Part shown: positions 1-64,000 of the stretch, piece after piece
Layout of the letters: each line of letters starts with the position of its first letter
Numbering within the stretch: position 1 is the stretch's first letter
DNA from: Alphaproteobacteria bacterium
GTDB taxonomy: Bacteria > Pseudomonadota > Alphaproteobacteria > Micavibrionales > Micavibrionaceae
DNA: 64,000 nucleotides
Assembly: GCA_052387095.1 (NCBI GenBank)
Contig: JBQTJN010000044.1
Location: forward strand, 310-64,309
Direction of reading: 5' to 3'
Notes under the pieces: generated by a model
What the model was told of the DNA's origin: nothing
The model's input: the letters and a program-made list of their open reading frames with translations, nothing else
Database searches by the model: none
Position numbers and translations under genes: made by a program

Positions 1-71
1 TTCATTCGCTCGCGATGACGATATTTTACTCTCCGTCATTGCGAACAACCAACGGGAGCGAAGCAATCCAG
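1..71. repeat. Two partial copies of the GTCATTGCGAG...GCAATCCAG palindromic intergenic element (family 1)
   Basis: Nt 5-19 TTCGCTCGCGATGAC is the 3' terminus of a copy cut by the window edge. Nt 35-71 GTCATTGCGAAC...GCAATCCAG is a solo 5' half. Both match the termini of the full copies at 3250, 4825, 22540 and 41491. Confidence 0.6.
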
Positions 72-125
72 TCCTTTATTTGACGCATGCTCTGTCCCAT
101 GCCATTGATGACCCCGGAGAAAACC

Positions 126-956
126 ATGACCCCAAAAACCATCAAAATTCATAATTTCGAGATCGCCAATCACCTGCCCTTCGTGCTGATCGCCGGGCCC
201 TGCGCGCTGGAAAGTCGCGACCATGCCGAAGATATGTGCGGCAGGCTGAAAGAGCTGACTGTAAAATTGAACATCCCTTTTATCTATAAAACGTCCTACG
301 ACAAGGCCAACCGGACATCGCTGAAGGGGGCACGCGGCCTCGGCATGGAGAAGGGACTTGAGATCCTGGCTGGCGTTGGAAAAAAATTCGACGTGCCGAC
401 CATCACGGATGTGCACCTGCCCGATCACTGCGCAGCTGTCGCGGAAAACGTCGATGTCCTGCAAATTCCAGCGTTTTTATGCCGCCAGACAGATTTGCTT
501 ATTGCCGCTGCAAAAACCGGCAAGGCGATCAACGTGAAGAAGGGCCAGTTCCTCGCGCCGTGGGATATGGAGAATGTCGCTGCTAAAATCGCGGGCTCCG
601 GCAACGACAACATTATGCTTTGCGAACGCGGTGCCAGCTTCGGATACAACACGCTCGTTTCCGATATGCGCTCTATTCCGATCATGCAAAAAACCGGCTA
701 CCCCGTGATTTACGATGCCACCCATTCGGTTCAGCAGCCGGGCGGGCAGGGCGCTTCTTCGGGGGGCGACCGCACGTTTGTCCCGGTCCTGGCCCGTGCC
801 GCCGTGGCCGTGGGTGTGGCCGGCATTTTCATAGAAACCCACGAGGACCCTGATAAAGCCCCCTCGGACGGCCCTAATATGGTTAAATTCAAGGACTTGC
901 CGGAGATTCTGGAAACCTTGGTAAAGCTGGATTGTATCGCCAAGAATCTGCTATAA
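126..956 (+). CDS. kdsA: 2-dehydro-3-deoxyphosphooctonate (KDO-8-P) aldolase
   Basis: ORF 87-956. The translation ([38 protein letters not shown]) is typical KdsA. The internal ATG at 126 (MTPKTIK) gives the canonical length of about 276 aa. Confidence 0.93.
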
Positions 957-1024
957 TAGGAATAGGTAGAAACCTTAAAAGGCGTAACCGGAGGCCACGT
1001 AGTGGGCGAAGGCACGGAAAAAAT

Positions 1025-1381
1025 ATGACCGACGTTGCAGGAGCATCGCGATATCTGAGCGCTTCAACTCTTGCTAATGTGCAGGGTATTTCCCCTTATA
1101 CGGCAAGTCTTCTCGATGGCGGCACCGGCGCGCAAAGCCTGCTCGATTCCGGCCGTCGCATTAACCGCAGCGGTGTTGGCATATCTGCCAGTTCACGTGC
1201 GCTCGCCGATCAGTTCATTGGCGGCAATGCAAGCAAGTATAACCAGCTCCTGTCACTGGGCGTCGGCGCCGGCCTGACCGTTGAAGGGCTGAAAACCCAG
1301 ATCAACGGTCTGCGGGCCTCTCTGCCCGACAGCGCGATTGCAGAATCCCTGCGCGGCAAGACGATCGACGAACAGGCGTGA
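1025..1381 (+). CDS. Hypothetical protein, Ser/Gly/Ala/Leu-rich, no recognised domain
   Basis: ORF 932-1381. The first ATG not overlapping kdsA is at 1025 (MTDVAGASRYLSAS...). Composition resembles the neighbouring genes. The SD is weak and I recognise no family. Confidence 0.4.
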   Translation: MTDVAGASRYLSASTLANVQGISPYTASLLDGGTGAQSLLDSGRRINRSGVGISASSRALADQFIGGNASKYNQLLSLGVGAGLTVEGLKTQINGLRASLPDSAIAESLRGKTIDEQA

Positions 1382-1423
1382 TTAACAGCTTGCTTCTCAA
1401 AAATTCCGGCATTAAATAAAGAT

Positions 1424-3245
<1,822 letters not shown>

Positions 3246-3249
3246 CCTC

Positions 3250-3331
3250 GTCATTGCGAGGAGGCCGAAGGCGGACGCGGCAATCCAGAAAAGACTGGAT
3301 CGCCGGGCTCACGTTGTTCGCTCGCGATGAC
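3250..3331. repeat. Family-1 palindromic element (GTCATTGCGAG...GCAATCCAG / CTGGATCGC...CGCTCGCGATGAC)
   Basis: A long imperfect inverted repeat beginning 5 nt downstream of the last base of the eno stop codon. Its termini are shared with the copies at 4825, 22540 and 41491. Confidence 0.8.
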
Positions 3332-3410
3332 AGTATTAGAGTGTTCTCTCTTTGTACTCATTAAGTCACTGACTCTATTACGTTTTTCGCCTTGACGCCA
3401 CGAATCGGGT

Positions 3411-3740
3411 GTGATTCACTCAATACTTATGCACAGGTTCTTCCCGCAAAACCATTTCATACGCCAGAATATCGTCGCACTCGTGGCGGTAGCCGTCTGT
3501 TTTTACTTTGTTTACCACACGTTTCAGGGGAACCGCAGCCTGGCCCGCCTTTTAAATCAGAATAATGAAATTGCTACAATGTCGCTAAAATACGACACAA
3601 AAAAGGCTGAACGGATTGCGCTGGAAAAAAAAGTAGTTATGATGCGTCCCGGATCTTTGGACAGGGATCTTCTCGAAGAGCGGGCCAAGGCGGTTCTGGG
3701 TTACAAAAATAAAGACGAATTCGTCGTCCTCCCCGAATAG
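3411..3740 (+). CDS. ftsB: Septum formation initiator family protein (FtsB/DivIC-like)
   Basis: Small protein with one TM segment followed by a coiled-coil (LARLLNQNNEIATM...KKAERIALEKK) and a RDLLEERAK tail. It sits between eno and pdhA, as is usual in alphaproteobacteria. The start is GTG 3411 or ATG 3429. Confidence 0.75.
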   Translation: MIHSILMHRFFPQNHFIRQNIVALVAVAVCFYFVYHTFQGNRSLARLLNQNNEIATMSLKYDTKKAERIALEKKVVMMRPGSLDRDLLEERAKAVLGYKNKDEFVVLPE

Positions 3741-3791
3741 CAGGCTCCCCAATGTTCAAAGAATAGTGTTTCAACCGGAGCATCTTTTACC

Positions 3792-4811
3792 GTGGCGACT
3801 GCAAAACCAAAAAAGAAAACCAGTAATAAAAATATTTCAAACGTTTCGCCGGATCCGTCCGCGGAAGAGATGAAAAAACTCTACCGCGAAATGCTGCTCA
3901 TCCGCCGTTTCGAGGAAAAGGCCGGCCAGCTTTACGGCATGGGGCTGATCGGCGGCTTCTGCCATCTTTATATCGGCCAGGAAGCTGTCGTGACCGGCAT
4001 CAATTCCGTACAGGAAAAGAAAGACTCCGTCGTTACGTCTTATCGCGATCACGCTCACATGCTGGCTTGCGGCATGGATGCGCGCGGCATCATGGCCGAG
4101 CTGACGGGACGCCAAACCGGCTATTCGCGCGGCAAGGGCGGCTCCATGCATATGTTCAGCCGCGAACAGAATTTCTACGGCGGCCATGGCATTGTCGGTG
4201 CCAGCACTTCAATTGGCACCGGTCTCGGTTTTGCGCACAAATACCGCGCCGACGGCGGCGTAGCGATGGCCTATATGGGTGACGGCGCCGCCAATCAGGG
4301 GCAGGTCGCGGAATGCTACAACATGGCGGCGCTGTGGGATCTTCCCGTGCTTTTTGTCATTGAAAATAACCAGTACGGCATGGGCACCAGCGTCCAGCGC
4401 GCCGCCGCCGGCCAGCTTTATAAACGCGGCGAAGGCTACAGCATCCCCGGCGAGCAGGTCGACGGCATGGATGTGTTCGCCGTGCAGGCCGCCGCGCGCC
4501 AGGCGCTCGATTATATCCGCAGCGGCAACGGCCCCTATGTGCTCGAGGTCATGACATACCGTTACCGCGGCCATTCCATGTCGGATCCCGCGAAATACCG
4601 CACGAAAGAGGAAGTCGCCGGTTACAAGGACAACCGCGATCCTATCACGTCGCTGCTGGCGAAAATGCAGAAGGCCGGGGTGAAGGAAGATGACATTAAA
4701 AAAATCGACAGTGAAATTAAAAACATCGTCAATGACGCCGCCGAATTTGCACAAGAATCGCCCGAACTCCCCGCGGATGATCTCTGGACCGATGTATTGG
4801 TGGAAATATGA
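3792..4811 (+). CDS. pdhA: Pyruvate dehydrogenase E1 component, alpha subunit
   Basis: LLIRRFEEKAGQLYGMGLIGGFCHLYIGQEA, YRDHAH, GKGGSMHMF and YRYRGHSMSDP are canonical E1-alpha. GTG start. Confidence 0.95.
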   Translation: MATAKPKKKTSNKNISNVSPDPSAEEMKKLYREMLLIRRFEEKAGQLYGMGLIGGFCHLYIGQEAVVTGINSVQEKKDSVVTSYRDHAHMLACGMDARGIMAELTGRQTGYSRGKGGSMHMFSREQNFYGGHGIVGASTSIGTGLGFAHKYRADGGVAMAYMGDGAANQGQVAECYNMAALWDLPVLFVIENNQYGMGTSVQRAAAGQLYKRGEGYSIPGEQVDGMDVFAVQAAARQALDYIRSGNGPYVLEVMTYRYRGHSMSDPAKYRTKEEVAGYKDNRDPITSLLAKMQKAGVKEDDIKKIDSEIKNIVNDAAEFAQESPELPADDLWTDVLVEI

Positions 4812-4824
4812 GATCTCTAATGGC

Positions 4825-4918
4825 GTCATTGCGAGCGAACGTTGAGAGCTAAGCAATCCAGGTGTGTGCTTTTAAGGAGACTCCTGGATTGCCGCGTCGC
4901 TTCGCTCTTCGCAATGAC
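4825..4918. repeat. Family-1 palindromic element between pdhA and pdhB
   Basis: GTCATTGCGAGCGAAC...AAGCAATCCAGG-loop-CCTGGATTGCCGCG...CTCTTCGCAATGAC. It starts 14 nt after the pdhA stop and ends 25 nt before the pdhB ATG. Confidence 0.85.
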
Positions 4919-4942
4919 GAAACTATGATTTGAGAGAAAAGA

Positions 4943-6391
4943 ATGCCGATTAAAATCCTGATGCCCGCGCTATCGCCGACCCTGACCGAGGGCACGCTCG
5001 CGAAGTGGCTGAAGAAGGAAGGCGATGCCGTGAAGGCAGGTGACGTCATCGCCGAGATCGAAACCGACAAGGCAACGATGGAGGTCGAAGCCGTCGATGA
5101 AGGTATTCTCGGGAAGATCCTCGTGCCCGAAGGCACGGAGCATGTTGCCGTCAATGCGGTGATCGCGGTGCTGGTGGAGGAAGGTGAAACTGTACCGGAG
5201 GATTCGTTTACCGACATTCCTTGTATTCCAAATCAAAACCCCTCACCCCAACCCTCTCCCGTCGGGAGAGGGAGGGACCCGCGCGAAGCGGGGGAGGGTG
5301 AGGGGCAAGCCTTTCAACCCGAAGGCCGCGTCATCGAAAACCGCGATATTTTATATGCGCAAGGGCACGTGCTTGAGCCGCCGCCGTTCGATGAATCCTC
5401 TTTCACCGAAATGAAAACCCAGACCGTGCGCGAAGCCTTGCGCGACGCCATGGCCGAAGAAATGCGCCGCGATAAGGATGTGTTCCTGCTCGGTGAGGAA
5501 GTCGCCGAATACCAGGGCGCGTATAAAGTATCGCAAGGCCTGCTGGACGAATTCGGTCCCAGGCGCATCATCGATACACCGATCACGGAACATGGTTTCA
5601 CCGGCATGGCTGTCGGCGCCGCAATGACGGGTCTCAAACCCATCGTCGAGTTCATGACCTGGAATTTCGGGATGCAGGCGATCGATCACATTATAAACTC
5701 CGCTGCCAAGACCTTATATATGGCGGGCGGCAAACTGGGCTGCCCGATTGTTTTCCGCGGGCCCAACGGCGCGGCCAGCCGCGTCGGCGCTCAGCACTCG
5801 CAGGATTATGCGAGCTGGTACGGTCACATTCCCGGCCTGAAAGTCGTCGCGCCATGGTCCGGCGCCGATGCCAAGGGCCTGCTCAAGGCCGCGATCCGCG
5901 ATCCGAACCCGGTTGTCGTGCTGGAAAATGAAATGATTTACGGCCAGAGTTTTGAAGTGCCGACGGATGAGGAATTCGTCATTCCCATTGGCCGCGCGAA
6001 AATCGAGCGCGCCGGAAATGATGTCACGATCGTGGCTTATTCCATTATGGTCGGCAAGGCGCTCGAAGCAGCCAAGCAACTCGCGGAGGAGGGGATCGAC
6101 GCCGAGGTGATTAACCTTCGCACCATCCGCCCGCTCGACCGGTATACAATTTTGGAAAGCGTAAGAAAAACCAACCGCATTGTCAGTGTCGAGGAAAGCT
6201 GGCCGTTCGCCGGTATCGGCTCGGAAATCGCCGCGCTCTGCATGGAGCATGCGTTCGATGATCTGGATGCGCCGGTGGTGCGCGTCTGCGCCGCCGATGT
6301 GCCGCTGCCTTATGCGGCAGGTCTCGAAGCGCTGGCCTCACCGCAGCCTCAACATATTATCGAGGCTGCGAGAAAGGTGTGTTACCGGTGA
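4943..6391 (+). CDS. pdhB: Pyruvate dehydrogenase E1 component, beta subunit, with N-terminal lipoyl domain
   Basis: The N-terminus ([14 protein letters not shown]) is a lipoyl-attachment domain, followed by a linker and then the E1-beta core ([35 protein letters not shown]). Confidence 0.95.
5239..5305. repeat. Family-2 palindromic element (CCCCTCACCC...GGGAGAGGG...GGGTGAGGGG) inserted in frame in the pdhB linker
   Basis: Has terminal inverted repeats plus an internal CTCTCCC/GGGAGAG hairpin. It is read through as [22 protein letters not shown] without a stop. A reverse-orientation copy lies in pdhC. Confidence 0.8.
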
Positions 6392-6399
6392 AAATCTTT

Positions 6400-6648
6400 T
6401 TAAGGGCTAGCGAAATAACGTTGGGCGTGTGCAACGGCTTCAATACCGCCAAGTACTTGTATAATTTTGCCAGAGATCTCTGGGGAAACTTGAGCTCCGT
6501 TTACAAGAAAATCCCTAACCAAATCTATCTCTACACCGGCACGACCGGAAATTTTTGCAACACTAAAAGCTCCGCCAGGTGCTATTTGACTATTTTGGCC
6601 GCCAAGTTGAGGGGTAAAATTTGTTTTCAAGAAAGAATCTTTGCTCAT
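6400..6648 (-). CDS. Hypothetical small protein (82 aa), antisense to the pdh gene direction
   Basis: ATG at 6648 (MSKDSFLKTNFTPQLGGQNS...) with a GGGGGT SD-like run about 8 nt upstream. It lies in an AT-rich 388-nt gap between pdhB and pdhC. I recognise no family. Confidence 0.35.
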   Translation of the reverse strand: MSKDSFLKTNFTPQLGGQNSQIAPGGAFSVAKISGRAGVEIDLVRDFLVNGAQVSPEISGKIIQVLGGIEAVAHAQRYFASP

Positions 6649-6779
6649 TACTGTTACCCCCAAAAATTAAGGTTATTTATAACAATTTGTGCGTTTATAA
6701 ACCAAATGATCTGGAAAGTCAAAAGAAAAGCATCCTTAAACCCTAATTATACGCAACTTTCTTATCAACGTGAGGTTGT

Positions 6780-8063
6780 ATGCCGATAAATATTACCATG
6801 CCGGCTTTATCGCCCACCATGACCGACGGCACGCTCGCGAAGTGGCTGAAGAAGGAAGGCGACGCTGTGAAGGCCGGCGATGTCATCGCCGAGATCGAAA
6901 CCGACAAGGCGACCATGGAGGTCGAAGCGGTTGACGAAGGCATTCTCGGAAAAATCCTGGTGCCCGAAGGTACGGAACATGTCGCCGTCAATGCCGTCAT
7001 CGCGATCCTGCTGGAAGAAGGGGAAGATAAGAGCGCGTTGGTTGCATCACCAAGTAAAATACAAAAGAAAGAGGAATCAAAACCGTCGGTTGTTCTGCCT
7101 CCCTCACCCTCCCGCGCTGCGCGCGGGTCCCACCCTCTCCCCACGGGAGAGGGTGATCGAGCGCAAGCGAGATCGGGTGAGGGGCAACGCATTTTCGCTT
7201 CCCCCCTTGCCAAACGCCTGGCAAGAGAACGCGGCATTGATCTTTTCTCCGTACGCGGCTCCGGCCCGCGCGGGCGCATTATCCGGGATGATATCCTGAA
7301 TGCCGGCAGTGGCCCCGGCGCCGCGCCTGCACGCCCCACCGGACCGGATGCAAAAAAACTCGCCGACCAGTTAGGCATGAAATACAAGGAAATTCCTAAC
7401 AATGCGATCCGCAAGATTGTCGCCGCGCGCCTGCAGGAATCGAAGCAACTCGTGCCGCATTTCTACCTGACCATTGATTGCGTCATCGACAATCTTCTGG
7501 CTTCCCGCAAGGACCTCAACGAGAAGGGGGAGGGCGCCTACAAACTCTCAGTCAATGATTTCGTCATCAAGGCCGCCGCCATGGCGCTGAAATCTTACCC
7601 GGCCGCCAATGTCGCCTGGACCGACGCCGCCATTCTCCAGTATGAAAGTGCGGATATCTCCGTCGCTGTCGCCACGCCGAACGGCCTGATGACGCCGATC
7701 GTCAAGGCCGCCGAAACCAAGGGTCTTAAACAAATCTCAGAAGAGGTGAAAGATCTCGCCAGACGCGCGCGCGATAGTAAGCTTAAGCCCGAGGAATTCC
7801 AGGGCGGCACCTTCACCATTTCCAATCTCGGCATGTACGGCATTAAGGATTTCGGTGCCATCATCAACCCGCCGCAGGCCTGCATCCTCGCCGTCGGCGG
7901 AGGGGTTGAACAGCCGGTCGTCGAAAATGGCGAAATCGTGATCCGCACTATCATGTCCTGCACGCTTTCCGTCGATCACCGCGCCGTCGATGGCGCGGTC
8001 GGCGCAGAATATCTGCAGACCTTCAAGAAATATTTGGAGAACCCCGTGAGCATCCTGCTATGA
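6780..8063 (+). CDS. pdhC: Pyruvate dehydrogenase E2 component (dihydrolipoamide acetyltransferase)
   Basis: Contains a lipoyl domain, an E3-binding domain ([16 protein letters not shown]) and a catalytic domain with the [11 protein letters not shown] motif. Confidence 0.95.
7100..7184. repeat. Family-2 palindromic element, reverse orientation, in frame in the pdhC linker
   Basis: CCCTCACCCTCCCGCGCTGCGCGCGGGTCCCACCCTCTCCCCACGGGAGAGGG...GGGTGAGGGG matches the reverse complement of 5239-5305, with about 20 extra nt. It is translated as [30 protein letters not shown]. Confidence 0.8.
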
Positions 8064-8617
8064 CGATTGCCTTCCGCCTGCCAATTGTAGGTGTCATGGG
8101 TTCGCACGAACACACGTGGGAAGAATTATCCGCGCCCGTGGGCCGCATGATCGCCCGCAAAGGCTGGCACCTGCTGACCGGCGGCGGGGGCGGTGTCATG
8201 GTCGCAGTCGCAAAGGCTTTCATGGCGGAAAAAAAACGCAAAGGTCTCAGCATCGGCATCATTCCGACCTTCGAGAAAGAAGGGCAGTTTTTGCGCCGCT
8301 CCGAATATCCCAATCCTTACATTGAAATCCCAGTCATAACGCCGCTCGATATTCGCGTTCTCAGCGACGCCATGCCCTATAGCCGCAATCATGTGAATGT
8401 CATGACCAGTGACGTTGTAATTATCCTGCCCGGTTCGCACGGCACGCAAAACGAAGCGTCGCTGTCCCTCATGCTGAATAAACCGCATATTCTCTATGGT
8501 CCGCCGGAAGCCTTCGCGGGATTTCCGGAAGGCGGCAAGCGCGTTCATGATTTTTGGGCGGTCGAGCATTTTGTTGAAGACGCGCTCACAGCTTTCTCAG
8601 GGAGTTACAGCATATGA
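8060..8617 (+). CDS. LOG/TIGR00725-like Rossmann-fold (SLOG) protein
   Basis: [16 protein letters not shown] and [14 protein letters not shown] resemble the GGGxGxM and PGGxGTxxE motifs of the LOG/TIGR00725 family. The start overlaps the pdhC stop (ATGA) and the stop overlaps the lpdA start (ATGA). Confidence 0.75.
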
Positions 8618-10008
8618 AATCATTCGATCTTATCGTTATCGGTGGCGGCCCCGGCGGTTATGTCGCTGCCATCCGCGCCAGCCAGCTCGGCATGAAAGTG
8701 GCGCTGGTCGAGGCCGCTCATCTCGGCGGCATCTGCCTCAATTGGGGCTGCATCCCGACCAAGGCGCTGTTGCGCTCGGCGGAAATTTATACGCTGATCA
8801 AGCACGCCGATCAATTCGGCCTCAAGGTCGGCAGCGTCGAGATTGATTTCAAAAAGATTATCGAACGCTCACGCGGTGTCGCGGGGCAGCTCTCCAAGGG
8901 CATCGGCCACCTGATGAAAAAAAACAAGGTCACGGTTTTTGACGGCTGGGGCAAATTGCAGGGTAAAGGCAAAATTGCGGTTGAAAAAGACGGCAAGAAA
9001 ATCGAGGACCTCGAAGCAAAACATATCATTATCGCTACCGGTGCCCGCGCCCGCACATTGCCCGGCCTGGAACCGGACGGCAAGCTGATCTGGACTTATA
9101 AAGAGGCCATGGTGCCGGATGAATTGCCGAAATCGGTTCTCGTTGTCGGCTCCGGTGCTATCGGTATCGAATTCGCCAGCTTTTATAACGCGCTCGGCGC
9201 GGCTGTCACGGTTGTCGAGATCATGGATCGTGTGCTGCCCGTCGAGGACGAAGAAATTTCTAAGTTCGCGCAGAAAGCCTTTGAAAAGCGGGGCATGAAA
9301 ATCATCACCGGCGCCAAGGTGACAAAACTCGATAAATCCAAAACCAGCGTCAAAGCCACGATTGAAATCGGCGCGAAGAAAGCAGAACAAACCTTCGACC
9401 GCGTCATCATGGCGGTCGGCATTGTCGGCAACACGGAAAATATGGGGCTCGAAAACACCAAAGTCAAAGTGGATCGCGGCCAGATCGTCACCAATGAATG
9501 GCTGGTGACGGGTGAGCCAGGCGTTTATGCCATCGGCGACGTCGCGGGCGCGCCATGGCTCGCGCACAAGGCCAGTCATGAAGGCGTTATCTGCGTCGAG
9601 AAAATCGCCGGTGTGAAAGACGTTCATCCTATGAAGAAATCCAACATCCCGGGCTGCACTTACTGCACGCCGCAGGTCGCCAGCGTCGGCCTCACTGAAA
9701 AAGCTGCGAAGGAAAAAGGCCTTAAGGTAAAAGTCGGCCGCTTCCCGTTCATCGGCAACGGCAAGGCGATTGCGCTCGGCGAACCCGAAGGCCTCGTCAA
9801 AACCATTTTTGATGAAAAAACCGGCGAGCTCCTTGGCGCGCATATGATCGGCGCCGAAGTCACGGAACTGATCCAGGGTTACGTTATTGCCAGGACGCTG
9901 GAAACAACAGAAGCTGAACTCATGCACACCATCTTCGCCCACCCGACCTTAAGCGAAATGATGCATGAGAGCGTGCTGGATGCGTACGGGAAAGTTATTC
10001 ATTTTTAG
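8614..10008 (+). CDS. lpdA: Dihydrolipoyl dehydrogenase (E3)
   Basis: VIGGGPGGYVAAIRA (FAD site), GGICLNWGCIPTKALL (redox disulfide) and a C-terminal HAHPTLSE motif. Confidence 0.96.
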   Translation: MKSFDLIVIGGGPGGYVAAIRASQLGMKVALVEAAHLGGICLNWGCIPTKALLRSAEIYTLIKHADQFGLKVGSVEIDFKKIIERSRGVAGQLSKGIGHLMKKNKVTVFDGWGKLQGKGKIAVEKDGKKIEDLEAKHIIIATGARARTLPGLEPDGKLIWTYKEAMVPDELPKSVLVVGSGAIGIEFASFYNALGAAVTVVEIMDRVLPVEDEEISKFAQKAFEKRGMKIITGAKVTKLDKSKTSVKATIEIGAKKAEQTFDRVIMAVGIVGNTENMGLENTKVKVDRGQIVTNEWLVTGEPGVYAIGDVAGAPWLAHKASHEGVICVEKIAGVKDVHPMKKSNIPGCTYCTPQVASVGLTEKAAKEKGLKVKVGRFPFIGNGKAIALGEPEGLVKTIFDEKTGELLGAHMIGAEVTELIQGYVIARTLETTEAELMHTIFAHPTLSEMMHESVLDAYGKVIHF

Positions 10009-10117
10009 GTGAGCGATGTCAGACGAGGAGCTGGACTATTTTGATTCTCCGCCCGAGGAACTTCCCGCCTCCTGAAGCGTTAGTTCCGCGATATTTAAAA
10101 CAATTTCACGAACGCAT

Positions 10118-11047
10118 ATGGCCTATATAAAGAAAGTCATCGGACCGGACGAGCAGCAGATCGGCATTACGACGGTTCACTGGATCTATGGCGCCCAGGG
10201 GTTGGCATGGCTCGCCAGCCTGATGCTTTTCGGTGCGAGTATCAAGCTCGGCCTGGATTGGGGTTTCGGCCTATCTGATAACGAGAGTCCTGCTGTTACG
10301 GCCCTCTATATTATTTCTGCCTATATATTCTGGATCTGCACATTACTTGGCGTCGTGCTTTTTATCCTTTATTTCGTGATGATGATCAGCACCGAAATCG
10401 GCCTCACCAGCAAGCGAGTCATCTACAAGCGCGGCTGGATTTTCATCGCTGTGAAACAGATTGATCTCGAGGAAATCAAGGCCGCCGACGTCGATAGCGG
10501 TATATTCGGGCGTTTTCTCAATTACGGTTATGTGTCATTCGACGCGCGCTTTGTGCAAAATATGATATTGCCGGCCTTAGCCGACCCGCACCGTTTTGTA
10601 AAAGCCTTGAACGAAGCACGCACCATGATCAAGCAGAATGGCGGTTCAATGACGGTCATGCTTGATGGCAATAAAAAACCAGGGGAGCTTAAAATCAAGG
10701 AAGAAAAACCCGGGAAAAAACGCCGCCCTAAAAAACAGAAAGCGAAAGTCGAACCGCCGCCGGAGCCGCCGGCGCACGATCTGAACGAAGAGCGTTACAG
10801 CACCATGGAAACGGATCAGCCGGCTGGTCACCTGCAGGAATTTGCGCGGGAAACTGTCGAAGCCATCGCGAATATTCCCAATACAACCATTCACGATTCG
10901 AAAACCTCCGAACCTCCGAAGCAGGGCCAGCCCGCACCTAAACCCGGCCCGCTTGTTTTCCTCCGCGACCCGAAACAGCGCAAGGAAGAGCTGCGCCGCC
11001 GCCTCAAAAGCGCATTTTCTTATAAAACCCGCCGCAAAGCGCCCTAA
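10118..11047 (+). CDS. Membrane protein with bacterial PH (bPH_2/YdbT-like) domain and Lys/Pro-rich C-terminal tail
   Basis: Two or three TM segments followed by TSKRVIYKRGWIFIAVKQIDLEEIKAADVDSGIFGRFLNYGYVSF, which is typical of bPH_2. The C-terminal ~120 aa are low complexity (KKPGELKIKEEKPGKKRRPKKQKAK...). Confidence 0.7.
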   Translation: MAYIKKVIGPDEQQIGITTVHWIYGAQGLAWLASLMLFGASIKLGLDWGFGLSDNESPAVTALYIISAYIFWICTLLGVVLFILYFVMMISTEIGLTSKRVIYKRGWIFIAVKQIDLEEIKAADVDSGIFGRFLNYGYVSFDARFVQNMILPALADPHRFVKALNEARTMIKQNGGSMTVMLDGNKKPGELKIKEEKPGKKRRPKKQKAKVEPPPEPPAHDLNEERYSTMETDQPAGHLQEFARETVEAIANIPNTTIHDSKTSEPPKQGQPAPKPGPLVFLRDPKQRKEELRRRLKSAFSYKTRRKAP

Positions 11048-11111
11048 ATGGCTTTTGAATTCCGGCCTTCTATATTGTAAGTATCGCTCTCTTAAGAGAT
11101 AATCGAAAGCC

Positions 11112-12077
11112 ATGACCTATAACCCCGATTTGCTGGATAAGGCCAAGCGCCATCCTGAAAAGCAGAAAAATCCGGACCGGCCGTCGGGCCGCAAGCCGCC
11201 ATGGATCCGCGTGCCCGCACCGCAGGGCGCTCTTTATAATGAGACGCGCGACATTGTCCGCAAGCATAAACTCACCACCGTCTGCGAAGAGGCGGGCTGC
11301 CCGAACATCGGTGAATGCTGGCAGAAAAAACACGCAACCTTCATGATCATGGGTGAGGTCTGCACGCGCGCCTGTGCGTTCTGTAATGTTGCCACCGGCC
11401 GCCCGGATTTGCTCGATAAGCTCGAGCCGCTGCGCATCGGCGTCGCCGTCAAGCAGATGGGCCTCAGCCATGTCGTCATCACCTCCGTCGACCGCGACGA
11501 TCTTGATGACGGCGGTGCCGATCACTTTGTCAAAACCATCATGGCCATCCGCATGAAAAGCCCGGGCACGACAGTGGAAATCCTCACCCCCGATTTCAAG
11601 GGGAAAAACGGCGCCGTCGATACCGTCGCGCTCGCGCGCCCCGATGTATTCAACCACAATCTCGAAACCGTGCCGCGGCTATACCCCACCATCCGCCCCG
11701 GTGCGCGTTTTTATACCTCGCTACGTCTGCTCGAGCGCGTCAAGGAAGTTGACCCGTCGATTTTTACAAAGTCCGGCATCATGGTCGGGCTCGGCGAAAC
11801 GAAAGAGGAAATTTCGCAGGTGATGGACGACATGCGTGCGGCGCAGGTTGATTTCATGACTATCGGCCAGTATCTGCAGCCTACACCCAAGCACGCGCCA
11901 GTTGATCGATTCTGGACGCCGGAAGAATTTGAGGGTCTCGGCAAGATTGCCCGCAATAAAGGCTTCCTGATGGTCTCCGCCTCCCCGCTGACGCGTTCTT
12001 CACATCATGCCGGGGATGATTTCGCGAAACTCAAAGCCGCGCGCGATGAAAAACTGACAAAAAATGCCGCTGAATAA
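11112..12077 (+). CDS. lipA: Lipoyl synthase
   Basis: [13 protein letters not shown] and [10 protein letters not shown] radical-SAM/auxiliary cluster motifs, at canonical length. Confidence 0.96.
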
Positions 12078-12107
12078 TTTGTCTACGTGCCGGCCATCAC
12101 ATTTTTT

Positions 12108-12162
12108 GCATCCTGACGAAAGTCAGGATCCATTTATGGATCCCAAATCAAGTTTGGGATGC
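12108..12162. repeat. Family-3 palindromic element (GCATCCTGACGAAAGTCAGGATCCAT...)
   Basis: Contains nested hairpins ATCCTGAC/GTCAGGAT and GGATCCCAAA/TTTGGGATGC. Its 5' ~30 nt are shared with the copy at 59888. Confidence 0.7.
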
Positions 12163-12167
12163 AATGT

Positions 12168-12602
12168 ATGACAACTCACGCCGAACAGCGCCGCCTGCCT
12201 TACACACCGGAGCAGCTTTTTGATCTCGTCGCCGCTGTCGAGCGTTATCCGGAATTTTTACCGTGGTGCATTTCCGCGCGTATTAAAAAGCGTGAAGATG
12301 ATGTGCTCTATGCTAACCTCGTCATTGGCTACAGGCTGGTGCGGGAAAAATTTACCTCGAAAGTGACGCTCGAAAAACCTGAGCGCATCCACGTAGAATA
12401 TCTCAGCGGCCCGATGAAGCATCTCTCCAACCATTGGCGCTTTATCCGCGAACCAGACAACAGTTGCACGATTGATTTCTACGTCGATTTCGAATTCAAA
12501 AACGCATTTTTCCAGAAACTGATGGGTGTTTTCTTCAATGAAATCGTGCGGCGCATGGTGTCCTCGTTCGAAACACGCGCAAAAAATCTCTACGGATCTT
12601 AA
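12168..12602 (+). CDS. SRPBCC/START-domain protein of the RatA / COQ10 family
   Basis: LPYTPEQLFDLVAAVERYPEFLPWC...HWRF is typical RatA/COQ10-like. The ORF starts at 12159, but that codon lies inside the repeat, so I prefer ATG 12168. Confidence 0.8.
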   Translation: MTTHAEQRRLPYTPEQLFDLVAAVERYPEFLPWCISARIKKREDDVLYANLVIGYRLVREKFTSKVTLEKPERIHVEYLSGPMKHLSNHWRFIREPDNSCTIDFYVDFEFKNAFFQKLMGVFFNEIVRRMVSSFETRAKNLYGS

Positions 12603-13543
12603 GCCGCGTTTTTATCCCACAGAGGGCGCCAGTCATAAAGCGGCGGCAGGGTATTTTCAAACTGCAGGTGCACCGCGGCGGGCCGCATTGGTGAAAACCC
12701 CGGAACCGTGCGGAATAATTTATTCGTCGTGCGCGCTTCCGATCCTTTTTTGCGGTATTTTTTCACGCCGACGAATTTTGTATTCTCAAAATACAGCCAG
12801 TGATCCCGCACCACGTGCCCATGCGTGATAAAAGTATGCGTGGCGTTGCGTATGGTGCGCCAGTGCCGATCCGGCCCTGTGACAATATAAGACGGGTGAT
12901 GATCTTCGTATAAAACAATCCGCTCCTGCGGGTAAATCATGATGTTGGTGCCGAGTTTTTTTGCCATATCTTCATAAAAACGCCAGCAGACCTCGATTGC
13001 ATCCGGCTCGTGCAGGTAATCATCCTCGCAGAAATACACAATCGCGTTCTCGCTGCGCCCCATCATGAACTGCTCATGCAGGGAAGGGCCTTGCCCCGGC
13101 TCCCTGGTTTGCCGGACTGTCCATTTGCAATCCAGTTTTTCCCAGACAGATTTGATCTGGGTAATAAATTCCGCATCCGACCGGTCATCGAGATTTATCA
13201 CCTCGATGTCCTTAGCCGTCATGCTCTGTAATGCGTTATTCACCGACGTGACCAGGGAACGCAGGCATCTGTAAGTATTCTCGGAGAGCGGTGCGCCGGT
13301 TACGCGCGGTGCCTGGTTTACATTGCGGTTGACGCGGATGCAGGTCCGTACAAAAATGACCATTTTATCAAGATTGGAATCCGTAAAATTTCTGTTTCTC
13401 GTGGCGCTCGCGCGTAAAGCCGTCAGGGTCGTGTCCTTTTTCTCCAGCTCCGGAATCCGCAATATATTCGGCGCATTGTATTTCCGCACATGATATCCGA
13501 AAGGCTTCAGACTGCTGGAAAGTAGTTTCAACAGGTCGTTCAT
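12599..13543 (-). CDS. Hypothetical protein, possible GT-A-fold glycosyltransferase (DXD-like EDD motif)
   Basis: 314 aa. MVIFVRTC (beta1-like), INLDDRSD and VYFCEDDYL resemble GT-A signature positions. The start overlaps the cinA stop (ATGA). The stop overlaps the ratA-like stop convergently (TTAA). Confidence 0.6.
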   Translation of the reverse strand: MNDLLKLLSSSLKPFGYHVRKYNAPNILRIPELEKKDTTLTALRASATRNRNFTDSNLDKMVIFVRTCIRVNRNVNQAPRVTGAPLSENTYRCLRSLVTSVNNALQSMTAKDIEVINLDDRSDAEFITQIKSVWEKLDCKWTVRQTREPGQGPSLHEQFMMGRSENAIVYFCEDDYLHEPDAIEVCWRFYEDMAKKLGTNIMIYPQERIVLYEDHHPSYIVTGPDRHWRTIRNATHTFITHGHVVRDHWLYFENTKFVGVKKYRKKGSEARTTNKLFRTVPGFSPMRPAAVHLQFENTLPPLYDWRPLWDKNAA

Positions 13544-14025
13544 GAAGATTTTTCCTGTAATTCTTTAATTAACATCTCCAGTGCCGCCCGCGTCGATTGT
13601 TCGCGGATGCTCTGGCGGTTGCCGCTGAAGTTATATTCGTTAACGGAGGTTTTTTGTTTTGAATCGGCATAGGCGATATAAACCCGCCCCACCGGCTTGT
13701 CCTCGCTGCCGCCATCTGGCCCCGCAACGCCCGTGATCGACACCGCTATTTCGGCGTGGCTGTTATTAACAGCGCCCAATGCCATCGTTTCGGCCGTTTC
13801 ACGCGACACCGCGCCCTTATTTTCGATGACTTCAGGCGCGACATTCAGCAGCTCAATTTTTGCTTCGTTGGAATAGGTGATAAAGCCGCGCTCGAAATTC
13901 GTCGATGCCCCGGAACGTGCTGTGATCGCGCTCGACAGCATGCCGCCGGTACAGGATTCCGCCACGGCAAGCGTAACCTTCTTTTTTTCCATCAGGACAG
14001 CAAGTTTCTCAACCAAATCCTGCAT
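13540..14025 (-). CDS. pncC: CinA-family nicotinamide-nucleotide amidohydrolase (PncC domain)
   Basis: VAESCTGGMLSSAIT, SITGVAGPDGG and GRVYIA are a canonical CinA C-terminal domain. Confidence 0.88.
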   Translation of the reverse strand: MQDLVEKLAVLMEKKKVTLAVAESCTGGMLSSAITARSGASTNFERGFITYSNEAKIELLNVAPEVIENKGAVSRETAETMALGAVNNSHAEIAVSITGVAGPDGGSEDKPVGRVYIAYADSKQKTSVNEYNFSGNRQSIREQSTRAALEMLIKELQEKSS

Positions 14026-14515
14026 AACGCACTCCTACAATACAAAATGCCGCCAGCAGTCCCGCCAGCAGGTCATCCGCCATCACGCCCCATGCGCCGT
14101 CCTGCTCTTCCATCCATTTAACGGGTCCGGGTTTAACAATGTCGAAGAACCGGAAAAACAGGAATGCCAGGATAACCAGCTTGAAATTGAGCCCTGTTGC
14201 CAGCAGCGCGATCCACTGACCGCAGATCTCGTCAATCACAACCATCTTGCAGTCATGTGTCGCAGTTTTCTGTTCAAATTCCCGGACGGCATAGTATCCT
14301 GCAAAGCACAGCGCAATAATCGCCAGTACAAAAACGCCTTGCCCGCAAAAAGCATAAATCAGGATCCCGAATGGCAGGGCGCCGAGCGACCCCCATGTGC
14401 CGGGACCCGGCTTGAGAATGCCCAGGCCAAACCAAGTCGACAGCCACGTATAGCGCTTTTTAAAATCGAGCGCGCTTATGACGCGTTTTTCTTCGTCGCT
14501 ATATTTTAAAATCAT
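14009..14515 (-). CDS. pgpA: Phosphatidylglycerophosphatase A
   Basis: FGLGILKPGPGTWGSLGALP, FRFFDIVKPGP and DDLLAG are canonical PgpA. Confidence 0.88.
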   Translation of the reverse strand: MILKYSDEEKRVISALDFKKRYTWLSTWFGLGILKPGPGTWGSLGALPFGILIYAFCGQGVFVLAIIALCFAGYYAVREFEQKTATHDCKMVVIDEICGQWIALLATGLNFKLVILAFLFFRFFDIVKPGPVKWMEEQDGAWGVMADDLLAGLLAAFCIVGVRYAGFG

Positions 14516-15687
14516 GATCGCATCCCGACTGTTGCCACGGCTTGTGCAGATATGCCTTCACCGCGGCCTGTAAATCCCAGTTTTTCTGTTGTCGTCGCCT
14601 TCACATTCACGCGCTCAGAATCGAGTATAAGGATTTCGGCAATCCGTTCTTGCATTTTCTCGCGGTAGGGCGCGATTCTCGGCGCTTCGCAGATTAATGT
14701 CACATCGATATTGCGGATCTTGCCGCCCTTGCTCCGTACAATCTCAAGCGCCTTTTGCAAAAACACCACGCTGTCCATATTTTTATAGGCGGAATCTGAC
14801 GGCGGGAAATGCTGGCCGATATCACCGGCACCGACCGCGCCGAGCAGAGCGTCTGTAATCGCGTGCAACCCGACATCCGCGTCCGAATGCCCCGCCAGCC
14901 CGCGATCATGTGCGACCTCGACTCCGCACAACATCAGTTTGCGGTTTTCATCGTCACGCTCGAACGCGTGGACATCAAATCCCATACCGGTGCGCGTTTC
15001 CATTGTCGTGCTCATCAGTCTCTCTGCCATTTCCAGATCATCCGCATAGGTCACCTTGATATTCCGCCGCGAACCCTCAACCAGTTTTACAGGGATGCCA
15101 AGGGCGGAGACAAGACCGGTATCATCCGTATAGGCCGTGTTTTTATCCGCCGCCGCGTGCGCCCTTTTAAGAACACCGAACCGGAAGGCCTGCGGCGTCT
15201 GCACCGCCCAGAGTCCGGTACGGTCAACAACCTCATGGCCCTTCCGGAGCGTGTCCGAAACCGGCACGGCGAGGCTGGCGGCCTCATGGGTCTGCATGGC
15301 TTCCAGCAACTTATAGATGTCAGTCCGCTCCACCAGCGGCCGCACCGCGTCATGGATCAAAATAATGGACTCATCCGCTATGTTAGATATTTGCGATAAA
15401 GAACTGTAAACACTAAGTTTCCGATCGCCAGCCCCCATCAAAGGGGGCGCCAGGTTCAGCCCGTGCACCGCGTCTTTATAGAGATCTATATGATCCGGGT
15501 GGATAATGACCCTCAAAGACTCCAGCTCTTCCAGAGCCAGAAAAGCCTCAATTGTGTGCCTTAACAAGGGCTTGCCGATAAGAACCATGTATTGCTTCGG
15601 TAAGTCCGATGGCAGACGCTCACCGCTGCCTGCGGCGGCAATCAAAACATGGAATTCCGGGGTTTTATCGCGTTTTTTCATGTCCAT
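14512..15687 (-). CDS. ispDF: Bifunctional 2-C-methyl-D-erythritol 4-phosphate cytidylyltransferase / MEcPP synthase
   Basis: The N-terminal half has AAGSGERL (IspD). The C-terminal half has GMGFDVHAF...GHSDADV (IspF). This fusion is typical of alphaproteobacteria. Confidence 0.95.
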   Translation of the reverse strand: MDMKKRDKTPEFHVLIAAAGSGERLPSDLPKQYMVLIGKPLLRHTIEAFLALEELESLRVIIHPDHIDLYKDAVHGLNLAPPLMGAGDRKLSVYSSLSQISNIADESIILIHDAVRPLVERTDIYKLLEAMQTHEAASLAVPVSDTLRKGHEVVDRTGLWAVQTPQAFRFGVLKRAHAAADKNTAYTDDTGLVSALGIPVKLVEGSRRNIKVTYADDLEMAERLMSTTMETRTGMGFDVHAFERDDENRKLMLCGVEVAHDRGLAGHSDADVGLHAITDALLGAVGAGDIGQHFPPSDSAYKNMDSVVFLQKALEIVRSKGGKIRNIDVTLICEAPRIAPYREKMQERIAEILILDSERVNVKATTTEKLGFTGRGEGISAQAVATVGMRS

Positions 15688-15750
15688 TCCGTTGCTTATT
15701 TATCACTAGCCGTATAAAAGCTTTGATATTCCTGATTTTTTCAAGAAATC

Positions 15751-18045
15751 ATGATTAGCAGGATTGCCGCAACGATGAAATCTTTATCCCAAAGCCCGGG
15801 CGCGCCGACAACGCCACCTAAAAAGTTCTGGAAAGTAGCGCGGCGATGGGAAAACCGTGTCGCCGCCTTGCTGATGGTGCTGGCCGTTCTCGGCGGTATC
15901 GCGACTTATGCTGCGCTCAAGGAAGTCCCGCCACTGGGCAACGATCCCGACACGGTCATATGGCTCCTCAATATTGATCTCATCATCCTGGTCATGCTGG
16001 TCGGGTTGATCGCCCGCCGCCTGGTCAGCGTCTGGAGCGGGCGCAAACGCGGCATCGCCGGATCGCACCTGCATGTGCGTCTCGTATATATTTTCAGCCT
16101 GATCGCCGCCGCGCCCGTCATCGTCATGACAATTTTCTCCGCGCTGTTTTTTCATTTCGGCGTGCAGACATGGTTCAGCGAACGCGTCGCCACAGCCGTT
16201 AATGAATCACAAGCCGTTGCCGAAGCCTATCTCGATGAACATACGCAAGCCATCCGCGCCGACACACTCGCCATGGCGGGCGACATCGACCGACAGGGAA
16301 ATTTTCTCTCCGATAATGAAGCCGCTTTCGAAAAAACAATCCAGACGCAGTCTTTCCTGCGCAATCTCTCCGAAGCAATTGTTTTCGACACTACGGGCCG
16401 CGTTTTGGTGCGTTCCGGTCTGACATTTTCTCTCGAGTTCGAGGATATTCCCCAATACGCCATGCAGCAGGCGGGTGAAGGCGATGTTGTTGTCATGATG
16501 GGAGCGGGGGGCGACCGCGTCCGTGCACTCATCAAGCTGAACAGCCTTTCCGACACGTTTTTATATGTCGGCCGCATGGTCGACCCGCAGGTTCTCTCGC
16601 ATGTCAGCTCGACGCGCCGGGCCTCGGAGGATTACGCCAGCCTGCAATCGCGCTATTCTGACTTCCAGGTCACGGTGACGATGATTTTCGTATTGGTCGG
16701 TCTGGTGTTGGTCATGGCGGCGACATGGCTCGGCCTTATACTTGCGCGCCAGTTGGTACAACCCATCGGCACTCTGATCAGCGCTGCCGACCGCGTCCGC
16801 GCCGGCGATTTAACCACGCGGGTGCCGCAGGAGGGCGGCCTGCAGGAATTCGATTATCTCGCGCACGCTTTCAACCGTATGACCAAACAGATCGATGAGC
16901 AGCAGAATGAGCTGCTCGAAGCCAACCGCCAGATGGATCGCCGCCGCCGCTTCACCGAAACCGTTTTGACGGGTGTTTCGTCGGGTGTTCTCGGTCTTGA
17001 TGCACGTGGGATCGTAACGCTGGCCAACAGTTCAGCGCACAGCCTCCTGGAGTTTGACAAAAAAGACCTTGTCGGCCTGCCGGCCGGCGACATTATCCCC
17101 GGCATGGAAGATCTCCTGAAGAAAGCACATGAGCGCTCGGGGAAAATCACCCAGGGACAATTATCGCTCGCGCAGAAAAACAAACCCAAGCGCGATTTCC
17201 TTGTCCGCATCGGCATTGAAACGCTGAATGAACAGGAAATCGGTGCCGTCGTGACATTCGACGACATCACCGAGCTGCAATCGGCACAGCGTAAAGCAGC
17301 CTGGGCTGATGTGGCGCGCCGCATCGCGCATGAAATCAAAAACCCGTTAACTCCAATCCAGCTTTCGGCCGAGCGTCTGCGCCGCAAATACCTGAGCCAG
17401 ATCAAGGATGACCCGGAAACATTTTCCCAGTGCATTGAAACTATTATACGCCACGTCGCCGACATCGAGCGCATGGTCAGCGAGTTTTCATCTTTTGCCC
17501 GCATGCCTGAGCCGGTCATGAAGCAGGAAAATCTTGAAAAACACGTCCGCGAAACGCTTGTGCTGCACCGGCAGGCGCATCCCGATATCGAATTTAATTT
17601 CACGGCTTTGGAATCTCCCACCGCCGCCTATGATGCGCAGCAGATCCGCCAGGCCATTAATAATCTTATCCAGAACTCCGTGGATGCTATCCATGGCCGC
17701 ATTGAAAAAGACGAAGACAGGCGGTCAGGAAGAATCAATGTATTGATGACATCTTATGGCCGCGATGAAATTGCTATCGTCATCACGGATAATGGTGCGG
17801 GCTTGCCGGACGTTGAAAACCCCGTGCAACTGGCTGAGCCTTACGTGACACATAAGCTTAAAGGGACAGGGCTTGGCCTGGCCATTGTCAAAAAAATCAT
17901 GGAAGACCACAAGGGCAATCTGCTGATTGGTGCGCCGGAATGGCTGGCTTCGGTGAAAGAATGGCAGGATCTCGGCGGCGCAACATTGGCTCTCGTCATG
18001 CCCGCAGATAGAATTCCTGCTGCAAGCGGGCAGGAGGCGGCATGA
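15751..18045 (+). CDS. ntrY: Sensor histidine kinase NtrY
   Basis: Four N-terminal TM segments, HAMP, PAS, H-box RRIAHEIKNPLTPIQLSAERL, and N/G boxes (DNGAGL, GTGLGLAIVKKI). It is directly followed by ntrX. Confidence 0.9.
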   Translation: MISRIAATMKSLSQSPGAPTTPPKKFWKVARRWENRVAALLMVLAVLGGIATYAALKEVPPLGNDPDTVIWLLNIDLIILVMLVGLIARRLVSVWSGRKRGIAGSHLHVRLVYIFSLIAAAPVIVMTIFSALFFHFGVQTWFSERVATAVNESQAVAEAYLDEHTQAIRADTLAMAGDIDRQGNFLSDNEAAFEKTIQTQSFLRNLSEAIVFDTTGRVLVRSGLTFSLEFEDIPQYAMQQAGEGDVVVMMGAGGDRVRALIKLNSLSDTFLYVGRMVDPQVLSHVSSTRRASEDYASLQSRYSDFQVTVTMIFVLVGLVLVMAATWLGLILARQLVQPIGTLISAADRVRAGDLTTRVPQEGGLQEFDYLAHAFNRMTKQIDEQQNELLEANRQMDRRRRFTETVLTGVSSGVLGLDARGIVTLANSSAHSLLEFDKKDLVGLPAGDIIPGMEDLLKKAHERSGKITQGQLSLAQKNKPKRDFLVRIGIETLNEQEIGAVVTFDDITELQSAQRKAAWADVARRIAHEIKNPLTPIQLSAERLRRKYLSQIKDDPETFSQCIETIIRHVADIERMVSEFSSFARMPEPVMKQENLEKHVRETLVLHRQAHPDIEFNFTALESPTAAYDAQQIRQAINNLIQNSVDAIHGRIEKDEDRRSGRINVLMTSYGRDEIAIVITDNGAGLPDVENPVQLAEPYVTHKLKGTGLGLAIVKKIMEDHKGNLLIGAPEWLASVKEWQDLGGATLALVMPADRIPAASGQEAA

Positions 18046-19439
18046 GCGAAAATATTCTCATCGTTGACGACGAATCTGATATCCGCACGCTGATCCAGGC
18101 AATTCTGGAAGATGAAGGCTATAAAACGCGTGGCGCAGCGAATGCGAAGCAGGCTTATGAGGAAATTGCCGGCGCCATGCCGGATCTCGTCATTCTCGAT
18201 ATCTGGTTGCAGGGCAGTGAGCATGATGGCCTGCAGATTCTGGACAATATCAAGGCTGAAACCCCCAATCTGCCCGTCTTGATGATCAGCGGCCATGGTA
18301 CGATTGAAACCGCCGTCTCCTCGATTAGGCAGGGCGCGTATGATTTCATTGAAAAACCGTTCAAGGCCGACCGGCTTTTGCTGATGATCCGCCGTGCGCT
18401 GGAGAATGCCGAACTGCGCCGGGAAAATGAATCGCTCAGGAAAAAAACGGAAGGGAACACCACATTGGTCGGCGAGTCTCCGGCCATGCAGAGCTTGATT
18501 CAAATCCTGAACCGCGTTGCCCCGACCAACAGTCGTGTCCTTATCACTGGTGAACCGGGTACTGGCAAGGATATTGCCGCACGCTATATTCACAGTGCCT
18601 CGGGACGCGCTGGAAAGCCGTTTCTGGCTGTTAACTGTGCCTCGCTCAATGCCGAAACTCTCGAGATGGAATTGTTTGGCTCCGCCGCAAAAGGCAAACA
18701 GCCCGCGACATCCGGCCTGCTGGAGCGTGCGCATGGCGGCACACTGCTGCTTGACGAAGTGGCCGACATGCCGCCAGAAACGCAGGCAAAAATCATGCGC
18801 GTCCTGCAGGAACAGAAATTCCGCAAACTGAATGGCGGCGAGGAAATTGAAGTTGATGTACGCATCCTTTCCTCAACCAACCGCGATCTTGAAAAAGAAA
18901 TCGCCGCTGGCTCATTCCGGCAGGATTTGTTTTTCCGCCTCAATGTCGTGCCGGTCGAAATGCCGCCCCTCAAGAAAAGAGCGCAGGATATAGAGGCGCT
19001 GGCTGCGCATTTTGTCGAGATGATGGCAAGTCAAGCGGGTCTGCCGCGCGGTGAATTTATGCCGGATGCTATTAAGACCATGCAGGCCTATCCGTGGTCC
19101 GGCAATATCCGCCAGCTTCGTAACACGGTGGAATGGGTGCTGATCATGCATGGACCGAAAACATCCAGATTCAATAAATCACATCTGCCGCCTGCCATTT
19201 CCGTCGAGGCGGGGCAGGGCGGCAAGAACGGTCCATCTGTCGACCTTCTGTCATTACCGCTCCGCGAAGCGCGTGAGGCGTTCGAGCGCAAATATCTTGC
19301 GGCTCAGGTTGAGCGTTTCGAGGGGAGCATTTCAAAAACCGCGCAGTTTGTCGGCATGGAGCGTTCAGCTTTGCACCGCAAATTAAAATCCCTGAATATC
19401 GGTGAAGATGAAGCACCGAAAGAAGCGAAGGCGGGATAA
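18042..19439 (+). CDS. ntrX: Response regulator NtrX (receiver, AAA+ and HTH domains)
   Basis: ILIVDDE...DLVILDIWL receiver domain, GEPGTGKD Walker A, and a C-terminal HTH. No GAFTGA motif is visible, as reported for NtrX. The start overlaps the ntrY stop (ATGA). Confidence 0.9.
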   Translation: MSENILIVDDESDIRTLIQAILEDEGYKTRGAANAKQAYEEIAGAMPDLVILDIWLQGSEHDGLQILDNIKAETPNLPVLMISGHGTIETAVSSIRQGAYDFIEKPFKADRLLLMIRRALENAELRRENESLRKKTEGNTTLVGESPAMQSLIQILNRVAPTNSRVLITGEPGTGKDIAARYIHSASGRAGKPFLAVNCASLNAETLEMELFGSAAKGKQPATSGLLERAHGGTLLLDEVADMPPETQAKIMRVLQEQKFRKLNGGEEIEVDVRILSSTNRDLEKEIAAGSFRQDLFFRLNVVPVEMPPLKKRAQDIEALAAHFVEMMASQAGLPRGEFMPDAIKTMQAYPWSGNIRQLRNTVEWVLIMHGPKTSRFNKSHLPPAISVEAGQGGKNGPSVDLLSLPLREAREAFERKYLAAQVERFEGSISKTAQFVGMERSALHRKLKSLNIGEDEAPKEAKAG

Positions 19440-20239
19440 TGAAACTCGGCATTTTTGATTCCGGCCTCGGCGGTCTTGCCATCACCAAATCGATTCGCGA
19501 TGCGCTGCCCGATATCGATATCATCTATTTCGGCGATACGTTGCATCTGCCTTACGGCAATCGTTCGGAAGACACGATTTACCTCTACACACAGCGCTGC
19601 ATGGAATACCTCTTCCAGCAGGATTGCAAGCTGATCATCATTGCCTGCAACACCGCCAGCGCTTCGGCCCTGCGCCGCCTGCAGCAGGAATGGCTCCCCA
19701 AAAATCACCCGGACCGCAACATTATCGGCGTCATTGTCCCGACCCTCGAAGCGGCGCTTGATGCCGGCTGCAAGAAAATCGGCCTGATCGCCACCAATCA
19801 CACGATCACGTCCGATGTTTACACGCAGGAGCTCGGTAAAATTGACCCGTCGATTCAAATGATCGGCAAGGCCACCCCATTGCTTGTGCCGCTCATAGAA
19901 AATGACGGTATGAAATGGGCGCCGGGCGTGCTTGAAGATTATTTGCAGCCGCTTCTCGAGCAGAAAATTGAATGCCTCATTCTCGGCTGCACGCATTATG
20001 TGTGTTTGAAGGATATTCTGGGGCCGCTTATGAACGGCGTCAAAATTCTTTCGCAGGATGACATTATCCCGCAAAAACTGGCGTATTATTTGACCCGCCA
20101 CCCGGAATATAGCGATGCAATCAGCCGCAATGCCTGCATAGAATTTCGTGTCAGTGACGTCACAGACAATTACTGCAACGCTGCGCGGGCAATTTACGGC
20201 GCAGACATTCAAATCAACAAGGCCATCCTCCCCGCATGA
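19439..20239 (+). CDS. murI: Glutamate racemase
   Basis: GIFDSGLGGL, IIACNTASA and LGCTHY are canonical MurI. The start overlaps the ntrX stop (TAATG). Confidence 0.93.
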   Translation: MKLGIFDSGLGGLAITKSIRDALPDIDIIYFGDTLHLPYGNRSEDTIYLYTQRCMEYLFQQDCKLIIIACNTASASALRRLQQEWLPKNHPDRNIIGVIVPTLEAALDAGCKKIGLIATNHTITSDVYTQELGKIDPSIQMIGKATPLLVPLIENDGMKWAPGVLEDYLQPLLEQKIECLILGCTHYVCLKDILGPLMNGVKILSQDDIIPQKLAYYLTRHPEYSDAISRNACIEFRVSDVTDNYCNAARAIYGADIQINKAILPA

Positions 20240-20916
20240 TTCCAAAAGCCATATTTTTTGACTGGGACGGCACGCTGGTCGACAGTTATTCATTTCTTGA
20301 ACAGGGGCATATGCATGTACACGAGCTGTTCGGCATGCCGCCGCTTCAGAAAGATGTTTACCGGCCATGGTTTGGCCAGCCCAAGGATCATGTCTACGAA
20401 CATTTTTATAAAGGCAAAAGACTGGAAGCCGAAACCCATTTCCGCCAGTTTGTCTTCCAGAACACCGCCTGCCTTCTGAAGCCCCTGTCTGGCGCCGGCG
20501 ACTTGCTGAAAACCGCTAAAGACCTTGGCATTGTCATGGGCGTGGTCAGTAATAAACAGGCAGATTTCATAAAACTCGAAATCGCGAATTTCGCTTGGGG
20601 TGAATTCCTTCCTGTGCTGGTCGGGGCAGGGGAGGCACGGGAGAACAAACCTTCAGCCGCCCCCCTGATAATGGCGATTGAACGGGCCCGGATCAAAACG
20701 GACATGGAAAACATCTGGTATGTCGGGGATACGGAGGTGGATATGAAATGTGCGAAAGAAGCCTACTGCCCGGCTGTTTTCGTAACCGGGGGACAGGACG
20801 TGCCGGGGTGGATGGCCAATTATAAGCCCTTCCTAATAAAAGAAAATTGCGCGGAAATTACTGATTTTCTGTTGCAAACGTGTGGAAAATCGCTAAAAAC
20901 TAGCTTGCCGGAGTAG
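20236..20916 (+). CDS. HAD-IA family hydrolase (phosphoglycolate phosphatase-like)
   Basis: FFDWDGTLVDS (motif I), VVSNK (motif II) and YVGDTEVDM (motif IV). The start overlaps the murI stop (ATGA). Confidence 0.85.
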   Translation: MIPKAIFFDWDGTLVDSYSFLEQGHMHVHELFGMPPLQKDVYRPWFGQPKDHVYEHFYKGKRLEAETHFRQFVFQNTACLLKPLSGAGDLLKTAKDLGIVMGVVSNKQADFIKLEIANFAWGEFLPVLVGAGEARENKPSAAPLIMAIERARIKTDMENIWYVGDTEVDMKCAKEAYCPAVFVTGGQDVPGWMANYKPFLIKENCAEITDFLLQTCGKSLKTSLPE

Positions 20917-20965
20917 GGTTTAAGCCCTCGGAGATTTAATTAACTAGAAAAGATAAGGCACTCAA

Positions 20966-21211
20966 ATGGCGGAAAAATTTCAAAGTGTGCAGGACGTATT
21001 CCTGAATGCGATCCGTAAGGAAAAAATGTCTGTGACGGTTTTCCTTGTGAACGGCGTAAAACTGCAGGGGGTTGTCACCTGGTTTGACAATTTCTCGGTG
21101 CTGCTGCGCCGCGACTCCCATGTCCAGTTGATCTACAAGCACGCCATCTCGACCATCATGCCGGGCGGCCCGCTGAACCTGTATGATAATGATGACAAGG
21201 AACAGGGTTAG
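20966..21211 (+). CDS. hfq: RNA chaperone Hfq
   Basis: [39 protein letters not shown]...[11 protein letters not shown] is canonical Hfq. Confidence 0.97.
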
Positions 21212-21232
21212 TAGAAAACCCGTTCATCTTTA

Positions 21233-22537
21233 ATGGACAAAACTTTCCACGAACCGGAGCCGCCGGCCTGCGCCTATATTGTGCAGCCTGTCGTCTCATC
21301 CGCGAGCCAGCACCGTCATATCGATGATGTTCTGGAGGAGGTCGAGGGACTCGCACGTGCCATAAGCCTGGATGTTGCAGGCCATCGCGTCGTTAAGGTT
21401 TCAAAAATGGATGCCGGGCATTTCCTGGGCAAGGGCAACCGCGCCGCGATTGCCGAAACGGTTGCCGAACTCAAACCGGAACTCGTGATTTTCAATCATG
21501 CGCTTTCACCTGTTCAGCAGAGAAATCTCGAGGAAGAGTGGAACGTCAAGGTCATCGACCGCACCGGCCTGATCCTCGAGATTTTCAGCGCCCGCGCTCA
21601 GACGAAAGAGGGCCGGATTCAAGTTGAGCTCGCCGCGCTCGAATACCGGAAATCCCGTCTCGTGAAAGCCTGGTCGCACCTTGAACGCCAGCGCGGCGGC
21701 ACAACAGGCATCGGCGGCCCCGGCGAAACGCAGAAAGAACTCGATCGCCGCATGATCGAGGACAAAATCAAACGGCTCAAGACCGAGCTTGAAAAAGTGC
21801 GCCAGACGCGCGAACTGGGCCGCAAGGGCAGGGAACGTGTGCCGTTGCCTGTTGTTGCACTGGTGGGTTATACCAATGCCGGAAAATCGACTCTCTTTAA
21901 TACGCTGACCGGAGCAGGGGTATTTGCCGAAGATCTGCCTTTCGCCACGCTCGACCCGACAACGCGCCGCCTGAATCTTCCGAACGAGCAGCAAATCGTG
22001 CTCTCCGACACGGTCGGATTTATTTCTGACCTGCCGACACATCTTGTCGCCTCGTTCCGCGCCACGCTGGAGCAGATCGGTTTTGCCGATGTTATTTTGC
22101 ATGTGATTGATATCACGAAACCATCCTGGAAAGCCGACCGCGAGGATGTCATCAAGGTGCTCGCCGATCTCGGTATTACTTACGAAGAAGATGAGCGCAT
22201 TCTTGAAATCTGGAACAAGGCCGATGCGCTTGAGCCTGAAATGCGCCACGCGCTGCTCAACCGCGCGGGCGCGCGGGAAACAATCCTGATTTCCGCCCTT
22301 AAAGGGGAGGGGCTTGAGGAATTGCTGAAGGCCGTAACGGAGAAAGTCTCAAAAGACCGGCGCAGCATAACATACGAACTGACCTCCGCCGACGGCAAAG
22401 CCCTGTCATGGCTTTATGAGCATGGCGAAATTCTTGAACGGGAAGACCACGAAAACGGGGTGAAAATCAAGGTCAGGCTGGATGAGTATAATATCGAAAA
22501 ATTTGAGAAATATTACGGGTACAGCGCTAAAACCTAA
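21233..22537 (+). CDS. hflX: GTPase HflX
   Basis: Located downstream of hfq. GGPGETQKELDRR, VALVGYTNAGKSTLFN, DTVGFI and NKAD. Confidence 0.95.
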   Translation: MDKTFHEPEPPACAYIVQPVVSSASQHRHIDDVLEEVEGLARAISLDVAGHRVVKVSKMDAGHFLGKGNRAAIAETVAELKPELVIFNHALSPVQQRNLEEEWNVKVIDRTGLILEIFSARAQTKEGRIQVELAALEYRKSRLVKAWSHLERQRGGTTGIGGPGETQKELDRRMIEDKIKRLKTELEKVRQTRELGRKGRERVPLPVVALVGYTNAGKSTLFNTLTGAGVFAEDLPFATLDPTTRRLNLPNEQQIVLSDTVGFISDLPTHLVASFRATLEQIGFADVILHVIDITKPSWKADREDVIKVLADLGITYEEDERILEIWNKADALEPEMRHALLNRAGARETILISALKGEGLEELLKAVTEKVSKDRRSITYELTSADGKALSWLYEHGEILEREDHENGVKIKVRLDEYNIEKFEKYYGYSAKT

Positions 22538-22539
22538 TC

Positions 22540-22623
22540 GTCATCGCGAGCGAACGGAGAGAGCGTGGCGATCCATCCCACTGTAAGCTGGATTGCTTCG
22601 TCGCTACAGCTCCTCGCAATGAC
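22540..22623. repeat. Family-1 palindromic element after hflX
   Basis: GTCATCGCGAGCGAAC...GGCGATCCA-loop-CTGGATTGCTTCG...CTCCTCGCAATGAC. It starts 3 nt downstream of the last base of the hflX stop codon. Confidence 0.8.
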
Positions 22624-22631
22624 GGTTAAGA

Positions 22632-23447
22632 TTATTTTTCCTTCTTTTTCTGTACCCGCCACGCATCTTCCATTTCTTTTAAAGATACATCTTCCAGCGT
22701 CTTGCCCGCGCTCCTGATATCCCGCTCAAGCCCACGGAAACGCCGTTCGAATTTCGCGTTGCACTGGCGCAGAGACTCTTCTGCATCCAGCTCCAGCATG
22801 CGCCCGAAATTCACCAATACGAACAATAAATCCCCGAACTCGTCTTTCATTTTTTCAACCGCGCCGCTTTGCAGCGCTTCGCGCATCTCGGCAATTTCCT
22901 CTTCCAGCTTGTCGAGCGCATGCGCCGGCTTTTCCCATTCGAAACCGGTCTTCGCCGCTTTTTTCAGCAATTTCTGCGCGCGCATCAGGGCAGGGAGGCC
23001 GCGCGCCACCCCTTCCAGCGCACTGTCATCCCTTTTGGCATCCGCACCGCAACCGCCTTCCGCTTTCTTGCGCTCATCCCAGATTTTGTTCACATCTGCG
23101 GGCGTAGACGCCGCCGCATCACCGAACACGTGCGGATGCCGTGAAATCATCTTGGCGGTAATATCGTGAATGACATCCTCGATATTGAACAGCCCGGCTT
23201 CGGCGGCCATCTGCGCGTGGTAAATCGGCTGGAGCAGGAGATCCCCGAGCTCCTCGCGCAGGTCTTTCATATCGCCGCGGTCAATCGCATCCGCCACCTC
23301 GTAGGCCTCCTCGATCGTGTAAGGCGCGATTGAGCGGAAATCCTGTTTTAGATCCCACGGGCAGCCGCCATTCGGATCGCGTAAGCGCGCCATGACACGG
23401 ATCAGGTCTGCGAGGGCATAGCGGCTATTTGACTGGGATTCTAACAT
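22632..23447 (-). CDS. mazG: Nucleoside triphosphate pyrophosphohydrolase MazG
   Basis: GCPWDLKQDFRSIAPYTIEEAYEVADAI, ELGDLLLQ and EFGDLLF indicate tandem MazG domains. Confidence 0.92.
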   Translation of the reverse strand: MLESQSNSRYALADLIRVMARLRDPNGGCPWDLKQDFRSIAPYTIEEAYEVADAIDRGDMKDLREELGDLLLQPIYHAQMAAEAGLFNIEDVIHDITAKMISRHPHVFGDAAASTPADVNKIWDERKKAEGGCGADAKRDDSALEGVARGLPALMRAQKLLKKAAKTGFEWEKPAHALDKLEEEIAEMREALQSGAVEKMKDEFGDLLFVLVNFGRMLELDAEESLRQCNAKFERRFRGLERDIRSAGKTLEDVSLKEMEDAWRVQKKKEK

Positions 23448-23492
23448 CTGTTTGTGTGATAATATATATTATGGAAAATTAAACCATTCATA

Positions 23493-24284
23493 TTAAAGAT
23501 CTATTTCAAAAGCCAGCCCATCATAAGCCGGTTCATAACCGTCGCGCAGTTCCTTTTTTAAGATCCGGTAATCCATCGCCAGGCTCAGGCTGGTAATATA
23601 AACCTGCACGGCGCCGATTTTTTCATTCAGTTCATAAATTTTCTCAAGTCCTGCATGAACCTTGTTGGTCGTGCTTTTATAACCGGCGCCGTCGACGATC
23701 CAGGTTTTGATACCCTTAAGCGTCTCGAGGGCCCGGCCATCCAGGTCGCAGATATCGACCGAATATCCGAAATCGCCGAACCGGAAACCAACCGTGTTGC
23801 AGGTGCCGTGATCCTGATCAAAGGGTGTAAATATAATGTCGCCAACCTGCACGGGCTTTCCGAACTGCTTTTCGTCAATCAGGTGAGATTCCAGAATCGG
23901 CGGGTAAATCTCGCTCTTGCCGCCGCGGAACAGGTAATGGAACCGCACTTCAAGATCATCGAGGCTCCACTTATTCGCATAGATGGGCATGAGTTTTTTC
24001 GCCCGCATACCCAGCGTCCGTAATTCATCAATACCGTTAATGTGATCGCCATGCGCATGCGTATATAAAACTGCATCGATCATTGATATGCCGGCACTAT
24101 TCAGCTGTTCGCGGAAATCCGGTCCAGTATCAATCACAAGGGTCGTGGTTTCGCTCTGCACCGCGAGGCTGCAGCGTGTGCGGCGGTTGCGCGGCTCGGC
24201 CGGGTCGCAGGCGCCCCAGTAATTGCCGATGGCGGGCACGCCCGTCGAATTGCCGCTGCCGAGAACGGTGATTTTTGCTTTCAT
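23493..24284 (-). CDS. MBL-fold metallo-hydrolase (PhnP-like)
   Basis: MKAKITVLGSGNSTGVP...YTHAHGDHINGIDELR. I chose ATG 24284 because it overlaps the tatD stop (ATGA). The longer ORF to 24596 would overlap tatD extensively. Confidence 0.88.
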   Translation of the reverse strand: MKAKITVLGSGNSTGVPAIGNYWGACDPAEPRNRRTRCSLAVQSETTTLVIDTGPDFREQLNSAGISMIDAVLYTHAHGDHINGIDELRTLGMRAKKLMPIYANKWSLDDLEVRFHYLFRGGKSEIYPPILESHLIDEKQFGKPVQVGDIIFTPFDQDHGTCNTVGFRFGDFGYSVDICDLDGRALETLKGIKTWIVDGAGYKSTTNKVHAGLEKIYELNEKIGAVQVYITSLSLAMDYRILKKELRDGYEPAYDGLAFEIDL

Positions 24285-25072
24285 GGAGCTGCCCTGCTGA
24301 AAAGCCGGAAAAAATTGGCCTTGGAATCGGCAGCCATTTTTTCCTCGGATATCCTGTAAACCTCCGCCAGTTTGCGCCCCGTATGCACAACGAAAGACGG
24401 CTGATTGGTTTTGCCGCGGTGCGGCTCCGGCGCCAGATAGGGCGCATCCGTCTCCACGAGAACGCGGTCGAGCGGCACCTTTGCGGCGATATCGCGCAAA
24501 TTCTGCGCCTGCTTGAAAGTGAGAATCCCGGAAAAAGAGATGTAAAAGCCAAGCTCCAGTGCTTCCTCCGCCATTTTCGTGCCGGAGGAAAAACAATGCA
24601 TGACGCCGCGCAATTTTCCCCGCCCCTCTTCGCGGATGATGCGGATAATATCTTCATCCGCATCTCGTGCATGCACAACAATGGGAAGATCCGTTTCCAC
24701 GCAGGCGCGAATGTGTTTGCGGAAACTGGCCTGCTGATCCTCGCGCGTCGAATGATTGTAGTAATAATCGAGCCCGCTCTCGCCAATCCCGATGATTTTC
24801 GGATCAGAATTCGCTAGTGAAACCAGTTTTTCTACGCTGACCGCTTTTTCATCCGGACGGCTGGCCTCGTGCGGATGTGTGCCAATCGTGCACCAGACCT
24901 TCTCGTACTTCTTAACCATAGAGAGAATATGCGGGAATTCGCTTTCGATCCGGCAACAGATGGAGAGCATGCCGTCGACACCGGCACTGCGCGCATTATC
25001 TACAATCGCATCAACTGATCCCAGCGCCGCCAGCTTTTCATGATTGAGATGGCAGTGGGAATCGATCCACAT
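24281..25072 (-). CDS. tatD: TatD-family hydrolase
   Basis: MWIDSHCHLN, IGESGLDYYY, VHARDA and ETDAPYL are canonical TatD. Confidence 0.93.
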   Translation of the reverse strand: MWIDSHCHLNHEKLAALGSVDAIVDNARSAGVDGMLSICCRIESEFPHILSMVKKYEKVWCTIGTHPHEASRPDEKAVSVEKLVSLANSDPKIIGIGESGLDYYYNHSTREDQQASFRKHIRACVETDLPIVVHARDADEDIIRIIREEGRGKLRGVMHCFSSGTKMAEEALELGFYISFSGILTFKQAQNLRDIAAKVPLDRVLVETDAPYLAPEPHRGKTNQPSFVVHTGRKLAEVYRISEEKMAADSKANFFRLFSRAAP

Positions 25073-26625
25073 TACCCGGCGGCCTTCTTTTCTTCGTCCA
25101 TGATGCGGGGGAATATGCCTTCAGGTTTTTCAATCATGGTTCCGGCCTTGATGGCAGATTTAAGATGCGTAAAATCGCGTTGATCGGTCGGGATGTTCAG
25201 CTGATCGAGGAATTTATCGGAAGATTGTGGCATAAACGGCGCAATCAGCAGGCCGAGCGAACGAATAACATCACAAAGCACGTACAAAACCGTATTCATA
25301 CGGGCCTCATCGGTTTTCTTCAGGCTCCATGGCGCCTGCACGTCGATATAAGCGTTGGCATCGTAAACCAGCTTCCAGATGGATTCCAGCGCGCGGTGCG
25401 GCTGGAATTTATCCATCGCTCTTTGCATGTCTGCATGAGCGCGTACGGCATCGCCCATAATTTTCTGATCCTCGGCGGTAAAATTGCCCGGCGCCGGAAT
25501 TTTTCCATCGCAATTTTTATGAATGAAGGACAACGTCCGTTGCGCGAGGTTGCCAAGCCCGTTGGCAAGATCGGCATTGATACGCTGCACCGCCTGCTCA
25601 TGGCTGAAATTCCCGTCATTGCCGAAGGGCACTTCGCGCATCAGGAAATAACGCGTCTGGTCAACGCCATAGCGGTCAACAAGGTCCTGCGGTGCGATGA
25701 CATTGCCCAGCGATTTGGACATTTTCTGTCCTTCGATGGTCCACCAGCCATGTGCGAATACATGCTTGGGCGGCGTAACACCCGCCGCCATCAAAAACGC
25801 GGGCCAGTAAATCGTATGAAAGCGCAATATATCCTTGCCAACGACATGCACATCGGCGGGCCAGAATTTTTTAAAAGATACGGCATTCTCGTCGGGAAAC
25901 CCGGGGGCCGTGATGTAATTCGTCAAGGCGTCAATCCAGACATACATGACGTGCTTGTCATTTCCCGGCACCGGTATGCCCCATGTGAGGCGGGTGCGGC
26001 TGACGGAGAGATCCATAAGCCCGCCTTCGACAAAACTGACCGCCTCGTTGCGGCGCGTCTCCGGCTGGATAAAGTCAGGGTTCTCTTTGTAAAACTTCAG
26101 AAGCTTGTCTTCCCACTGCGACAGGCGGAAGAAATAGCTTTCCTCCTCAACCCATTCGCATTCTGCGCCCGACGGGGCAATTTTTTTACCACCAGGTCCG
26201 TCAGTCAACTCATCTTCACCGTAATAGGCTTCGTCGCGCACGGCATACCAACCGGCATATTTGTCGAGATATATTTCTCCGGCGGCTTCAAGTTTTTTCC
26301 ACAGCGTCTGCGCAGATTTTTTATGACGCTCCTCGGTCGTGCGGATAAAATCATCATTGGAAAAATTGAGCAGTGGCGTGAGTGCGCGAAAATTCTCTGA
26401 AACGGTATCGGTAAATGTTTTCGGATCAATGCCGGCCTTTTCTGCAGCCTGCTGTACCTTCTGGCCGTGCTCATCCGTGCCGGTCAGGAAAAACACGTCA
26501 AAACCGTCTAGACGCTTGAACCGCGCCAGCACGTCGCAGGCCACGCTGGTATAGGCATGACCGAGATGCGGGCTATCATTCACGTAGTAAATGGGCGTGG
26601 TGATATAAAACGGCTTGGCGGCCAT
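25072..26625 (-). CDS. metG: Methionine--tRNA ligase
   Basis: PIYYVNDSPHLGHAYT (HIGH-type motif), KMSKSLGN (KMSKS). Short form without a C-terminal dimerisation domain. Confidence 0.96.
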   Translation of the reverse strand: MAAKPFYITTPIYYVNDSPHLGHAYTSVACDVLARFKRLDGFDVFFLTGTDEHGQKVQQAAEKAGIDPKTFTDTVSENFRALTPLLNFSNDDFIRTTEERHKKSAQTLWKKLEAAGEIYLDKYAGWYAVRDEAYYGEDELTDGPGGKKIAPSGAECEWVEEESYFFRLSQWEDKLLKFYKENPDFIQPETRRNEAVSFVEGGLMDLSVSRTRLTWGIPVPGNDKHVMYVWIDALTNYITAPGFPDENAVSFKKFWPADVHVVGKDILRFHTIYWPAFLMAAGVTPPKHVFAHGWWTIEGQKMSKSLGNVIAPQDLVDRYGVDQTRYFLMREVPFGNDGNFSHEQAVQRINADLANGLGNLAQRTLSFIHKNCDGKIPAPGNFTAEDQKIMGDAVRAHADMQRAMDKFQPHRALESIWKLVYDANAYIDVQAPWSLKKTDEARMNTVLYVLCDVIRSLGLLIAPFMPQSSDKFLDQLNIPTDQRDFTHLKSAIKAGTMIEKPEGIFPRIMDEEKKAAG

Positions 26626-26642
26626 GAAAACTCCAAAAAACT

Positions 26643-27803
26643 CTAAGATGCGATAAGGGCGAAAGCGCCGAGAACAGACTGTCTTTTGTCGAGATTGGCG
26701 ATATCCACCTTATCAAAGTGTCTCTCTAGGTTTTCACAGACTTTTAGAAATTCTTCAAGAGAAGATTTACCGGCAAAATCAATAAAGCCGGGCTGGTTCA
26801 GAGCGGTTTCAATTTTCTGTCTCCGCGCCTTGCTGCTGGCGATCGATGCCAGGATCCACAGCATCAGCTTGCAGAACATGGTATAGGCGGGATCTTTGCC
26901 GCTTGCAGATAATTCATCGCCCAGCGCATGAATCTCCAGCCCGTTCCAGTGCGGCCAGGAATTCCAGATGCTGACGATGCTTTTGAACACGCCGAACACG
27001 TCCTGTTCCAGCGCGCTCAGCGCGTGTCCAAGGCTGCCATCGGCGAAGGATGTCAGGAATGCTGCCTGCTCGCGCGTAATACCAGGCATATGTTTTTGCA
27101 GTGCCTGCAGGAGCACGTCGCCGCCGAGCGGAGAAAAATTGATCATCTGTGTGCGCGAGCGAATGGTCGGGATCAGTGCGCCGGAACGGTGTGCGACCAA
27201 AATCAACAGAACTTTCTGTGGTGGTTCTTCAAGAATTTTTAGAAGCGCGTTTTGCGCGTTGCGATTCATCGTGTCGGCATCGTCTATAATTACAACACGC
27301 CAGCCGCCGCTTGATGCCGTCATGCGCAGGAACGGCGCAACCTTGCGTACACTCTGAACATCGACAGAGTCTTTATAACGGTTTTTAGCTTCATCATAGG
27401 CGCGCTCGATCATAAGCACATCCGGGTGCGCGCCGGTGGCAACCTGTCGGAAAACCGGGTCTTCGCGGGACATATCAAGGTTGGTTGGCGCGGCAGTTTC
27501 TTCGGGCTCGCCGAACAAACCGCCCTGCCCGCCATCATCGTTGCCTTGTTTCAAAAGAAAACGCGCCACCCGGTAGGCCATCGTCGCCTTGCCGATGCCG
27601 AGCGGCCCGGAAAAAACCAGCGCCTGCGGCATACGGCCTGAATTAAAAAGCTCCAGGATTTTCCGCTCATTTTCTTTGTGGCCGAAAATCACATCCATTG
27701 TGCGCGGATGCGTAAACGCCGCGCCGGCGTCGATTTCGCCGCCAAGATCGAAATCATCATCGTCGTCTTCATCGTCGTCACTGAAATCGTCGAAAAGACT
27801 CAT
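26643..27803 (-). CDS. holB: DNA polymerase III subunit delta'
   Basis: MPQALVFSGPLGIGKATMA and RVVIIDDADTMNRNAQNALLKILEEPP, in the tmk-holB-metG order. The first 35 aa are an acidic tract. An alternative ATG at 27698 (MDVIFGH) is possible. Confidence 0.85.
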   Translation of the reverse strand: MSLFDDFSDDDEDDDDDFDLGGEIDAGAAFTHPRTMDVIFGHKENERKILELFNSGRMPQALVFSGPLGIGKATMAYRVARFLLKQGNDDGGQGGLFGEPEETAAPTNLDMSREDPVFRQVATGAHPDVLMIERAYDEAKNRYKDSVDVQSVRKVAPFLRMTASSGGWRVVIIDDADTMNRNAQNALLKILEEPPQKVLLILVAHRSGALIPTIRSRTQMINFSPLGGDVLLQALQKHMPGITREQAAFLTSFADGSLGHALSALEQDVFGVFKSIVSIWNSWPHWNGLEIHALGDELSASGKDPAYTMFCKLMLWILASIASSKARRQKIETALNQPGFIDFAGKSSLEEFLKVCENLERHFDKVDIANLDKRQSVLGAFALIAS

Positions 27804-27808
27804 AATGT

Positions 27809-28456
27809 TTATGCCAGCCTGTTCAGAACGGTCTTGAGAATTTCCGCAGCCATTGCATCGATGCTTTGGGAGGCATCGATAATGACAAATCTCTTTTTAT
27901 CCTTGCGTGCCAATTCAAGAAAACCTTTGTTCACGCGCGCGTGAAATTCTGTTTCCATGCGCTCATACCGGTCTTCGGCTTCCATGTCGTCGGGATCGGC
28001 GGAGAGGCGGTGCTGCGAGCGGGCAATTCCCTCTTTCGGATCAATATCCAGCACAAACGTCAGGTCCGGTTTAAAATCGCCCAGCACCAGCGTATTTATA
28101 TTCTCAATTTCATCCATTGCAAAGCCGTGCCCATAACCCTGATAAGCGCGCGTGGAATCCGAAAAGCGGTCACTGATCACAACTTTGCCGCGTTCCAGCG
28201 CCGGCTTGATGATTTTTTCGACATGCATATGCCGCGCTGCAAACAGGAGCAGACACTCCGCCATCGCCGTCCAACTGCCGCCATGACGCCGCACCAGGAG
28301 TTCGCGGATCCGTTCCGCTTCTTCCGTGCCGCCGGGTTCGCGTGTCGTCAGGACACGGAATTTGTTGTCCGTCAGGCTTTGCGCAAGTTTGTTAATCTGG
28401 GTAGTCTTGCCGCTCCCCTCGCCGCCTTCAAACGTAATGAAAAGTTTTTTCTCCAT
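27809..28456 (-). CDS. tmk: Thymidylate kinase
   Basis: FITFEGGEGSGKTTQ, TREPGGT and DRFSDST. Confidence 0.95.
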   Translation of the reverse strand: MEKKLFITFEGGEGSGKTTQINKLAQSLTDNKFRVLTTREPGGTEEAERIRELLVRRHGGSWTAMAECLLLFAARHMHVEKIIKPALERGKVVISDRFSDSTRAYQGYGHGFAMDEIENINTLVLGDFKPDLTFVLDIDPKEGIARSQHRLSADPDDMEAEDRYERMETEFHARVNKGFLELARKDKKRFVIIDASQSIDAMAAEILKTVLNRLA

Positions 28457-28462
28457 GCGCGA

Positions 28463-29581
28463 TTAGCCTCCGGAAACCAGCAATTTGGCCTTCGCCGGCA
28501 GCATGGCGAAAAATCCGAGCTTCTCGACGGACTCCCCGGCCTGCAGCGGCAGTTCGATTGGTTTCATATTTGGCGCCTCGACAACCAGCATGCCAACCTC
28601 CTGTCCTTTTTGAATCGGCGCAACCAGCGGCGATTTATAGCGCACAGAAATTTTAAACTGGCTGGCAGCACCGTACGGCACGGTAAACTTCAAATCTTTC
28701 GGCGCAACCAACGTAACGGTTTTGCTGTCTCCCATCACCACATTTGCGGTCTCGACCGCCTGCCCGGCCTTGAACAGCTCGGCACTGCGGAAGCTATTCA
28801 GCCCCCATTGAAGCAGCTTGGTCGCTTCCTGCGTACGTTCCTCCATGCTCGCAAGCCCGTTTACTACAAATACCACGCGGCGCCCGCCGGAAATACCGGA
28901 TCCCATCAGGCCATAGCCGGCCTCTTTCGTGTGGCCCGTCTTGATACCGTCGCCGCCCGCCCCTTTGTAAAGGAGTGGGTTGCGATTGCCCTGCTTGATG
29001 CCGTGCCACGTGAAATCCAGCTCGGAATAAACCGGATAATAATTCGCGTGGTTAGAAATCAGCGCCCGCCCCAATATCGCGAGATCGCGGGCGGTTGAAT
29101 AATGCTCCGGGTCCGGCCAGCCGCTGGCATTCATGAAGTGAGAATTTTCCATGCCAAGCTCTTTCGCTTTTGCATTCATTTTATCGGCGAAGCCTTCCTC
29201 TGTACCGGCCAGCCCTTCAGCGAGAACAATGGTCGCATCATTGCCGGATTGGATAATCACACCCTTGATCAGGTCTTTGACGGGAATGGTGGCATTCAGT
29301 TCCACGAACATTTTCGATCCTTGGATATTCCAGGCTCTTTCACTGACCAGGAATTTGTCTTCCATGGTGATCGTGCCTTTATCGAGCGCATCAAACACGA
29401 GGTAGGCGGTAAGAACCTTGCTCATCGACGAGGTTGGCATTTTCTCATCGGCGTTTTTCTCGAGCAATATCGCGCCGGTATCGTAATCAACGACAATCGC
29501 TTGGCGAGCCAGGGTTTCCATCTGCGCATAGGCAGGCGCGGCAAGCGTTAAAATAAAAGCAGATAACAGGAAAAAACGCAT
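28463..29581 (-). CDS. dacC: D-alanyl-D-alanine carboxypeptidase (PBP5/6 family)
   Basis: Signal peptide, SMSK (SxxK), QSGND (SxN), KTGHT (KTG), and a C-terminal PBP5 domain. Confidence 0.9.
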   Translation of the reverse strand: MRFFLLSAFILTLAAPAYAQMETLARQAIVVDYDTGAILLEKNADEKMPTSSMSKVLTAYLVFDALDKGTITMEDKFLVSERAWNIQGSKMFVELNATIPVKDLIKGVIIQSGNDATIVLAEGLAGTEEGFADKMNAKAKELGMENSHFMNASGWPDPEHYSTARDLAILGRALISNHANYYPVYSELDFTWHGIKQGNRNPLLYKGAGGDGIKTGHTKEAGYGLMGSGISGGRRVVFVVNGLASMEERTQEATKLLQWGLNSFRSAELFKAGQAVETANVVMGDSKTVTLVAPKDLKFTVPYGAASQFKISVRYKSPLVAPIQKGQEVGMLVVEAPNMKPIELPLQAGESVEKLGFFAMLPAKAKLLVSGG

Positions 29582-29606
29582 AATTATAAAATCCTCGCTT
29601 TAAAAA

Positions 29607-30536
29607 TTAATCGACAACAACAATCGCCTGTTTTACCCCGTCAGCTACCAGCCGCGACATCAACGCATCGGCATCCGTCACGCTGGCTACAGGTCCAACC
29701 CGCACACGGTAGAATGATTCACCCCGCACACTTGCCTCCACCACGTGTGCCTGGCCATAACGTGTCATATCGACCGCCATGCGGTCTGCATTTTCTGAAG
29801 CTGAGAAAGCGCCGACCTGCACGTAAATGCTGGTTGGTGTAACGGGATACTGGCTGACAATGGGGTCAGGTAAAAACTTGCCGCCCTCCACGTGCCCCGG
29901 CACGGCCGGCGCATCGAAATCACCCATCGGCACGGGCGCAGGTGCCGACGCCGCCTTATAAGAAGGCATCGGGCGGTTTTCGTTCATCGCCACTTCATAG
30001 CCGGATGTGTCCTGCCCCATGCGCGCAGCCGAAGCGATCTGCCGACTTTCATCGCCCATAATATCAAGACGCACTCTCCCCGTGCCGCGGCCTGTAATGC
30101 CGAGCAGTTCCGCGGCTTTTTTACTCAGGTCAATCACGCGGCTGCGTTTGAATGGCCCGCGGTCATTGACCCGCACCACCAGCGAGCGCCCGTTTTCAAG
30201 ATTGGTTACGCGCACTAGCGACGGCATCTGCAATGTGCGGTGCGCCGCCGTCAGCTCGTTCATGTCAAACACTTCGCCATTCGCGGTGCGCTTGCCATGA
30301 AAGCCCGGCCCGTACCAAGAGGCAATGCCGGTCTCGGTATAGGTGTAAGTTTCCTGCGGCGTGTACCATTTGCCTTCAACTTCGTAAGGCCGTCCGACTT
30401 TGAACAAGCCTTCCATCTGGCGGTCGCCTTTTTGCGGCACGCTCTTATAGACATTGGCCGCCAGCTGCCCCTCCGTGCAGGAGAGCAGAACAAGACACGG
30501 CAACACCATCAGGATTTTTTTGAAAAGATGCTGCAT
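29607..30536 (-). CDS. rlpA: Septal ring lytic transglycosylase RlpA-family lipoprotein with SPOR domain
   Basis: ATG 30536 gives MQHLFKKILMVLPCLVLLSC (lipobox). The DPBB region is GIASWYGPGFHGKRTANGE...VRVNDRGPF. The C-terminal SPOR is YVQVGAFS...YRVRVGP. Confidence 0.88.
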   Translation of the reverse strand: MQHLFKKILMVLPCLVLLSCTEGQLAANVYKSVPQKGDRQMEGLFKVGRPYEVEGKWYTPQETYTYTETGIASWYGPGFHGKRTANGEVFDMNELTAAHRTLQMPSLVRVTNLENGRSLVVRVNDRGPFKRSRVIDLSKKAAELLGITGRGTGRVRLDIMGDESRQIASAARMGQDTSGYEVAMNENRPMPSYKAASAPAPVPMGDFDAPAVPGHVEGGKFLPDPIVSQYPVTPTSIYVQVGAFSASENADRMAVDMTRYGQAHVVEASVRGESFYRVRVGPVASVTDADALMSRLVADGVKQAIVVVD

Positions 30537-30537
30537 C

Positions 30538-31512
30538 CTAATAAGCACCTGCCGCAACCGCGTCAGCCAGCATGCCAACCGATGTCGCGAAATAACTCGA
30601 ATTATTCCACTTCTTGATCACCCGGTAATTATTATAAGTGAGGAAAGATGGCCCGCTTGGCCCGTCCGGCTGCACGATGACCGTGTTCATGGCGCTTTCC
30701 TGCGGCAATGTCCGCCCGTCCGGCAGTGTCACGCCGAGACGCGACCATTCGGCGATAGGTTTGCCGGCTTCATTCGGCTGAAATTCCTGCGGCAATCTGA
30801 CCTCGCGCCCCCAACGCTCACCGTAGCGCCAGCCGCTCTTGCTCAAATAATTCGCGGTCGAGGCAAACACATCCGGCAGGTTGGTCCAGATATCGCGCCG
30901 CCCGTCGCCATTACCGTCAACAGCGAAACTTTTGAAGCTCGACGGCATGAACTGGTTCTGCCCCATCGCGCCCGCCCATGAACCGCGCATATTCTCCAGG
31001 CTAATATGCCCCTCATCGAGAATTTGCAGCGCGCGCATCAGCTCGCCGCGGAAATAGGAACTGCGCCGCCCGTCATAAGCCAGCGTTGCCAGCGCGGGAC
31101 TAACACCGAAGCCCCCCGTATTATCGCCGTAACTTGTTTCCATCCCCCACAGCGCGACAATCACTTCCGGCGGCACACCGTAATTGGAGCTCGCCGTCTG
31201 CAGCTGTGACTTGTGATCGCGCAGCAGCGCACGCCCCTTGTCGATACGCGCCTGCGTGATGACGTTGTTCTGGTATTTTGCAAAACTCATCGTACCTTCC
31301 GGCTGCTTGCGGTCGAGCTCGATCACGCGCGGCAGGTAGGCGACATCGGAAAGCGCCTTGCTGACTGTCTGGCTGGATATGCCCTGGTTGAGCGCGTCAC
31401 TGCGCACCCCGTCGAGGAACTGGCTGAAGGACTCCGCGGCTGCCGAGGCGCCCGGGGCGGTCAGCAACATGCAGACGGCAAAAACGAGGGAGAATCTGGA
31501 TATAATATGCAT
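30538..31512 (-). CDS. mltB: Lytic murein transglycosylase (MltB family)
   Basis: ATG 31512 gives the signal peptide MHIISRFSLVFAVCMLLTAPGASAAA. WGMETSYG and GAMGQNQFMPSSF are typical of the MltB/Slt35 family. Confidence 0.88.
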   Translation of the reverse strand: MHIISRFSLVFAVCMLLTAPGASAAAESFSQFLDGVRSDALNQGISSQTVSKALSDVAYLPRVIELDRKQPEGTMSFAKYQNNVITQARIDKGRALLRDHKSQLQTASSNYGVPPEVIVALWGMETSYGDNTGGFGVSPALATLAYDGRRSSYFRGELMRALQILDEGHISLENMRGSWAGAMGQNQFMPSSFKSFAVDGNGDGRRDIWTNLPDVFASTANYLSKSGWRYGERWGREVRLPQEFQPNEAGKPIAEWSRLGVTLPDGRTLPQESAMNTVIVQPDGPSGPSFLTYNNYRVIKKWNNSSYFATSVGMLADAVAAGAY

Positions 31513-31675
31513 AGGGCCTAACCTATAAGAAAATTCTCGGATGTAAAATTTTTTTGCGAAGCCGGGGCCCAATTTCATGTTCATGAAACTTTATATATGA
31601 AAATTCAAAGGAAAGGCTGGACAGCCGGGGCGGCAGGCGGATAAAACGGGCCGTTAGCCGTTTACAGCAAAGCCC

Positions 31676-31714
31676 GGAGGAGTGGCAGAGCGGTTGAATG
31701 CACCGGTCTTGAAA
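31676..31714 (+). pseudogene. Truncated tRNA-Ser 5' fragment (acceptor 5' strand through anticodon loop only)
   Basis: GGAGGAGTGGCAGAGCGGTTGAATGCACCGGTCTTGAAA matches the first 39 nt of the intact tRNA-Ser at 31855 with about 4 mismatches. It is followed by no anticodon-stem 3' strand, T arm or matching acceptor 3' strand. A short 3'-end-like piece (CATCCCCTTCC) lies near 31799-31812. Confidence 0.6.
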
Positions 31715-31854
31715 TACGCTCAAAGGCGTTTTGGTAAATATTAAGTTATGTTAGATTGTCCCGTTATATTGGGATTTAAAGGAAAGATATTTTAATTCAT
31801 CCCCTTCCCTCCTTGTGGAGATTGGCTAGTCCGGTGGGAATTGGGTGGAAACAA

Positions 31855-31944
31855 GGAAGGGTGGCAGAGCGGTTGATTGCACCAGTCTTGAAAACTGGCA
31901 GGGGTTCACGCCCCTCGTGGGTTCAAATCCCACCCCTTCCGCCA
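31855..31944 (+). tRNA. tRNA-Ser (anticodon UGA), class II with long variable arm, CCA encoded
   Basis: By hand folding: acceptor GGAAGGG/CCCTTCC, anticodon stem CCAGT/ACTGG with loop CTTGAAA (TGA at 31889-31891), variable arm CAGGGGTTCACGCCCCT, T arm GTGGG-TTCAAAT-CCCAC, discriminator G, then CCA. Confidence 0.93.
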
Positions 31945-32225
31945 TATTTTTAAATCAAATATATTTTAGCAACAACTTCCACGCATAAGAGGCTCTAATG
32001 TCAACAAAACATTATTATACCATAAGAGGCGAGTCCATCTCCCCCTGTTCCGCCGTTTTAAAATGCACCGGGGGCAAGCACAGCCCAAAGTCAGACCCAA
32101 AATCCTAAAACGGAAGAAAAAAATACGCAGGAAAAGAAACCTGAGAAATCCGAAGTCATAGAGGCTGTTCCGAGCGTTCCGAACCAAACACCAAAAATGC
32201 CGCAGCCTTAGTTATTGGCGCTTCG

Positions 32226-32262
32226 AACAAAAAACCCGGCACAGTCTCCCGCGCCGGATTTT
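32226..32262 (-). terminator. Candidate rho-independent terminator downstream of cspA (A/T tracts on both sides)
   Basis: CCGGC (32236-32240) pairs with GCCGG (32253-32257), flanked by an A-run on the plus strand (a T-run on the minus strand). The 12-nt loop makes it weak. Confidence 0.4.
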
Positions 32263-32287
32263 GTAATAAATAAACAGCTTAAATAAA

Positions 32288-32494
32288 TTAAGCGGCTGAC
32301 TTGAGGTTGGTCGCTGACTGCTTGCCGCGATCGGACTCGACATCGAACGAAATCATTTGTCCTTCTGTCAGTTCACGCATGCCGGCGCGCTCAACGGCGC
32401 TGATGTGAACGAATACATCGTTACCACCGCCCTCGGGCTCGATAAAACCGAAACCTTTTTGTGCATTGAACCATTTTACTTTACCTTGTGGCAT
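32288..32494 (-). CDS. cspA: Cold-shock protein (CspA family)
   Basis: [34 protein letters not shown] is a canonical CSD with RNP1/RNP2. The true start is ATG 32494; the 160-aa ORF extension is not coding. Confidence 0.95.
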
Positions 32495-32637
32495 ATTAGT
32501 CTCCTTGTAGTAGTCGCACTTGTCGTGCATAAAATCCCGTACAACCATTTGTACGAGACCAATCCGAAAAGTAGCGATGTCTTGGAAAAACCTAAAAGGT
32601 AGAGCAAGTCGAACGTGAAATTTCGAATAGAAAAAGG

Positions 32638-32665
32638 ATAGTAACAGGTTCGGCGGAAATAGCAA
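32638..32665 (-). promoter_or_regulatory. Candidate sigma-70 promoter for cspA (TTGCTA-16 nt-TACTAT) giving a ~135-nt 5' UTR
   Basis: Read on the minus strand. A long 5' UTR is expected for cspA-type genes. This rests on a motif match by eye only. Confidence 0.3.
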
Positions 32666-32709
32666 GATATTACGCGAATTCCTGTAGAGGACTGTTATAA
32701 CTGTCATAT

Positions 32710-33594
32710 ATGACTCGTTTGAATGCCGACCTGCTGCTTTTCCTGGCCACGCTCCTGTGGGGCACGACATTTATTGCACAGAAACTGGCCCTGCCTTATG
32801 TCGGACCTTATACATATGTCGCAGCGCGCTTCTTCATCTCGATGCTTCTGCTCTTCCCCCTGACGCTCCGGGAGTATCCGAAAATCGCCGCCTTCAGGAA
32901 ATCCGTCTCCTTGAGAGACTTGTTCTGGCTGTGCGTGACCTTTAGCGGCGGCGTCATCTTACAGCAGGTCGGTATCGGCGGGACATCTGTGACAAACGCA
33001 GCATTCCTGACGGGCTTTAGTGTGGTACTCGTTCCGATGATCTGCATATTCATCTATGGCGAGCGCGTATCGCACTGGGTATTCCCTGCGGCGCTGCTGT
33101 CACTGTTCGGAATATTTCTTCTGACCGGCGCGCATCTCGCTGCCATTACGTCCGGTGACTGGTTCGTGCTCGCATGCGCGATTGTCTTCGCATTCCACAT
33201 TGCGCTGGTCGGCCGTATCATGATGAAAACCCCCGCCCCGTTCTGCATTTGTCTCATGCAGTTCAGCGCGGTTTTCTCTGTGTCTTTTATCCTGGCCTTG
33301 TTATTCGAGGATATATCCCTGAACGATCTGCATCGCGCGGCGCTCCCCATTCTCTATGCCGGCGTTCTGTCGGGCGGTGTCGCCTACACGATCCAGGTCG
33401 TAGTCCAGCGCTACACCCCCGCGTCCGACGCCGGGGTGATTATGTGTACCGAGGCTGTATTCGCCGCCATCGCCGGGGCCCTTATACTGGGGGAACGACT
33501 CGCGCCTATCGCCTATCTCGGTTGCGCAGTCATGGGGCTTGCGATCCTGCTGCTCGAGCTCGGCCCCCATCTCGTCCGCTATTTTAAAAAATAA
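32710..33594 (+). CDS. DMT-superfamily (EamA-like) transporter
   Basis: Ten predicted TM segments in two EamA-like halves ([11 protein letters not shown]..., ...[15 protein letters not shown]...). Confidence 0.85.
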
Positions 33595-33621
33595 GGGGCT
33601 GATTATCTGGTACAGCCCCTT
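33593..33621. terminator. Bidirectional hairpin terminator between the convergent DMT and MIP genes
   Basis: A perfect 9-bp stem AAGGGGCTG/CAGCCCCTT with an 11-nt loop, an A-run upstream and an AT-rich tail downstream. Confidence 0.55.
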
Positions 33622-33643
33622 AATCATTTATATAAAGTAGCGC

Positions 33644-34225
33644 TTATTCAGTCAGCCACTTGTAAACAGCCATTGCTATGGCTGCACCGACCAGCGGGCC
33701 GATCAGGTAGCTTAGAGAGAACGAGCCGACGCCAAGAGCGACAGCAGGGTTCAGCATGCCGTTAGAGCCGGCTGCCATGGATATACCAAGCAACAGGGAG
33801 CCGCCGACAGCCAGACCGCTTGCGCCTGGCGATACGCGTCCGCTGGCAACGGCAGCAACGCCGAAGGCAAACACGAAGGTGCCAAGCATTTCAGAGATCA
33901 TAACAACCGTATTATCGGCAGCTGCAATATCCGGCATATCGATCAGGAAGTTGGCAATGTGCATCGCTGCAGCAGCGCCGATCAATTGCGCGGCCCAGTA
34001 CAGGGCTGCGTCTTTGAGTGCAATTTTCTTGACGACCAGCATACCAAGTGTAATGGCCGGATTAAGGTGCGCACCGGAAATACTGCCCAGCGTGTAGACG
34101 CCAAAGCCCATCGCCAGGGCTGCGAGCACAGGCGCTGCGACCGGAAAGCCGGTTGCGCCCATAGCGAAGCTGACCGCAAGTGTAAGTAATAACGTGCCTA
34201 AAAATTCTGCAAGATAATGTTTCAT
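33644..34225 (-). CDS. MIP-family channel (aquaporin-like), unusually short (193 aa)
   Basis: Two NPA motifs (GAHLNPAITLG and GMLNPAVALG) and six hydrophobic segments. Confidence 0.8.
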   Translation of the reverse strand: MKHYLAEFLGTLLLTLAVSFAMGATGFPVAAPVLAALAMGFGVYTLGSISGAHLNPAITLGMLVVKKIALKDAALYWAAQLIGAAAAMHIANFLIDMPDIAAADNTVVMISEMLGTFVFAFGVAAVASGRVSPGASGLAVGGSLLLGISMAAGSNGMLNPAVALGVGSFSLSYLIGPLVGAAIAMAVYKWLTE

Positions 34226-34423
34226 AAAAGAATCCCCTTTGATTTTTGAGAAAAAAAGAACTTGGAAGGAAAGATATAGAAGAGAGAAATGGGCTGAATT
34301 GCCCGGAGGTAAGAATATTATAAATTGAAACGCGATCTGAAAAAAGCTCTTTTTATAAAAGGTTAACGAACCGGATCCTCTCTCTAAGCGTTAATAGTCG
34401 GAAAGCAATGAAGGGAACTGAAA

Positions 34424-34510
34424 ATGGTCGATATGCAGGCATGTAAAGTGTGCGGCGCAGTAATTGTCGAGGGATCGGTAATCTGCCCCAAATGTAACAA
34501 TAAGAATTAA
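34424..34510 (+). CDS. Putative 28-aa zinc-ribbon microprotein (CxxC-12-CxxC)
   Basis: MVDMQACKVCGAVIVEGSVICPKCNNKN, with AAGGGA SD 7 nt upstream of the ATG, in a 295-nt gap. It falls below the length cut-off of the ORF track. Confidence 0.35.
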   Translation: MVDMQACKVCGAVIVEGSVICPKCNNKN

Positions 34511-34520
34511 GGAATCGGAT

Positions 34521-35579
34521 TTAAATTAATTTCCGCGCCACCAGTTCATCCTTGAGATAAGCGTAATAGATCGGCGCGGCGACGAGGCCGGCAATGCCGA
34601 AGCTGGCTTCCATGATAATCATGGAAATCAAGATCTCCCACGCGCGCGCGCGGATCTGGAATCCGATGATGCGCGCATTCATAAAATATTCCAGCTTATG
34701 AATAAACACAAGATAGATGAGCGAGCCAACGGCCGCCATCGGCGACACGCTCAGCGCAATCAGGAAAATAACGGTGTTGGAAATCAGGTTGCCGATGATG
34801 GGCAGCAGCCCTGCAAAGAACGTCACCGCGATCATGGTTTTGGTCAAAGGCAATGCAGTCCCCATGATCGGTAGAATTCCGGCGAGGAAAATAGCCGTCA
34901 GCAGCGTGTTCAACGCGGATATGCGGATCTGCGAAAAAACAATCCGGCGGAAGGCATTGTTGAAAAACACAACGCGCTCGCGGATCGATTGCGCCAGCGG
35001 CCCATGCGGTGTTCTGAAAGCAGGGCTGAGCGCAACCATGCCGCCGATAATCATGCCGACCACCAGGTGAAAAATAAAGATCCCGGCATCCTTGCCGAAT
35101 ATGCGTAGATCCTGTGCATTTTCACGCAGCCAGGTCGCGGCGACGACCTGCCACTCTTCAATATTGGCGGGCAAATGTTCCTGCACCCAGACCGGCAGGT
35201 GGCTGCGGCCCGTGTCAACAACATCGGCCATGCGTTGCAGGAGGAGCGTGATACTTTCCGGCCCATCCATCACCTGCGAGGCAAAGACCCCGATGCCGAG
35301 CCCGAAAGCCGAAAGAACAACGACAGCAATCAGAAAAAGAATGAGCGCCCTGCCCGCAAGCGGCGCAAATTTGGCACGTACCAGCATGTTTCCGCCAAAA
35401 ACTGTCAGCTGGTAAATCAGGAAGCCGGCCAGCAAAGCGGGCAGCAAGCCGAGATATAAAGTCAGCAGCAGCGTCAGCAATGTCAAGATCTGCGTAAACA
35501 AATAAAGGCGGTTTGTTTCAATCATGGGCGTAGTCTGCCTTAAGCGCAAGATTTTCTCAAGGGTTCGCGGTAGCTCCAT
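34521..35579 (-). CDS. AI-2E family (PerM-like) transporter
   Basis: Multi-TM protein with a family-typical region (TFFAGLLPIIGNLISNTVIFLIAL). ATG 35525 (MIETNRLYL) is a plausible alternative start, because 35579 abuts a terminator T-run. Confidence 0.85.
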   Translation of the reverse strand: MELPRTLEKILRLRQTTPMIETNRLYLFTQILTLLTLLLTLYLGLLPALLAGFLIYQLTVFGGNMLVRAKFAPLAGRALILFLIAVVVLSAFGLGIGVFASQVMDGPESITLLLQRMADVVDTGRSHLPVWVQEHLPANIEEWQVVAATWLRENAQDLRIFGKDAGIFIFHLVVGMIIGGMVALSPAFRTPHGPLAQSIRERVVFFNNAFRRIVFSQIRISALNTLLTAIFLAGILPIMGTALPLTKTMIAVTFFAGLLPIIGNLISNTVIFLIALSVSPMAAVGSLIYLVFIHKLEYFMNARIIGFQIRARAWEILISMIIMEASFGIAGLVAAPIYYAYLKDELVARKLI

Positions 35580-35606
35580 AAAAAAACCCCCTGTTAAAGG
35601 GGGCTT
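35579..35606 (-). terminator. Rho-independent terminator of the 35625-35945 gene
   Basis: On the minus strand: GCCCCC-TTTAACA-GGGGG followed by T7. Confidence 0.6.
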
Positions 35607-35624
35607 TCTAAGTGTACGATTTTA

Positions 35625-35945
35625 TTATTCGGCCGCTGTTTCTCTGGTTGTTTCAGTTTTGAAAGTAGCTGAACTGTCATCCGTACTGAGTGTGCGCTCT
35701 TGCGAGTTTGTTTCCGTGTTTGTCGCAGCAGCATTGTCATTATCATTATCGGGCGTAATAATGTTAGTTGTGGAAGTTGTAGTACCGGCAGCAGGCTCAA
35801 CCATGCTATCAATTTTCCCGTTATTGCCCATGTAGATAAAACCGAAAATCAGAGCAAGAACGACAAGTCCGCCCACAATAAAGTAAAGCGTATTATTGCC
35901 ATCCGAATTATTGTTCGGACCTGGGTTATTTATATAGTCAGCCAT
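35625..35945 (-). CDS. Hypothetical single-pass membrane protein with Thr/Asn/Asp-rich tail
   Basis: MADYINNPGPNNNSDGNN, then TM segment LYFIVGGLVVLALIFGFIY, then a low-complexity tail. It has its own terminator. I recognise no family. Confidence 0.5.
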   Translation of the reverse strand: MADYINNPGPNNNSDGNNTLYFIVGGLVVLALIFGFIYMGNNGKIDSMVEPAAGTTTSTTNIITPDNDNDNAAATNTETNSQERTLSTDDSSATFKTETTRETAAE

Positions 35946-36100
35946 GTTAAAAATCCTTTCATAAAATGATAATGTATATGAATAAACGTCTGGTTTAAAA
36001 AAAAGTTCACTTTAAGTAAAATTAAATATTATGATCGCGAAATTACTACTTTTTATTGAATTTTTAATGCTTTGCGTAGTATTATCGATGGTAATTATAA

Positions 36101-36319
36101 CTTGGCGGCGCGCGCCCAACCGAGTGCGTTAAAATCATCGCCAGCGCGATTGTCTTTGCCTATGCACACGTGTTGTTCGTCAATCCCGTCGCCCCGGTTT
36201 TCAGTTTCCCCGGCGACCTGATTTTTGCCCGCACCTTTGCAAAGCACCGCTCGCTGGCGCTTGTTACCATCGGGCACGGCCTCTACGGCAACCTGCTGTT
36301 TTTGAATAGAATTGAGTAG
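36101..36319 (+). pseudogene. Possible C-terminal remnant of a CPBP/CAAX-type intramembrane protease (no start codon)
   Basis: An open frame after a TAA reads ...KIIASAIVFAYAHVLF...LVTIGHGLYGNLLFLNRIE*. It resembles the FxxxH and HxxxN-type motifs at the C-terminus of CPBP proteases. No upstream start or N-terminal domain is present. Confidence 0.3.
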
Positions 36320-36624
36320 ATATTTCTACGACAAAGCCGTTAATATTTCAATAATATATTAACAAAAGTAGTGTTAAATTCTGCGGATAAACGAGACAGA
36401 CGCCCCCCATTTTGAAGAAGTTCAACCGGAAAACATCAATGCAGTTGTTCCGCTGCTTGAATCGGCAAATTTGAGAATAGAAGTCAGGGGTTTGAGAAGG
36501 CAATTGGAAGAATTAAATGTAAGAGAAAATAAAGCATTCGATGAACCTGCGGAGCACCAAGAAGGTGGTGGTAGGGACAAAATTTTATTTGAAAAGCAAT
36601 CTTCAGGTGAAGATATCGGATTGA

Positions 36625-37068
36625 CTAACCCTTAACTTTCTTCTTAATAAATCTTTGAAACGCTCTCAGGGTTTCCTCGCTGACATGATGCTCGACGCCT
36701 TCCGCGTCCACTTCCGCCGTCCTGCGGCTGACCCCGATAGCCAGCAGGAATTCCAGCACGATGAGATGGCGCTTCTTGCAGGCTGTTGCCATTTCCCTCC
36801 CCTCCGGCGTAAGGAACAAGGCGCGGTAAGGCTCACTATTGACCAGCCCTTCCCGCTTCAGGCGCGCAACCACTTTATTAACGGTGGCATTGGATACACC
36901 AAACCGTTCGGCCAGGTCGACAATCCGCGCCTCGCCCTTCGTCTCAATCAGGTCGGCGATCAATTCGACATAATCTTCGGCGGTCTCAGATTGATGCGCC
37001 TCGCGCACGCGTTCGAATCCTGCAACCTGCTGTCGCACCTCGGCCAGATATTTAATGGAACTTTTCAT
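36625..37068 (-). CDS. mntR: DtxR-family manganese transport regulator
   Basis: ETAEDYVELIADLIETKGEARIVDLAERFGVSNATVNKVVARLKREGLV and EGVEHHVSEETL are MntR/DtxR-like. ATG 37068 is preferred. It is divergent from mntH. Confidence 0.88.
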   Translation of the reverse strand: MKSSIKYLAEVRQQVAGFERVREAHQSETAEDYVELIADLIETKGEARIVDLAERFGVSNATVNKVVARLKREGLVNSEPYRALFLTPEGREMATACKKRHLIVLEFLLAIGVSRRTAEVDAEGVEHHVSEETLRAFQRFIKKKVKG

Positions 37069-37094
37069 GTCTTTTTTTATATTATAAGTAGAAC

Positions 37095-37128
37095 CTTTTG
37101 TCAAAAGTATTGCCAAAGCTAAACTTTG
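37095..37128. promoter_or_regulatory. Two short inverted repeats in the mntR-mntH divergent region (candidate MntR operator)
   Basis: CTTTTG-T-CAAAAG (37095-37107) and CAAAG-CTAAA-CTTTG (37114-37128). This rests on position only; I cannot match them to a known MntR consensus from memory. Confidence 0.25.
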
Positions 37129-37145
37129 ATGCTAAGACTACAAAT

Positions 37146-38459
37146 ATGGACCAGAACACCTCTACGACCATCAGCCTTGCGGAAGTATACCGCACCGTGA
37201 AAATCCCTGCAGGCCCCGGTTTTTGGCGCAAGATGTTCGCCTTCGCCGGTCCCGGCTATCTCGTCGCCGTCGGTTATATGGACCCCGGTAACTGGGCGAC
37301 CGATATCGCTGGCGGTTCGGCATTCGGCTATACCCTCCTTTCCGTCATCATGATTTCCAACCTGATGGCGATTTTGCTTCAATCTTTAAGTGTGCGTCTC
37401 GGCATCGGCGCCGGGCTCGATCTCGCGCAGGCCTGTCGCCGCAATTATCCGAAACCGGTCAGCTTCGCGCTCTGGATTCTCTGCGAAATCGCGATCTGCG
37501 CCTGCGATCTTGCGGAAATTATCGGCACCGCGATTGCGCTCAATCTGCTGTTCGGAATGCCGCTGGTGCTTGGTGTCTGCCTCACGGCACTCGACACACT
37601 CCTGATATTATTCCTGCAAACCCGGGGCTTTCGTTATCTCGAGGCTTTTATTTTCGCACTCATGATCATTATTGGCGGCTGCTTCGCCGTGGAAATAGCT
37701 CTTGCCCAGCCTGAACTCGGTGCAGTATTGCGCGGTTATATTCCAAACGCGGAAATCATCAGCAACCCGGCCATGCTCTATATTGCCATCGGCATTCTCG
37801 GTGCCACCGTCATGCCGCATAATCTCTATCTGCATTCCGCGATCGTAAAGACGCGCGACTACGGCGAAGATACAGTTTCGCGGCGCGAGGCGATCAAATT
37901 CGCCACCATTGATTCCACCGTCGCGCTGATGTTCGCGCTCTTTATCAATTCCGCCATTCTCATTCTCGGCGCCGCTGTTTTCCACCAGGCCGGCATGTTC
38001 GAAGTCGCCGAGATCCAGGATGCGCATAAGCTTCTCGCGCCCCTGCTCGGCGCCGGGTTCGCCAGCACGCTCTTTGCTCTCGCGCTCCTTGCCTCAGGCC
38101 AGAACTCAACCATCACGGCCACCCTCGCCGGCCAGATCGTGATGGAAGGTTTTCTTGAGATTCGCCTGCCGCCCTGGATGCGCCGCCTTATCACCCGCCT
38201 GATCGCCATTGTCCCGGCCGTCATTGTCGCGGCTTTATATGGAGAGAGCGGCACGGCCAAGCTTCTCGTCCTCTCGCAGGTCATTCTGAGCCTCCAGCTT
38301 CCCTTCGCGGTGATTCCTTTGGTCCAGTTCACCTCCAGCCGCAAACTCATGGGATCCCTGCGGACGAAGCTGCCTCTTACCCTGCTGGCATGGTTCGTGG
38401 CTTTGGTTATTATCGCTTTGAATCTTAAGCTGCTTTTCGACTTTTTTATCGGCTCTTAA
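37146..38459 (+). CDS. mntH: Nramp-family divalent metal (Mn2+/Fe2+) transporter
   Basis: [23 protein letters not shown] and [12 protein letters not shown] are canonical Nramp. I prefer ATG 37146 over the TTG at 37098. Confidence 0.93.
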
Positions 38460-38500
38460 ATAACTGAAAACATTGATTTTATGGCCGATTCCATATTTCT

Positions 38501-38528
38501 TGACACCCAAAAACAACAGTGTATAGTG
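38501..38528 (+). promoter_or_regulatory. Candidate sigma-70 promoter of rplU-rpmA (TTGACA-16 nt-TATAGT)
   Basis: A near-consensus -35/-10 pair about 90 nt upstream of rplU. The leader contains a CCCCTG...CAGGGG stem. Confidence 0.5.
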
Positions 38529-38616
38529 CGCCCCTGCTCGAAATAAGCGCTTAAAAGCGGCCTCTCACAGGGGTGTAGTGAGCAAAACGGGATAAACAAA
38601 ACCAGGAAATTGAACG

Positions 38617-38931
38617 ATGTTTGCGGTTATCAAGACGGGCGGAAAACAATACAAAGTCCAAAAGAACGACAAGATCAAGGTTGCGTTGCTTGACGCCAAG
38701 GAAGGCGATACTATAACGCTCGGTGAAGTTCTGTTCTTCAACGACGGCAAAGCCTCCACAATCGGCGCACCGCTCGTTAAGGGCGCCAGCGTGATTGCCA
38801 AGGTCCTGCGCCAGACGCGTGATAAAAAGGTCGTGATCTTCAAGAAGAAGCGCCGCCAGAACTACCGCCGTAAAAACGGCCACCGTCAGGACATTAGCAT
38901 CATCCAGATTACGGACATTAAAGCGGCTTAA
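38617..38931 (+). CDS. rplU: 50S ribosomal protein L21
   Basis: [20 protein letters not shown]...HRQ is canonical L21. Confidence 0.97.
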
Positions 38932-38959
38932 ATCGCTTAGACATTGTTAGGAGCACAAA

Positions 38960-39250
38960 ATGGCACAGAAAAAAGCAGGCGGCAGTTCCAGAAACGGACG
39001 CGATTCAGCAGGTAGACGCCTCGGTGTTAAACGCTACGGCGGCCAGCACATCCTCGCCGGTAACATCATCGTCCGCCAGCGCGGCACGAAATACCGTCCC
39101 GGCAAGAATGTCGGCATGGGCAAGGACCACACGATTTTCGCCCTTCTCGATGGACAGGTTCTGTTCTCGAAAGGCCCGAACGGCAAACCGGTTGTGAATA
39201 TCGTTCCGGCGAACGGTAACGCCGCCGCGCAACAGCAAGCTGCCGAATAA
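38960..39250 (+). CDS. rpmA: 50S ribosomal protein L27
   Basis: [29 protein letters not shown]...IIVRQRGTK is canonical L27. Confidence 0.97.
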
Positions 39251-39261
39251 ATAGAATTCCC

Positions 39262-39336
39262 GAATCTCAGAATCTCAGAATCTCGGAAATGAAGTTATTC
39301 TGAGATTACGAGATTCCGACACTCTGAGATTCCGAC
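39262..39336. repeat. 8-nt tandem repeat (GAATCTCA x3) facing inverted copies (TCTGAGATT, CGAGATTC, TCTGAGATTC), forming a multi-register hairpin between rpmA and obgE
   Basis: The left arm is 39262-39285. Right-arm units are at 39299-39307, 39309-39316 and 39323-39332. There is also a direct repeat GAGATTCCGAC x2 (39310-39320 and 39326-39336). The repeat ends 1 nt before the obgE ATG. Confidence 0.75.
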
Positions 39337-39337
39337 A

Positions 39338-40357
39338 ATGAAATTTCTCGACGAAGCGAAAATCTTTCTCAAAAGTGGCAATGGCGGTCCCGGGTGCGTC
39401 AGCTTCCATCGTGAGAAATTCATTGAAAACGGCGGCCCCGACGGCGGCAATGGCGGCAAAGGCGGCGATGTCATTTTTGAATCGCACACCGACCTCAACA
39501 CCCTGATCGATTTCCGCTACACCCAGCATTACAAGGCGCAGAGCGGCCTTAACGGCATGGGCAAGAACCGCAGCGGCCTCGGCGGCAAGAATGTCATCGT
39601 CAAGGTTCCCGTCGGTACGCAGGTGTTCGACGAAGCGGGTGAAAACCTGCTCGCTGATTTCACCGAAAAAGGCATGCGCATTGTTTTCCTCGAAGGTGGC
39701 GACGGTGGCTTCGGCAATGCCCACTACAAAAGCTCCACCAACCAGGCGCCGCGTAAATTTCTGCCCGGCTGGCCGGGTCAGGAGTTGGCCGTCTGGCTGC
39801 GCCTCAAGCTCATCGCTGATGTTGGATTGATCGGTTTGCCGAATGCCGGCAAATCCACATTCCTGGCGGCTAGCTCCAATGCACGGCCTAAGATCGCCGA
39901 CTATCCTTTTACAACTTTATATCCCGGCCTCGGTGTTGTAAAAATCGGTGACAAGGATTTTGTAATTGCCGATATTCCCGGCCTTATCGAAGGCGCGCAT
40001 GAAGGCCAGGGCCTTGGCGACCGCTTCCTCGCCCACGTTGAACGCACCTCTGTCCTTCTCCATCTGATCGACTGCACGCACGATGATATCGTAAAAGCTT
40101 ACAAAACCATCCGCAACGAACTTAAACAATATGGCGAGGGCGTGGCAGAAAAAGAAGAAATCATCGCACTGAATAAAATCGACGCGCTCGGCGACGAACT
40201 TAGCCAGGATCAGGCAAAAATCCTCTCGAAGGCGATCAAGAAACCGGTTCATGTCATTTCCGCCGTATCGGGGCAGAACATGCGCGAGATGCTGTTCCTG
40301 CTGGCGGAGCGTATAAAAGAGAACAAATATTCACAGGCTGAAAATGAACACGCCTGA
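39338..40357 (+). CDS. obgE: GTPase Obg/CgtA
   Basis: [46 protein letters not shown] and NKID. Confidence 0.96.
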
Positions 40358-41486
40358 TCTTATTAAGGATGCTGACAGTATCGTTATTAAGATTGGCTCC
40401 GTCCTGATCACCGACAAAAGCCGCGAAAATGTCCGCCAGGACTGGCTTGATGCATTCGCGCTCGATATTCAAGAACTGCATAAGCAGGGCAAGAAAATCA
40501 CCATTGTCTCTTCGGGTGCGATTGCGCTGGGTCGCAAGGCGTTAGGCATCGCGCCGACCATGGCGCCCTCCTCCATCCCGCTTGAAAAGAAGCAAGCCGC
40601 TTCTGCCGTCGGTCAGTTCCATTTGTTCGCTGCCTATTTCAAAAATTTTTCCACGCTGGGCTTGCAGGCCGCGCAGGTCCTGCTCACCATGTCGGAAACG
40701 GAGAATCGCCGCATGCACCTGAACGCGCGCGCAACGCTGGGAGCTCTGCACGATGAAAATATCATCCCCATCATCAATGAAAACGACACGGTTTCAACCG
40801 GCGAAATCCGCTTCGGCGATAATGACCGCCTCGCCGTGCGTGTCGGGCAGATGATCGAGGCTGATCTGGTAATTTTGCTCTCTACAACCGACGGACTCTA
40901 CACCGCCGACCCCATAATTGATAAAAATGCGAAACATCTGCCCCTCATTCAATCCATCGGTAAAGATCATATGGATATGGCGGGCGATGCCGTGCCTGGG
41001 CTTTCCACGGGTGGCATGAAAAGCAAAATCGAGGCGGCGCTCTCCGCCACCCGCTCCGGCCTGGCGCTGGTGATTGCGAAGGGCACGGATAATCACGCGC
41101 TTGAACAGCTCTGCAGCAATACATCCAAACTCTCCACGCTTTTTATAGCGCAGGAAAGCAAGAGCAACGCCCGCAGGCGCTGGATCGAGGCGCATCTCAA
41201 TCCCAAAGGCAGCGTCTTCATTGATGACGGCGCTCTGAAAGCATTGCAGTCAGGCCGTAGCCTGCTCCCCATCGGTGTCAAGAACGCCTCCGGTAATTTC
41301 ACGCGCGGCGATGTCATCACCATCCGCACGATGAACGAGGAAAAAGTTGGAATTGGCATCACAGCCTACAATGCCGAGGACACCAAAAAAATCATGGGAC
41401 TGCGGAGCGATAAAATCGAAAAAATTCTCGGTTATATCGGCCGCGCCGAACTTATCCATCGTAATGACATGGTTTTGAAGAGCTAG
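40344..41486 (+). CDS. proB: Glutamate 5-kinase (with PUA domain)
   Basis: [25 protein letters not shown] and a C-terminal PUA domain (GDVITI). It overlaps the obgE end by 14 nt. Confidence 0.95.
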
Positions 41487-41490
41487 AACC

Positions 41491-41581
41491 GTCATTGCGA
41501 GGAGCGAAGCGACGCGGCAATCCAGAATGGTTATTGTGGCCTCTGGATCGCCACGCAACCTCGCAGGTTGCCCGCGCTGAC
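41491..41581. repeat. Family-1 palindromic element after proB
   Basis: GTCATTGCGAGGAGCGAAGCGACGCGGCAATCCAG-loop-CTGGATCGCCACG...CCCGCGCTGAC. It fills the gap between the convergent proB and GNAT gene ends. Confidence 0.8.
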
Positions 41582-41583
41582 GG

Positions 41584-42138
41584 TTATTTCTTTCTTACCA
41601 TCTCCCATCCCGCGCGCGTCACTTCCCATTTTTCGGACTCGGCAATCCCATTATGATGAGGCAGATGAGTCATTCCAATAAATACGGCTCCAGTTTTTTC
41701 TTTTACGCGGCGTGAACGCAAATTCGTAATCGCATTAACAACAATAAAACGTTCAATTTCTAATTCAAAAAATATAAAATCATTCGTCGCGGTCACAGCT
41801 TCACTCATATATCCATGACCATGCAAATGTTCCCCCAGCCAGAATCCGCGATTGCCGTTTTGCGGATTGTCATTAATTTCAAATCCGATCAATCCAACAC
41901 ACTCAGGATCACCTTTAATTGTAATGGCCCAGGTATAATTCATGCCCTTCTCAACGGCAGGCACGACCATATCCCTGAGATAGGTTAATGCGCCATCATC
42001 CGGATAAGGCCAGGGTACGATCGTGCTGAGATGCTGGATAATATTCCAGTTATTGAAATATTTCTGGATCGCAGGCGCATCGTGCAGCGTCACAGGGCGT
42101 AAAATCAAACGTTCTGTTTCCAAAACCGGCGTTTTCAT
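41584..42138 (-). CDS. GNAT-family N-acetyltransferase (RimJ/RimL-like)
   Basis: LETERLILRPVTLHDA, GFWLGEHLHGHGYMSEA and N..S.RV.EK.G are typical of the family. Confidence 0.85.
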   Translation of the reverse strand: MKTPVLETERLILRPVTLHDAPAIQKYFNNWNIIQHLSTIVPWPYPDDGALTYLRDMVVPAVEKGMNYTWAITIKGDPECVGLIGFEINDNPQNGNRGFWLGEHLHGHGYMSEAVTATNDFIFFELEIERFIVVNAITNLRSRRVKEKTGAVFIGMTHLPHHNGIAESEKWEVTRAGWEMVRKK

Positions 42139-42152
42139 GCTTTTATTATGCC

Positions 42153-44765
42153 ATGAAAATAGATACCCACAAAACCATCTATCTTAAAGCTTACAAACCC
42201 TACCCGTATGCGCTGGACCATCTTGATCTGAATTTTGACCTGCGCGAGGGCCATACGATTGTCACGGCCAAAAGCACATTTACGAAAAAAGAACACGCGC
42301 CATTATTCCTGAACGGCGAAGGGGTGGTTCTGAAAAAAATTACGCTCAATAGCAAAGAACTATCGGCTTTGAATTACGAACTCACCGATATGGGGCTCAC
42401 TCTTCCCGCGCCGCAGGAAAGTGAATTCACACTTGAAATCGAAACGCTGATCGAACCGGAAAAAAACACCCGCCTTGAAGGGCTTTATATGTCGGGCGGC
42501 AATTACTGCACGCAGTGTGAGGCCGAAGGTTTCCGTCGCATCACCTATTATCCCGACCGTCCGGACGTTCTGGCGACCTTTACAACGCGTATCGAGGCTG
42601 ATGCCGCGAACTACCCCGTCCTGCTGTCCAACGGTAACAAAACCGGGGAAGGAAAGCTCGATAATGGCCGCCACTTCACCGTCTGGACCGACCCGTTTCC
42701 GAAGCCCTGCTACCTCTTCGCCCTGGTCGCCGGCAATCTCACCCAAATTCACGATACCTACACCACCGGTTCCGGCCGCAAGGTTGATATTTATATATAT
42801 GTGCGCCCGGACGATGAAGGCCAATGCGCCCACGCTATGGAATCGCTCAAGAAATCGATGAAATGGGATGAGGATGCATACGGCCTCGAATATGATCTCG
42901 ATCTTTTCAACATCGTCGCCGTCAGTGATTTCAACATGGGCGCGATGGAAAACAAATCGCTCAATATCTTCAACACCGCGCTGGTGCTTGCACATCAGGA
43001 CACCGCCACCGACATCGATTTCTCCCGCGTCGAGAGCGTCATCGCTCATGAATATTTTCACAACTGGAGCGGCAACCGCGTCACCTGCCGTGACTGGTTC
43101 CAGCTCTCGCTGAAGGAAGGGCTTACCGTTTTCCGCGACCAGGAATTCTCCGCCGACCTTAATTCAAGCTCGGCTCAGCGCATCGATGACGTCACACACC
43201 TGCGCCGCATGCAGTTTGTCGAGGATGCCGGCCCTCTCGCTCATCCGATCCGTCCCGACAATTACATCGAGATCAATAATTTCTACACCATGACTGTGTA
43301 TGAAAAGGGCGCGGAAGTCATACGCATGATGCGCACCATTCTTGGTTCCGCAAACTACCGCAAAGGCACGGACCTTTATTTCAAACGCCATGATGGGCAG
43401 GCCGCCACCTGTGATGATTTCGTGAAATGCATGGAGGATGCGAGCCAAGTCGATCTTTCGCATTTCAAACTCTGGTACGAACAGGCCGGAACGCCGGAAA
43501 TAAGTTTCACAGGTAAATATGACGCTGGTAAAAAAACTTACACAGTTGAACTCTCGCAAACAGTGCCGGCGACGCCAAACCAGCCACATAAAAAACCGAT
43601 GTTTATCCCGGTTTCTCTCGGTTTGCTTAACGATAACGGCGATGACATGGATTTAGGGGGCGGTGAAACCACCAAAATCCTTCCTTTCGCCAAAGGCAAA
43701 CAGAATTTCATTTTAGAAAATATTGCTTCAAAACCCGTTCCATCGGTTCTGCGCAATTTTTCTGCTCCCGTGAAATTAAAAACAGATCTTTCCGAGGATG
43801 ATCTCGTATTTCTCATGGTCCACGACAGCGACGGCTTTAATCGTTGGGAAGCCGGACAGACTTACGCGCTCCGCACCATCCATCACATGCTGGATAGCGG
43901 TGAAAGCGCACCGGCAAAATTTATCGCGGCCTATGGTGAGTTGCTGGACCAGGGCGCACTCCCCGATTTTGACAATGCCCTGGCCGCACAGGCGCTTACC
44001 CTCCCCGATATTTCCATGATCGGGCAAAGCCGCAACCTCATAGACCCGGTTGCAATCCACAACACAAAACAAAAACTCGAACTTAGCTTGCTGGGCGCGC
44101 ATAAATCAAAAATCGAGACGCTCTATAAAGCCCGCCGCGGCGATAAAACTTTTTCCGTCACGGCGGAGGCCATGGGGAAACGTGCTTTGTGCAATACCGT
44201 TCTGCGCCTGCTTTGTCTGCCAAAAGACAGCTCAACCGCCGCGCTCGCGAAGCAACATTATCAATCCGCCAATAACATGACCGACCGTGTCGCTGCGCTT
44301 GCTTGCCTCGCGCACATGGACGAACCGGAACGCGCGGAAATCTTCACCGCCTTCTACAAACAATTCAAAGATTATATGCTGGTCATCGATAAATGGTTCG
44401 CGCTTCAGGCATCCGCCATCCGGCCGACTATTATAAACGACCTCATATCCCTGCGCGCTCACCCGGATTTCAATATCCGCAATCCGAATCGAGTACGTTC
44501 GCTCTATGCCTCCTTCGCCATGAATAACCCTGTTTCCTTCCACAATGCAGATGGCTCCGGCTATGAATTCCTGACGAACGCCGTGATTGAACTGAATATG
44601 ATAAACCCCCAGATCGCCTCGCGTCTGCTGACTCCCATGCGTGACTGGCGGAATTATACTCCGGACCGGCAGGAAAAAATGAAGGCGTGCTTGCAAAAAA
44701 TTCTGGGGACGCCGAAACTATCCCCTGATGTGTTTGAAATCGCCAGCAAGAGCCTGAAAACCTGA
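42153..44765 (+). CDS. pepN: Aminopeptidase N
   Basis: GAMENKSLNIF, HEYFHNWSGNRVTCRDWFQLSLKEGLTVF (HEXXH-18-E), at ~870 aa. Confidence 0.96.
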   Translation: MKIDTHKTIYLKAYKPYPYALDHLDLNFDLREGHTIVTAKSTFTKKEHAPLFLNGEGVVLKKITLNSKELSALNYELTDMGLTLPAPQESEFTLEIETLIEPEKNTRLEGLYMSGGNYCTQCEAEGFRRITYYPDRPDVLATFTTRIEADAANYPVLLSNGNKTGEGKLDNGRHFTVWTDPFPKPCYLFALVAGNLTQIHDTYTTGSGRKVDIYIYVRPDDEGQCAHAMESLKKSMKWDEDAYGLEYDLDLFNIVAVSDFNMGAMENKSLNIFNTALVLAHQDTATDIDFSRVESVIAHEYFHNWSGNRVTCRDWFQLSLKEGLTVFRDQEFSADLNSSSAQRIDDVTHLRRMQFVEDAGPLAHPIRPDNYIEINNFYTMTVYEKGAEVIRMMRTILGSANYRKGTDLYFKRHDGQAATCDDFVKCMEDASQVDLSHFKLWYEQAGTPEISFTGKYDAGKKTYTVELSQTVPATPNQPHKKPMFIPVSLGLLNDNGDDMDLGGGETTKILPFAKGKQNFILENIASKPVPSVLRNFSAPVKLKTDLSEDDLVFLMVHDSDGFNRWEAGQTYALRTIHHMLDSGESAPAKFIAAYGELLDQGALPDFDNALAAQALTLPDISMIGQSRNLIDPVAIHNTKQKLELSLLGAHKSKIETLYKARRGDKTFSVTAEAMGKRALCNTVLRLLCLPKDSSTAALAKQHYQSANNMTDRVAALACLAHMDEPERAEIFTAFYKQFKDYMLVIDKWFALQASAIRPTIINDLISLRAHPDFNIRNPNRVRSLYASFAMNNPVSFHNADGSGYEFLTNAVIELNMINPQIASRLLTPMRDWRNYTPDRQEKMKACLQKILGTPKLSPDVFEIASKSLKT

Positions 44766-44780
44766 CCGCGGAGAAATAAC

Positions 44781-46157
44781 ATGACCGAAACGCATATCTT
44801 TATTCTCGCCAGCCTCGATATTTATTTTCTTGCCATGATCGCCATCGGTTATTTCGCCTCGCGAAAAGAAAGCGCTAATGCTTATATTATTGGCAATCGC
44901 GATGTCGGCCATTTTCGTACCATGGGCTCTCTCGCTGCCAATTTCCGCGATGGTGCCGGCATCGTATTCTGGGTAGGCGCAGGCCTGACTATGGGCTATG
45001 GTGGCTTATGGATGGCTTACGGGGCGATTGTCGGGCTTTTGTTTTTCTCCTTTGCCGGCCCGCGTATCCGCGAAATAGGTCTGGAAAAGAATTACATCAC
45101 GATTGGTCAGGTCATCCGCGATAATATCGGCCTGATGACACGGAAACTCACCGCGGTCGTTATTGTGGTTTTCACCATGATGCTGGTGGCCATGCAGCTT
45201 TACGTGTCCGGCAACGTTATCGCCCGCATTCTTCACCTGGAAGCGTGGATTGGTATTTGCAGCGTTGCTGCGGTCGTGGGCTGCTATCTTTACTGGGGTG
45301 GCTACGGCAACGTGATTAAAACAGAGGGCATACAATGCATCTTGATTGTGTCCCTGATCGCCATTCCTTTGTTTCTTCCGCCGACATGGGAACAGGTGCT
45401 GGATTTCGGCAGCTCGACCTCAATGGGTCTGAAAGACAGTATCGCCTTTTTTCTGATCGGGTTGTTTTATCCTGTGACATGCGCCGACGCCTGGCAACGC
45501 GTCTTCTCCGCGCGCGACGGCAAAGTCATCCAATACGCCTTCCCGGCCAGTGGTGTGATTTTTCTTGTCATGACTCTCTCGCTGATTTTCCTCGGCTTCG
45601 GCGCAAAGCATATTCTGTCGCCCGGTACGGAAGCTAACGATGTTTTCTTCGCGTTATTTGAAGGAAATGTGATTTCAGCCGCCCTGCAATCTTTTATCGC
45701 CATCGTCGCCATGGCCATCACCATGTCGACCATGAGCAGCGGCAGCTACCTTACGGCCTCCACCATCTGCAAGGACATCCTGCCCGAGCAAACCACCACG
45801 GATAGCACACGCTATATAAAACTGATGCGCCTGCTAATGCCGGGCATCCTGGCATCCATGAGCATAGTAGCTATCGGTATTGGCGATGTCGTCCAGTTCC
45901 TCTTTAATGCCGCCAGTTTGCTATTCCTGGTCGCGCCGATTTACGTGGCCGCCGTTTTGGGAAAAATATGTTCCCGGAAAATGGATAAAATGCTGGCATT
46001 TTTCACCACCATTTCCATCGCCTGCTATATTTACATGTTTGCAAGCGGGGCGTTCGAAAACCTGATCCTCATTTTCGTCCCGACGGCGATGAATATTGTA
46101 TTTACGCTAGTGGTTTGCTCCTTGTGTAGAAACGAAGAAATATTTCATGCCGCCTAA
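44781..46157 (+). CDS. Sodium:solute symporter (SSS) family transporter
   Basis: About 12-13 TM segments. The N-terminal layout (FLAMIAIGYFASRK...YIIGNRDVG) is typical of SSS. The substrate is unknown. Confidence 0.7.
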   Translation: MTETHIFILASLDIYFLAMIAIGYFASRKESANAYIIGNRDVGHFRTMGSLAANFRDGAGIVFWVGAGLTMGYGGLWMAYGAIVGLLFFSFAGPRIREIGLEKNYITIGQVIRDNIGLMTRKLTAVVIVVFTMMLVAMQLYVSGNVIARILHLEAWIGICSVAAVVGCYLYWGGYGNVIKTEGIQCILIVSLIAIPLFLPPTWEQVLDFGSSTSMGLKDSIAFFLIGLFYPVTCADAWQRVFSARDGKVIQYAFPASGVIFLVMTLSLIFLGFGAKHILSPGTEANDVFFALFEGNVISAALQSFIAIVAMAITMSTMSSGSYLTASTICKDILPEQTTTDSTRYIKLMRLLMPGILASMSIVAIGIGDVVQFLFNAASLLFLVAPIYVAAVLGKICSRKMDKMLAFFTTISIACYIYMFASGAFENLILIFVPTAMNIVFTLVVCSLCRNEEIFHAA

Positions 46158-46797
46158 AAAGCCCAATTTCGCATTTGAAAAAACTTTCGACGGCCTCGTC
46201 TGCGGTCTCGACGAAGTCGGGCGCGCCCCGCTCGCCGGGCCGGTTGTCGCGGCCTGCGTTTATATCCCGCAATCCAAAATACATGAATCCGTCTGGATCG
46301 AAGTTAACGACAGCAAAATGGTGGCAGCAAAAAAACGTGAGATCTTGGCGCACGAAATCAAACTCCACGCTTGTTGGGCGATCGCCGAGGCGTCGCACGA
46401 CGAAGTCGAAACCTTCAATATCGTGCAGGCTTCTTTTCTTGCCATGCGGCGCGCCTACGGAGATATGTGCAAAAATTTCGGCGTGAACATGGATCTTGCG
46501 CTGATCGACGGGCATTTGACGCCCCGCTTTCCCTGCCCTACGCAATCCATCATCAAGGGCGACAGTAAATCTGTTTCCATAGCGGCCGCCTCGATTATTG
46601 CCAAGACCTACCGTGACGGACTGATGCAAAACCTGGCACGGGAATACCCGCATTACGGCTGGGAAACCAACGCCGGCTATCCTACCAGGAAGCACCTGGA
46701 AGGTATTAACACCCACGGCCTGAGCCCGCTGCACCGCAAGAGTTTCGCCCCCGTGCGCAATTTTCTTACAAATGGCTGCGTTTATAAGGCCGCTTAA
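46147..46797 (+). CDS. rnhB: Ribonuclease HII
   Basis: GLDEVGRAPLAGPVVAA, DSK and AASIIAK are canonical RNase HII. Confidence 0.95.
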   Translation: MPPKKPNFAFEKTFDGLVCGLDEVGRAPLAGPVVAACVYIPQSKIHESVWIEVNDSKMVAAKKREILAHEIKLHACWAIAEASHDEVETFNIVQASFLAMRRAYGDMCKNFGVNMDLALIDGHLTPRFPCPTQSIIKGDSKSVSIAAASIIAKTYRDGLMQNLAREYPHYGWETNAGYPTRKHLEGINTHGLSPLHRKSFAPVRNFLTNGCVYKAA

Positions 46798-48002
<1,205 letters not shown>

Positions 48003-48059
48003 CCGGAGGTCCCGTTTTATGGGACCGCAGGCACGACTTTGAAAAGAGCGGCAAGCTGA

Positions 48060-48863
48060 TCAGCGCTGGAAGCGCTCTTCATGCAGCAGCACGGTTAATT
48101 CAGGATCAGCAAAAACTTTGATCCCGTCGAGTACACCCAAAATCTGCGCTGCTTTTCGTGTTCCCTCGTTGCCATAAATGTACTCCGCGGCTTTAGGCGC
48201 GATCATGTGAATCTGCATGACGATATACGCATTTCTCAAATCATAAAGCCGATCCGGCGTTTGATTTTTCGGTTTCAGCGCATTAAAAGGAATCATTTTT
48301 TGATTGATGTAAGTCTCGGCGGTTTCAGGTTGAACTTTGATAGCGAACAGCGAAAATGGCTGGCTCAGATCAACAATAAGTATGCGCGGATATCCTTCCA
48401 GTTCAATAGGTCTCCCGGCATGATTCTGGTCGCATATAACCTCGTCGATATTATTGGAATAAAATTCAAACCGCGTTGTCGGTTGAATTTTATATTTATC
48501 CAGCACTTCGAATGACTGGGTTTTCAGATCATATTGACCAAGCCGGAGCGGCTGGGCAAATTCAAAATGGACGGGGAAGCCGCCAACATCATTTTTAACC
48601 TGCGATCGTGTTAGCTCGCGTATTTCCTGCCATTTGAATTCATTGTGAAAAAATTCCTGGTAAACATTGCATTTGTTTATGATTACAAAATTATCGATAT
48701 GTGTGTCGTTGTTCGCATCCAGAAAAGACAGCGCCCAGTAAAGTTTTGAAAGATTTTCTATGCGCGGCGGCTCGTAGTGCGCCAGTACAGCGCTTTTTTC
48801 CGCCGCCCGCGCGGAGGCAAAGCACATAATGACGGGCAATATTAAAAGCAGATATTTCATCAT
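48060..48863 (-). CDS. Hypothetical secreted protein
   Basis: Signal peptide MMKYLLLILPVIMCFASARAAE. I recognise no catalytic motif. The start overlaps the mutY stop (ATGA). Confidence 0.6.
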   Translation of the reverse strand: MMKYLLLILPVIMCFASARAAEKSAVLAHYEPPRIENLSKLYWALSFLDANNDTHIDNFVIINKCNVYQEFFHNEFKWQEIRELTRSQVKNDVGGFPVHFEFAQPLRLGQYDLKTQSFEVLDKYKIQPTTRFEFYSNNIDEVICDQNHAGRPIELEGYPRILIVDLSQPFSLFAIKVQPETAETYINQKMIPFNALKPKNQTPDRLYDLRNAYIVMQIHMIAPKAAEYIYGNEGTRKAAQILGVLDGIKVFADPELTVLLHEERFQR

Positions 48864-49966
48864 TTGATTATACCTTCACGATTGTAAAGTTTGAATGCTT
48901 TTTTGAAAAGAGACGGAAAACCCACATTTTTTAACGCCCCCGCTTCGACCCATTTATACCCCGCCGGTGCTTTAAACCCTTTTGCGGCACGCGCTTTTTT
49001 TAATGTGAGCTCCAGCTCGAAATGTGTAAATACATGACGCACCACGGCGTTTCTGCCGGCGGTTTCCATTTTGAAAGATTGGAGCGCGATTGGCGGTTTT
49101 ATAGCCTTTCCAGCTTTATCCCACGAAGAGGTCGGGAACCCCGGCATCCCGCCGAGCAACCCGCGCGCCGGACGTTCCTCGATCAAAACGCGGTTCTTGC
49201 TGTCGCTGACCCAGTAAACATGCCCTGCCTTTTTCGGCCTCGCTTTTTTAGCTGCGCGCGCCGGCAGTTTATCCTGGATGTTTTGCCCGCGCGCTTCGCA
49301 AGTCTGGTTGAGTGGGCACAGACTGCAGCGCGGCTTGCCGGGAATGCAGATTGCGGCCCCGAGATCCATCATCGCCTGCGCAAGATCGCCCGGCCGCTCT
49401 TCATAATTTTCAAAAAACCCCGCTGCCAGCGATTTCAGAACCGGTTTAGCTCCCGGCAAAGGCTCACGCACGGCGAAATACCGTGCCATCACGCGCTCGA
49501 TATTCCCGTCCATCACTGTCGCCGGTTTGTCGAAAGCAATCGTGCGGATCGCTGCGCTCGTATAATCGCCGATGCCGGGCAGCTTTTTCAGCGCCTCCTG
49601 CTCTTCTGGAAAAATACCTTTCAGGTCTTTGCTGACGATTTTCGCGCATGCATGCAGATTTCTCGCCCGCGCGTAATATCCAAGTCCCGCCCACGCGCTC
49701 ATTACATCGGGGGCCTTCGCACACGCCAGCGCATGCACATCCGGCCATTTTTGCAGGAACTTCATATAATGAGGCGCAACAGCCGTGACCGTCGTTTGCT
49801 GAAGCATGATCTCCGAGAGCCAGACATGATAGGCTTTCGCGCGTTTGCCCGCTTTGGCCCGCCACGGTAAATCCCGCCGGTGACGGTCATACCAGGAGAG
49901 AATAGCCTGCCGGAAGACATCCGAGTCCCCGGCTTTGAGTTTAAGGTTGCGTTTTGCCTTGGTCAT
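48860..49966 (-). CDS. mutY: A/G-specific adenine DNA glycosylase
   Basis: WLSEIMLQQT, HhH GIGDYTSAAI, a 4Fe-4S Cys cluster (CIPGKPRCSLCPLNQTC) and a C-terminal NUDIX-like domain. Confidence 0.93.
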   Translation of the reverse strand: MTKAKRNLKLKAGDSDVFRQAILSWYDRHRRDLPWRAKAGKRAKAYHVWLSEIMLQQTTVTAVAPHYMKFLQKWPDVHALACAKAPDVMSAWAGLGYYARARNLHACAKIVSKDLKGIFPEEQEALKKLPGIGDYTSAAIRTIAFDKPATVMDGNIERVMARYFAVREPLPGAKPVLKSLAAGFFENYEERPGDLAQAMMDLGAAICIPGKPRCSLCPLNQTCEARGQNIQDKLPARAAKKARPKKAGHVYWVSDSKNRVLIEERPARGLLGGMPGFPTSSWDKAGKAIKPPIALQSFKMETAGRNAVVRHVFTHFELELTLKKARAAKGFKAPAGYKWVEAGALKNVGFPSLFKKAFKLYNREGIIK

Positions 49967-49999
49967 TCTTAACTTTATACGGGAAAAAGGGAGAAAACC

Positions 50000-50464
50000 A
50001 TGCGCCCCGTCGCAGACGCCGCAGCCAGGATCGCCGGCAAGAGTTTCAGCAAAAAATACGTTGCGCTGGGCCGCGTTGTCCAGTCATGGGCGGAAATCGC
50101 CGGGGCCGAATTCGCCCGCAAGGCCCGGCCCGTCAAGATTCATTACCGTAAAGCCGACCGTTCGGGCAACCCCAGCGTAACGCTCGATATCGCCATTTCG
50201 GATTCCGACGCCACGCTGGCGCATTACCAGAAAGACCTGATCCTCGAACGCATTAACCGGATTTTCGGCAATAACTGGATTACGGATCTGAAATTCGTGC
50301 CGCTGGCGTCCGAAACCAAGGCGCGGGGCCGTCCGAAAAAGCCGCCCGCGCCCTTGACTAAAGAGCAAAAAAGTCATTTATCGCAAGTGCTGGAACCGGT
50401 TTCCGATCCGGAGCTCAAAGACCATCTCGAAAAAATCGGACAGGCCATACTCGAGGGAAAATAG
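50000..50464 (+). CDS. DUF721 (DciA-like) protein
   Basis: The layout (WAEIAGAEFARKARPVKI...LDIAISDSDATLAHYQKDLILERINRIFG) and the position divergent from mutY match alphaproteobacterial DUF721 proteins. Confidence 0.7.
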   Translation: MRPVADAAARIAGKSFSKKYVALGRVVQSWAEIAGAEFARKARPVKIHYRKADRSGNPSVTLDIAISDSDATLAHYQKDLILERINRIFGNNWITDLKFVPLASETKARGRPKKPPAPLTKEQKSHLSQVLEPVSDPELKDHLEKIGQAILEGK

Positions 50465-50467
50465 ATC

Positions 50468-51031
50468 ATGAAAGTAAACGCAAACACCTTAAGAAAAGGC
50501 AACGTGATTGAATATGAAAGCAAGCTTTGGGTCGTTGTAAAAAACGAACTGCTTTCGCCCGGCAAGGGCGCCGCCGTGGCGCAGGTCGAAATGCGCGATG
50601 TGCGCACAGGCAACAAGAATAATATCCGCTTCCGCACGCAGGAACAGGTTGAGCGCGTCCGTCTGGATCAGGAGGAATACCAGTTCCTCTATGGCAGCGG
50701 CGATGAATATAACTTCATGAACAACAAGACCTTCGAACAAATCATCGTGAAAAAGCAGACCATCGGCTTCGCAGCGGACTTTTTACAGGAAGGCATGCAG
50801 TGCGAGATTGAGTCGTTCGAGAATGAAGTGCTGAACGTAACAATTCCGGACACCGTTATTCTTGAAATCGCCGAGGCGGACGCTGTCGTCAAGGGTCAGA
50901 CCGCCACCACATCTTACAAGCCCGCTATTCTCTCCAACGGCGTCAAAGTCATGGTCCCACCTTTTATTGAATCCGGCACGAAAATCGTTGTCCGCACCGA
51001 AGACGGTACCTATGTCGAGCGGGCTAAATAA
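50468..51031 (+). CDS. efp: Elongation factor P
   Basis: LRKGNVIEYESKLWVVV...PGKGAAVAQVEMRDVRTG is canonical EF-P. Confidence 0.97.
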   Translation: MKVNANTLRKGNVIEYESKLWVVVKNELLSPGKGAAVAQVEMRDVRTGNKNNIRFRTQEQVERVRLDQEEYQFLYGSGDEYNFMNNKTFEQIIVKKQTIGFAADFLQEGMQCEIESFENEVLNVTIPDTVILEIAEADAVVKGQTATTSYKPAILSNGVKVMVPPFIESGTKIVVRTEDGTYVERAK

Positions 51032-51037
51032 AAACAC

Positions 51038-51829
51038 ATGGTTGTCCTCTCTCCCAATCTGAATATCATGATCCGCGCTGCCGAGAAGGCGGGCAAATCA
51101 TTGCTGCGCGATTTCGGGGAAGTCGAACAACTGCAGGTCTCGCGTAAGGGCCCGTCGGATTTCGTTTCAGCAGCCGACCGCCGCGCCGAGGAAATCATTT
51201 TCACCGAACTGCAGAAAGCTCGTCCCGGCTACAGCTTCCTCATGGAAGAAGGCGGCGCGGTGGCAGGCGAAAACAAGGATTACCGCTGGATCGTCGACCC
51301 GCTGGACGGCACTCTCAACTTTCTGCACGGCGTGCCGCATTGGGCCATTTCGATCGGCCTCGAGGAAAAAGGCGAAATCACCGCCGGCATTGTTTACGAT
51401 CCCGTTAAAGACGAGATGTTCCGCGCGGAGAAAAACGGCGGCGCCTTTCTGCGCCGTAAACGTTTAAGAGTTTCCGGGCGCACCCAGATGGAAATGGCGA
51501 CAATCGCCAGCGGCGGACCGCGCCGCGATGGTAAATCCCATGAACAGTTTTTCAAAGAGCAACGCGCCGTATGGGATGCAGGCCCGTCGCTTCGGCGCTA
51601 TGGTGCCGCGGCGCTGGATATGTGCTATGTTGCAGCCGGGCGCTTCGAGGCATACTGGGAACGCGCCCTGAAACCATGGGATGTTGCCGCCGGCTATCTT
51701 ATTGTTAAAGAAGCGGGCGGTTTCGTCTGCGATCTCGATAGTGATGCCAAGAATGCCGTTGAAACCGGAAATGTCCTGTGCGGAAATGAAATTGTTTACG
51801 GACAGCTTAAAAAAATTCTGCGTGCCTGA
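51038..51829 (+). CDS. suhB: Inositol monophosphatase family protein
   Basis: FLMEE, WIVDPLDGTLNFLHG and WDVAAG motifs. Confidence 0.9.
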   Translation: MVVLSPNLNIMIRAAEKAGKSLLRDFGEVEQLQVSRKGPSDFVSAADRRAEEIIFTELQKARPGYSFLMEEGGAVAGENKDYRWIVDPLDGTLNFLHGVPHWAISIGLEEKGEITAGIVYDPVKDEMFRAEKNGGAFLRRKRLRVSGRTQMEMATIASGGPRRDGKSHEQFFKEQRAVWDAGPSLRRYGAAALDMCYVAAGRFEAYWERALKPWDVAAGYLIVKEAGGFVCDLDSDAKNAVETGNVLCGNEIVYGQLKKILRA

Positions 51830-52724
51830 AAAAAAGCGCTTTTTCGCTTTGTGTTTTGCAATCATGCTTATGCCGGCGCCTATGGCCCTGGCGCAGGACT
51901 CATCATCTTCCGTTGAAATCTACCAGGATGCGCTCGATCCTTCGAAGCCGGCTGATCAACCTCTGCCTAATCCACTGACTTTTTTCAAGGTGGATGAAAC
52001 CAGTAAAACAATTGTCAGGAAATCCGAAAATAAATCCCGGTCTCTGAAAATAAAAACCACAATTGCTGATAAGCTCAAAACAACCAAGCTGCAGGCTGCG
52101 ATCCCGATTCCGCCGCGCCGGCCAAAGACGCTGAACGCGCCGGATTCTTTTGTCAAAAAAGCACGTGCCGATGACAAGAAAAAAACAGAAATCGCTGTAG
52201 AGAAACCAAAGCCGCCGAAAAAACCGGTCAAAACGGCAAGTAATATTGTAAAAATCCCGGCTGTTAGATCTGCACAAAAGGCAAAAATAAAAACCATATT
52301 GTCAAAGCCATCGAAAGATGTGTTTGAAGAAAATCTTGTGAAGCCGTCTCTGCAGGATATTCTCGAAAGCATCGATCCGAAGGCCGCGAAAGAAAATGCC
52401 GCCGCGAATAACGGTCTGTCTCTCGCCTACAGGCAAGGCGTAACAGAATTGCCGGCAGACATCCGGAATGTCCTTTCCGTTGGTTTGCTTTCACATCTGA
52501 AATCAGAACCGCGCAGCCGGCTCGAAATTATGGGCTATGCCTCGTCGCCCAAAAACGATGAAAGTGAGGCTCGCAGGGTGTCGCTGAAACGCGTGCGGAC
52601 TATCCACGACTTCCTCGTTGGCAAAGGTATCGAATCATCTAGAATTGACATAAGATCAATGGGGCTATCAGCCCCGACAACCCGGCAACCCGACCGTGTG
52701 GATCTCAGGTTGTTAAGCCCTTGA
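51822..52724 (+). CDS. OmpA-family (peptidoglycan-binding) protein with Lys/Pro-rich linker
   Basis: The GTG at 51822 gives a signal peptide (MPEKKRFFALCFAIMLMPAPMALAQ). The C-terminus (LEIMGYASSPKNDESEARRVSLKRVRTIHDFLVGKGIESSRIDIRSMG) is OmpA_C-like. The start is uncertain. Confidence 0.7.
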   Translation: MPEKKRFFALCFAIMLMPAPMALAQDSSSSVEIYQDALDPSKPADQPLPNPLTFFKVDETSKTIVRKSENKSRSLKIKTTIADKLKTTKLQAAIPIPPRRPKTLNAPDSFVKKARADDKKKTEIAVEKPKPPKKPVKTASNIVKIPAVRSAQKAKIKTILSKPSKDVFEENLVKPSLQDILESIDPKAAKENAAANNGLSLAYRQGVTELPADIRNVLSVGLLSHLKSEPRSRLEIMGYASSPKNDESEARRVSLKRVRTIHDFLVGKGIESSRIDIRSMGLSAPTTRQPDRVDLRLLSP

Positions 52725-52850
52725 TATTACTCGGTGTGGATAGCTTAAAGCTTTATCGCCGCAAATCGTTGACAAATCGCGCCTAAAAATGTGAATTTAT
52801 CCATAATTTCCCATATTTTATAAAGCCTGCGGGCCCATTAGAGGATACAC

Positions 52851-53834
52851 ATGACCGATAAGAATAAGAAAGTGTTTCTGGTTATTGCTTTTGTTGTTGT
52901 TCTCTCAATTGTCGGCGGCCTTTCCCTGCTGAATGGTTCGGGTATGGATACAACCCCTGCGCCGGACGCAAACGGGCCAGGTACGACGGCTGCCACCACC
53001 ACGCAGGAGCCCGTTGAACATGCTGCGGTGATTGATAGCGATGATGCGCTTGAAGAAAGAGCCTTGGGCGAGAAAAACGCCACGGTGAAAATCGAGGAAT
53101 ATGCTTCCCTGACCTGCAGCCATTGCGCGCATTTCTACAACGAAATCTTCCCGAAATTGAAAAGCAAGTATATCGACAGCGGCAAAGTTCGTTTCGTGTT
53201 TTCCGATTTTCCGCTCAACGCCCCGGCCATGCACGCTGCCATGATCGCACGCTGTATTCCGGAAGCTCAGTATTTCGATTTTATTGATACGCTTTTTGCC
53301 GAACAGGAAAAATGGGGTTTCGATCCGAATTACCTCGCCTACCTGAAGGCGACTGCCGCCAAGCACGGCGTAAACGGTGCGACCTACCAGACCTGCCTGC
53401 AGAACACCGAAATCCAGCAAGGCATCGTTAAGCGTATGGAGGCGGCACAAGCCCAGTGGCAGATCAATTCTACGCCGACTTTTGTGATCAACAACAAGAA
53501 AACAATTAATGGAACAGTCTCTTTCGAGGAATTCTCCAAAACCATCGAAGAAGCGCTCGGTAATCCTGTAAAGGAAACGGAAGAAGCGGTGCCTGTTATG
53601 GTAACACCGGAGGCCGCAACCACCACAACTACAACAACGTCTCCAGTAACGCCGTCTGCCGCTGAAAAAACCATCGCAGTCGGCGAGCCTAACCCGGCGA
53701 CACCGGCCGATGCTGAAGAGGCCGCCCCCGCTACTGAAGACGAAACTTCAACAGAAGAAACCAAGGCTCCCGCGCCGTCTGAAGAAGAAGCTCCGGCAGA
53801 AAATCCTGCCGATGAAGAAAGTGTGGCGCCGTAA
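52851..53834 (+). CDS. DsbA-family thiol:disulfide oxidoreductase with acidic Thr/Pro/Glu-rich C-terminal extension
   Basis: N-terminal TM anchor, thioredoxin-fold CSHC active site (EEYASLTCSHCAHF), TPTFVIN, then a low-complexity tail of about 90 aa. Confidence 0.8.
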   Translation: MTDKNKKVFLVIAFVVVLSIVGGLSLLNGSGMDTTPAPDANGPGTTAATTTQEPVEHAAVIDSDDALEERALGEKNATVKIEEYASLTCSHCAHFYNEIFPKLKSKYIDSGKVRFVFSDFPLNAPAMHAAMIARCIPEAQYFDFIDTLFAEQEKWGFDPNYLAYLKATAAKHGVNGATYQTCLQNTEIQQGIVKRMEAAQAQWQINSTPTFVINNKKTINGTVSFEEFSKTIEEALGNPVKETEEAVPVMVTPEAATTTTTTTSPVTPSAAEKTIAVGEPNPATPADAEEAAPATEDETSTEETKAPAPSEEEAPAENPADEESVAP

Positions 53835-53837
53835 TAT

Positions 53838-56800
53838 ATGATCCAGTTTACCTCACTGCGTATTCACGGTTTCAAATCTTTCGTAGACCGTACAGAACTA
53901 GATATAGGCACCGGCCTGAACGGCATCGTCGGTCCGAATGGTTGTGGAAAATCCAATCTTGTCGAAGCGATGCGCTGGATCATGGGCGAAAATTCTCCCA
54001 AACGTATGCGCGGGTCTGGCATGGAAGACGTCATTTTCAACGGGACAACGCAGCGCCCTCCTCGCAACAGCGCGGAAGTCACACTGATTCTCGACAATAC
54101 CTCGCGCACCGCACCTGCTGCCTATAACAACACGGATGAGATTGAAATCACGCGCCGGATCGAGCGCGATCACGGCTCCACCTATAAAATCAACGGTAAG
54201 ACTGTGCGTGCCCGCGACGTGCAGATGTTTTTTGCCGATACCGTAACGGGCGCCAACTCGCCCTCTCTTGTGTCGCAGGGACGCATCGCGCAGATCATCA
54301 ATTCCAAGCCGTTCGAGCGCCGTCTTATTCTCGAAGAATCCGCCGGCATCACGGGCCTCTATGCCCGCCGCCACGAGGCCGAGCTTCGTTTGAAGGCGGC
54401 GGACACTAACCTGCGCCGCGTCGATGATATTCTTGCTGGTCAGGAAACCCGTCTCGGTGAACTGAAACGCCAGGCGCGCCAGGCCACACGGTACAGAAAC
54501 GTCAGCGGCCAGATCCGCGAACTGGAAATCATTCTTGCATGGCTGGAATGGCAGGCGCTCGAAGAGCGCATGAAACTCACCCGCGCAAAATTCGACGAGG
54601 CGGAAAGCGCCGTCTCCGAGAAAATGGGCGTCGTTACGCAACTGACCAAAACGCAGGAAACGCAGGCGCGCGATCTCCCGTATTTCCGTCAGAAAGAAGC
54701 CGAAAGCGCCGCCGCCCTCCAGAACAAGCGCATTAACCTGCAGCGCCTCGAAGATGAAATCGCCCGCCACGACGAGGCCCTGCAGGAAGCGAAAGACCAG
54801 TTTGAGCAGATGACTGCCGACAAGGCACACGAAAATCACGTCGCTGAGGAAAGCCAGGCGCTCTCTCTCCGCCTTGAGGAAGAAAAGAACGGTATCGTCG
54901 CTGAACAGGAAAGCGAAAGCGGCCACTTCGCAGCCCGTCAGGCGGCACGAGATACGCTTGAGGGCAAAGTCCAGGCGCTGGAAGAACAATACAACACCAT
55001 GATGCAGGCTTCCGCCGAAGCCAAGGCGCAGAAAAAAGCGCTGGAGCAGCAGGTCGAGCAGAACGCAGGGCGCATTCAGACGCTTCAGGCACGCAAGGAA
55101 AAGGCCGCCGCGGACCTCGTCGGCGTGAAAAAAGATTCCGCCGATGCGCAGGATCTGAAAGCCATTGAAGATGACATCAGCAATCTTGAGAAGCTCGCGG
55201 CCGATCTCTCGTCTGAAATTGAAACACTCCGCACCATGCAGAGCGCGTCGCTTGAAACCGTAACGCAGGCGCGGGAGGCGCTCGCCGCCGCAGAAAGCCG
55301 CCAGTCGAAATACATGGCCGAGCTTTCCATGTTGCAGGGCTTCTTTGACACCAAAAAGAGCGGATCGTTCGCGCCCGTGTTGAATATTGTCAAGGCTGAT
55401 GAAGGTTTTGAAAAGGCGCTTTCGCGTGCGCTCGGTGATGCGCTGCTGGCCTCGCTCGATGATAAAGCGCCCGCACGCTGGACGCGCCGTCATAACCTTG
55501 AATTGCCTGCCCTGCCCGCCGGCATAGATTCTATCGCATCACGCATCAAGGCGCCTGAGGAAATGAAAGCCGCGCTGTCCCAGATCGGCCTCGTCCAAAG
55601 CGAAGCGGTCGGCCATACGAACAAAGATACTCTGAAGCCCGGCCAGTCTCTGGTTTCGCGCGACGGTTTTTACTGGCGCTGGGACGGTCTCGCGATCAAG
55701 CCGGATGCCACCGACCGCAACACTCAGCATCTGCAATATAAAAATCAGCTCGCGGAACTTGAGAAAATGAAATCGGAAATCGAAAACGATGTTTCTGAAA
55801 GGCAGGTTGCACTGCAAAAGGTGCAAACCGCGCATCAGGAAAATGAAACGCGCCTGAAGGAGCTTTCCGAAAAAGCCCGCGCCAACGAGGAAAGGCTCAA
55901 GCGCGACCGCACACAATTACTGACGACGCAGGAAAAACGCGTTCGTATTGAATCCGAACTGACGCGCCTGAACGACACCATCAAAATGGCGGAGGAAGAC
56001 CTGCATACTTTGCAGGAACAGGTCCACACCGACCGTGAGCGCCTTGAGACTTATGAATCCGCAGCGCATGCAAAGAAGGAGCAGGACATCCTCAGCCTGC
56101 GCCAGACCCTGCTTGAGGCGCGCGAAACTCACCAGGGCGCCGTCCGCGCTTTCGATCTCTATGAACAGCAGCAGAACACGCGCAATGCCCGCCTGCACGC
56201 GATTGCCGATGAGCGTATCAACATGCAGAACCGCATGATCCGCAGCCGTGAGCGTATCCGCCAGCTCGAGGAAAGACAAACCGCCCTGTCGGCCAAAATC
56301 AAAGAGCTGAAAAACCAGCCGCAGAATTTCGAAGCCGACAAGCAGAAATTTTTCAGTGAAATCGCTTTGCTCGAGCAGCAGCGTACCGCTGATGCTGACG
56401 TCCTCGCCGCTTGCGAGAACGATGTCAATGAAACGGGCAAGCTTCTGAAGCAGGCGGAAGGTGTGATGGGCCAGTCGCGCGAAGAGCGCGCCCATGCGCA
56501 GGCGCTCTCTCAGGCACTGGAAGAACAACGCACTACGATGCAAAATCACATTGTTGAACAATTCGGCATGCAGCCAGAAATCCTGCCCGAGCAGACAAAA
56601 ATCGAAGTGGAGTCAACGCCGGAAGCCGCAGAAGAACTCCGCCATAAGAAAGAACGCTACACACGCGAGCGCGATAATATCGGTCCGGTCAATTTGCGCG
56701 CTGACGACGAAGCGCAGGAAATGGAAAAAGAAGTCACCGCCATGCTGAATGAGCGTAATGACCTGATGGAAGCCATCGCCGAACTGCGTCGCGGCATCGA

Positions 56801-57305
56801 CACCATCAACCGCGAAGCGCGCGACCGTCTCCTCACCGCGTTCGAACATGTTAACGCCCACTTCAAAACCTTGTTCGGCCGCCTCTTTGCCGGCGGACAG
56901 GCGCACCTCGCACTGATCGACACGGAAGACCCGCTCGAAGCCGGTCTTGAAATCTTCGCACAGCCCCCGGGCAAGACGCTGCAATCTCTCTCCCTGCTTT
57001 CGGGCGGCGAACAGACGCTGGCCTCGATCGCCCTTATCTTCTCCATGTTCCTAACCAACCCGTCACCGATCTGCGTTCTCGACGAGATCGACGCGCCGCT
57101 CGATGATGCCAACGTTGATAAAGTCTGTGACCTGCTGGATGAAATTTCCGAGCGCCGTGAGACCAAGTTCATGATCATCACCCACCACCGCCTGACCATG
57201 GCCCGCATGGACCGCCTCTATGGCGTCACCATGGCTGAAAAGGGCGTGTCGCAGCTGGTCTCTGTCGACCTGCAGCAATCGTTCAGCTTCCTCGAAGCCG
57301 CCTAG
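53838..57305 (+). CDS. smc: Chromosome segregation protein SMC
   Basis: GFKSF...GPNGCGKSN Walker A, long coiled-coils with a hinge, signature LSGGEQTLASIAL, and Walker B VLDEIDAPLD. Confidence 0.96.
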   Translation: MIQFTSLRIHGFKSFVDRTELDIGTGLNGIVGPNGCGKSNLVEAMRWIMGENSPKRMRGSGMEDVIFNGTTQRPPRNSAEVTLILDNTSRTAPAAYNNTDEIEITRRIERDHGSTYKINGKTVRARDVQMFFADTVTGANSPSLVSQGRIAQIINSKPFERRLILEESAGITGLYARRHEAELRLKAADTNLRRVDDILAGQETRLGELKRQARQATRYRNVSGQIRELEIILAWLEWQALEERMKLTRAKFDEAESAVSEKMGVVTQLTKTQETQARDLPYFRQKEAESAAALQNKRINLQRLEDEIARHDEALQEAKDQFEQMTADKAHENHVAEESQALSLRLEEEKNGIVAEQESESGHFAARQAARDTLEGKVQALEEQYNTMMQASAEAKAQKKALEQQVEQNAGRIQTLQARKEKAAADLVGVKKDSADAQDLKAIEDDISNLEKLAADLSSEIETLRTMQSASLETVTQAREALAAAESRQSKYMAELSMLQGFFDTKKSGSFAPVLNIVKADEGFEKALSRALGDALLASLDDKAPARWTRRHNLELPALPAGIDSIASRIKAPEEMKAALSQIGLVQSEAVGHTNKDTLKPGQSLVSRDGFYWRWDGLAIKPDATDRNTQHLQYKNQLAELEKMKSEIENDVSERQVALQKVQTAHQENETRLKELSEKARANEERLKRDRTQLLTTQEKRVRIESELTRLNDTIKMAEEDLHTLQEQVHTDRERLETYESAAHAKKEQDILSLRQTLLEARETHQGAVRAFDLYEQQQNTRNARLHAIADERINMQNRMIRSRERIRQLEERQTALSAKIKELKNQPQNFEADKQKFFSEIALLEQQRTADADVLAACENDVNETGKLLKQAEGVMGQSREERAHAQALSQALEEQRTTMQNHIVEQFGMQPEILPEQTKIEVESTPEAAEELRHKKERYTRERDNIGPVNLRADDEAQEMEKEVTAMLNERNDLMEAIAELRRGIDTINREARDRLLTAFEHVNAHFKTLFGRLFAGGQAHLALIDTEDPLEAGLEIFAQPPGKTLQSLSLLSGGEQTLASIALIFSMFLTNPSPICVLDEIDAPLDDANVDKVCDLLDEISERRETKFMIITHHRLTMARMDRLYGVTMAEKGVSQLVSVDLQQSFSFLEAA

Positions 57306-57319
57306 AGCTGATTTAAAAC

Positions 57320-57682
57320 ATGAAAGACGACCTTCAAAACCTTGATGCGAAACTCGATGTTGCGCGGAAAAATCGCCATCACAAGGAGCTGACACCTGAA
57401 CAAGCCCGTAATGCGGAGAATATGAGTTCCGGCATGCGTGCAGGCGCCGAAATGGTTGCGCCGATTATCGCCGGCTGTCTGATTGGTTGGGGCCTCGATA
57501 ACTGGCTCGAAACCAAACCTGTTTTCCTTATTATCATGCTGTTACTGGGGGTTGTGACGGGATTCGTGAATGTGTGGCGGATCACGCAGAATGCGGGCAG
57601 TTCCGTCGGATATTCCGAGTTGCATAAGCGGGCAAAAGACGATAGAACCTTGCCAGCAAAAAAAGACGGGAATAACACGTAA
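57320..57682 (+). CDS. atpI: ATP synthase protein I (AtpI/AtpZ-like)
   Basis: A small 2-TM protein immediately upstream of atpB, with G-rich TM segments typical of AtpI. Confidence 0.8.
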   Translation: MKDDLQNLDAKLDVARKNRHHKELTPEQARNAENMSSGMRAGAEMVAPIIAGCLIGWGLDNWLETKPVFLIIMLLLGVVTGFVNVWRITQNAGSSVGYSELHKRAKDDRTLPAKKDGNNT

Positions 57683-57687
57683 AAACC

Positions 57688-58437
57688 ATGGCTGATCCTA
57701 TCCACCAGTTTGTCATTACACCTATCATTCCGCTTGAAATCGGCGGCATCAACATTTCCTATACAAACTCAGCCCTCTGGATGACTTTTGCCGTTATTGC
57801 CAGCATCGTAATGCTGACCCTTTCCATCCGCCCGAAAGCGATGGTCCCCGGCCGTTTCCAGGTCTTTGGCGAAACGCTCTACCAATTCGTCGCGGGCATG
57901 ATCCGCGAGAATCTCGGTGTGCGCGGCATGGAATATTTCCCGTTTGTTTTCACTATCTTCATGTTGGTCCTGATGGGCAATATGCTGGGCATGATTCCCG
58001 GCTCCTTCACCTTCACCAGCCACCTGGTCGTCACCGCCGCGCTGGCGATCATGATCTTCTTCACCGTCCTTATTATAGGTGTCTTCCGCCACGGCACGCA
58101 TTTCCTGCACCTCTTCCTGCCTCCGGGTCTGCCCGTATGGCTGTTCCCGCTGATTATCCCGATTGAGGTTGTTTCATTCCTCGTCCGCCCGGTTACGCTT
58201 TCCGTCCGTCTTTTCGCCAACATGATGGCCGGCCACCTTGTTTTAAAAGTCTTTGCCGGCTTCAGCGTCGCCATGCTGGCCGCCTTCGGCACCGCCGGTT
58301 TTTTCATGGGCCTCGTCCCCGCGCTCTTTAATGTTGCCCTTATCACGCTCGAAGTTCTGATCGCTTTCCTCCAGGCCTATGTTTTTACGGTCCTGACCTG
58401 CATTTACCTGAAGGACACGATTGAAATCGGACACTAA
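57688..58437 (+). CDS. atpB: F0F1 ATP synthase subunit a
   Basis: LSVRLFANMMAGH contains the essential Arg motif. About five TM segments. Confidence 0.95.
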   Translation: MADPIHQFVITPIIPLEIGGINISYTNSALWMTFAVIASIVMLTLSIRPKAMVPGRFQVFGETLYQFVAGMIRENLGVRGMEYFPFVFTIFMLVLMGNMLGMIPGSFTFTSHLVVTAALAIMIFFTVLIIGVFRHGTHFLHLFLPPGLPVWLFPLIIPIEVVSFLVRPVTLSVRLFANMMAGHLVLKVFAGFSVAMLAAFGTAGFFMGLVPALFNVALITLEVLIAFLQAYVFTVLTCIYLKDTIEIGH

Positions 58438-58481
58438 AACTTTTAAATACTTCAACGACTGAACTGAAAGGAACTAAAACC

Positions 58482-58706
58482 ATGGAAATCGAATCCGCAA
58501 AACTTATCGCTGCTGCTCTCGCCCTGATCCCGATCGCGGGTGTTGGCGTCGGCCTCGGTCTGCTCTTCGCATCTTACAACGAAGCTGTAGGCCGCAACCC
58601 GAGCGCAACTGAATTGCTCGACAAGAAATTCTTCCTGACTTTCGCCCTGACCGAAGCTCTGGCTATTTTCGCGCTGGTTATCTCGCTCGTTATCCTGTTC
58701 GGATAA
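58482..58706 (+). CDS. atpE: F0F1 ATP synthase subunit c
   Basis: A 74-aa hairpin proteolipid with a GxGxGxG-like helix 1 and LTEALAIF (carboxylate Glu) in helix 2. Confidence 0.95.
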   Translation: MEIESAKLIAAALALIPIAGVGVGLGLLFASYNEAVGRNPSATELLDKKFFLTFALTEALAIFALVISLVILFG

Positions 58707-58710
58707 TCGA

Positions 58711-59379
58711 ATGCGGCTCAGATTCCACATAATCCTGCTGGCATTCTTCGCCCTGCTGTCATCGCCCGTGATGGCGATGGAGGCAACCGGCCATAAAACG
58801 CCGCAGGCAGAACATGTGGATCAGCTGGATGCCGACATGCAGATGTCCACGGTCCAGGAGGTCGAAGGGGATCACGGCGAAGGGGGCGGGTTGCCGCAAT
58901 TCGACCCGTCCTCTTATGCAAGCCAGATTTTCTGGCTGACGATCGCCTTCGGTGTTCTCTATCTCGTGTTTTCGAAAAAGACCCTACCCTCGATCGGTGC
59001 GGTTCTTCAGGCGCGTGAAAGCTATATCCAGGGTAACCTCGATAGCGCGCAAAGCCTGAAGGACAAGACCGAAGCCGCGCGCCAGTCCTACGAGGCCGCG
59101 CTGAAGGACTCGCAGGCAAAGGCCGCCGGCTTCTATGCCGATGTCGATAAGGGCATCAAGCAGACAACTGCCGACAAGATCCAGCAGTTCGAAGCCCGCG
59201 CCGCCGCCGAAGTCGAAATAACGGAAAAAGAAATCGAGAAGGCGTCAAAAGATGCGATGGACAGCGTTCAATCCATCGCCGCCGAGATCGCCAGCATGGC
59301 TGCCGAAAAAATCGTTGGTATCTCCGCCGATATCGACCAGGCGCGCACCGCTGTGCAAAAAATAAAGAAAGCGGCATAG
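58711..59379 (+). CDS. atpF2: F0F1 ATP synthase subunit b'
   Basis: TM segment FWLTIAFGVLYLVF followed by a long helix. It has a ~60-aa N-terminal extension with a signal-like segment. It is first of the paired b'/b genes, as in alphaproteobacteria. Confidence 0.8.
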   Translation: MRLRFHIILLAFFALLSSPVMAMEATGHKTPQAEHVDQLDADMQMSTVQEVEGDHGEGGGLPQFDPSSYASQIFWLTIAFGVLYLVFSKKTLPSIGAVLQARESYIQGNLDSAQSLKDKTEAARQSYEAALKDSQAKAAGFYADVDKGIKQTTADKIQQFEARAAAEVEITEKEIEKASKDAMDSVQSIAAEIASMAAEKIVGISADIDQARTAVQKIKKAA

Positions 59380-59380
59380 C

Positions 59381-59869
59381 ATGGAACTGCTTCACGACAC
59401 ACATTTCTGGGTTGCGCTTTCCTTCGTGATTTTCCTCGCTATTGTTTGGGTCAAGGGCCGCAAGGCCATTCTCGGTTCGCTCGATGGCCGTATCGATACC
59501 ATTCGCAAGGAAATCCAGACCGCTGAAAGCCTTAAATCCGAAGCGGAAAAACTGCTCGCCGAATATGAACGCAAGCGCGAAGAAGCCATACGCGAAGCCC
59601 GCGGCATCGTCGTCAATGCCGAGAAAAATGCCGCTGAAATCCGCAAGCAGGCGCAGACCAACCTCGATGAATCCATGGCACGCCGCGAAAAACAACTGCA
59701 GACGCGTATCGAGCAGATGAAACAATCCGCCACCAACGAAATTCGCCAATACGCCGCCGATCTCGCGATCAAGGCAACGCAGGAAATCATCAGCCAGCAG
59801 CTGAACAAGGAAACCGGTTCCCGCCTGCTTGATGAATCGATCAAGACCGTCAGTCACAAGTTTCAATAA
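59381..59869 (+). CDS. atpF: F0F1 ATP synthase subunit b
   Basis: N-terminal TM segment (FWVALSFVIFLAIVW) followed by a charged helix. Confidence 0.85.
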   Translation: MELLHDTHFWVALSFVIFLAIVWVKGRKAILGSLDGRIDTIRKEIQTAESLKSEAEKLLAEYERKREEAIREARGIVVNAEKNAAEIRKQAQTNLDESMARREKQLQTRIEQMKQSATNEIRQYAADLAIKATQEIISQQLNKETGSRLLDESIKTVSHKFQ

Positions 59870-59887
59870 GATTTATATCTTTTCTTT

Positions 59888-59951
59888 GCATCCGGACGAG
59901 AGTCAGGATCCATGGGGTATTACAGCTGGATCCTGATTTGCATCAGGATGC
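59888..59951. repeat. Family-3 palindromic element after atpF
   Basis: GCATCCGGACGAGAGTCAGGATCCATGG...CTGGATCCTGATTTGCATCAGGATGC. Its 5' part is nearly identical to 12108-12140. Confidence 0.7.
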
Positions 59952-59973
59952 ACGTTAATATAGATTTCATGTC

Positions 59974-61239
59974 ATGGAAACTAAACCTGATAAAACCATA
60001 GAAACTCTTGGCCGTGCCGCAAAAAATGCCGCGAAAATCTTGGCCGGTGTTCCGGATGATACAGTCAGCGCGGTTTTGAGCACGCTGGCCGTAAAGCTGC
60101 GCGAAAACAAATCTGTTATTCTTGCGGCAAATGCCAAAGATATTGAATCCGCCAAAGCTAAAAACCTCAGCGACGCCATGCTCGACCGGCTCGCGCTCAA
60201 TGATGCGCGCATTGAATCCATGGCCGGGGGCGTTGAAACCGTCCGCGCCTTGCCCTCGCCGGTGGGTAAAGTCCTCTGGGAAACACGCCGTCCCAACGGG
60301 CTGCACATCCAGCGCATCGCCGTGCCCATCGGCGTTTTCGGCATGATTTATGAATCGCGCCCGAATGTCACGATCGATGCCGCCATACTCTGCTTAAAAT
60401 CCCGCAACGCCGTCATTCTGCGCGGCGGCTCGGAAAGTCTGCAGTCTTCACTGACGCTGCATGTATTCATTGAGCAATCTTTAGAGCAGCACGGCCTGCC
60501 AGCATCCTGCGTCGGTATTGTGTCCACCGCAGACCGCGAAATTGTCGGCGCCATGTTGCGTGCTAGTCAATATATCGACATCATGATACCCCGCGGCGGA
60601 AAATCTCTGATCGAGCGCGTCATGAACGAGGCACGCATGCCCGTTTTCGGCCATCTCGACGGCAACTGTCATATCTATGTGCACCCCTCAGCCAATCCTG
60701 CCATGGCGGTCGATATCATCGTCAATGCCAAGCTGCGCCGCACCGGCATTTGCGGTGCGCTGGAATCCCTTCTTCTCGATAAAAATATTGATACAAAAAC
60801 GGCCAAAAATACCCTCACCACCCTGCTCGATAAAGGCTGTGAAATCGTCGGCGATGCCGATACGCAAAAGCTTGAGGCCCGCATAATCCCCGCCACTGAA
60901 GAAGACTGGTCGACCGAATATCTTTCAGCCAAACTCAGCTGTAAATTTGTAGACGGCGTGGAACAGGCGGTTGACCACATAAATACCTACGGCTCCCACC
61001 ACACCGAAAGTATTCTCGCTGGCAACCCGGCCGCCGTGGGATATTTCCTCAAAAACATCGACAGCGCCGTCGTCATGCACAACGCCTCGACGCAGTTCAC
61101 CGACGGCGGAGAATTCGGCATGGGCGCAGAAATCGGTATTGCCACCGGCAAGATGCACGCCCGCGGCCCCGTTGCACTGGAGCAGCTTTGCACGTATAAA
61201 TATATTATTCACGGCAACGGCCAGACCCGGCTCGGATAA
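59974..61239 (+). CDS. proA: Gamma-glutamyl phosphate reductase
   Basis: Aldehyde-dehydrogenase-type ProA layout (VPIGVFGMIYESRPNVT, ILRGGSE, the region around CGALESLLL, HNASTQFTDGGEFG). Confidence 0.96.
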   Translation: METKPDKTIETLGRAAKNAAKILAGVPDDTVSAVLSTLAVKLRENKSVILAANAKDIESAKAKNLSDAMLDRLALNDARIESMAGGVETVRALPSPVGKVLWETRRPNGLHIQRIAVPIGVFGMIYESRPNVTIDAAILCLKSRNAVILRGGSESLQSSLTLHVFIEQSLEQHGLPASCVGIVSTADREIVGAMLRASQYIDIMIPRGGKSLIERVMNEARMPVFGHLDGNCHIYVHPSANPAMAVDIIVNAKLRRTGICGALESLLLDKNIDTKTAKNTLTTLLDKGCEIVGDADTQKLEARIIPATEEDWSTEYLSAKLSCKFVDGVEQAVDHINTYGSHHTESILAGNPAAVGYFLKNIDSAVVMHNASTQFTDGGEFGMGAEIGIATGKMHARGPVALEQLCTYKYIIHGNGQTRLG

Positions 61240-61245
61240 AACCAG

Positions 61246-61854
61246 ATGTCGATGCTTACGCCTCCTCACCTCCTCGACGCCCCGCGCTGGAAAGGCCTCC
61301 GCGTCGGTTTGCTGGGCGGCACCTTCGATCCGCCGCATGAAGGCCATGTTCATATCAGCCTGGCCGCCATGCACGCGCTTCAACTCGATGCCGTCTGGTG
61401 GCTGGTCAGCCCGCAAAATCCCCTGAAAACACATAGACCTCTGCCGCTCACCGAGCGCATGCGTCTTTCACGCGAACTCATCACTCACCCGAAAATTATT
61501 GTCTCCGACATTGAATCGCAGATGGGCACAAACATCACCTACGACACCGTTTGCAAATTAAAGAGCAATTTCTCAAGAACGGATTTCGTCTGGATCAGCG
61601 GCATGGATAATGCGCTCACGCTGCATCTGTGGAATCGCTGGCGCGAATTGCTCGGTGAAATCTGCATGGTCCACCTGACACGTAAACCCGCCACCTCGCT
61701 CATCCAGTCCTGCCCGCTACGCATGACGAACCAGAAGCACGTGGTCATCGACCGCGGTGGCCGCCTCCCGCTGACCCCCGGAATCAGTTACTGGATGATG
61801 CAGAAAAAAATGGTCAATATGTCCTCGACCGAAATGCGCGAGAAAACCGCATAA
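61246..61854 (+). CDS. nadD: Nicotinate-nucleotide adenylyltransferase
   Basis: GLLGGTFDPPHEGH (HxGH) and a C-terminal SSTEMR (ISSTxxR-type) motif. Confidence 0.92.
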   Translation: MSMLTPPHLLDAPRWKGLRVGLLGGTFDPPHEGHVHISLAAMHALQLDAVWWLVSPQNPLKTHRPLPLTERMRLSRELITHPKIIVSDIESQMGTNITYDTVCKLKSNFSRTDFVWISGMDNALTLHLWNRWRELLGEICMVHLTRKPATSLIQSCPLRMTNQKHVVIDRGGRLPLTPGISYWMMQKKMVNMSSTEMREKTA

Positions 61855-61887
61855 ATATCAATAAGTTACAAACAAAGAGACGCGGAT

Positions 61888-61916
61888 TTGCCTAATGGAG
61901 AGGGGCATACTATAAT
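61888..61916 (+). promoter_or_regulatory. Candidate sigma-70 promoter for rsfS-rlmH (TTGCCT-17 nt-TATAAT)
   Basis: A consensus -10 and a fair -35 in the 187-nt nadD-rsfS gap. This rests on a motif match only. Confidence 0.4.
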
Positions 61917-62041
61917 AAAGGTATGGGTTTGATGAAGTATATCATCTACATGACGGGCGACTTTGCAGCGCTGCATGGCCGCCTTTTTCATTTAAGCCCC
62001 ATCCCTGTAAATATTGAAAGGAGAGTACAGCCATTCTGAAC

Positions 62042-62419
62042 ATGAAACATGACGGGTATTTAACACCCGAAGAAATGAAGGACTTCATCGAGCAGTCCCT
62101 GGACGCAGATAAAGCCTTTGAAATCTCAACGATCGATCTGCGCGGCCAGAGTGCCATCGCCGATTTCATGATCATCGCCTCCGGCACATCCTCACGACAT
62201 GTAGCGGCACTTGCTGAAAAGCTGAGAGATCGTCTCGGGGCGCGCGGCACGGATAATATCCGCGTCGAAGGGCTGGGTCATTCCGATTGGGTTGTCGTGG
62301 ATGCCGGTGACGTGCTTGTCCATGTTTTCCGCCCCGAAGTACGGGCTTTTTACAATATCGAAAAGATGTGGAGCGCTTGGAATGGGATGGAAATTGTCGG
62401 ACTCGAAGCCACGGCCTGA
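62042..62419 (+). CDS. rsfS: Ribosome silencing factor RsfS
   Basis: IADFMIIASGTSSRHVAALAEKL, DWVVVDAGDVLVHVF and YNIEKMW are canonical RsfS/iojap. Confidence 0.92.
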   Translation: MKHDGYLTPEEMKDFIEQSLDADKAFEISTIDLRGQSAIADFMIIASGTSSRHVAALAEKLRDRLGARGTDNIRVEGLGHSDWVVVDAGDVLVHVFRPEVRAFYNIEKMWSAWNGMEIVGLEATA

Positions 62420-62456
62420 GTTAAGATAGGCCCGTAACAAACCCGGGCTTATAACC

Positions 62457-62897
62457 TTGTTAAAAATCGACATCATCGCGGCGGGCCGCATGCGCGGCCA
62501 TATGTTCGGAGAAGCTTCCACCGAATACAGCAAACGCATTCTCTGGCCCCTTAACATCATCGAATTCGATGGTCGCGATCAGCGCGATGAAGAATCAAAA
62601 ATTCTCACAAACATAAAACCCGGCGCTTATGTCATTGCCCTCGATGAGCGCGGCAAGGATGAGCGCAGCACCGATTTCGCTGCCCGGCTCGGCAAGTTGC
62701 AGGACAGTGCCGAAAGCCAGGTCCAGTTCGTGATCGGCGGTGCCGACGGCCTGACCGACGCAGTGCGGGAAAAATCCCGACTGACCATGGGCCTTGGCGC
62801 TAGAACCTGGCCGCATATACTTGCCAGGCTCATGCTTTTGGAGCAGATTTACAGAGCCCAGCAGATTTTGGCGGGCCATCCCTACCACCGGGAATAA
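62457..62897 (+). CDS. rlmH: 23S rRNA (pseudouridine1915-N3)-methyltransferase RlmH
   Basis: FVIGGADGL and a C-terminal HPYHRE are typical SPOUT RlmH. TTG start. Confidence 0.9.
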   Translation: MLKIDIIAAGRMRGHMFGEASTEYSKRILWPLNIIEFDGRDQRDEESKILTNIKPGAYVIALDERGKDERSTDFAARLGKLQDSAESQVQFVIGGADGLTDAVREKSRLTMGLGARTWPHILARLMLLEQIYRAQQILAGHPYHRE

Positions 62898-62922
62898 GAA
62901 TGTTTAATTCTAAAAATAAAAT

Positions 62923-63009
62923 GTCATCCCCGCGGCTCTGCGAAGCAGAGCTTAAACGGCGGGGCTCCGGAAAATTTCTTTACCAGACCCCCGCCTTCGC
63001 GGGGGTGAC
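62923..63009. repeat. Family-4 palindromic element (GTCATCCCCGCGG...CCGCCTTCGCGGGGGTGAC)
   Basis: Has terminal inverted repeats GTCATCCCCGCG/CGCGGGGGTGAC, with inner GCGGGGCTCC/...ACCCCCGCC arms. It lies between the rlmH stop and the probable start of the M23 peptidase gene. Confidence 0.65.
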
Positions 63010-64000
63010 AATATTTGTTGTGTTTTTATTTGTGACAACAAATCTGTTCGCAGCTGGCGCGCCCGTACCCGTCAGCCAGCGCGAAAAACTAAAATCCCTG
63101 CAGACCACGATTGAAAAGACGCAAACCGAAAAAAAGGAAACGGAAGAAAAAGCGCGAAAGGCCGAAGGCGAATTAAAAGAAACCAAAAGCGATCTGGTCA
63201 AGGTTGGCAAGTCGGTGCAGAAAAGCGAAAAGACCTTAAGTAGCCTCGAAGAACAAATGGCACAGCTTGAAGAGGAAAAAGCGGCGCTTGCATTAAAGCT
63301 GCATAATAACCGCCGTTCAATCGGCAATATAGCGATGGGGCTTGAGCGCATCCGCCGTGTCCCGCCCGAGGCTTTAATCGTACGTCCCGGTGCACCCTTC
63401 AAAACCGCGCAAAGCGTGATGCTGATGGAGGATATCGTTCCCGTCCTCAACCGACGCGCGGGTGGCGTGAAGAAAGATCTCGACCGTCTCGAGGAAATCA
63501 CGGTGAAACTTGAAAATCAAAAACTCGAAGCCGCCGAACTCGTGGCGTCTATGAGCGCCGAACAGGCTAAGCTCGAGGACCTCGCAAAAAAACGCCACAG
63601 GCTTTTTGTCTCCACCAGCAAAAACGTCGAAGAGCAGGAAGCCAGCCTGCAGCGCTACGCGGCGCAATCGCAAACGCTGCAGGAGCTCATGACCAAAATC
63701 GAGGAACAGGGTAAAACCGGCACCCCGGCACCTTCCGGCGCCCCCCGCAACTTTGCCAAAAGTAAAACCATCCTGCCGCAGACCGGCTCCATGCGCCTGC
63801 CAGTCTCGGGCGCGATTCTGGTCAATTATAATGAGCCGGACAATTTCGGCGCACCCAGCAAGGGCTTGACTATCGAATCCCGGCCCGACGGGCTGGTTGT
63901 GGCACCGATGGGGGGGGTTGTGCGTTTTGCCGGCCCGTTCAAGAATTATGGAAATATGCTGATCGTCGAGCATAAAAAAGGTTTTCATAGCCTTATTGCA
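63005..64000 (+). CDS. EnvC-like murein hydrolase activator / M23 peptidase (3' end cut by window)
   Basis: The frame is open from 62900 to the window end and is not in the ORF track because it has no stop. The GTG at 63005 gives the signal peptide MTIFVVFLFVTTNLFAAG, followed by a coiled-coil and then GGVVRFAGPFKNYGNMLIVEHKKGFHSLIA (M23 motif). Confidence 0.8.
   Translation, partial: MTIFVVFLFVTTNLFAAGAPVPVSQREKLKSLQTTIEKTQTEKKETEEKARKAEGELKETKSDLVKVGKSVQKSEKTLSSLEEQMAQLEEEKAALALKLHNNRRSIGNIAMGLERIRRVPPEALIVRPGAPFKTAQSVMLMEDIVPVLNRRAGGVKKDLDRLEEITVKLENQKLEAAELVASMSAEQAKLEDLAKKRHRLFVSTSKNVEEQEASLQRYAAQSQTLQELMTKIEEQGKTGTPAPSGAPRNFAKSKTILPQTGSMRLPVSGAILVNYNEPDNFGAPSKGLTIESRPDGLVVAPMGGVVRFAGPFKNYGNMLIVEHKKGFHSLIA

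Follow-up and report, generated by a model that had tools for sequence, protein, structure and literature searches.

In-frame BoxC/PIT-type palindromes in the pyruvate dehydrogenase linkers of an alphaproteobacterium, and the association of their family with DUF559 genes

How does a palindromic DNA repeat come to be translated in the middle of an essential enzyme? The question is raised by the pdh genes of an uncultured alphaproteobacterium related to Micavibrio-like metagenome-assembled genomes (MAGs), in a stretch of 64,000 nt (the window). A first-pass annotation, made from the sequence alone, had described a palindromic segment inserted in frame in pdhB and a related copy in pdhC, and had likened the two to the Rickettsia palindromic elements (RPEs). 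The pdhB segment as quoted there, 5239-5305, agrees exactly with the letters of the window. The features of the locus are as follows.

4943-6391, + strand: pdhB, pyruvate dehydrogenase E1 beta with an N-terminal lipoyl domain; intact ORF, 482 aa
4943-5188, + strand: lipoyl-domain coding repeat of pdhB; direct repeat of 6780-7025 (85% identity)
5239-5305, + strand: first copy, a compound palindrome of BoxC/PIT type, in frame in the linker of pdhB; codes for PdhB residues 99-121
5239-5248, + strand: pdhB copy, b0, CCCCTCACCC
5252-5272, + strand: pdhB copy, hairpin 1, CCCTCTCCC-GTC-GGGAGAGGG
5278-5292, + strand: pdhB copy, hairpin 2, CCCGC-GCGAA-GCGGG
5296-5305, + strand: pdhB copy, b3, GGGTGAGGGG
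6780-8063, + strand: pdhC, E2 dihydrolipoamide acetyltransferase; intact ORF, 427 aa
6780-7025, + strand: lipoyl-domain coding repeat, pdhC partner
7100-7184, + strand: second copy, likewise in frame, in the linker of pdhC; codes for PdhC residues 107-135
7101-7109, + strand: pdhC copy, b0
7111-7127, + strand: pdhC copy, hairpin 2, CCCGCGC/GCGCGGG
7133-7153, + strand: pdhC copy, hairpin 1
7155-7174, + strand: pdhC copy, extra hairpin GATCGAGCGCAAGCGAGATC, additional relative to the pdhB copy
7175-7184, + strand: pdhC copy, b3

The two elements measure 67 and 85 nt and have a G+C content of 73-76%. The inverted termini described for the pdhB copy are 10-bp arms, CCCCTCACCC and GGGTGAGGGG, and enclose the internal hairpin at 5252-5272. 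A repeat search of the window matched 5251-5304 to 7101-7154 over 54 nt with 93% complementarity, and the inner modules of the two copies therefore lie in opposite order. The opposite orientation claimed for the pdhC copy is correct for the inner modules and incorrect for the ends, as both copies terminate in ...GGGTGAGGGGCAA on the + strand. Predicted RNA folds are very stable (-48.6 kcal/mol, z -4.75 relative to shuffles, for the pdhB copy; -61.9 kcal/mol, z -5.9, for the pdhC copy), and DNA folds of both strands gave z-scores of -4.6 to -6.1. The predicted fold of the pdhB copy is a three-way junction. When up to 3 mismatches were allowed, the hairpin core was found at only two sites in the window, 5252-5272 and 7133-7153, with 0 expected from 100 shuffles. 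No further copies, degenerate ones included (2 mismatches per arm allowed), were present in the 64 kb window, and Rfam at gathering thresholds matched neither element, its only hit being a tRNA at 31855.

By sequence the elements belong with a known repeat, BoxC/PIT/TM_ECO (Bachellier et al. 1990s; Hoyne and Maher 2000, 2002; PMC4666352), whose blocks CCCTCTCCC, GGGAGAGGG and GGGTGAGGG they share. All three 9-mers, and the geometry of the hairpin, are the same as in the 23 TM_ECO/BoxC units published for E. coli K-12 (PMC4666352), and the published hairpin, CCCTC(T/G)CCC and GGGAGAGGG around a loop of 3-6 nt, recurs exactly at 5252-5272 and 7133-7153 (compared with Table 1, PMC4666352). In the pdhB copy the third, purine block GGGTGAGGG follows downstream of the hairpin on the same strand (5296-5304), and in the pdhC copy it lies on the opposite strand, where 7101-7109 reads CCCTCACCC. 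The likeness extends to the order of the blocks, with GGGTGAGGG last, to GC-richness, to a spread over many phyla and to occasional inverted pairs. Published units, however, are 34-37 nt long, intergenic in E. coli by published account and described without an associated gene, and their second loop is 3 nt (TTA or CCG in BoxC; 1-6 nt in the ITxF definition), whereas that of the pdhB copy is 23 nt and holds a hairpin of its own. In the predicted Watson-Crick folds the third block is paired with a fourth, CCCTCACCC, and both window copies form part of the translated sequence of essential genes. The window copy is a compound variant, not a canonical BoxC unit.

A pattern scan found the BoxC architecture in at least 120 genome stretches from many phyla. 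The gap is 3 nt in 94 of 156 cases among the matches listed, and the long gaps belong mostly to alphaproteobacterial records. Two Caulobacter loci (L100 and L074) have the same compound form as the window copy, and L100 equals it at 49 of 53 positions, counted by eye. In E. coli, BoxC has been reported as always intergenic (Holder et al. 2015, PMC4666352), and the same study saw no connection with transposons, phages or plasmids. The window, instead of multiple dispersed intergenic copies, holds 2 copies in 64 kb, both intragenic. The suggestion of a repeat family in this genome is thus borne out in that the element belongs to a dispersed palindromic family, and is not in that the window gives no evidence of multiple copies beyond these two.

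At the protein level, both reading frames run through the elements without a stop, and the pdhB peptide is as first annotated. Pfam places the PdhB lipoyl domain at residues 5-77, the element at 99-121 and Transket_pyr at 160-333, confirming the position between the lipoyl domain and the E1-beta core. The order in PdhC is lipoyl 4-77, element 107-135 and E3_binding 138-173, the element stopping 2 residues short of the E3-binding domain. AlphaFold pLDDT is below 50 for residues 93-122 around the PdhB element, which are without secondary structure, in agreement with the proposed flexible inter-domain linker. The missing stops are weak evidence alone, since 4 of the 6 frames are open in the element and 5 of 6 in the canonical unit. 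Where the loops are 3 nt, reading GGG AGA GGG leads in the same frame to GGG TGA GGG, a stop that is avoided by the 23-nt second loop in the pdhB copy and by a 2-nt loop in a related lineage (L002). Just upstream of both elements sit the 246-nt lipoyl direct repeats, a possible substrate for exchange between the pdhB and pdhC linkers.

We compared the elements with other systems of short palindromes. RPEs (Ogata et al. 2000; PMC10969869) are likewise in frame in housekeeping genes and encode a fold-compatible peptide, and the comparison made in the first-pass annotation holds as a description of behaviour, that is, in-frame housekeeping insertion at structurally permissive sites. It does not hold as membership: RPEs are ~150 bp long and form ten Rickettsia-specific families, with 44 integrations in R. 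conorii (PMC10969869), whereas the window elements, at 67-85 nt, belong to a pan-bacterial family with two copies in 64 kb, and size, composition and host set them apart from RPEs by description. Nor is the family peculiar to one lineage, its blocks being those of BoxC/PIT/TM_ECO in many phyla. REP/REPIN-RAYT systems (Nunvar 2010; Bertels and Rainey 2011; Di Nocera 2013, PMC3733652) resemble the BoxC family in their many solo palindromes and in a rare small nuclease-type gene between two inverted repeats, but carry a GTAG or CGTC tag, located at one end of a palindrome of 20-40 bp, and a Y1 (IS200/IS605-like) transposase (PMC3733652). No such tag was found at either end of the window elements: the pdhC copy lacks CGTC, and in the pdhB copy it is confined to the hairpin loop. 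The gene bracketed by the family encodes no Y1 transposase but a Vsr-like PD-(D/E)XK endonuclease, DUF559 (PF04480). The window's other repeat family does have a CGTC tag. Intragenic MITEs (ERIC, Coxiella QMITE1, Nezha and others; PMC10969869, PMC5896051) share terminal inverted repeats, a non-autonomous nature and occasional in-frame fusion with host ORFs; for the window elements neither a target-site duplication nor a parent IS with matching ends was detected.

Translated copies of the family are not confined to pyruvate dehydrogenase. Counting Pfam-supported cases only, we found among the matches listed 6 further copies, from several phyla, that are read in frame and flanked on either side by a Pfam domain; they lie in LigA, YgiQ, MetRS, transketolase, a terminase and a MoCo oxidase-cytochrome c protein. 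Whole DUF559 units are also in frame at inter-domain positions, in MetRS (L018, L126) and in a nucleotidyl transferase (L128). In-frame copies of the BoxC family between the Pfam domains of other proteins appear to be new. Many of the 41 listed matches with long flanking frames were spurious Arg-rich frames in high-GC genomes and were discarded (L025, L012, L052, L048, L032, L058 and L006), and L014 (PrmC), with a Pfam match on one side only at E <=1e-5, was left uncounted.

The BoxC family brackets DUF559 genes. Among 120 pattern-selected loci listed, all 6 DUF559 ORFs adjoin elements, several of them on both sides, as do 3 of 3 DUF559 ORFs on viral contigs. In Caulobacter L036 the brackets are compound, reading CCCTCTCTC..GAGAGAGGG-AGGGGCCCG..CGGGA-GGGTGAGAG and its inverse, so that the inverted copies flanking DUF559 share both the blocks and the compound form of the pdh elements; compound brackets also occur at L144, L183 and L190. 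We then took 80 DUF559 metagenome loci picked by protein similarity only, not by repeat. A family hairpin lies within 250 nt of the gene in 59 of them (74%), and on both sides in 42, a frequency that holds for this subfamily and not for all DUF559 proteins, because the query was made from DUF559 genes next to elements and the 80 loci are those most closely related to it. Hairpin density is 3.5 per kb near DUF559 and 0.14 per kb further out (25-fold, p ~1e-64). The flanking hairpins have stereotyped offsets and orientations: the bracketing copies are inverted, and their GGGTGAGGG/CCCTCACCC blocks face the DUF559 gene. No DUF559 ORF was found in the 64 kb window.

The DUF559 (PF04480) alignment has invariant D, E, D and H columns and matches the endonuclease-like fold 3HRL, and the domain has been classed with Vsr and a homing endonuclease. 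DUF559 genes have independently been reported to be 14-fold enriched among predicted inversion targets flanked by inverted repeats. The in-frame, inter-domain DUF559 units resemble homing endonuclease genes and inteins (Vsr-fold, PDB 3r3p, PMC3424549). However, DUF559 comes without splicing domains, so the endonuclease remains in the host protein, and the unit is edged by palindromic repeats rather than by intron or intein boundaries. Published descriptions of BoxC/PIT include no associated gene, and the association with DUF559 appears to be new. To our knowledge, BoxC/PIT has been an orphan repeat family since the 1990s, with no reported mechanism of spread.

The explanation that we consider probable overall is that the pdhB 67-nt and pdhC 85-nt segments are solo, non-coding-type BoxC/PIT/TM copies in a compound alphaproteobacterial form, tolerated in the pdh linkers, and that their family is tied to DUF559. 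This account takes in what was observed directly, from family identity, position, frame and disorder to presence and absence among orthologues and recurrence in other genes and phyla. The compound form combines the CCCTCTCCC/GGGAGAGGG hairpin with a second GC hairpin, within an outer stem of CCCTCACCC and GGGTGAGGG. The copies sit in DNA for the flexible tether that joins the lipoyl domain to the next domain. The essential gene would keep only frame-preserving, stop-free versions, and their translation, Pro/Ser-rich and then Gly/Glu/Arg-rich, would merely lengthen a disordered linker; this filter, together with the harmless lengthening, would be why the copies persist in pdh genes. The association with DUF559 fits more than one direction, as the gene could be a passenger or could target the repeats. 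We infer that DUF559 may mobilise the repeats, the most likely mechanism being that the endonuclease acts on the structured DNA: it may mobilise or copy the repeats, by analogy with RAYT transposases and REPs, or may home into repeat doublets. Solo copies, the pdh ones included, would then be non-autonomous products. In the window lineage the pdh copies are probably old, and any present spread or change may be limited to exchange between neighbouring linkers.

Orthologues bear on both the tolerance and the age of these insertions. The first-pass annotation raised the prospect of a lineage-specific insertion of ~22 aa. The element is indeed absent from both pdhB and pdhC in lineage L003, but PdhB orthologues vary in length over 472-496 aa, and at the element site several have the BoxC-type modules in a different mosaic. 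Differing mosaics occupy the same pdh sites in the same codon phase in L001, L002, L004 and L206, and BoxC-type linker peptides were found in at least 11 of 79 orthologues, scattered across the tree. At the pdhB site, L206 has an unrelated in-frame CGTC-REP doublet and L207 an in-frame palindrome of a third, unrelated family; other orthologues have ordinary Ala/Pro linkers at this position. From the mosaics, the empty lineage and the two unrelated palindrome families, it follows that pdh linkers tolerate such palindromic DNA. No target-site duplication was evident at the junctions, and no clean empty-site junction could be defined, the filled and empty linkers being too divergent to align. A neighbour-joining tree of the PdhB core, with all sequences 76-83% identical, fits one gain or several, and the distribution is patchy. 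The L004 pdhC gene contains an orthologous copy, ~88% identical to that of the window and with the same extra hairpin, in a linker that is otherwise unalignable. Third codon positions are only ~51% identical between these two lineages; a copy common to so distant a lineage indicates that at least the pdhC copy is old, not recent. We also considered whether a clade-wide linker motif, VIPAPSNDD, is a decayed GTCATT...AATGAC palindrome; support was weak, from one locus with a 9-bp imperfect stem.

These data give some weight to a reading in which the elements are an ancient fixed relic: one old insertion in a pdh linker, inherited vertically, its peptide or length kept as a linker, transferred from one of the two genes to the other by gene conversion aided by the 85%-identical lipoyl repeats, and its inner part flipped between the 10-bp inverted arms by recombination or template switching, with no active mobile family in the genome. 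The idiosyncratic hairpin shared with L004 is in line with it, as is the confinement of element copies to the pdh linkers, both in the window and in ~33 kb from six relatives. So are the identical 33-nt unit that L002 holds in pdhB and pdhC in direct orientation, the GGGTGAGGGGCAA + strand end common to both window copies and L002 pdhC, and the 246-nt direct repeat flanking both sites. Simple pdhB-pdhC gene conversion as sole origin was dropped, the inner modules being inverted. The module mosaics, on the other hand, differ by lineage at one site, empty lineages are interspersed on the tree, and the shared blocks are identical across lineages whose third codon positions are ~50% identical, which passive inheritance does not predict. 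A near-identical compound form occurs in Caulobacter L100, and the family is dispersed elsewhere, also in frame in unrelated genes. A fixed relic may be right, but we lean against it; it is compatible with our main explanation on the origin of the family and differs only on present-day activity.

Alternatively, the palindromes could be a nucleic-acid structure (junction, triplex or G-quadruplex) selected in the pdhABC mRNA or DNA, for instance as a ribosome pause aiding lipoyl folding or to tune the downstream cistrons. Folds well beyond those of shuffled sequence, the domain-boundary position in both genes and palindromic blocks conserved above the neutral level would agree with this, and isolated single strands of the BoxC core unit fold into a triplex, with G-quadruplex or hairpin forms reported in biophysical studies. 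Close orthologues, however, do without the element in both genes, or have unrelated palindromes or plain Ala/Pro linkers at the same place. In published tests, PIT elements did not act in vivo as promoters or terminators and did not block polymerase, nor was a triplex found in vivo or in duplex DNA, and the 23-nt second loop and the paired third block of the window copy misfit triplex geometry. We therefore regard a selected structure as improbable. That there is no real element at all, but a chance low-complexity linker, convergent Pro/Gly-rich coding or an assembly artefact, might be suspected from the natural low complexity of PDH linkers and the MAG source, and is hardly credible given the 54-nt, 93% match between the sites (0 expected by chance), 9-mers that are exactly those of a published family, and related in-frame elements at the same pdh sites in independent NCBI and ENA assemblies.

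Taken alone, the pdh copies show that BoxC/PIT, which the literature places strictly between genes, can reside in the coding sequence of essential enzymes and be translated with it. Palindromes of at least three unrelated families have landed or been kept in the lipoyl tethers of PDH, which makes these recurrent sites a natural record of selfish DNA turning into linker sequence. On a wider scale, BoxC/PIT repeats may serve in cis as the ends, or the targets, of a selfish unit that is widespread and centred on the DUF559 (Vsr-like) endonuclease, a third repeat-enzyme pairing in addition to IS/MITE and RAYT/REP. The solo repeats (in PDH linkers, LigA, the terminase and others) and the whole unit (in MetRS and the nucleotidyl transferase) alike would settle in frame in essential proteins, supplying linker and domain material. 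This proposal may hold, though we stop short of favouring it. The DUF559 link offers a testable candidate for what spreads BoxC/PIT repeats across phyla, and a candidate role for the very common DUF559 proteins, E. coli YcjD included. The end of E. coli ycjD falls within a degenerate hairpin, and TM_ECO #9 lies 168 nt off.

Window positions 5239-5305 match the first-pass annotation of this sequence exactly. The element in pdhB is built from the following parts:

5239-5248, outer arm, CCCCTCACCC
5252-5272, hairpin 1, CCCTCTCCC-GTC-GGGAGAGGG
5278-5292, hairpin 2, CCCGC-GCGAA-GCGGG
5296-5305, outer arm complementary to the first, GGGTGAGGGG

Allowing up to three mismatches, the hairpin-1 core is found just twice in the 64 kb, at 5252 and 7133; shuffled sequences predict none. 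A repeat search of the window revealed that 5251-5304 and 7101-7154 are 93% complementary over 54 nt. Thus, the pdhC copy (7100-7184), which had been described as lying in the opposite orientation, contains the same modules in reverse order; it also carries an additional 20-nt hairpin (7155-7174). The predicted RNA folds are multi-branched junctions (z-scores against shuffles of -4.75 for the pdhB copy and -5.9 for the pdhC copy), and either strand of both copies gave z-scores of -4.6 to -6.1 as single-stranded DNA. No Rfam family matching either copy was found.

The pdhB and pdhC open reading frames are both intact, and Pfam domains on either side of both copies bear out the in-frame, between-domain position. 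In PdhB, the element (residues 99-121) separates a lipoyl domain (5-77) from Transket_pyr (from 160); in PdhC it spans 107-135, between a lipoyl domain (4-77) and the E3-binding domain (from 138). In an AlphaFold model with 79 orthologues as input, PdhB residues 93-122, flanked by two confident domains, lack secondary structure and score below 50 in pLDDT. Since most frames are open anyway (4/6 for the pdhB element, 5/6 for the canonical unit), the absence of a stop codon is unremarkable by itself.

To place the element among known repeats, we scanned one genome per species with the pattern CCCTCTCCC-N3-5-GGGAGAGGG-N0-30-GGGTGAGGG. At least 120 genome stretches from many phyla matched, including Chloroflexota, Planctomycetota, Pseudomonas, enterobacteria, cyanobacteria, Verrucomicrobiota, Acidobacteriota, Bifidobacterium and others. 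The second gap is 3 nt in 94 of the 156 matches listed, giving a unit of ~33 nt, and among these matches long second gaps with their own hairpin come chiefly from alphaproteobacterial records. One Caulobacter copy (L100) and the window copy agree at all but 4 of 53 positions, compared by eye. The same blocks form the BoxC (PIT, TM_ECO) repeats, present in 23 copies in E. coli K-12 (PMC4666352), and BoxC/PIT units are known from more than 260 genomes. The pdhB and pdhC elements are therefore, judged by sequence, a compound variant of this family. Unlike the published triplex unit (loops of 1-6 nt), the second loop of the pdhB copy is 23 nt, and the fourth block of the window copies base-pairs with the third, a departure from the published geometry. 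The family is known; the compound variant and its context are new. The earlier observation is confirmed and its interpretation partly supported: in-frame behaviour like that of Rickettsia palindromic elements (RPEs) holds for the linker copies, whereas the proposed family identity and lineage specificity fail, as the blocks equal those of multi-phylum BoxC/PIT.

Previous work has reported a connection of BoxC/PIT with local sequence instability. The PIT triplex forms in isolated single-stranded DNA and is undetectable in duplex DNA or in vivo, and promoter or terminator activity was not found; a second paper sees identical units as a putative G-quadruplex/hairpin/duplex switch. In two Pseudomonas loci (L008 232-756 and L028 2784-3070), BoxC-type units recur every ~150 nt and share a conserved 40-nt upstream flank, ttccaggtcgacgta...cggtcggcc; here the unit seems to be a piece of a longer tandemly repeated module.

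We compared the linkers across orthologues. Window PdhB is 100% identical to PdhB of an uncultured alphaproteobacterium MAG; other relatives show 75-81% identity and lengths of 472-496 aa, with a hypervariable stretch from the conserved DIPC(I/V)P(N/Q) to a motif starting Q.(E/S). Locus L003 lacks the element in both genes. L002 pdhB reads CCCCTCACCC-CAA-CCCTCTCCCGGTGGGAGAGGG, 21 nt, CCCTCTCCCACCGGGAGAGGG-CA-GGGTGAGGGG in the same codon phase, and the L002 pdhC linker holds an identical 33-nt unit. L001 and L004 carry the same modules in other mosaic arrangements. The L004 pdhC copy is orthologous to that of the window, with ~88% identity over the element and the idiosyncratic hairpin GATCGAGCG...GCGAGATC in both; outside it the linker is unalignable, and in the enzyme core identity at third codon positions is only 51%. 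L206 pdhC contains a mosaic of BoxC type, and the L206 pdhB linker (2256-2417) an inverted doublet of a CGTC-tagged REP palindrome, translated in frame. In the Micavibrio-like L207, pdhB (2729-2890) has a third palindrome family, GTCATCCTGAGCGCAAGCGAAGGATCTCC...GGAGATTCTTC...CTCAGAATGAC, at the same linker position, reading in frame VILS..EGS...QND, as also seen in peptides of orthologues P0020 and P0100. Linker peptides of BoxC type occur in at least 11 of 79 orthologues, interspersed with lineages that do not have them. This patchy occurrence, together with other palindromes in the pdhB linker, indicates that the linkers tolerate such DNA, as had been claimed. Sequence comparison further indicates that at least one pdh-linker copy is old, and that the copies were repeatedly gained, remodelled or lost.

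The linker motif (A)VIP(A/S/V)PSNDD is common to a large clade (~17 orthologues, e.g. P0026, P0029, P0036, P0044, P0090). In L328 (~520-690) it is encoded by GCTGTTATT...AAATGACAGC, a 9-bp imperfect palindrome, and it may perhaps be a decayed in-frame REP turned fixed linker sequence. The pdhB-pdhC junction is variable, like the linkers: the window spacer (6392-6779, ~390 nt) contains doubtful ORFs only, and in relatives the genes overlap (L003) or are split by differing small ORFs (L002, L004, L206, L207).

Among the 156 matches listed, 41 have at least 60 open codons on either side of the element; many of these candidates were rejected as spurious frames of GC-rich DNA. Pfam domains flank the element on both sides in six cases among the matches listed:

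NAD-dependent DNA ligase, Planctomycetota
YgiQ radical-SAM protein, Polaromonas
Methionyl-tRNA synthetase (MetRS), a betaproteobacterium
Transketolase, N- and C-terminal halves linked via the element, Nitrospirae
Terminase large subunit, between two domains, an alphaproteobacterium
Molybdopterin oxidase joined to cytochrome c, Variovorax

In E. coli, TM_ECO is reportedly always intergenic and not tied to transposons, phages or plasmids (PMC4666352), and we found no earlier report of intragenic BoxC/PIT in the searchable literature. RPEs and some MITEs are known for similar in-frame behaviour (PMC10969869).

In the betaproteobacterial MetRS gene listed above (L018, 2110-2649), DUF559 (PF04480, E 1e-32), a Vsr-like PD-(D/E)XK endonuclease domain, lies between two inverted BoxC-type elements and is read in frame, with the anticodon-binding domain on one side and the tRNA-binding domain on the other. 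Further in-frame whole DUF559 units with inverted BoxC-type flanks are found in the MetRS of a second organism, between the same two domains (L126 1-2238), and in a nucleotidyl transferase (L128 913-2085). Such units look like selfish endonuclease genes that lack an intein or intron. All six DUF559 ORFs among the 120 pattern-selected loci listed (0.86 Mb) adjoin family members, usually as b1-b2-b3, gene, b0-b1-b2 (b0/b3, outer arms; b1/b2, hairpin-1 arms); in Caulobacter L036 the brackets are of the compound type, as in the window. IMG/VR contigs contain at least 120 stretches with the repeat pattern, and 3/3 DUF559 ORFs among those listed adjoin elements.

For the reverse test, 80 metagenome loci were picked by DUF559 protein similarity alone, as the nearest relatives of a query made from element-adjacent genes. 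In this closest-relative sample, a family hairpin lies within 250 nt of the DUF559 domain in 59/80 loci, and on both sides in 42/80. Family hairpins number 3.5 per kb near DUF559 and 0.14 per kb in the outer parts of the flanks, a 25-fold enrichment (binomial p ~1e-64). The offsets are stereotyped: the upstream hairpin, mostly in + orientation, has its end at a median distance of 64 nt from the domain, and the downstream one, mostly -, begins a median of ~46 nt past it. The E. coli K-12 DUF559 gene, ycjD, has its 3' end (...SPSP-stop) within a degenerate hairpin, with TM_ECO #9 168 nt away. That hairpin, CCCTCGCTC-TTTCA-GGGAGAGGG (L125 1590-1620), is missing from the 23 published TM_ECO copies.

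Acidic and histidine positions are invariant in DUF559; the domain has a structural match in 3HRL, an endonuclease-like fold, and is classified alongside Vsr and one homing endonuclease. An independent study found DUF559 proteins 14-fold enriched among predicted inversion targets, genes with inverted-repeat flanks. Judged by title and abstract, neither the 25 papers that mention DUF559 nor the ten best-ranked of 21 on YcjD connect it to BoxC repeats. The BoxC/PIT-DUF559 association is strong and apparently unreported. It is the most interesting outcome, and it opens the biology of both to direct testing. The enzyme may move the repeats, home into them, or ride between them.

In the best-supported explanation, the segments in pdhB and pdhC are solo BoxC/PIT copies that persist in DNA coding for linkers because versions that keep the frame do no harm at these places. 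The sequence itself shows such a frame filter: with 3-nt loops, the GGG AGA GGG frame continues into GGG TGA GGG; this TGA is avoided by the 23-nt loop of the window pdhB copy and by a 2-nt loop in L002. The origin and spread of the family would most plausibly be tied to DUF559 endonuclease units. It is possible, if rather less than an even prospect, that the copies are ancient relics in this lineage, exchanged only between two neighbouring linkers. This differs from solo-copy retention on present activity, and the two are compatible. It would fit the 246-nt lipoyl repeats (85% identical) just upstream of both sites, the unit shared by the two L002 genes, the right junction GGGTGAGGGGCAA common to copies, and the lack of family hairpins outside the pdh linkers, or of any sign of a high-copy family, in the window and ~33 kb of six relatives. 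Selection for a structure at the RNA or DNA level is improbable, as the element is missing in close relatives, its place is taken by unrelated sequences elsewhere, and functional tests of PIT in the literature gave negative results. Both the statistics and independent assemblies contradict chance or an artefact of assembly, which can practically be dismissed.

The window contains other repeats and a tRNA gene:

34-71, 3295-3341, 4815-4861, 4884-4919, 22539-22576 and 41490-41525, second palindromic family, CGTCATTGCGAG...GCAATCCAG, CGTC-tagged REP type
12102-12133, 59882-59913 and 59927-59952, short palindromic repeat TGCATCCTGACGAAAGTCAGGATCCA, three copies
31855-31944, tRNA-Ser (anticodon TGA)
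39253-39332, clustered GAATCTCAGAAT-type short repeats, direct and inverted (repeat families I16, I20)

The CGTC-tagged type is as described previously (Di Nocera 2013, PMC3733652). Three of its window copies were placed in intergenic DNA, in contrast to the in-frame doublet of L206 pdhB; 4815-4861 and 4884-4919 form an inverted pair in the pdhA-pdhB spacer, and 3295-3341 lies between enolase and ftsB-like ORFs. The two TGCATCCTGACGAAAGTCAGGATCCA copies near 59.9 kb are likewise an inverted pair. A 39-nt copy of the tRNA-Ser 5' part (31676-31714, 90% identical, no tRNA call) lies 179 nt upstream of the gene and could be a fragment from integration or duplication.

Follow-up and report, generated by a model that had tools for sequence, protein, structure and literature searches.

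The linker of PdhC, the dihydrolipoamide acetyltransferase (E2) encoded in the window (the whole stretch of 64,000 nucleotides that was analysed), contains a repeat of 84 nt at 7101-7184 (+), which is read in frame without a stop and encodes residues 108-135. On sequence grounds this element is not lineage-specific; its core is the known E. coli BoxC / PIT / TM_ECO repeat. It is probably a selfish or neutral member of the BoxC family in a composite form, tolerated in the disordered and length-tolerant E2 linker. In-frame settling in protein linkers is a general, little-described habit of this family: its members are also translated in the swinging-arm linkers of pyruvate dehydrogenase and in at least 8 unrelated proteins from several phyla. 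The features discussed below are the following.

4943-6391 (+): pdhB, encoding E1 beta with a lipoyl domain at its N terminus (residues 5-77) and a transketolase-like domain starting at residue 160 (Pfam); carries the sister copy
5240-5305 (-): sister copy in the pdhB linker, PdhB residues 100-121, from alignment and in-frame translation
6780-8063 (+): pdhC (E2), host gene, with the element read in frame 1
6789-7010 (+): PdhC lipoyl domain, residues 4-77 (Pfam)
7101-7184 (+): whole composite repeat in pdhC, encoding PdhC residues 108-135 (28 residues), from alignment, translation and fold
7101-7109 (+): block 1, CCCTCACCC, outer left arm and partner of block 4, an exact match and part of the outer stem of the MFE fold
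7110-7132 (+): hairpin B module, stem CCCGCGC 7111-7117 / GCGCGGG 7121-7127, from the fold
7133-7153 (+): hairpin A, CCCTCTCCC-CAC-GGGAGAGGG, the conserved core, corresponding to the second and third block of the BoxC/TM motif
7155-7174 (+): hairpin C, GATCGAGCGCAAGCGAGATC, replacing the second loop, which has 3 nt in the classical motif
7175-7184 (+): block 4, GGGTGAGGGG, outer right arm, containing a frame-closing TGA
7191-7298 (+): PdhC E3-binding domain, residues 138-173 (Pfam)
PdhC residues 201-427: catalytic domain (Pfam)

According to the Pfam limits the element lies between the lipoyl and E3-binding domains of PdhC, i.e. in the flexible swinging-arm linker, as the sequence-only reading had already stated together with the stop-free translation. 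AlphaFold assigns pLDDT values of 32-36 and no secondary structure to residues 88-135, and the encoded peptide of 28 residues, which is rich in Pro, Ser, Gly and Arg, is predicted to be disordered. At the nucleotide level, CCCTCACCC, hairpin B, CCCTCTCCC-loop-GGGAGAGGG, hairpin C and GGGTGAGGG follow each other as a nested palindrome with a predicted fold of -60.4 kcal/mol (z -6.4 vs shuffles); the respective values for the pdhB copy are -49.7 kcal/mol and z -4.8. Four G3 tracts are located on the sense strand of the pdhC copy. The extra palindromic segment of about 20 nt that had been noted earlier is indeed present as hairpin C, an imperfect palindrome with GATC/GATC and GC/GC pairs, two G.A mismatches and a GCAA loop. 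Hairpin B represents a spacer with variable sequence and conserved structure, as 24 of 29 distinct family spacers with very different sequences fold better than shuffles (z < -1.5).

In 30 years, BoxC/PIT/TM repeats have, to our knowledge, been assigned neither a function nor a means of spread, nor has a role in proteins been reported. Literature on the BoxC / PIT / TM_ECO 'intrastrand triplex motif' reportedly includes work by Bergler in 1992 and by Hoyne and Maher in 2000. Such repeats have been described in E. coli and other bacteria (Holder et al. 2015, PMC4666352) with the published pattern 5'-CCCTCNCCC N3-6 GGGNGAGGG N3 GGGNGAGGG (PMC4666352). In the element found here, the core CCCTCNCCC-loop-GGGNGAGGG-loop-GGGTGAGGG is part of a nested palindrome and is accompanied by two extra variable hairpins. 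Both copies contain the three 9-nt blocks in the published order, on the plus strand in pdhC (CCCTCTCCC from 7133, GGGAGAGGG from 7145, GGGTGAGGG from 7175) and on the minus strand in pdhB, and the first loop falls into the range of 3-6 nt in both cases (CAC in pdhC, GTC/GAC in pdhB). The second loop has exactly 3 nt in pdhB (TTG, minus strand), so that this copy, CCCTCTCCC-GAC-GGGAGAGGG-TTG-GGGTGAGGG-G on the minus strand, exactly fits the published TM_ECO pattern. In pdhC this loop is a 21-nt stretch with hairpin C, which makes the pdhC copy a variant rather than a strict match to the pattern.

Matches to the element were obtained by blastn in 4378 out of 5426 E. coli genomes, with 82-86% identity over about 45 nt and in intergenic positions, e.g. 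between phnK and phnL. Azospirillum replicons contained copies of 85-90% identity that included hairpin B, and a scan with one genome per species detected at least 120 loci over more than 12 phyla. In L130, a full three-hairpin unit lies outside coding sequence and is interrupted by a stop, and hairpin A together with hairpin C occurred in an intergenic position in L131. The metagenome scan for hairpins A and C resulted in these two matches from an incomplete collection, in which known orthologous copies such as that of L001 were not returned. As these cases show, hairpin C is a regular module of a sub-family and not a local addition. A scan of positions 3500-9000 against Rfam, with E up to 1, assigned no family.

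The sequence-only reading proposed that the first 55 nt or so of the pdhC segment match the pdhB element in inverted orientation. This was confirmed when 7100-7184 (+) was aligned locally to the reverse complement of 5239-5306, with 50 of 54 bases identical and a score of 46, compared to a mean of 9.9 (sd 1.8, maximum 20) for 2000 dinucleotide shuffles; alignment of the two copies in the same orientation reached a score of only 26. Moreover, the asymmetric hairpin B precedes the central hairpin in pdhC (5' side) and follows it in pdhB (3' side), and hence the two copies are mutually inverted. Hairpin C is present in pdhC and absent from the pdhB copy. In the 64-kb window, exact matches to the blocks CCCTCACCC/GGGTGAGGG and to the hairpin CCCTCTCCC-N3-GGGAGAGGG are restricted to two sites, those in pdhB and pdhC. 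The window has 10 perfect hairpins with stems of 8 bp or more, and only those at these two sites are of the homopyrimidine/homopurine type. Less easily reconciled with a dispersed multi-copy family in the source genome is that the 64 kb yielded no more than these two copies, and that about 125 kb of Micavibrio-like DNA had none outside the pdh linkers. Random insertion alone does not explain that all copies in this DNA are situated in pdh linkers.

The two copies differ in their distribution among relatives. The pdhC copy including hairpin C is common to L001, L002, L004 and L005 and is absent in L003 and in the proteins P0007, P0008 and P0011. In contrast, the pdhB copy is missing in L001, L003 and L006, i.e. 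in three out of four relatives in which pdhB was read. In the fourth, L004, the same codon position of the pdhB linker is occupied by a different copy in opposite orientation, and the two copies of L004 differ in the sequences of hairpins B and C. Empty sites are provided by pdhC of L003 and by pdhB of L001, L003 and L006, and L006 (Micavibrio aeruginosavorus) has two partial copies in pdhC. The comparison with pdhC orthologues, which had been suggested as a check, revealed unrelated Ala/Pro-rich sequence at the linker site of repeat-free relatives and not a conserved linker. In view of these distributions and of the unrelated flanks of the two window copies, the earlier idea of one element that was inserted twice, independently, in frame and in both orientations holds, and the copies in pdhB and pdhC are, as far as sequence comparison can tell, independent insertions of different age.

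Among 120 PdhC homologues, the peptide encoded by hairpin A (PSPxGRG or PLPxGEG) occurs in 22, patchily on the tree and at no fixed position in the linker, and in at least 11 the same linker harbors another, unrelated repeat, likewise in frame. Judging from this sample, the PSP-GRG and PLP-GEG frames would be expected to predominate over LSxxER among in-frame copies. The neighbor-joining pattern of inserts over these 120 homologues is patchy and too weak to separate a single gain from repeated gain. Stretches such as PSPxGRG, PLPxGEG and GEG in linkers are to be regarded as footprints of the BoxC repeat and not as conserved protein motifs. In Micavibrio-like alphaproteobacteria, the linkers of E2 and E1-beta may serve as a sink in which small palindromic repeats from at least two families accumulate. 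Since such a linker tolerates changes in length and sequence, an insertion would be neutral or nearly neutral for the enzyme and could persist.

Two explanations that do without a pair of insertions were considered. E2 linkers are Pro/Ala-rich and consequently encoded by C/G-rich, repetitive DNA, and the segment might therefore be ordinary low-complexity Pro/Gly-rich linker DNA that is self-complementary by chance. The probability of this is close to nil: the identity to the inverted pdhB copy far exceeds the shuffles, the 85-nt unit also exists outside any gene, identical blocks occur in E. coli and many phyla, and relatives have unrelated sequence at the site. The alignment score and the non-coding copies refute it. 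A single insertion that was copied by gene conversion of the lipoyl segment, and the interior of which was then flipped via the terminal inverted blocks, is very improbable as well. Conversion between pdhB and pdhC does occur, as judged from the 85% identity of their first 246 nt in the window vs 70-78% between the paralogues in relatives, and the outer blocks are inverted repeats which could mediate an inversion. However, this similarity stops at the EEGE motif, 17-25 codons ahead of the elements, beyond which the flanks are unrelated. Furthermore, hairpin C is lacking in pdhB, the copies of L004 differ in hairpins B and C, and the pdhC copy is shared by L001, L004 and L005, of which L001 has the pdhC copy only, along with an intact unrelated pdhB linker. 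This scenario was rejected on the basis of flanks and distribution.

The conservation of the stems bears on the question whether the element is more than tolerated. Hairpin A, hairpin C and block 4 share 93-94% DNA identity with L001 and L005, and third positions of identical codons match in 15 out of 16 cases, whereas the remaining pdhC shows 70-72% DNA identity and 49-51% matching third positions. Differences between the pdhC elements of relatives lie in the loops; the stems of hairpin A are identical in L001, L004 and L005, and its loop varies. Stem sequence is, by this comparison, held at the nucleotide level and not by the protein. Such synonymous-site conservation within an ORF provides a clean handle on what keeps BoxC repeats uniform. 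The upkeep of the stems may be due to a force that acts on the whole family (structure recognition, or sequence supplied by other copies through gene conversion or re-insertion), or alternatively to a hot spot that has recently received independent insertions. Strong synonymous conservation could equally indicate a structural function of the mRNA or DNA, in which case 'merely tolerated' would be too weak a description. The element would then have been co-opted to slow down the ribosome or polymerase after emergence of the lipoyl domain and so to aid folding, or to influence RNA processing or stability, with a hairpin, a triplex or a G-quadruplex as candidate structure at the domain boundary. 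We regard this as unlikely, although it is clearly the strongest of the alternatives. In its favor are the stable predicted fold, the constraint on stems alongside variable loops and hairpin B, the four G3 tracts together with triplex formation by the TM_ECO family in vitro (PMC4666352), and the recurrence at domain boundaries in two pdh genes and in two separate lineages (the window and L004). The confinement of all copies in Micavibrio-like DNA to pdh linkers and the copies in linkers of unrelated proteins also fit. On the other hand, L003 and the proteins P0007, P0008 and P0011 from close relatives manage with an ordinary linker, the stems are just as conserved in intergenic copies of distant phyla and hence not in a coding-specific manner, and E. 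coli copies had no promoter, terminator or polymerase-blocking effect in vivo (PMC4666352). The second, unrelated repeat in the same linker of other relatives also is in better agreement with tolerance of a selfish or neutral repeat.

The sequence-only reading further suggested that openness of the element on both strands may be a selected feature. This was not supported. Each copy has 4 out of 6 frames open, compared to means of 4.6 (pdhC) and 5.4 (pdhB) in dinucleotide shuffles, and one frame per strand is shut by the TGA within GGGTGAGGG. Similarly, 156 family members from other genomes showed 4.42 open frames vs 4.97 in shuffles. Selected stop-codon avoidance was therefore rejected, since the observed openness is below that of composition-matched shuffles and results from the G+C-rich composition. 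Selection works on which insertions survive, and not visibly on the element itself.

The insertion in pdhC may be one of many, as the BoxC family also occurs in frame in linkers and loops of unrelated proteins in other phyla. Verified in-frame copies between or inside Pfam domains were found in eight proteins, namely urea carboxylase, MetRS, the terminase large subunit, LigA, a molybdopterin-subunit/cytochrome c fusion, transketolase, YgiQ and PrmC. Long ORFs spanning a copy in the G+C-rich L017, L030, L057, L074, L018 and L037 had no Pfam hit or were antisense-like and were not counted as coding. The insertions provide a concrete route for linker growth and for the fusion of separate subunits.

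The best lead as to how copies may arise are DUF559 endonuclease genes, which in other genomes are flanked by BoxC-like hairpins in inverted orientation. DUF559 is a candidate for the propagating enzyme of BoxC-type repeats, and the association makes this proposal testable. Neither a transposase nor a DUF559 gene was found within the 64-kb window. In E. coli, 3378 of 5426 genomes possess ycjD (DUF559), as compared to more than 5100 with the repeats, which indicates that the repeats persist without ycjD; a strain lacking ycjD had other genes at the locus and no clean empty site. It is conceivable, if rather doubtful, that BoxC/TM hairpins and the flanked DUF559 (Vsr-like) genes constitute a pan-bacterial, REPtron-like selfish system with stems recognized by nuclease or repair functions. 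Its solo hairpin modules, and now and then a complete hairpin-DUF559-hairpin unit as in a betaproteobacterial metG, would repeatedly settle in frame in inter-domain linkers. Such a system would be a general source of new linker sequence and domain fusions, and recognition by a nuclease or by structure-dependent repair would constrain the stems within genes.

Compared with known repeats, the window copies resemble BoxC/TM_ECO in the identity and order of the 9-nt blocks CCCTCNCCC, GGGAGAGGG and GGGTGAGGG, in a first loop of 3 nt, in the occurrence in both orientations, in the lack of an associated transposase, and in presence/absence differences between relatives. They differ by a fourth block, CCCTCACCC, that closes the nested palindrome, by hairpin B and, in pdhC, hairpin C instead of short loops, and by a copy number in the source genome that looks low (two in 64 kb). 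E. coli TM_ECO copies have been reported as 'always intergenic' (PMC4666352), whereas both window copies are inside ORFs, in frame and translated. With REP/REPIN-RAYT systems they have in common short G+C-rich hairpins that mostly occur solo, a few of them flanking a single nuclease gene in inverted orientation, a layout that DUF559 shares. However, DUF559 is a Vsr-like PD-(D/E)XK endonuclease and not a tyrosine transposase of the IS200/IS605 type, and its link to the hairpins is known from gene layout in other genomes, with none in the window. ERIC and other MITEs are likewise small inverted-repeat elements that at times are intragenic and add peptide segments; intragenic members carrying ORFs have been reported (Delihas 2007, PMC2759123; Coxiella QMITE, PMC5896051), the former article without mention of BoxC. 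Inverted ends are shared with MITEs in the form of the terminal repeats CCCTCACCC / GGGTGAGGG of 9-10 bp, but the sequence families are others, and no target-site duplication was visible at either copy, with linkers of relatives that align too poorly to define the junctions; an IS with such ends was not encountered either.

Rickettsia palindromic elements (RPEs) are about 100-150 bp long, A+T-rich and, as far as is known, confined to Rickettsia. Their original descriptions are said to be those of Ogata and co-workers from 2000 and 2002. They are palindromic repeats that reside in frame in unrelated protein genes and are read as peptide (reviewed in PMC10969869). The window copies share with them the in-frame insertion into protein genes where the fold tolerates it. 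RPE peptides are predicted to be amphipathic, whereas the window peptide is a Pro/Gly-rich disordered linker, and the BoxC family spans many phyla. The analogy is a functional one only. In this functional sense, the 'protein-coding palindrome' phenomenon of Rickettsia is extended to a pan-bacterial repeat.

The source of the stretch is an uncultured relative of Micavibrio among the Alphaproteobacteria. Its PdhC matches an NCBI MAG protein at 100%, next relatives show at most 77% identity, and among the homologues at 67-68% several bear the name Micavibrio. The pdh locus comprises:

3792-4811, pdhA
4943-6391, pdhB, with an N-terminal lipoyl domain
6780-8063, pdhC
after pdhC, a small LOG-like gene and lpdA

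The 388-nt spacer between pdhB and pdhC (6392-6779) contains a minus-strand ORF of about 80 codons (about 6410-6650). This spacer differs among related pdh loci: the genes overlap in L001, L003 carries a called minus-strand gene of 74 aa and L004 a plus-strand gene of 231 aa. The lipoyl-domain DNA of pdhB (4943-5188) and pdhC (6780-7025) shares 85% identity with long identical runs, compared to 70-78% for the same pair in relatives. This points to a recent gene conversion in this lineage, the tract of which stops before the linkers.

The sequence-only reading had described the pdhC element as an inverted copy of an element in pdhB. Alignment supported this: 7100-7184 matched the reverse-complemented segment 5239-5306 at 50 of 54 positions with a score of 46, against 26 in the same orientation and a mean of 9.9 and a maximum of 20 in 2000 dinucleotide shuffles. 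As also proposed, the element is read in frame; it encodes residues 108-135, which lie after the lipoyl domain (4-77) and ahead of the E3-binding domain (138-173). Its additional 20 nt form a palindrome, although an imperfect one. In the AlphaFold model of PdhC (48 homologues), residues 88-135 lack secondary structure (pLDDT 32-36). Both copies fold into nested structures, at -60.4 kcal/mol (z -6.4 vs shuffles) for pdhC and -49.7 kcal/mol (z -4.8) for pdhB. They are the only two copies, and contain the only homopyrimidine/homopurine hairpins, in the 64-kb window. The pdhC copy is composed of four conserved 9-nt blocks and three hairpins:

7101-7109, block 1, CCCTCACCC
7110-7132, hairpin B, variable sequence
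7133-7153, hairpin A (blocks 2 and 3), CCCTCTCCC-CAC-GGGAGAGGG
7155-7174, hairpin C, GATCGAGCGCAAGCGAGATC
7175-7183, block 4, GGGTGAGGG

The pdhB copy (5240-5305, minus strand) consists of block 1, hairpin A, hairpin B and block 4, an order inverse to that in pdhC, and is devoid of hairpin C. As RNA, hairpin C of pdhC would carry a GCAA tetraloop (GNRA-type), two closing G-C pairs and a tandem G.A/A.G mismatch; in L004 a GUUA loop and a G-U pair replace this version. These features may be due to chance.

Full-text search with the block sequences led to the E. coli BoxC repeat, 5'-CCCTCNCCC N3-6 GGGNGAGGG N3 GGGNGAGGG, rediscovered as PIT element and afterwards named TM_ECO (Holder et al. 2015, PMC4666352). 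Direct searches found intergenic copies in E. coli genomes (82-86% identity) and copies with a hairpin B in Azospirillum replicons (85-90%). Scanning one genome per species with block 1 and hairpin A resulted in at least 120 loci; Pseudomonadota, Chloroflexota, Planctomycetota, Acidobacteriota, Verrucomicrobiota, Cyanobacteria, Myxococcota, Nitrospirota and others were represented among the matches listed. Long spacers between block 1 and hairpin A differ widely in sequence among 29 distinct copies, yet 24 fold as a small hairpin better than shuffles, and hairpin B thus is a structure-conserved, sequence-free module. Hairpin C recurs in non-coding settings, as part of a complete three-hairpin unit interrupted by a stop in locus L130 and together with hairpin A in an intergenic region of L131. 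The additional 20 nt therefore are a regular part of a sub-family. The pdhC feature is real. It represents a variant of an established repeat family in a setting not described so far, namely translated, located in a linker and equipped with extra hairpins. No report of in-frame BoxC/TM copies was found in the literature searched, which does not prove that there is no such report.

The pdhC copy is common to L001, L002, L004 and L005 in the same orientation and frame, including hairpin C, and ends 1-3 codons ahead of the E3-binding domain; L003 and the PdhC proteins P0007, P0008 and P0011 lack it. At the pdhB site, the linker of L001, L003 and L006 is unrelated, and L004 carries a different copy, with three hairpins and in opposite orientation, at the same codon position. 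In a neighbor-joining tree of 120 PdhC homologues, bearers are interleaved with non-bearers. The hairpin-A peptide occurs in 22 of these linkers at differing positions and in two reading frames, and M. aeruginosavorus has two partial copies. The relatives and the tree thus bear out two independent in-frame insertions, of different age, and indicate that pdh linkers receive BoxC-type insertions repeatedly. Either a single old gain or repeated gains at a hot spot would account for the shared pdhC copy.

Stop-codon avoidance, which the initial reading had put forward for testing as a selected feature, is not supported. Four of the 6 frames are open in each copy vs 4.6 to 5.4 in shuffles, a TGA within GGGTGAGGG closing one frame per strand, and for 156 members of the family from other genomes the average is 4.42 vs 4.97 in shuffles. 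In E2 linkers the PSPxGRG and PLPxGEG frames outnumber the LSxxER frame, which fits selection on the surviving peptide.

Conservation of pdhC between the window and L001 or L005 (third positions scored in identical codons)
Outside the element: DNA identity 70-72%, third positions 49-51% match
Hairpin A, hairpin C and block 4: DNA identity 93-94%, third positions 15/16 match

Hairpin B is far more diverged, and differences in the conserved part are located in loops. The protein cannot be the cause of this nucleotide-level conservation; it may result from selection acting on the stems, from homogenisation by other copies or from independent insertions of recent date.

Linkers and loops of unrelated proteins also host copies. 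Randomly retrieved family loci, with Pfam confirmation, yielded at least 8 proteins with in-frame copies among the matches listed (loci outside pdh, besides metG of L023: L009, L049, L075, L088, L113, L119, L019). Copies lie between domains of urea carboxylase, methionyl-tRNA synthetase and a phage-type terminase large subunit, with two between the carboxyltransferase domains of Azospirillum sp. B510 uca (L009, about 2950-3090). Others bridge the halves of a split transketolase or join a molybdopterin subunit to cytochrome c, in both cases usually separate subunits, or reside in loops of LigA, YgiQ and PrmC. This pattern is expected if the repeat lands widely and survives only where a disordered segment is harmless; possibly, the insertion process itself prefers C-rich linker DNA. 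Most likely, the pdhC copy is tolerated selfish DNA whose stems would be maintained at the nucleotide level. A less favoured alternative is that the copy acts in translation or mRNA handling.

The pdhA-pdhB spacer (about 4820-4925) is filled by another palindromic repeat of unrelated sequence, GTCATTGCGAGCGAA...TTCGCAATGAC, which has further cores at 3250 and 41491 (plus strand) and 22623 (minus strand). At least 11 of the 120 PdhC homologues contain this second repeat within their E2 linker, translated in frame e.g. as GLPRRxxxxRND or RHPERSDRNE.

Among the 120 repeat-selected matches listed, six had a DUF559 ORF no more than 420 nt away from a copy, in most cases with inverted copies on either side. 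DUF559 genes with flanking BoxC/TM-like hairpins include:

L023, 2111-2649
L053, 5594-6026
L060, 5106-5570
L131, 8868-9350
L145, 24358-24794
L132 (E. coli K-12), 2705-3261

In L023, metG of a betaproteobacterial MAG, repeat, DUF559 domain and repeat form one in-frame unit (about 2100-2650), DUF559 occupying residues 650-759 of an 892-aa ORF (Pfam) between the anticodon-binding and C-terminal tRNA-binding domains of methionyl-tRNA synthetase. When loci were selected by DUF559 protein similarity alone, 10 of 12 had C/T-rich//G/A-rich hairpins within about 150 nt, their sequence varying by lineage; in 49 kb of plasmid sequence around a Deinococcus DUF559 gene, just two such hairpins occur, at 33 and 10 nt from its ends. 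E. coli ycjD has a BoxC at a distance of 170 nt, and the repeats are also kept in strains without ycjD. This gene (L132 2908-3261, annotated DUF559 domain protein) is accessory (3378 of 5426 complete E. coli genomes); in strains lacking it, homology breaks off about 40 nt ahead of the neighbouring BoxC, and TetR and RND efflux genes are located next to fabI. The 64-kb window contains no DUF559 gene, and no paper connecting DUF559 with BoxC was found in the literature searched.

DUF559 belongs to a Vsr-like PD-(D/E)XK group that includes a homing endonuclease (PMC3424549). The layout of BoxC-like hairpins around a DUF559 gene resembles that of REP elements with RAYT, and DUF559 is a candidate for how the BoxC family may spread, a lead and not a result. 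For BoxC itself, neither a mobile-element link nor promoter or terminator activity was found; in vitro, the strand on its own adopts a stable triplex, and local genomic instability is associated with the repeat (PMC4666352). The minus strand of the pdhB copy fits the BoxC pattern exactly, and the pdhC copy contains the three blocks but differs by hairpin C replacing the 3-nt second loop. The 23 copies of E. coli K-12 are "always located intergenically" (PMC4666352), whereas the pdhC copy is translated in a linker.
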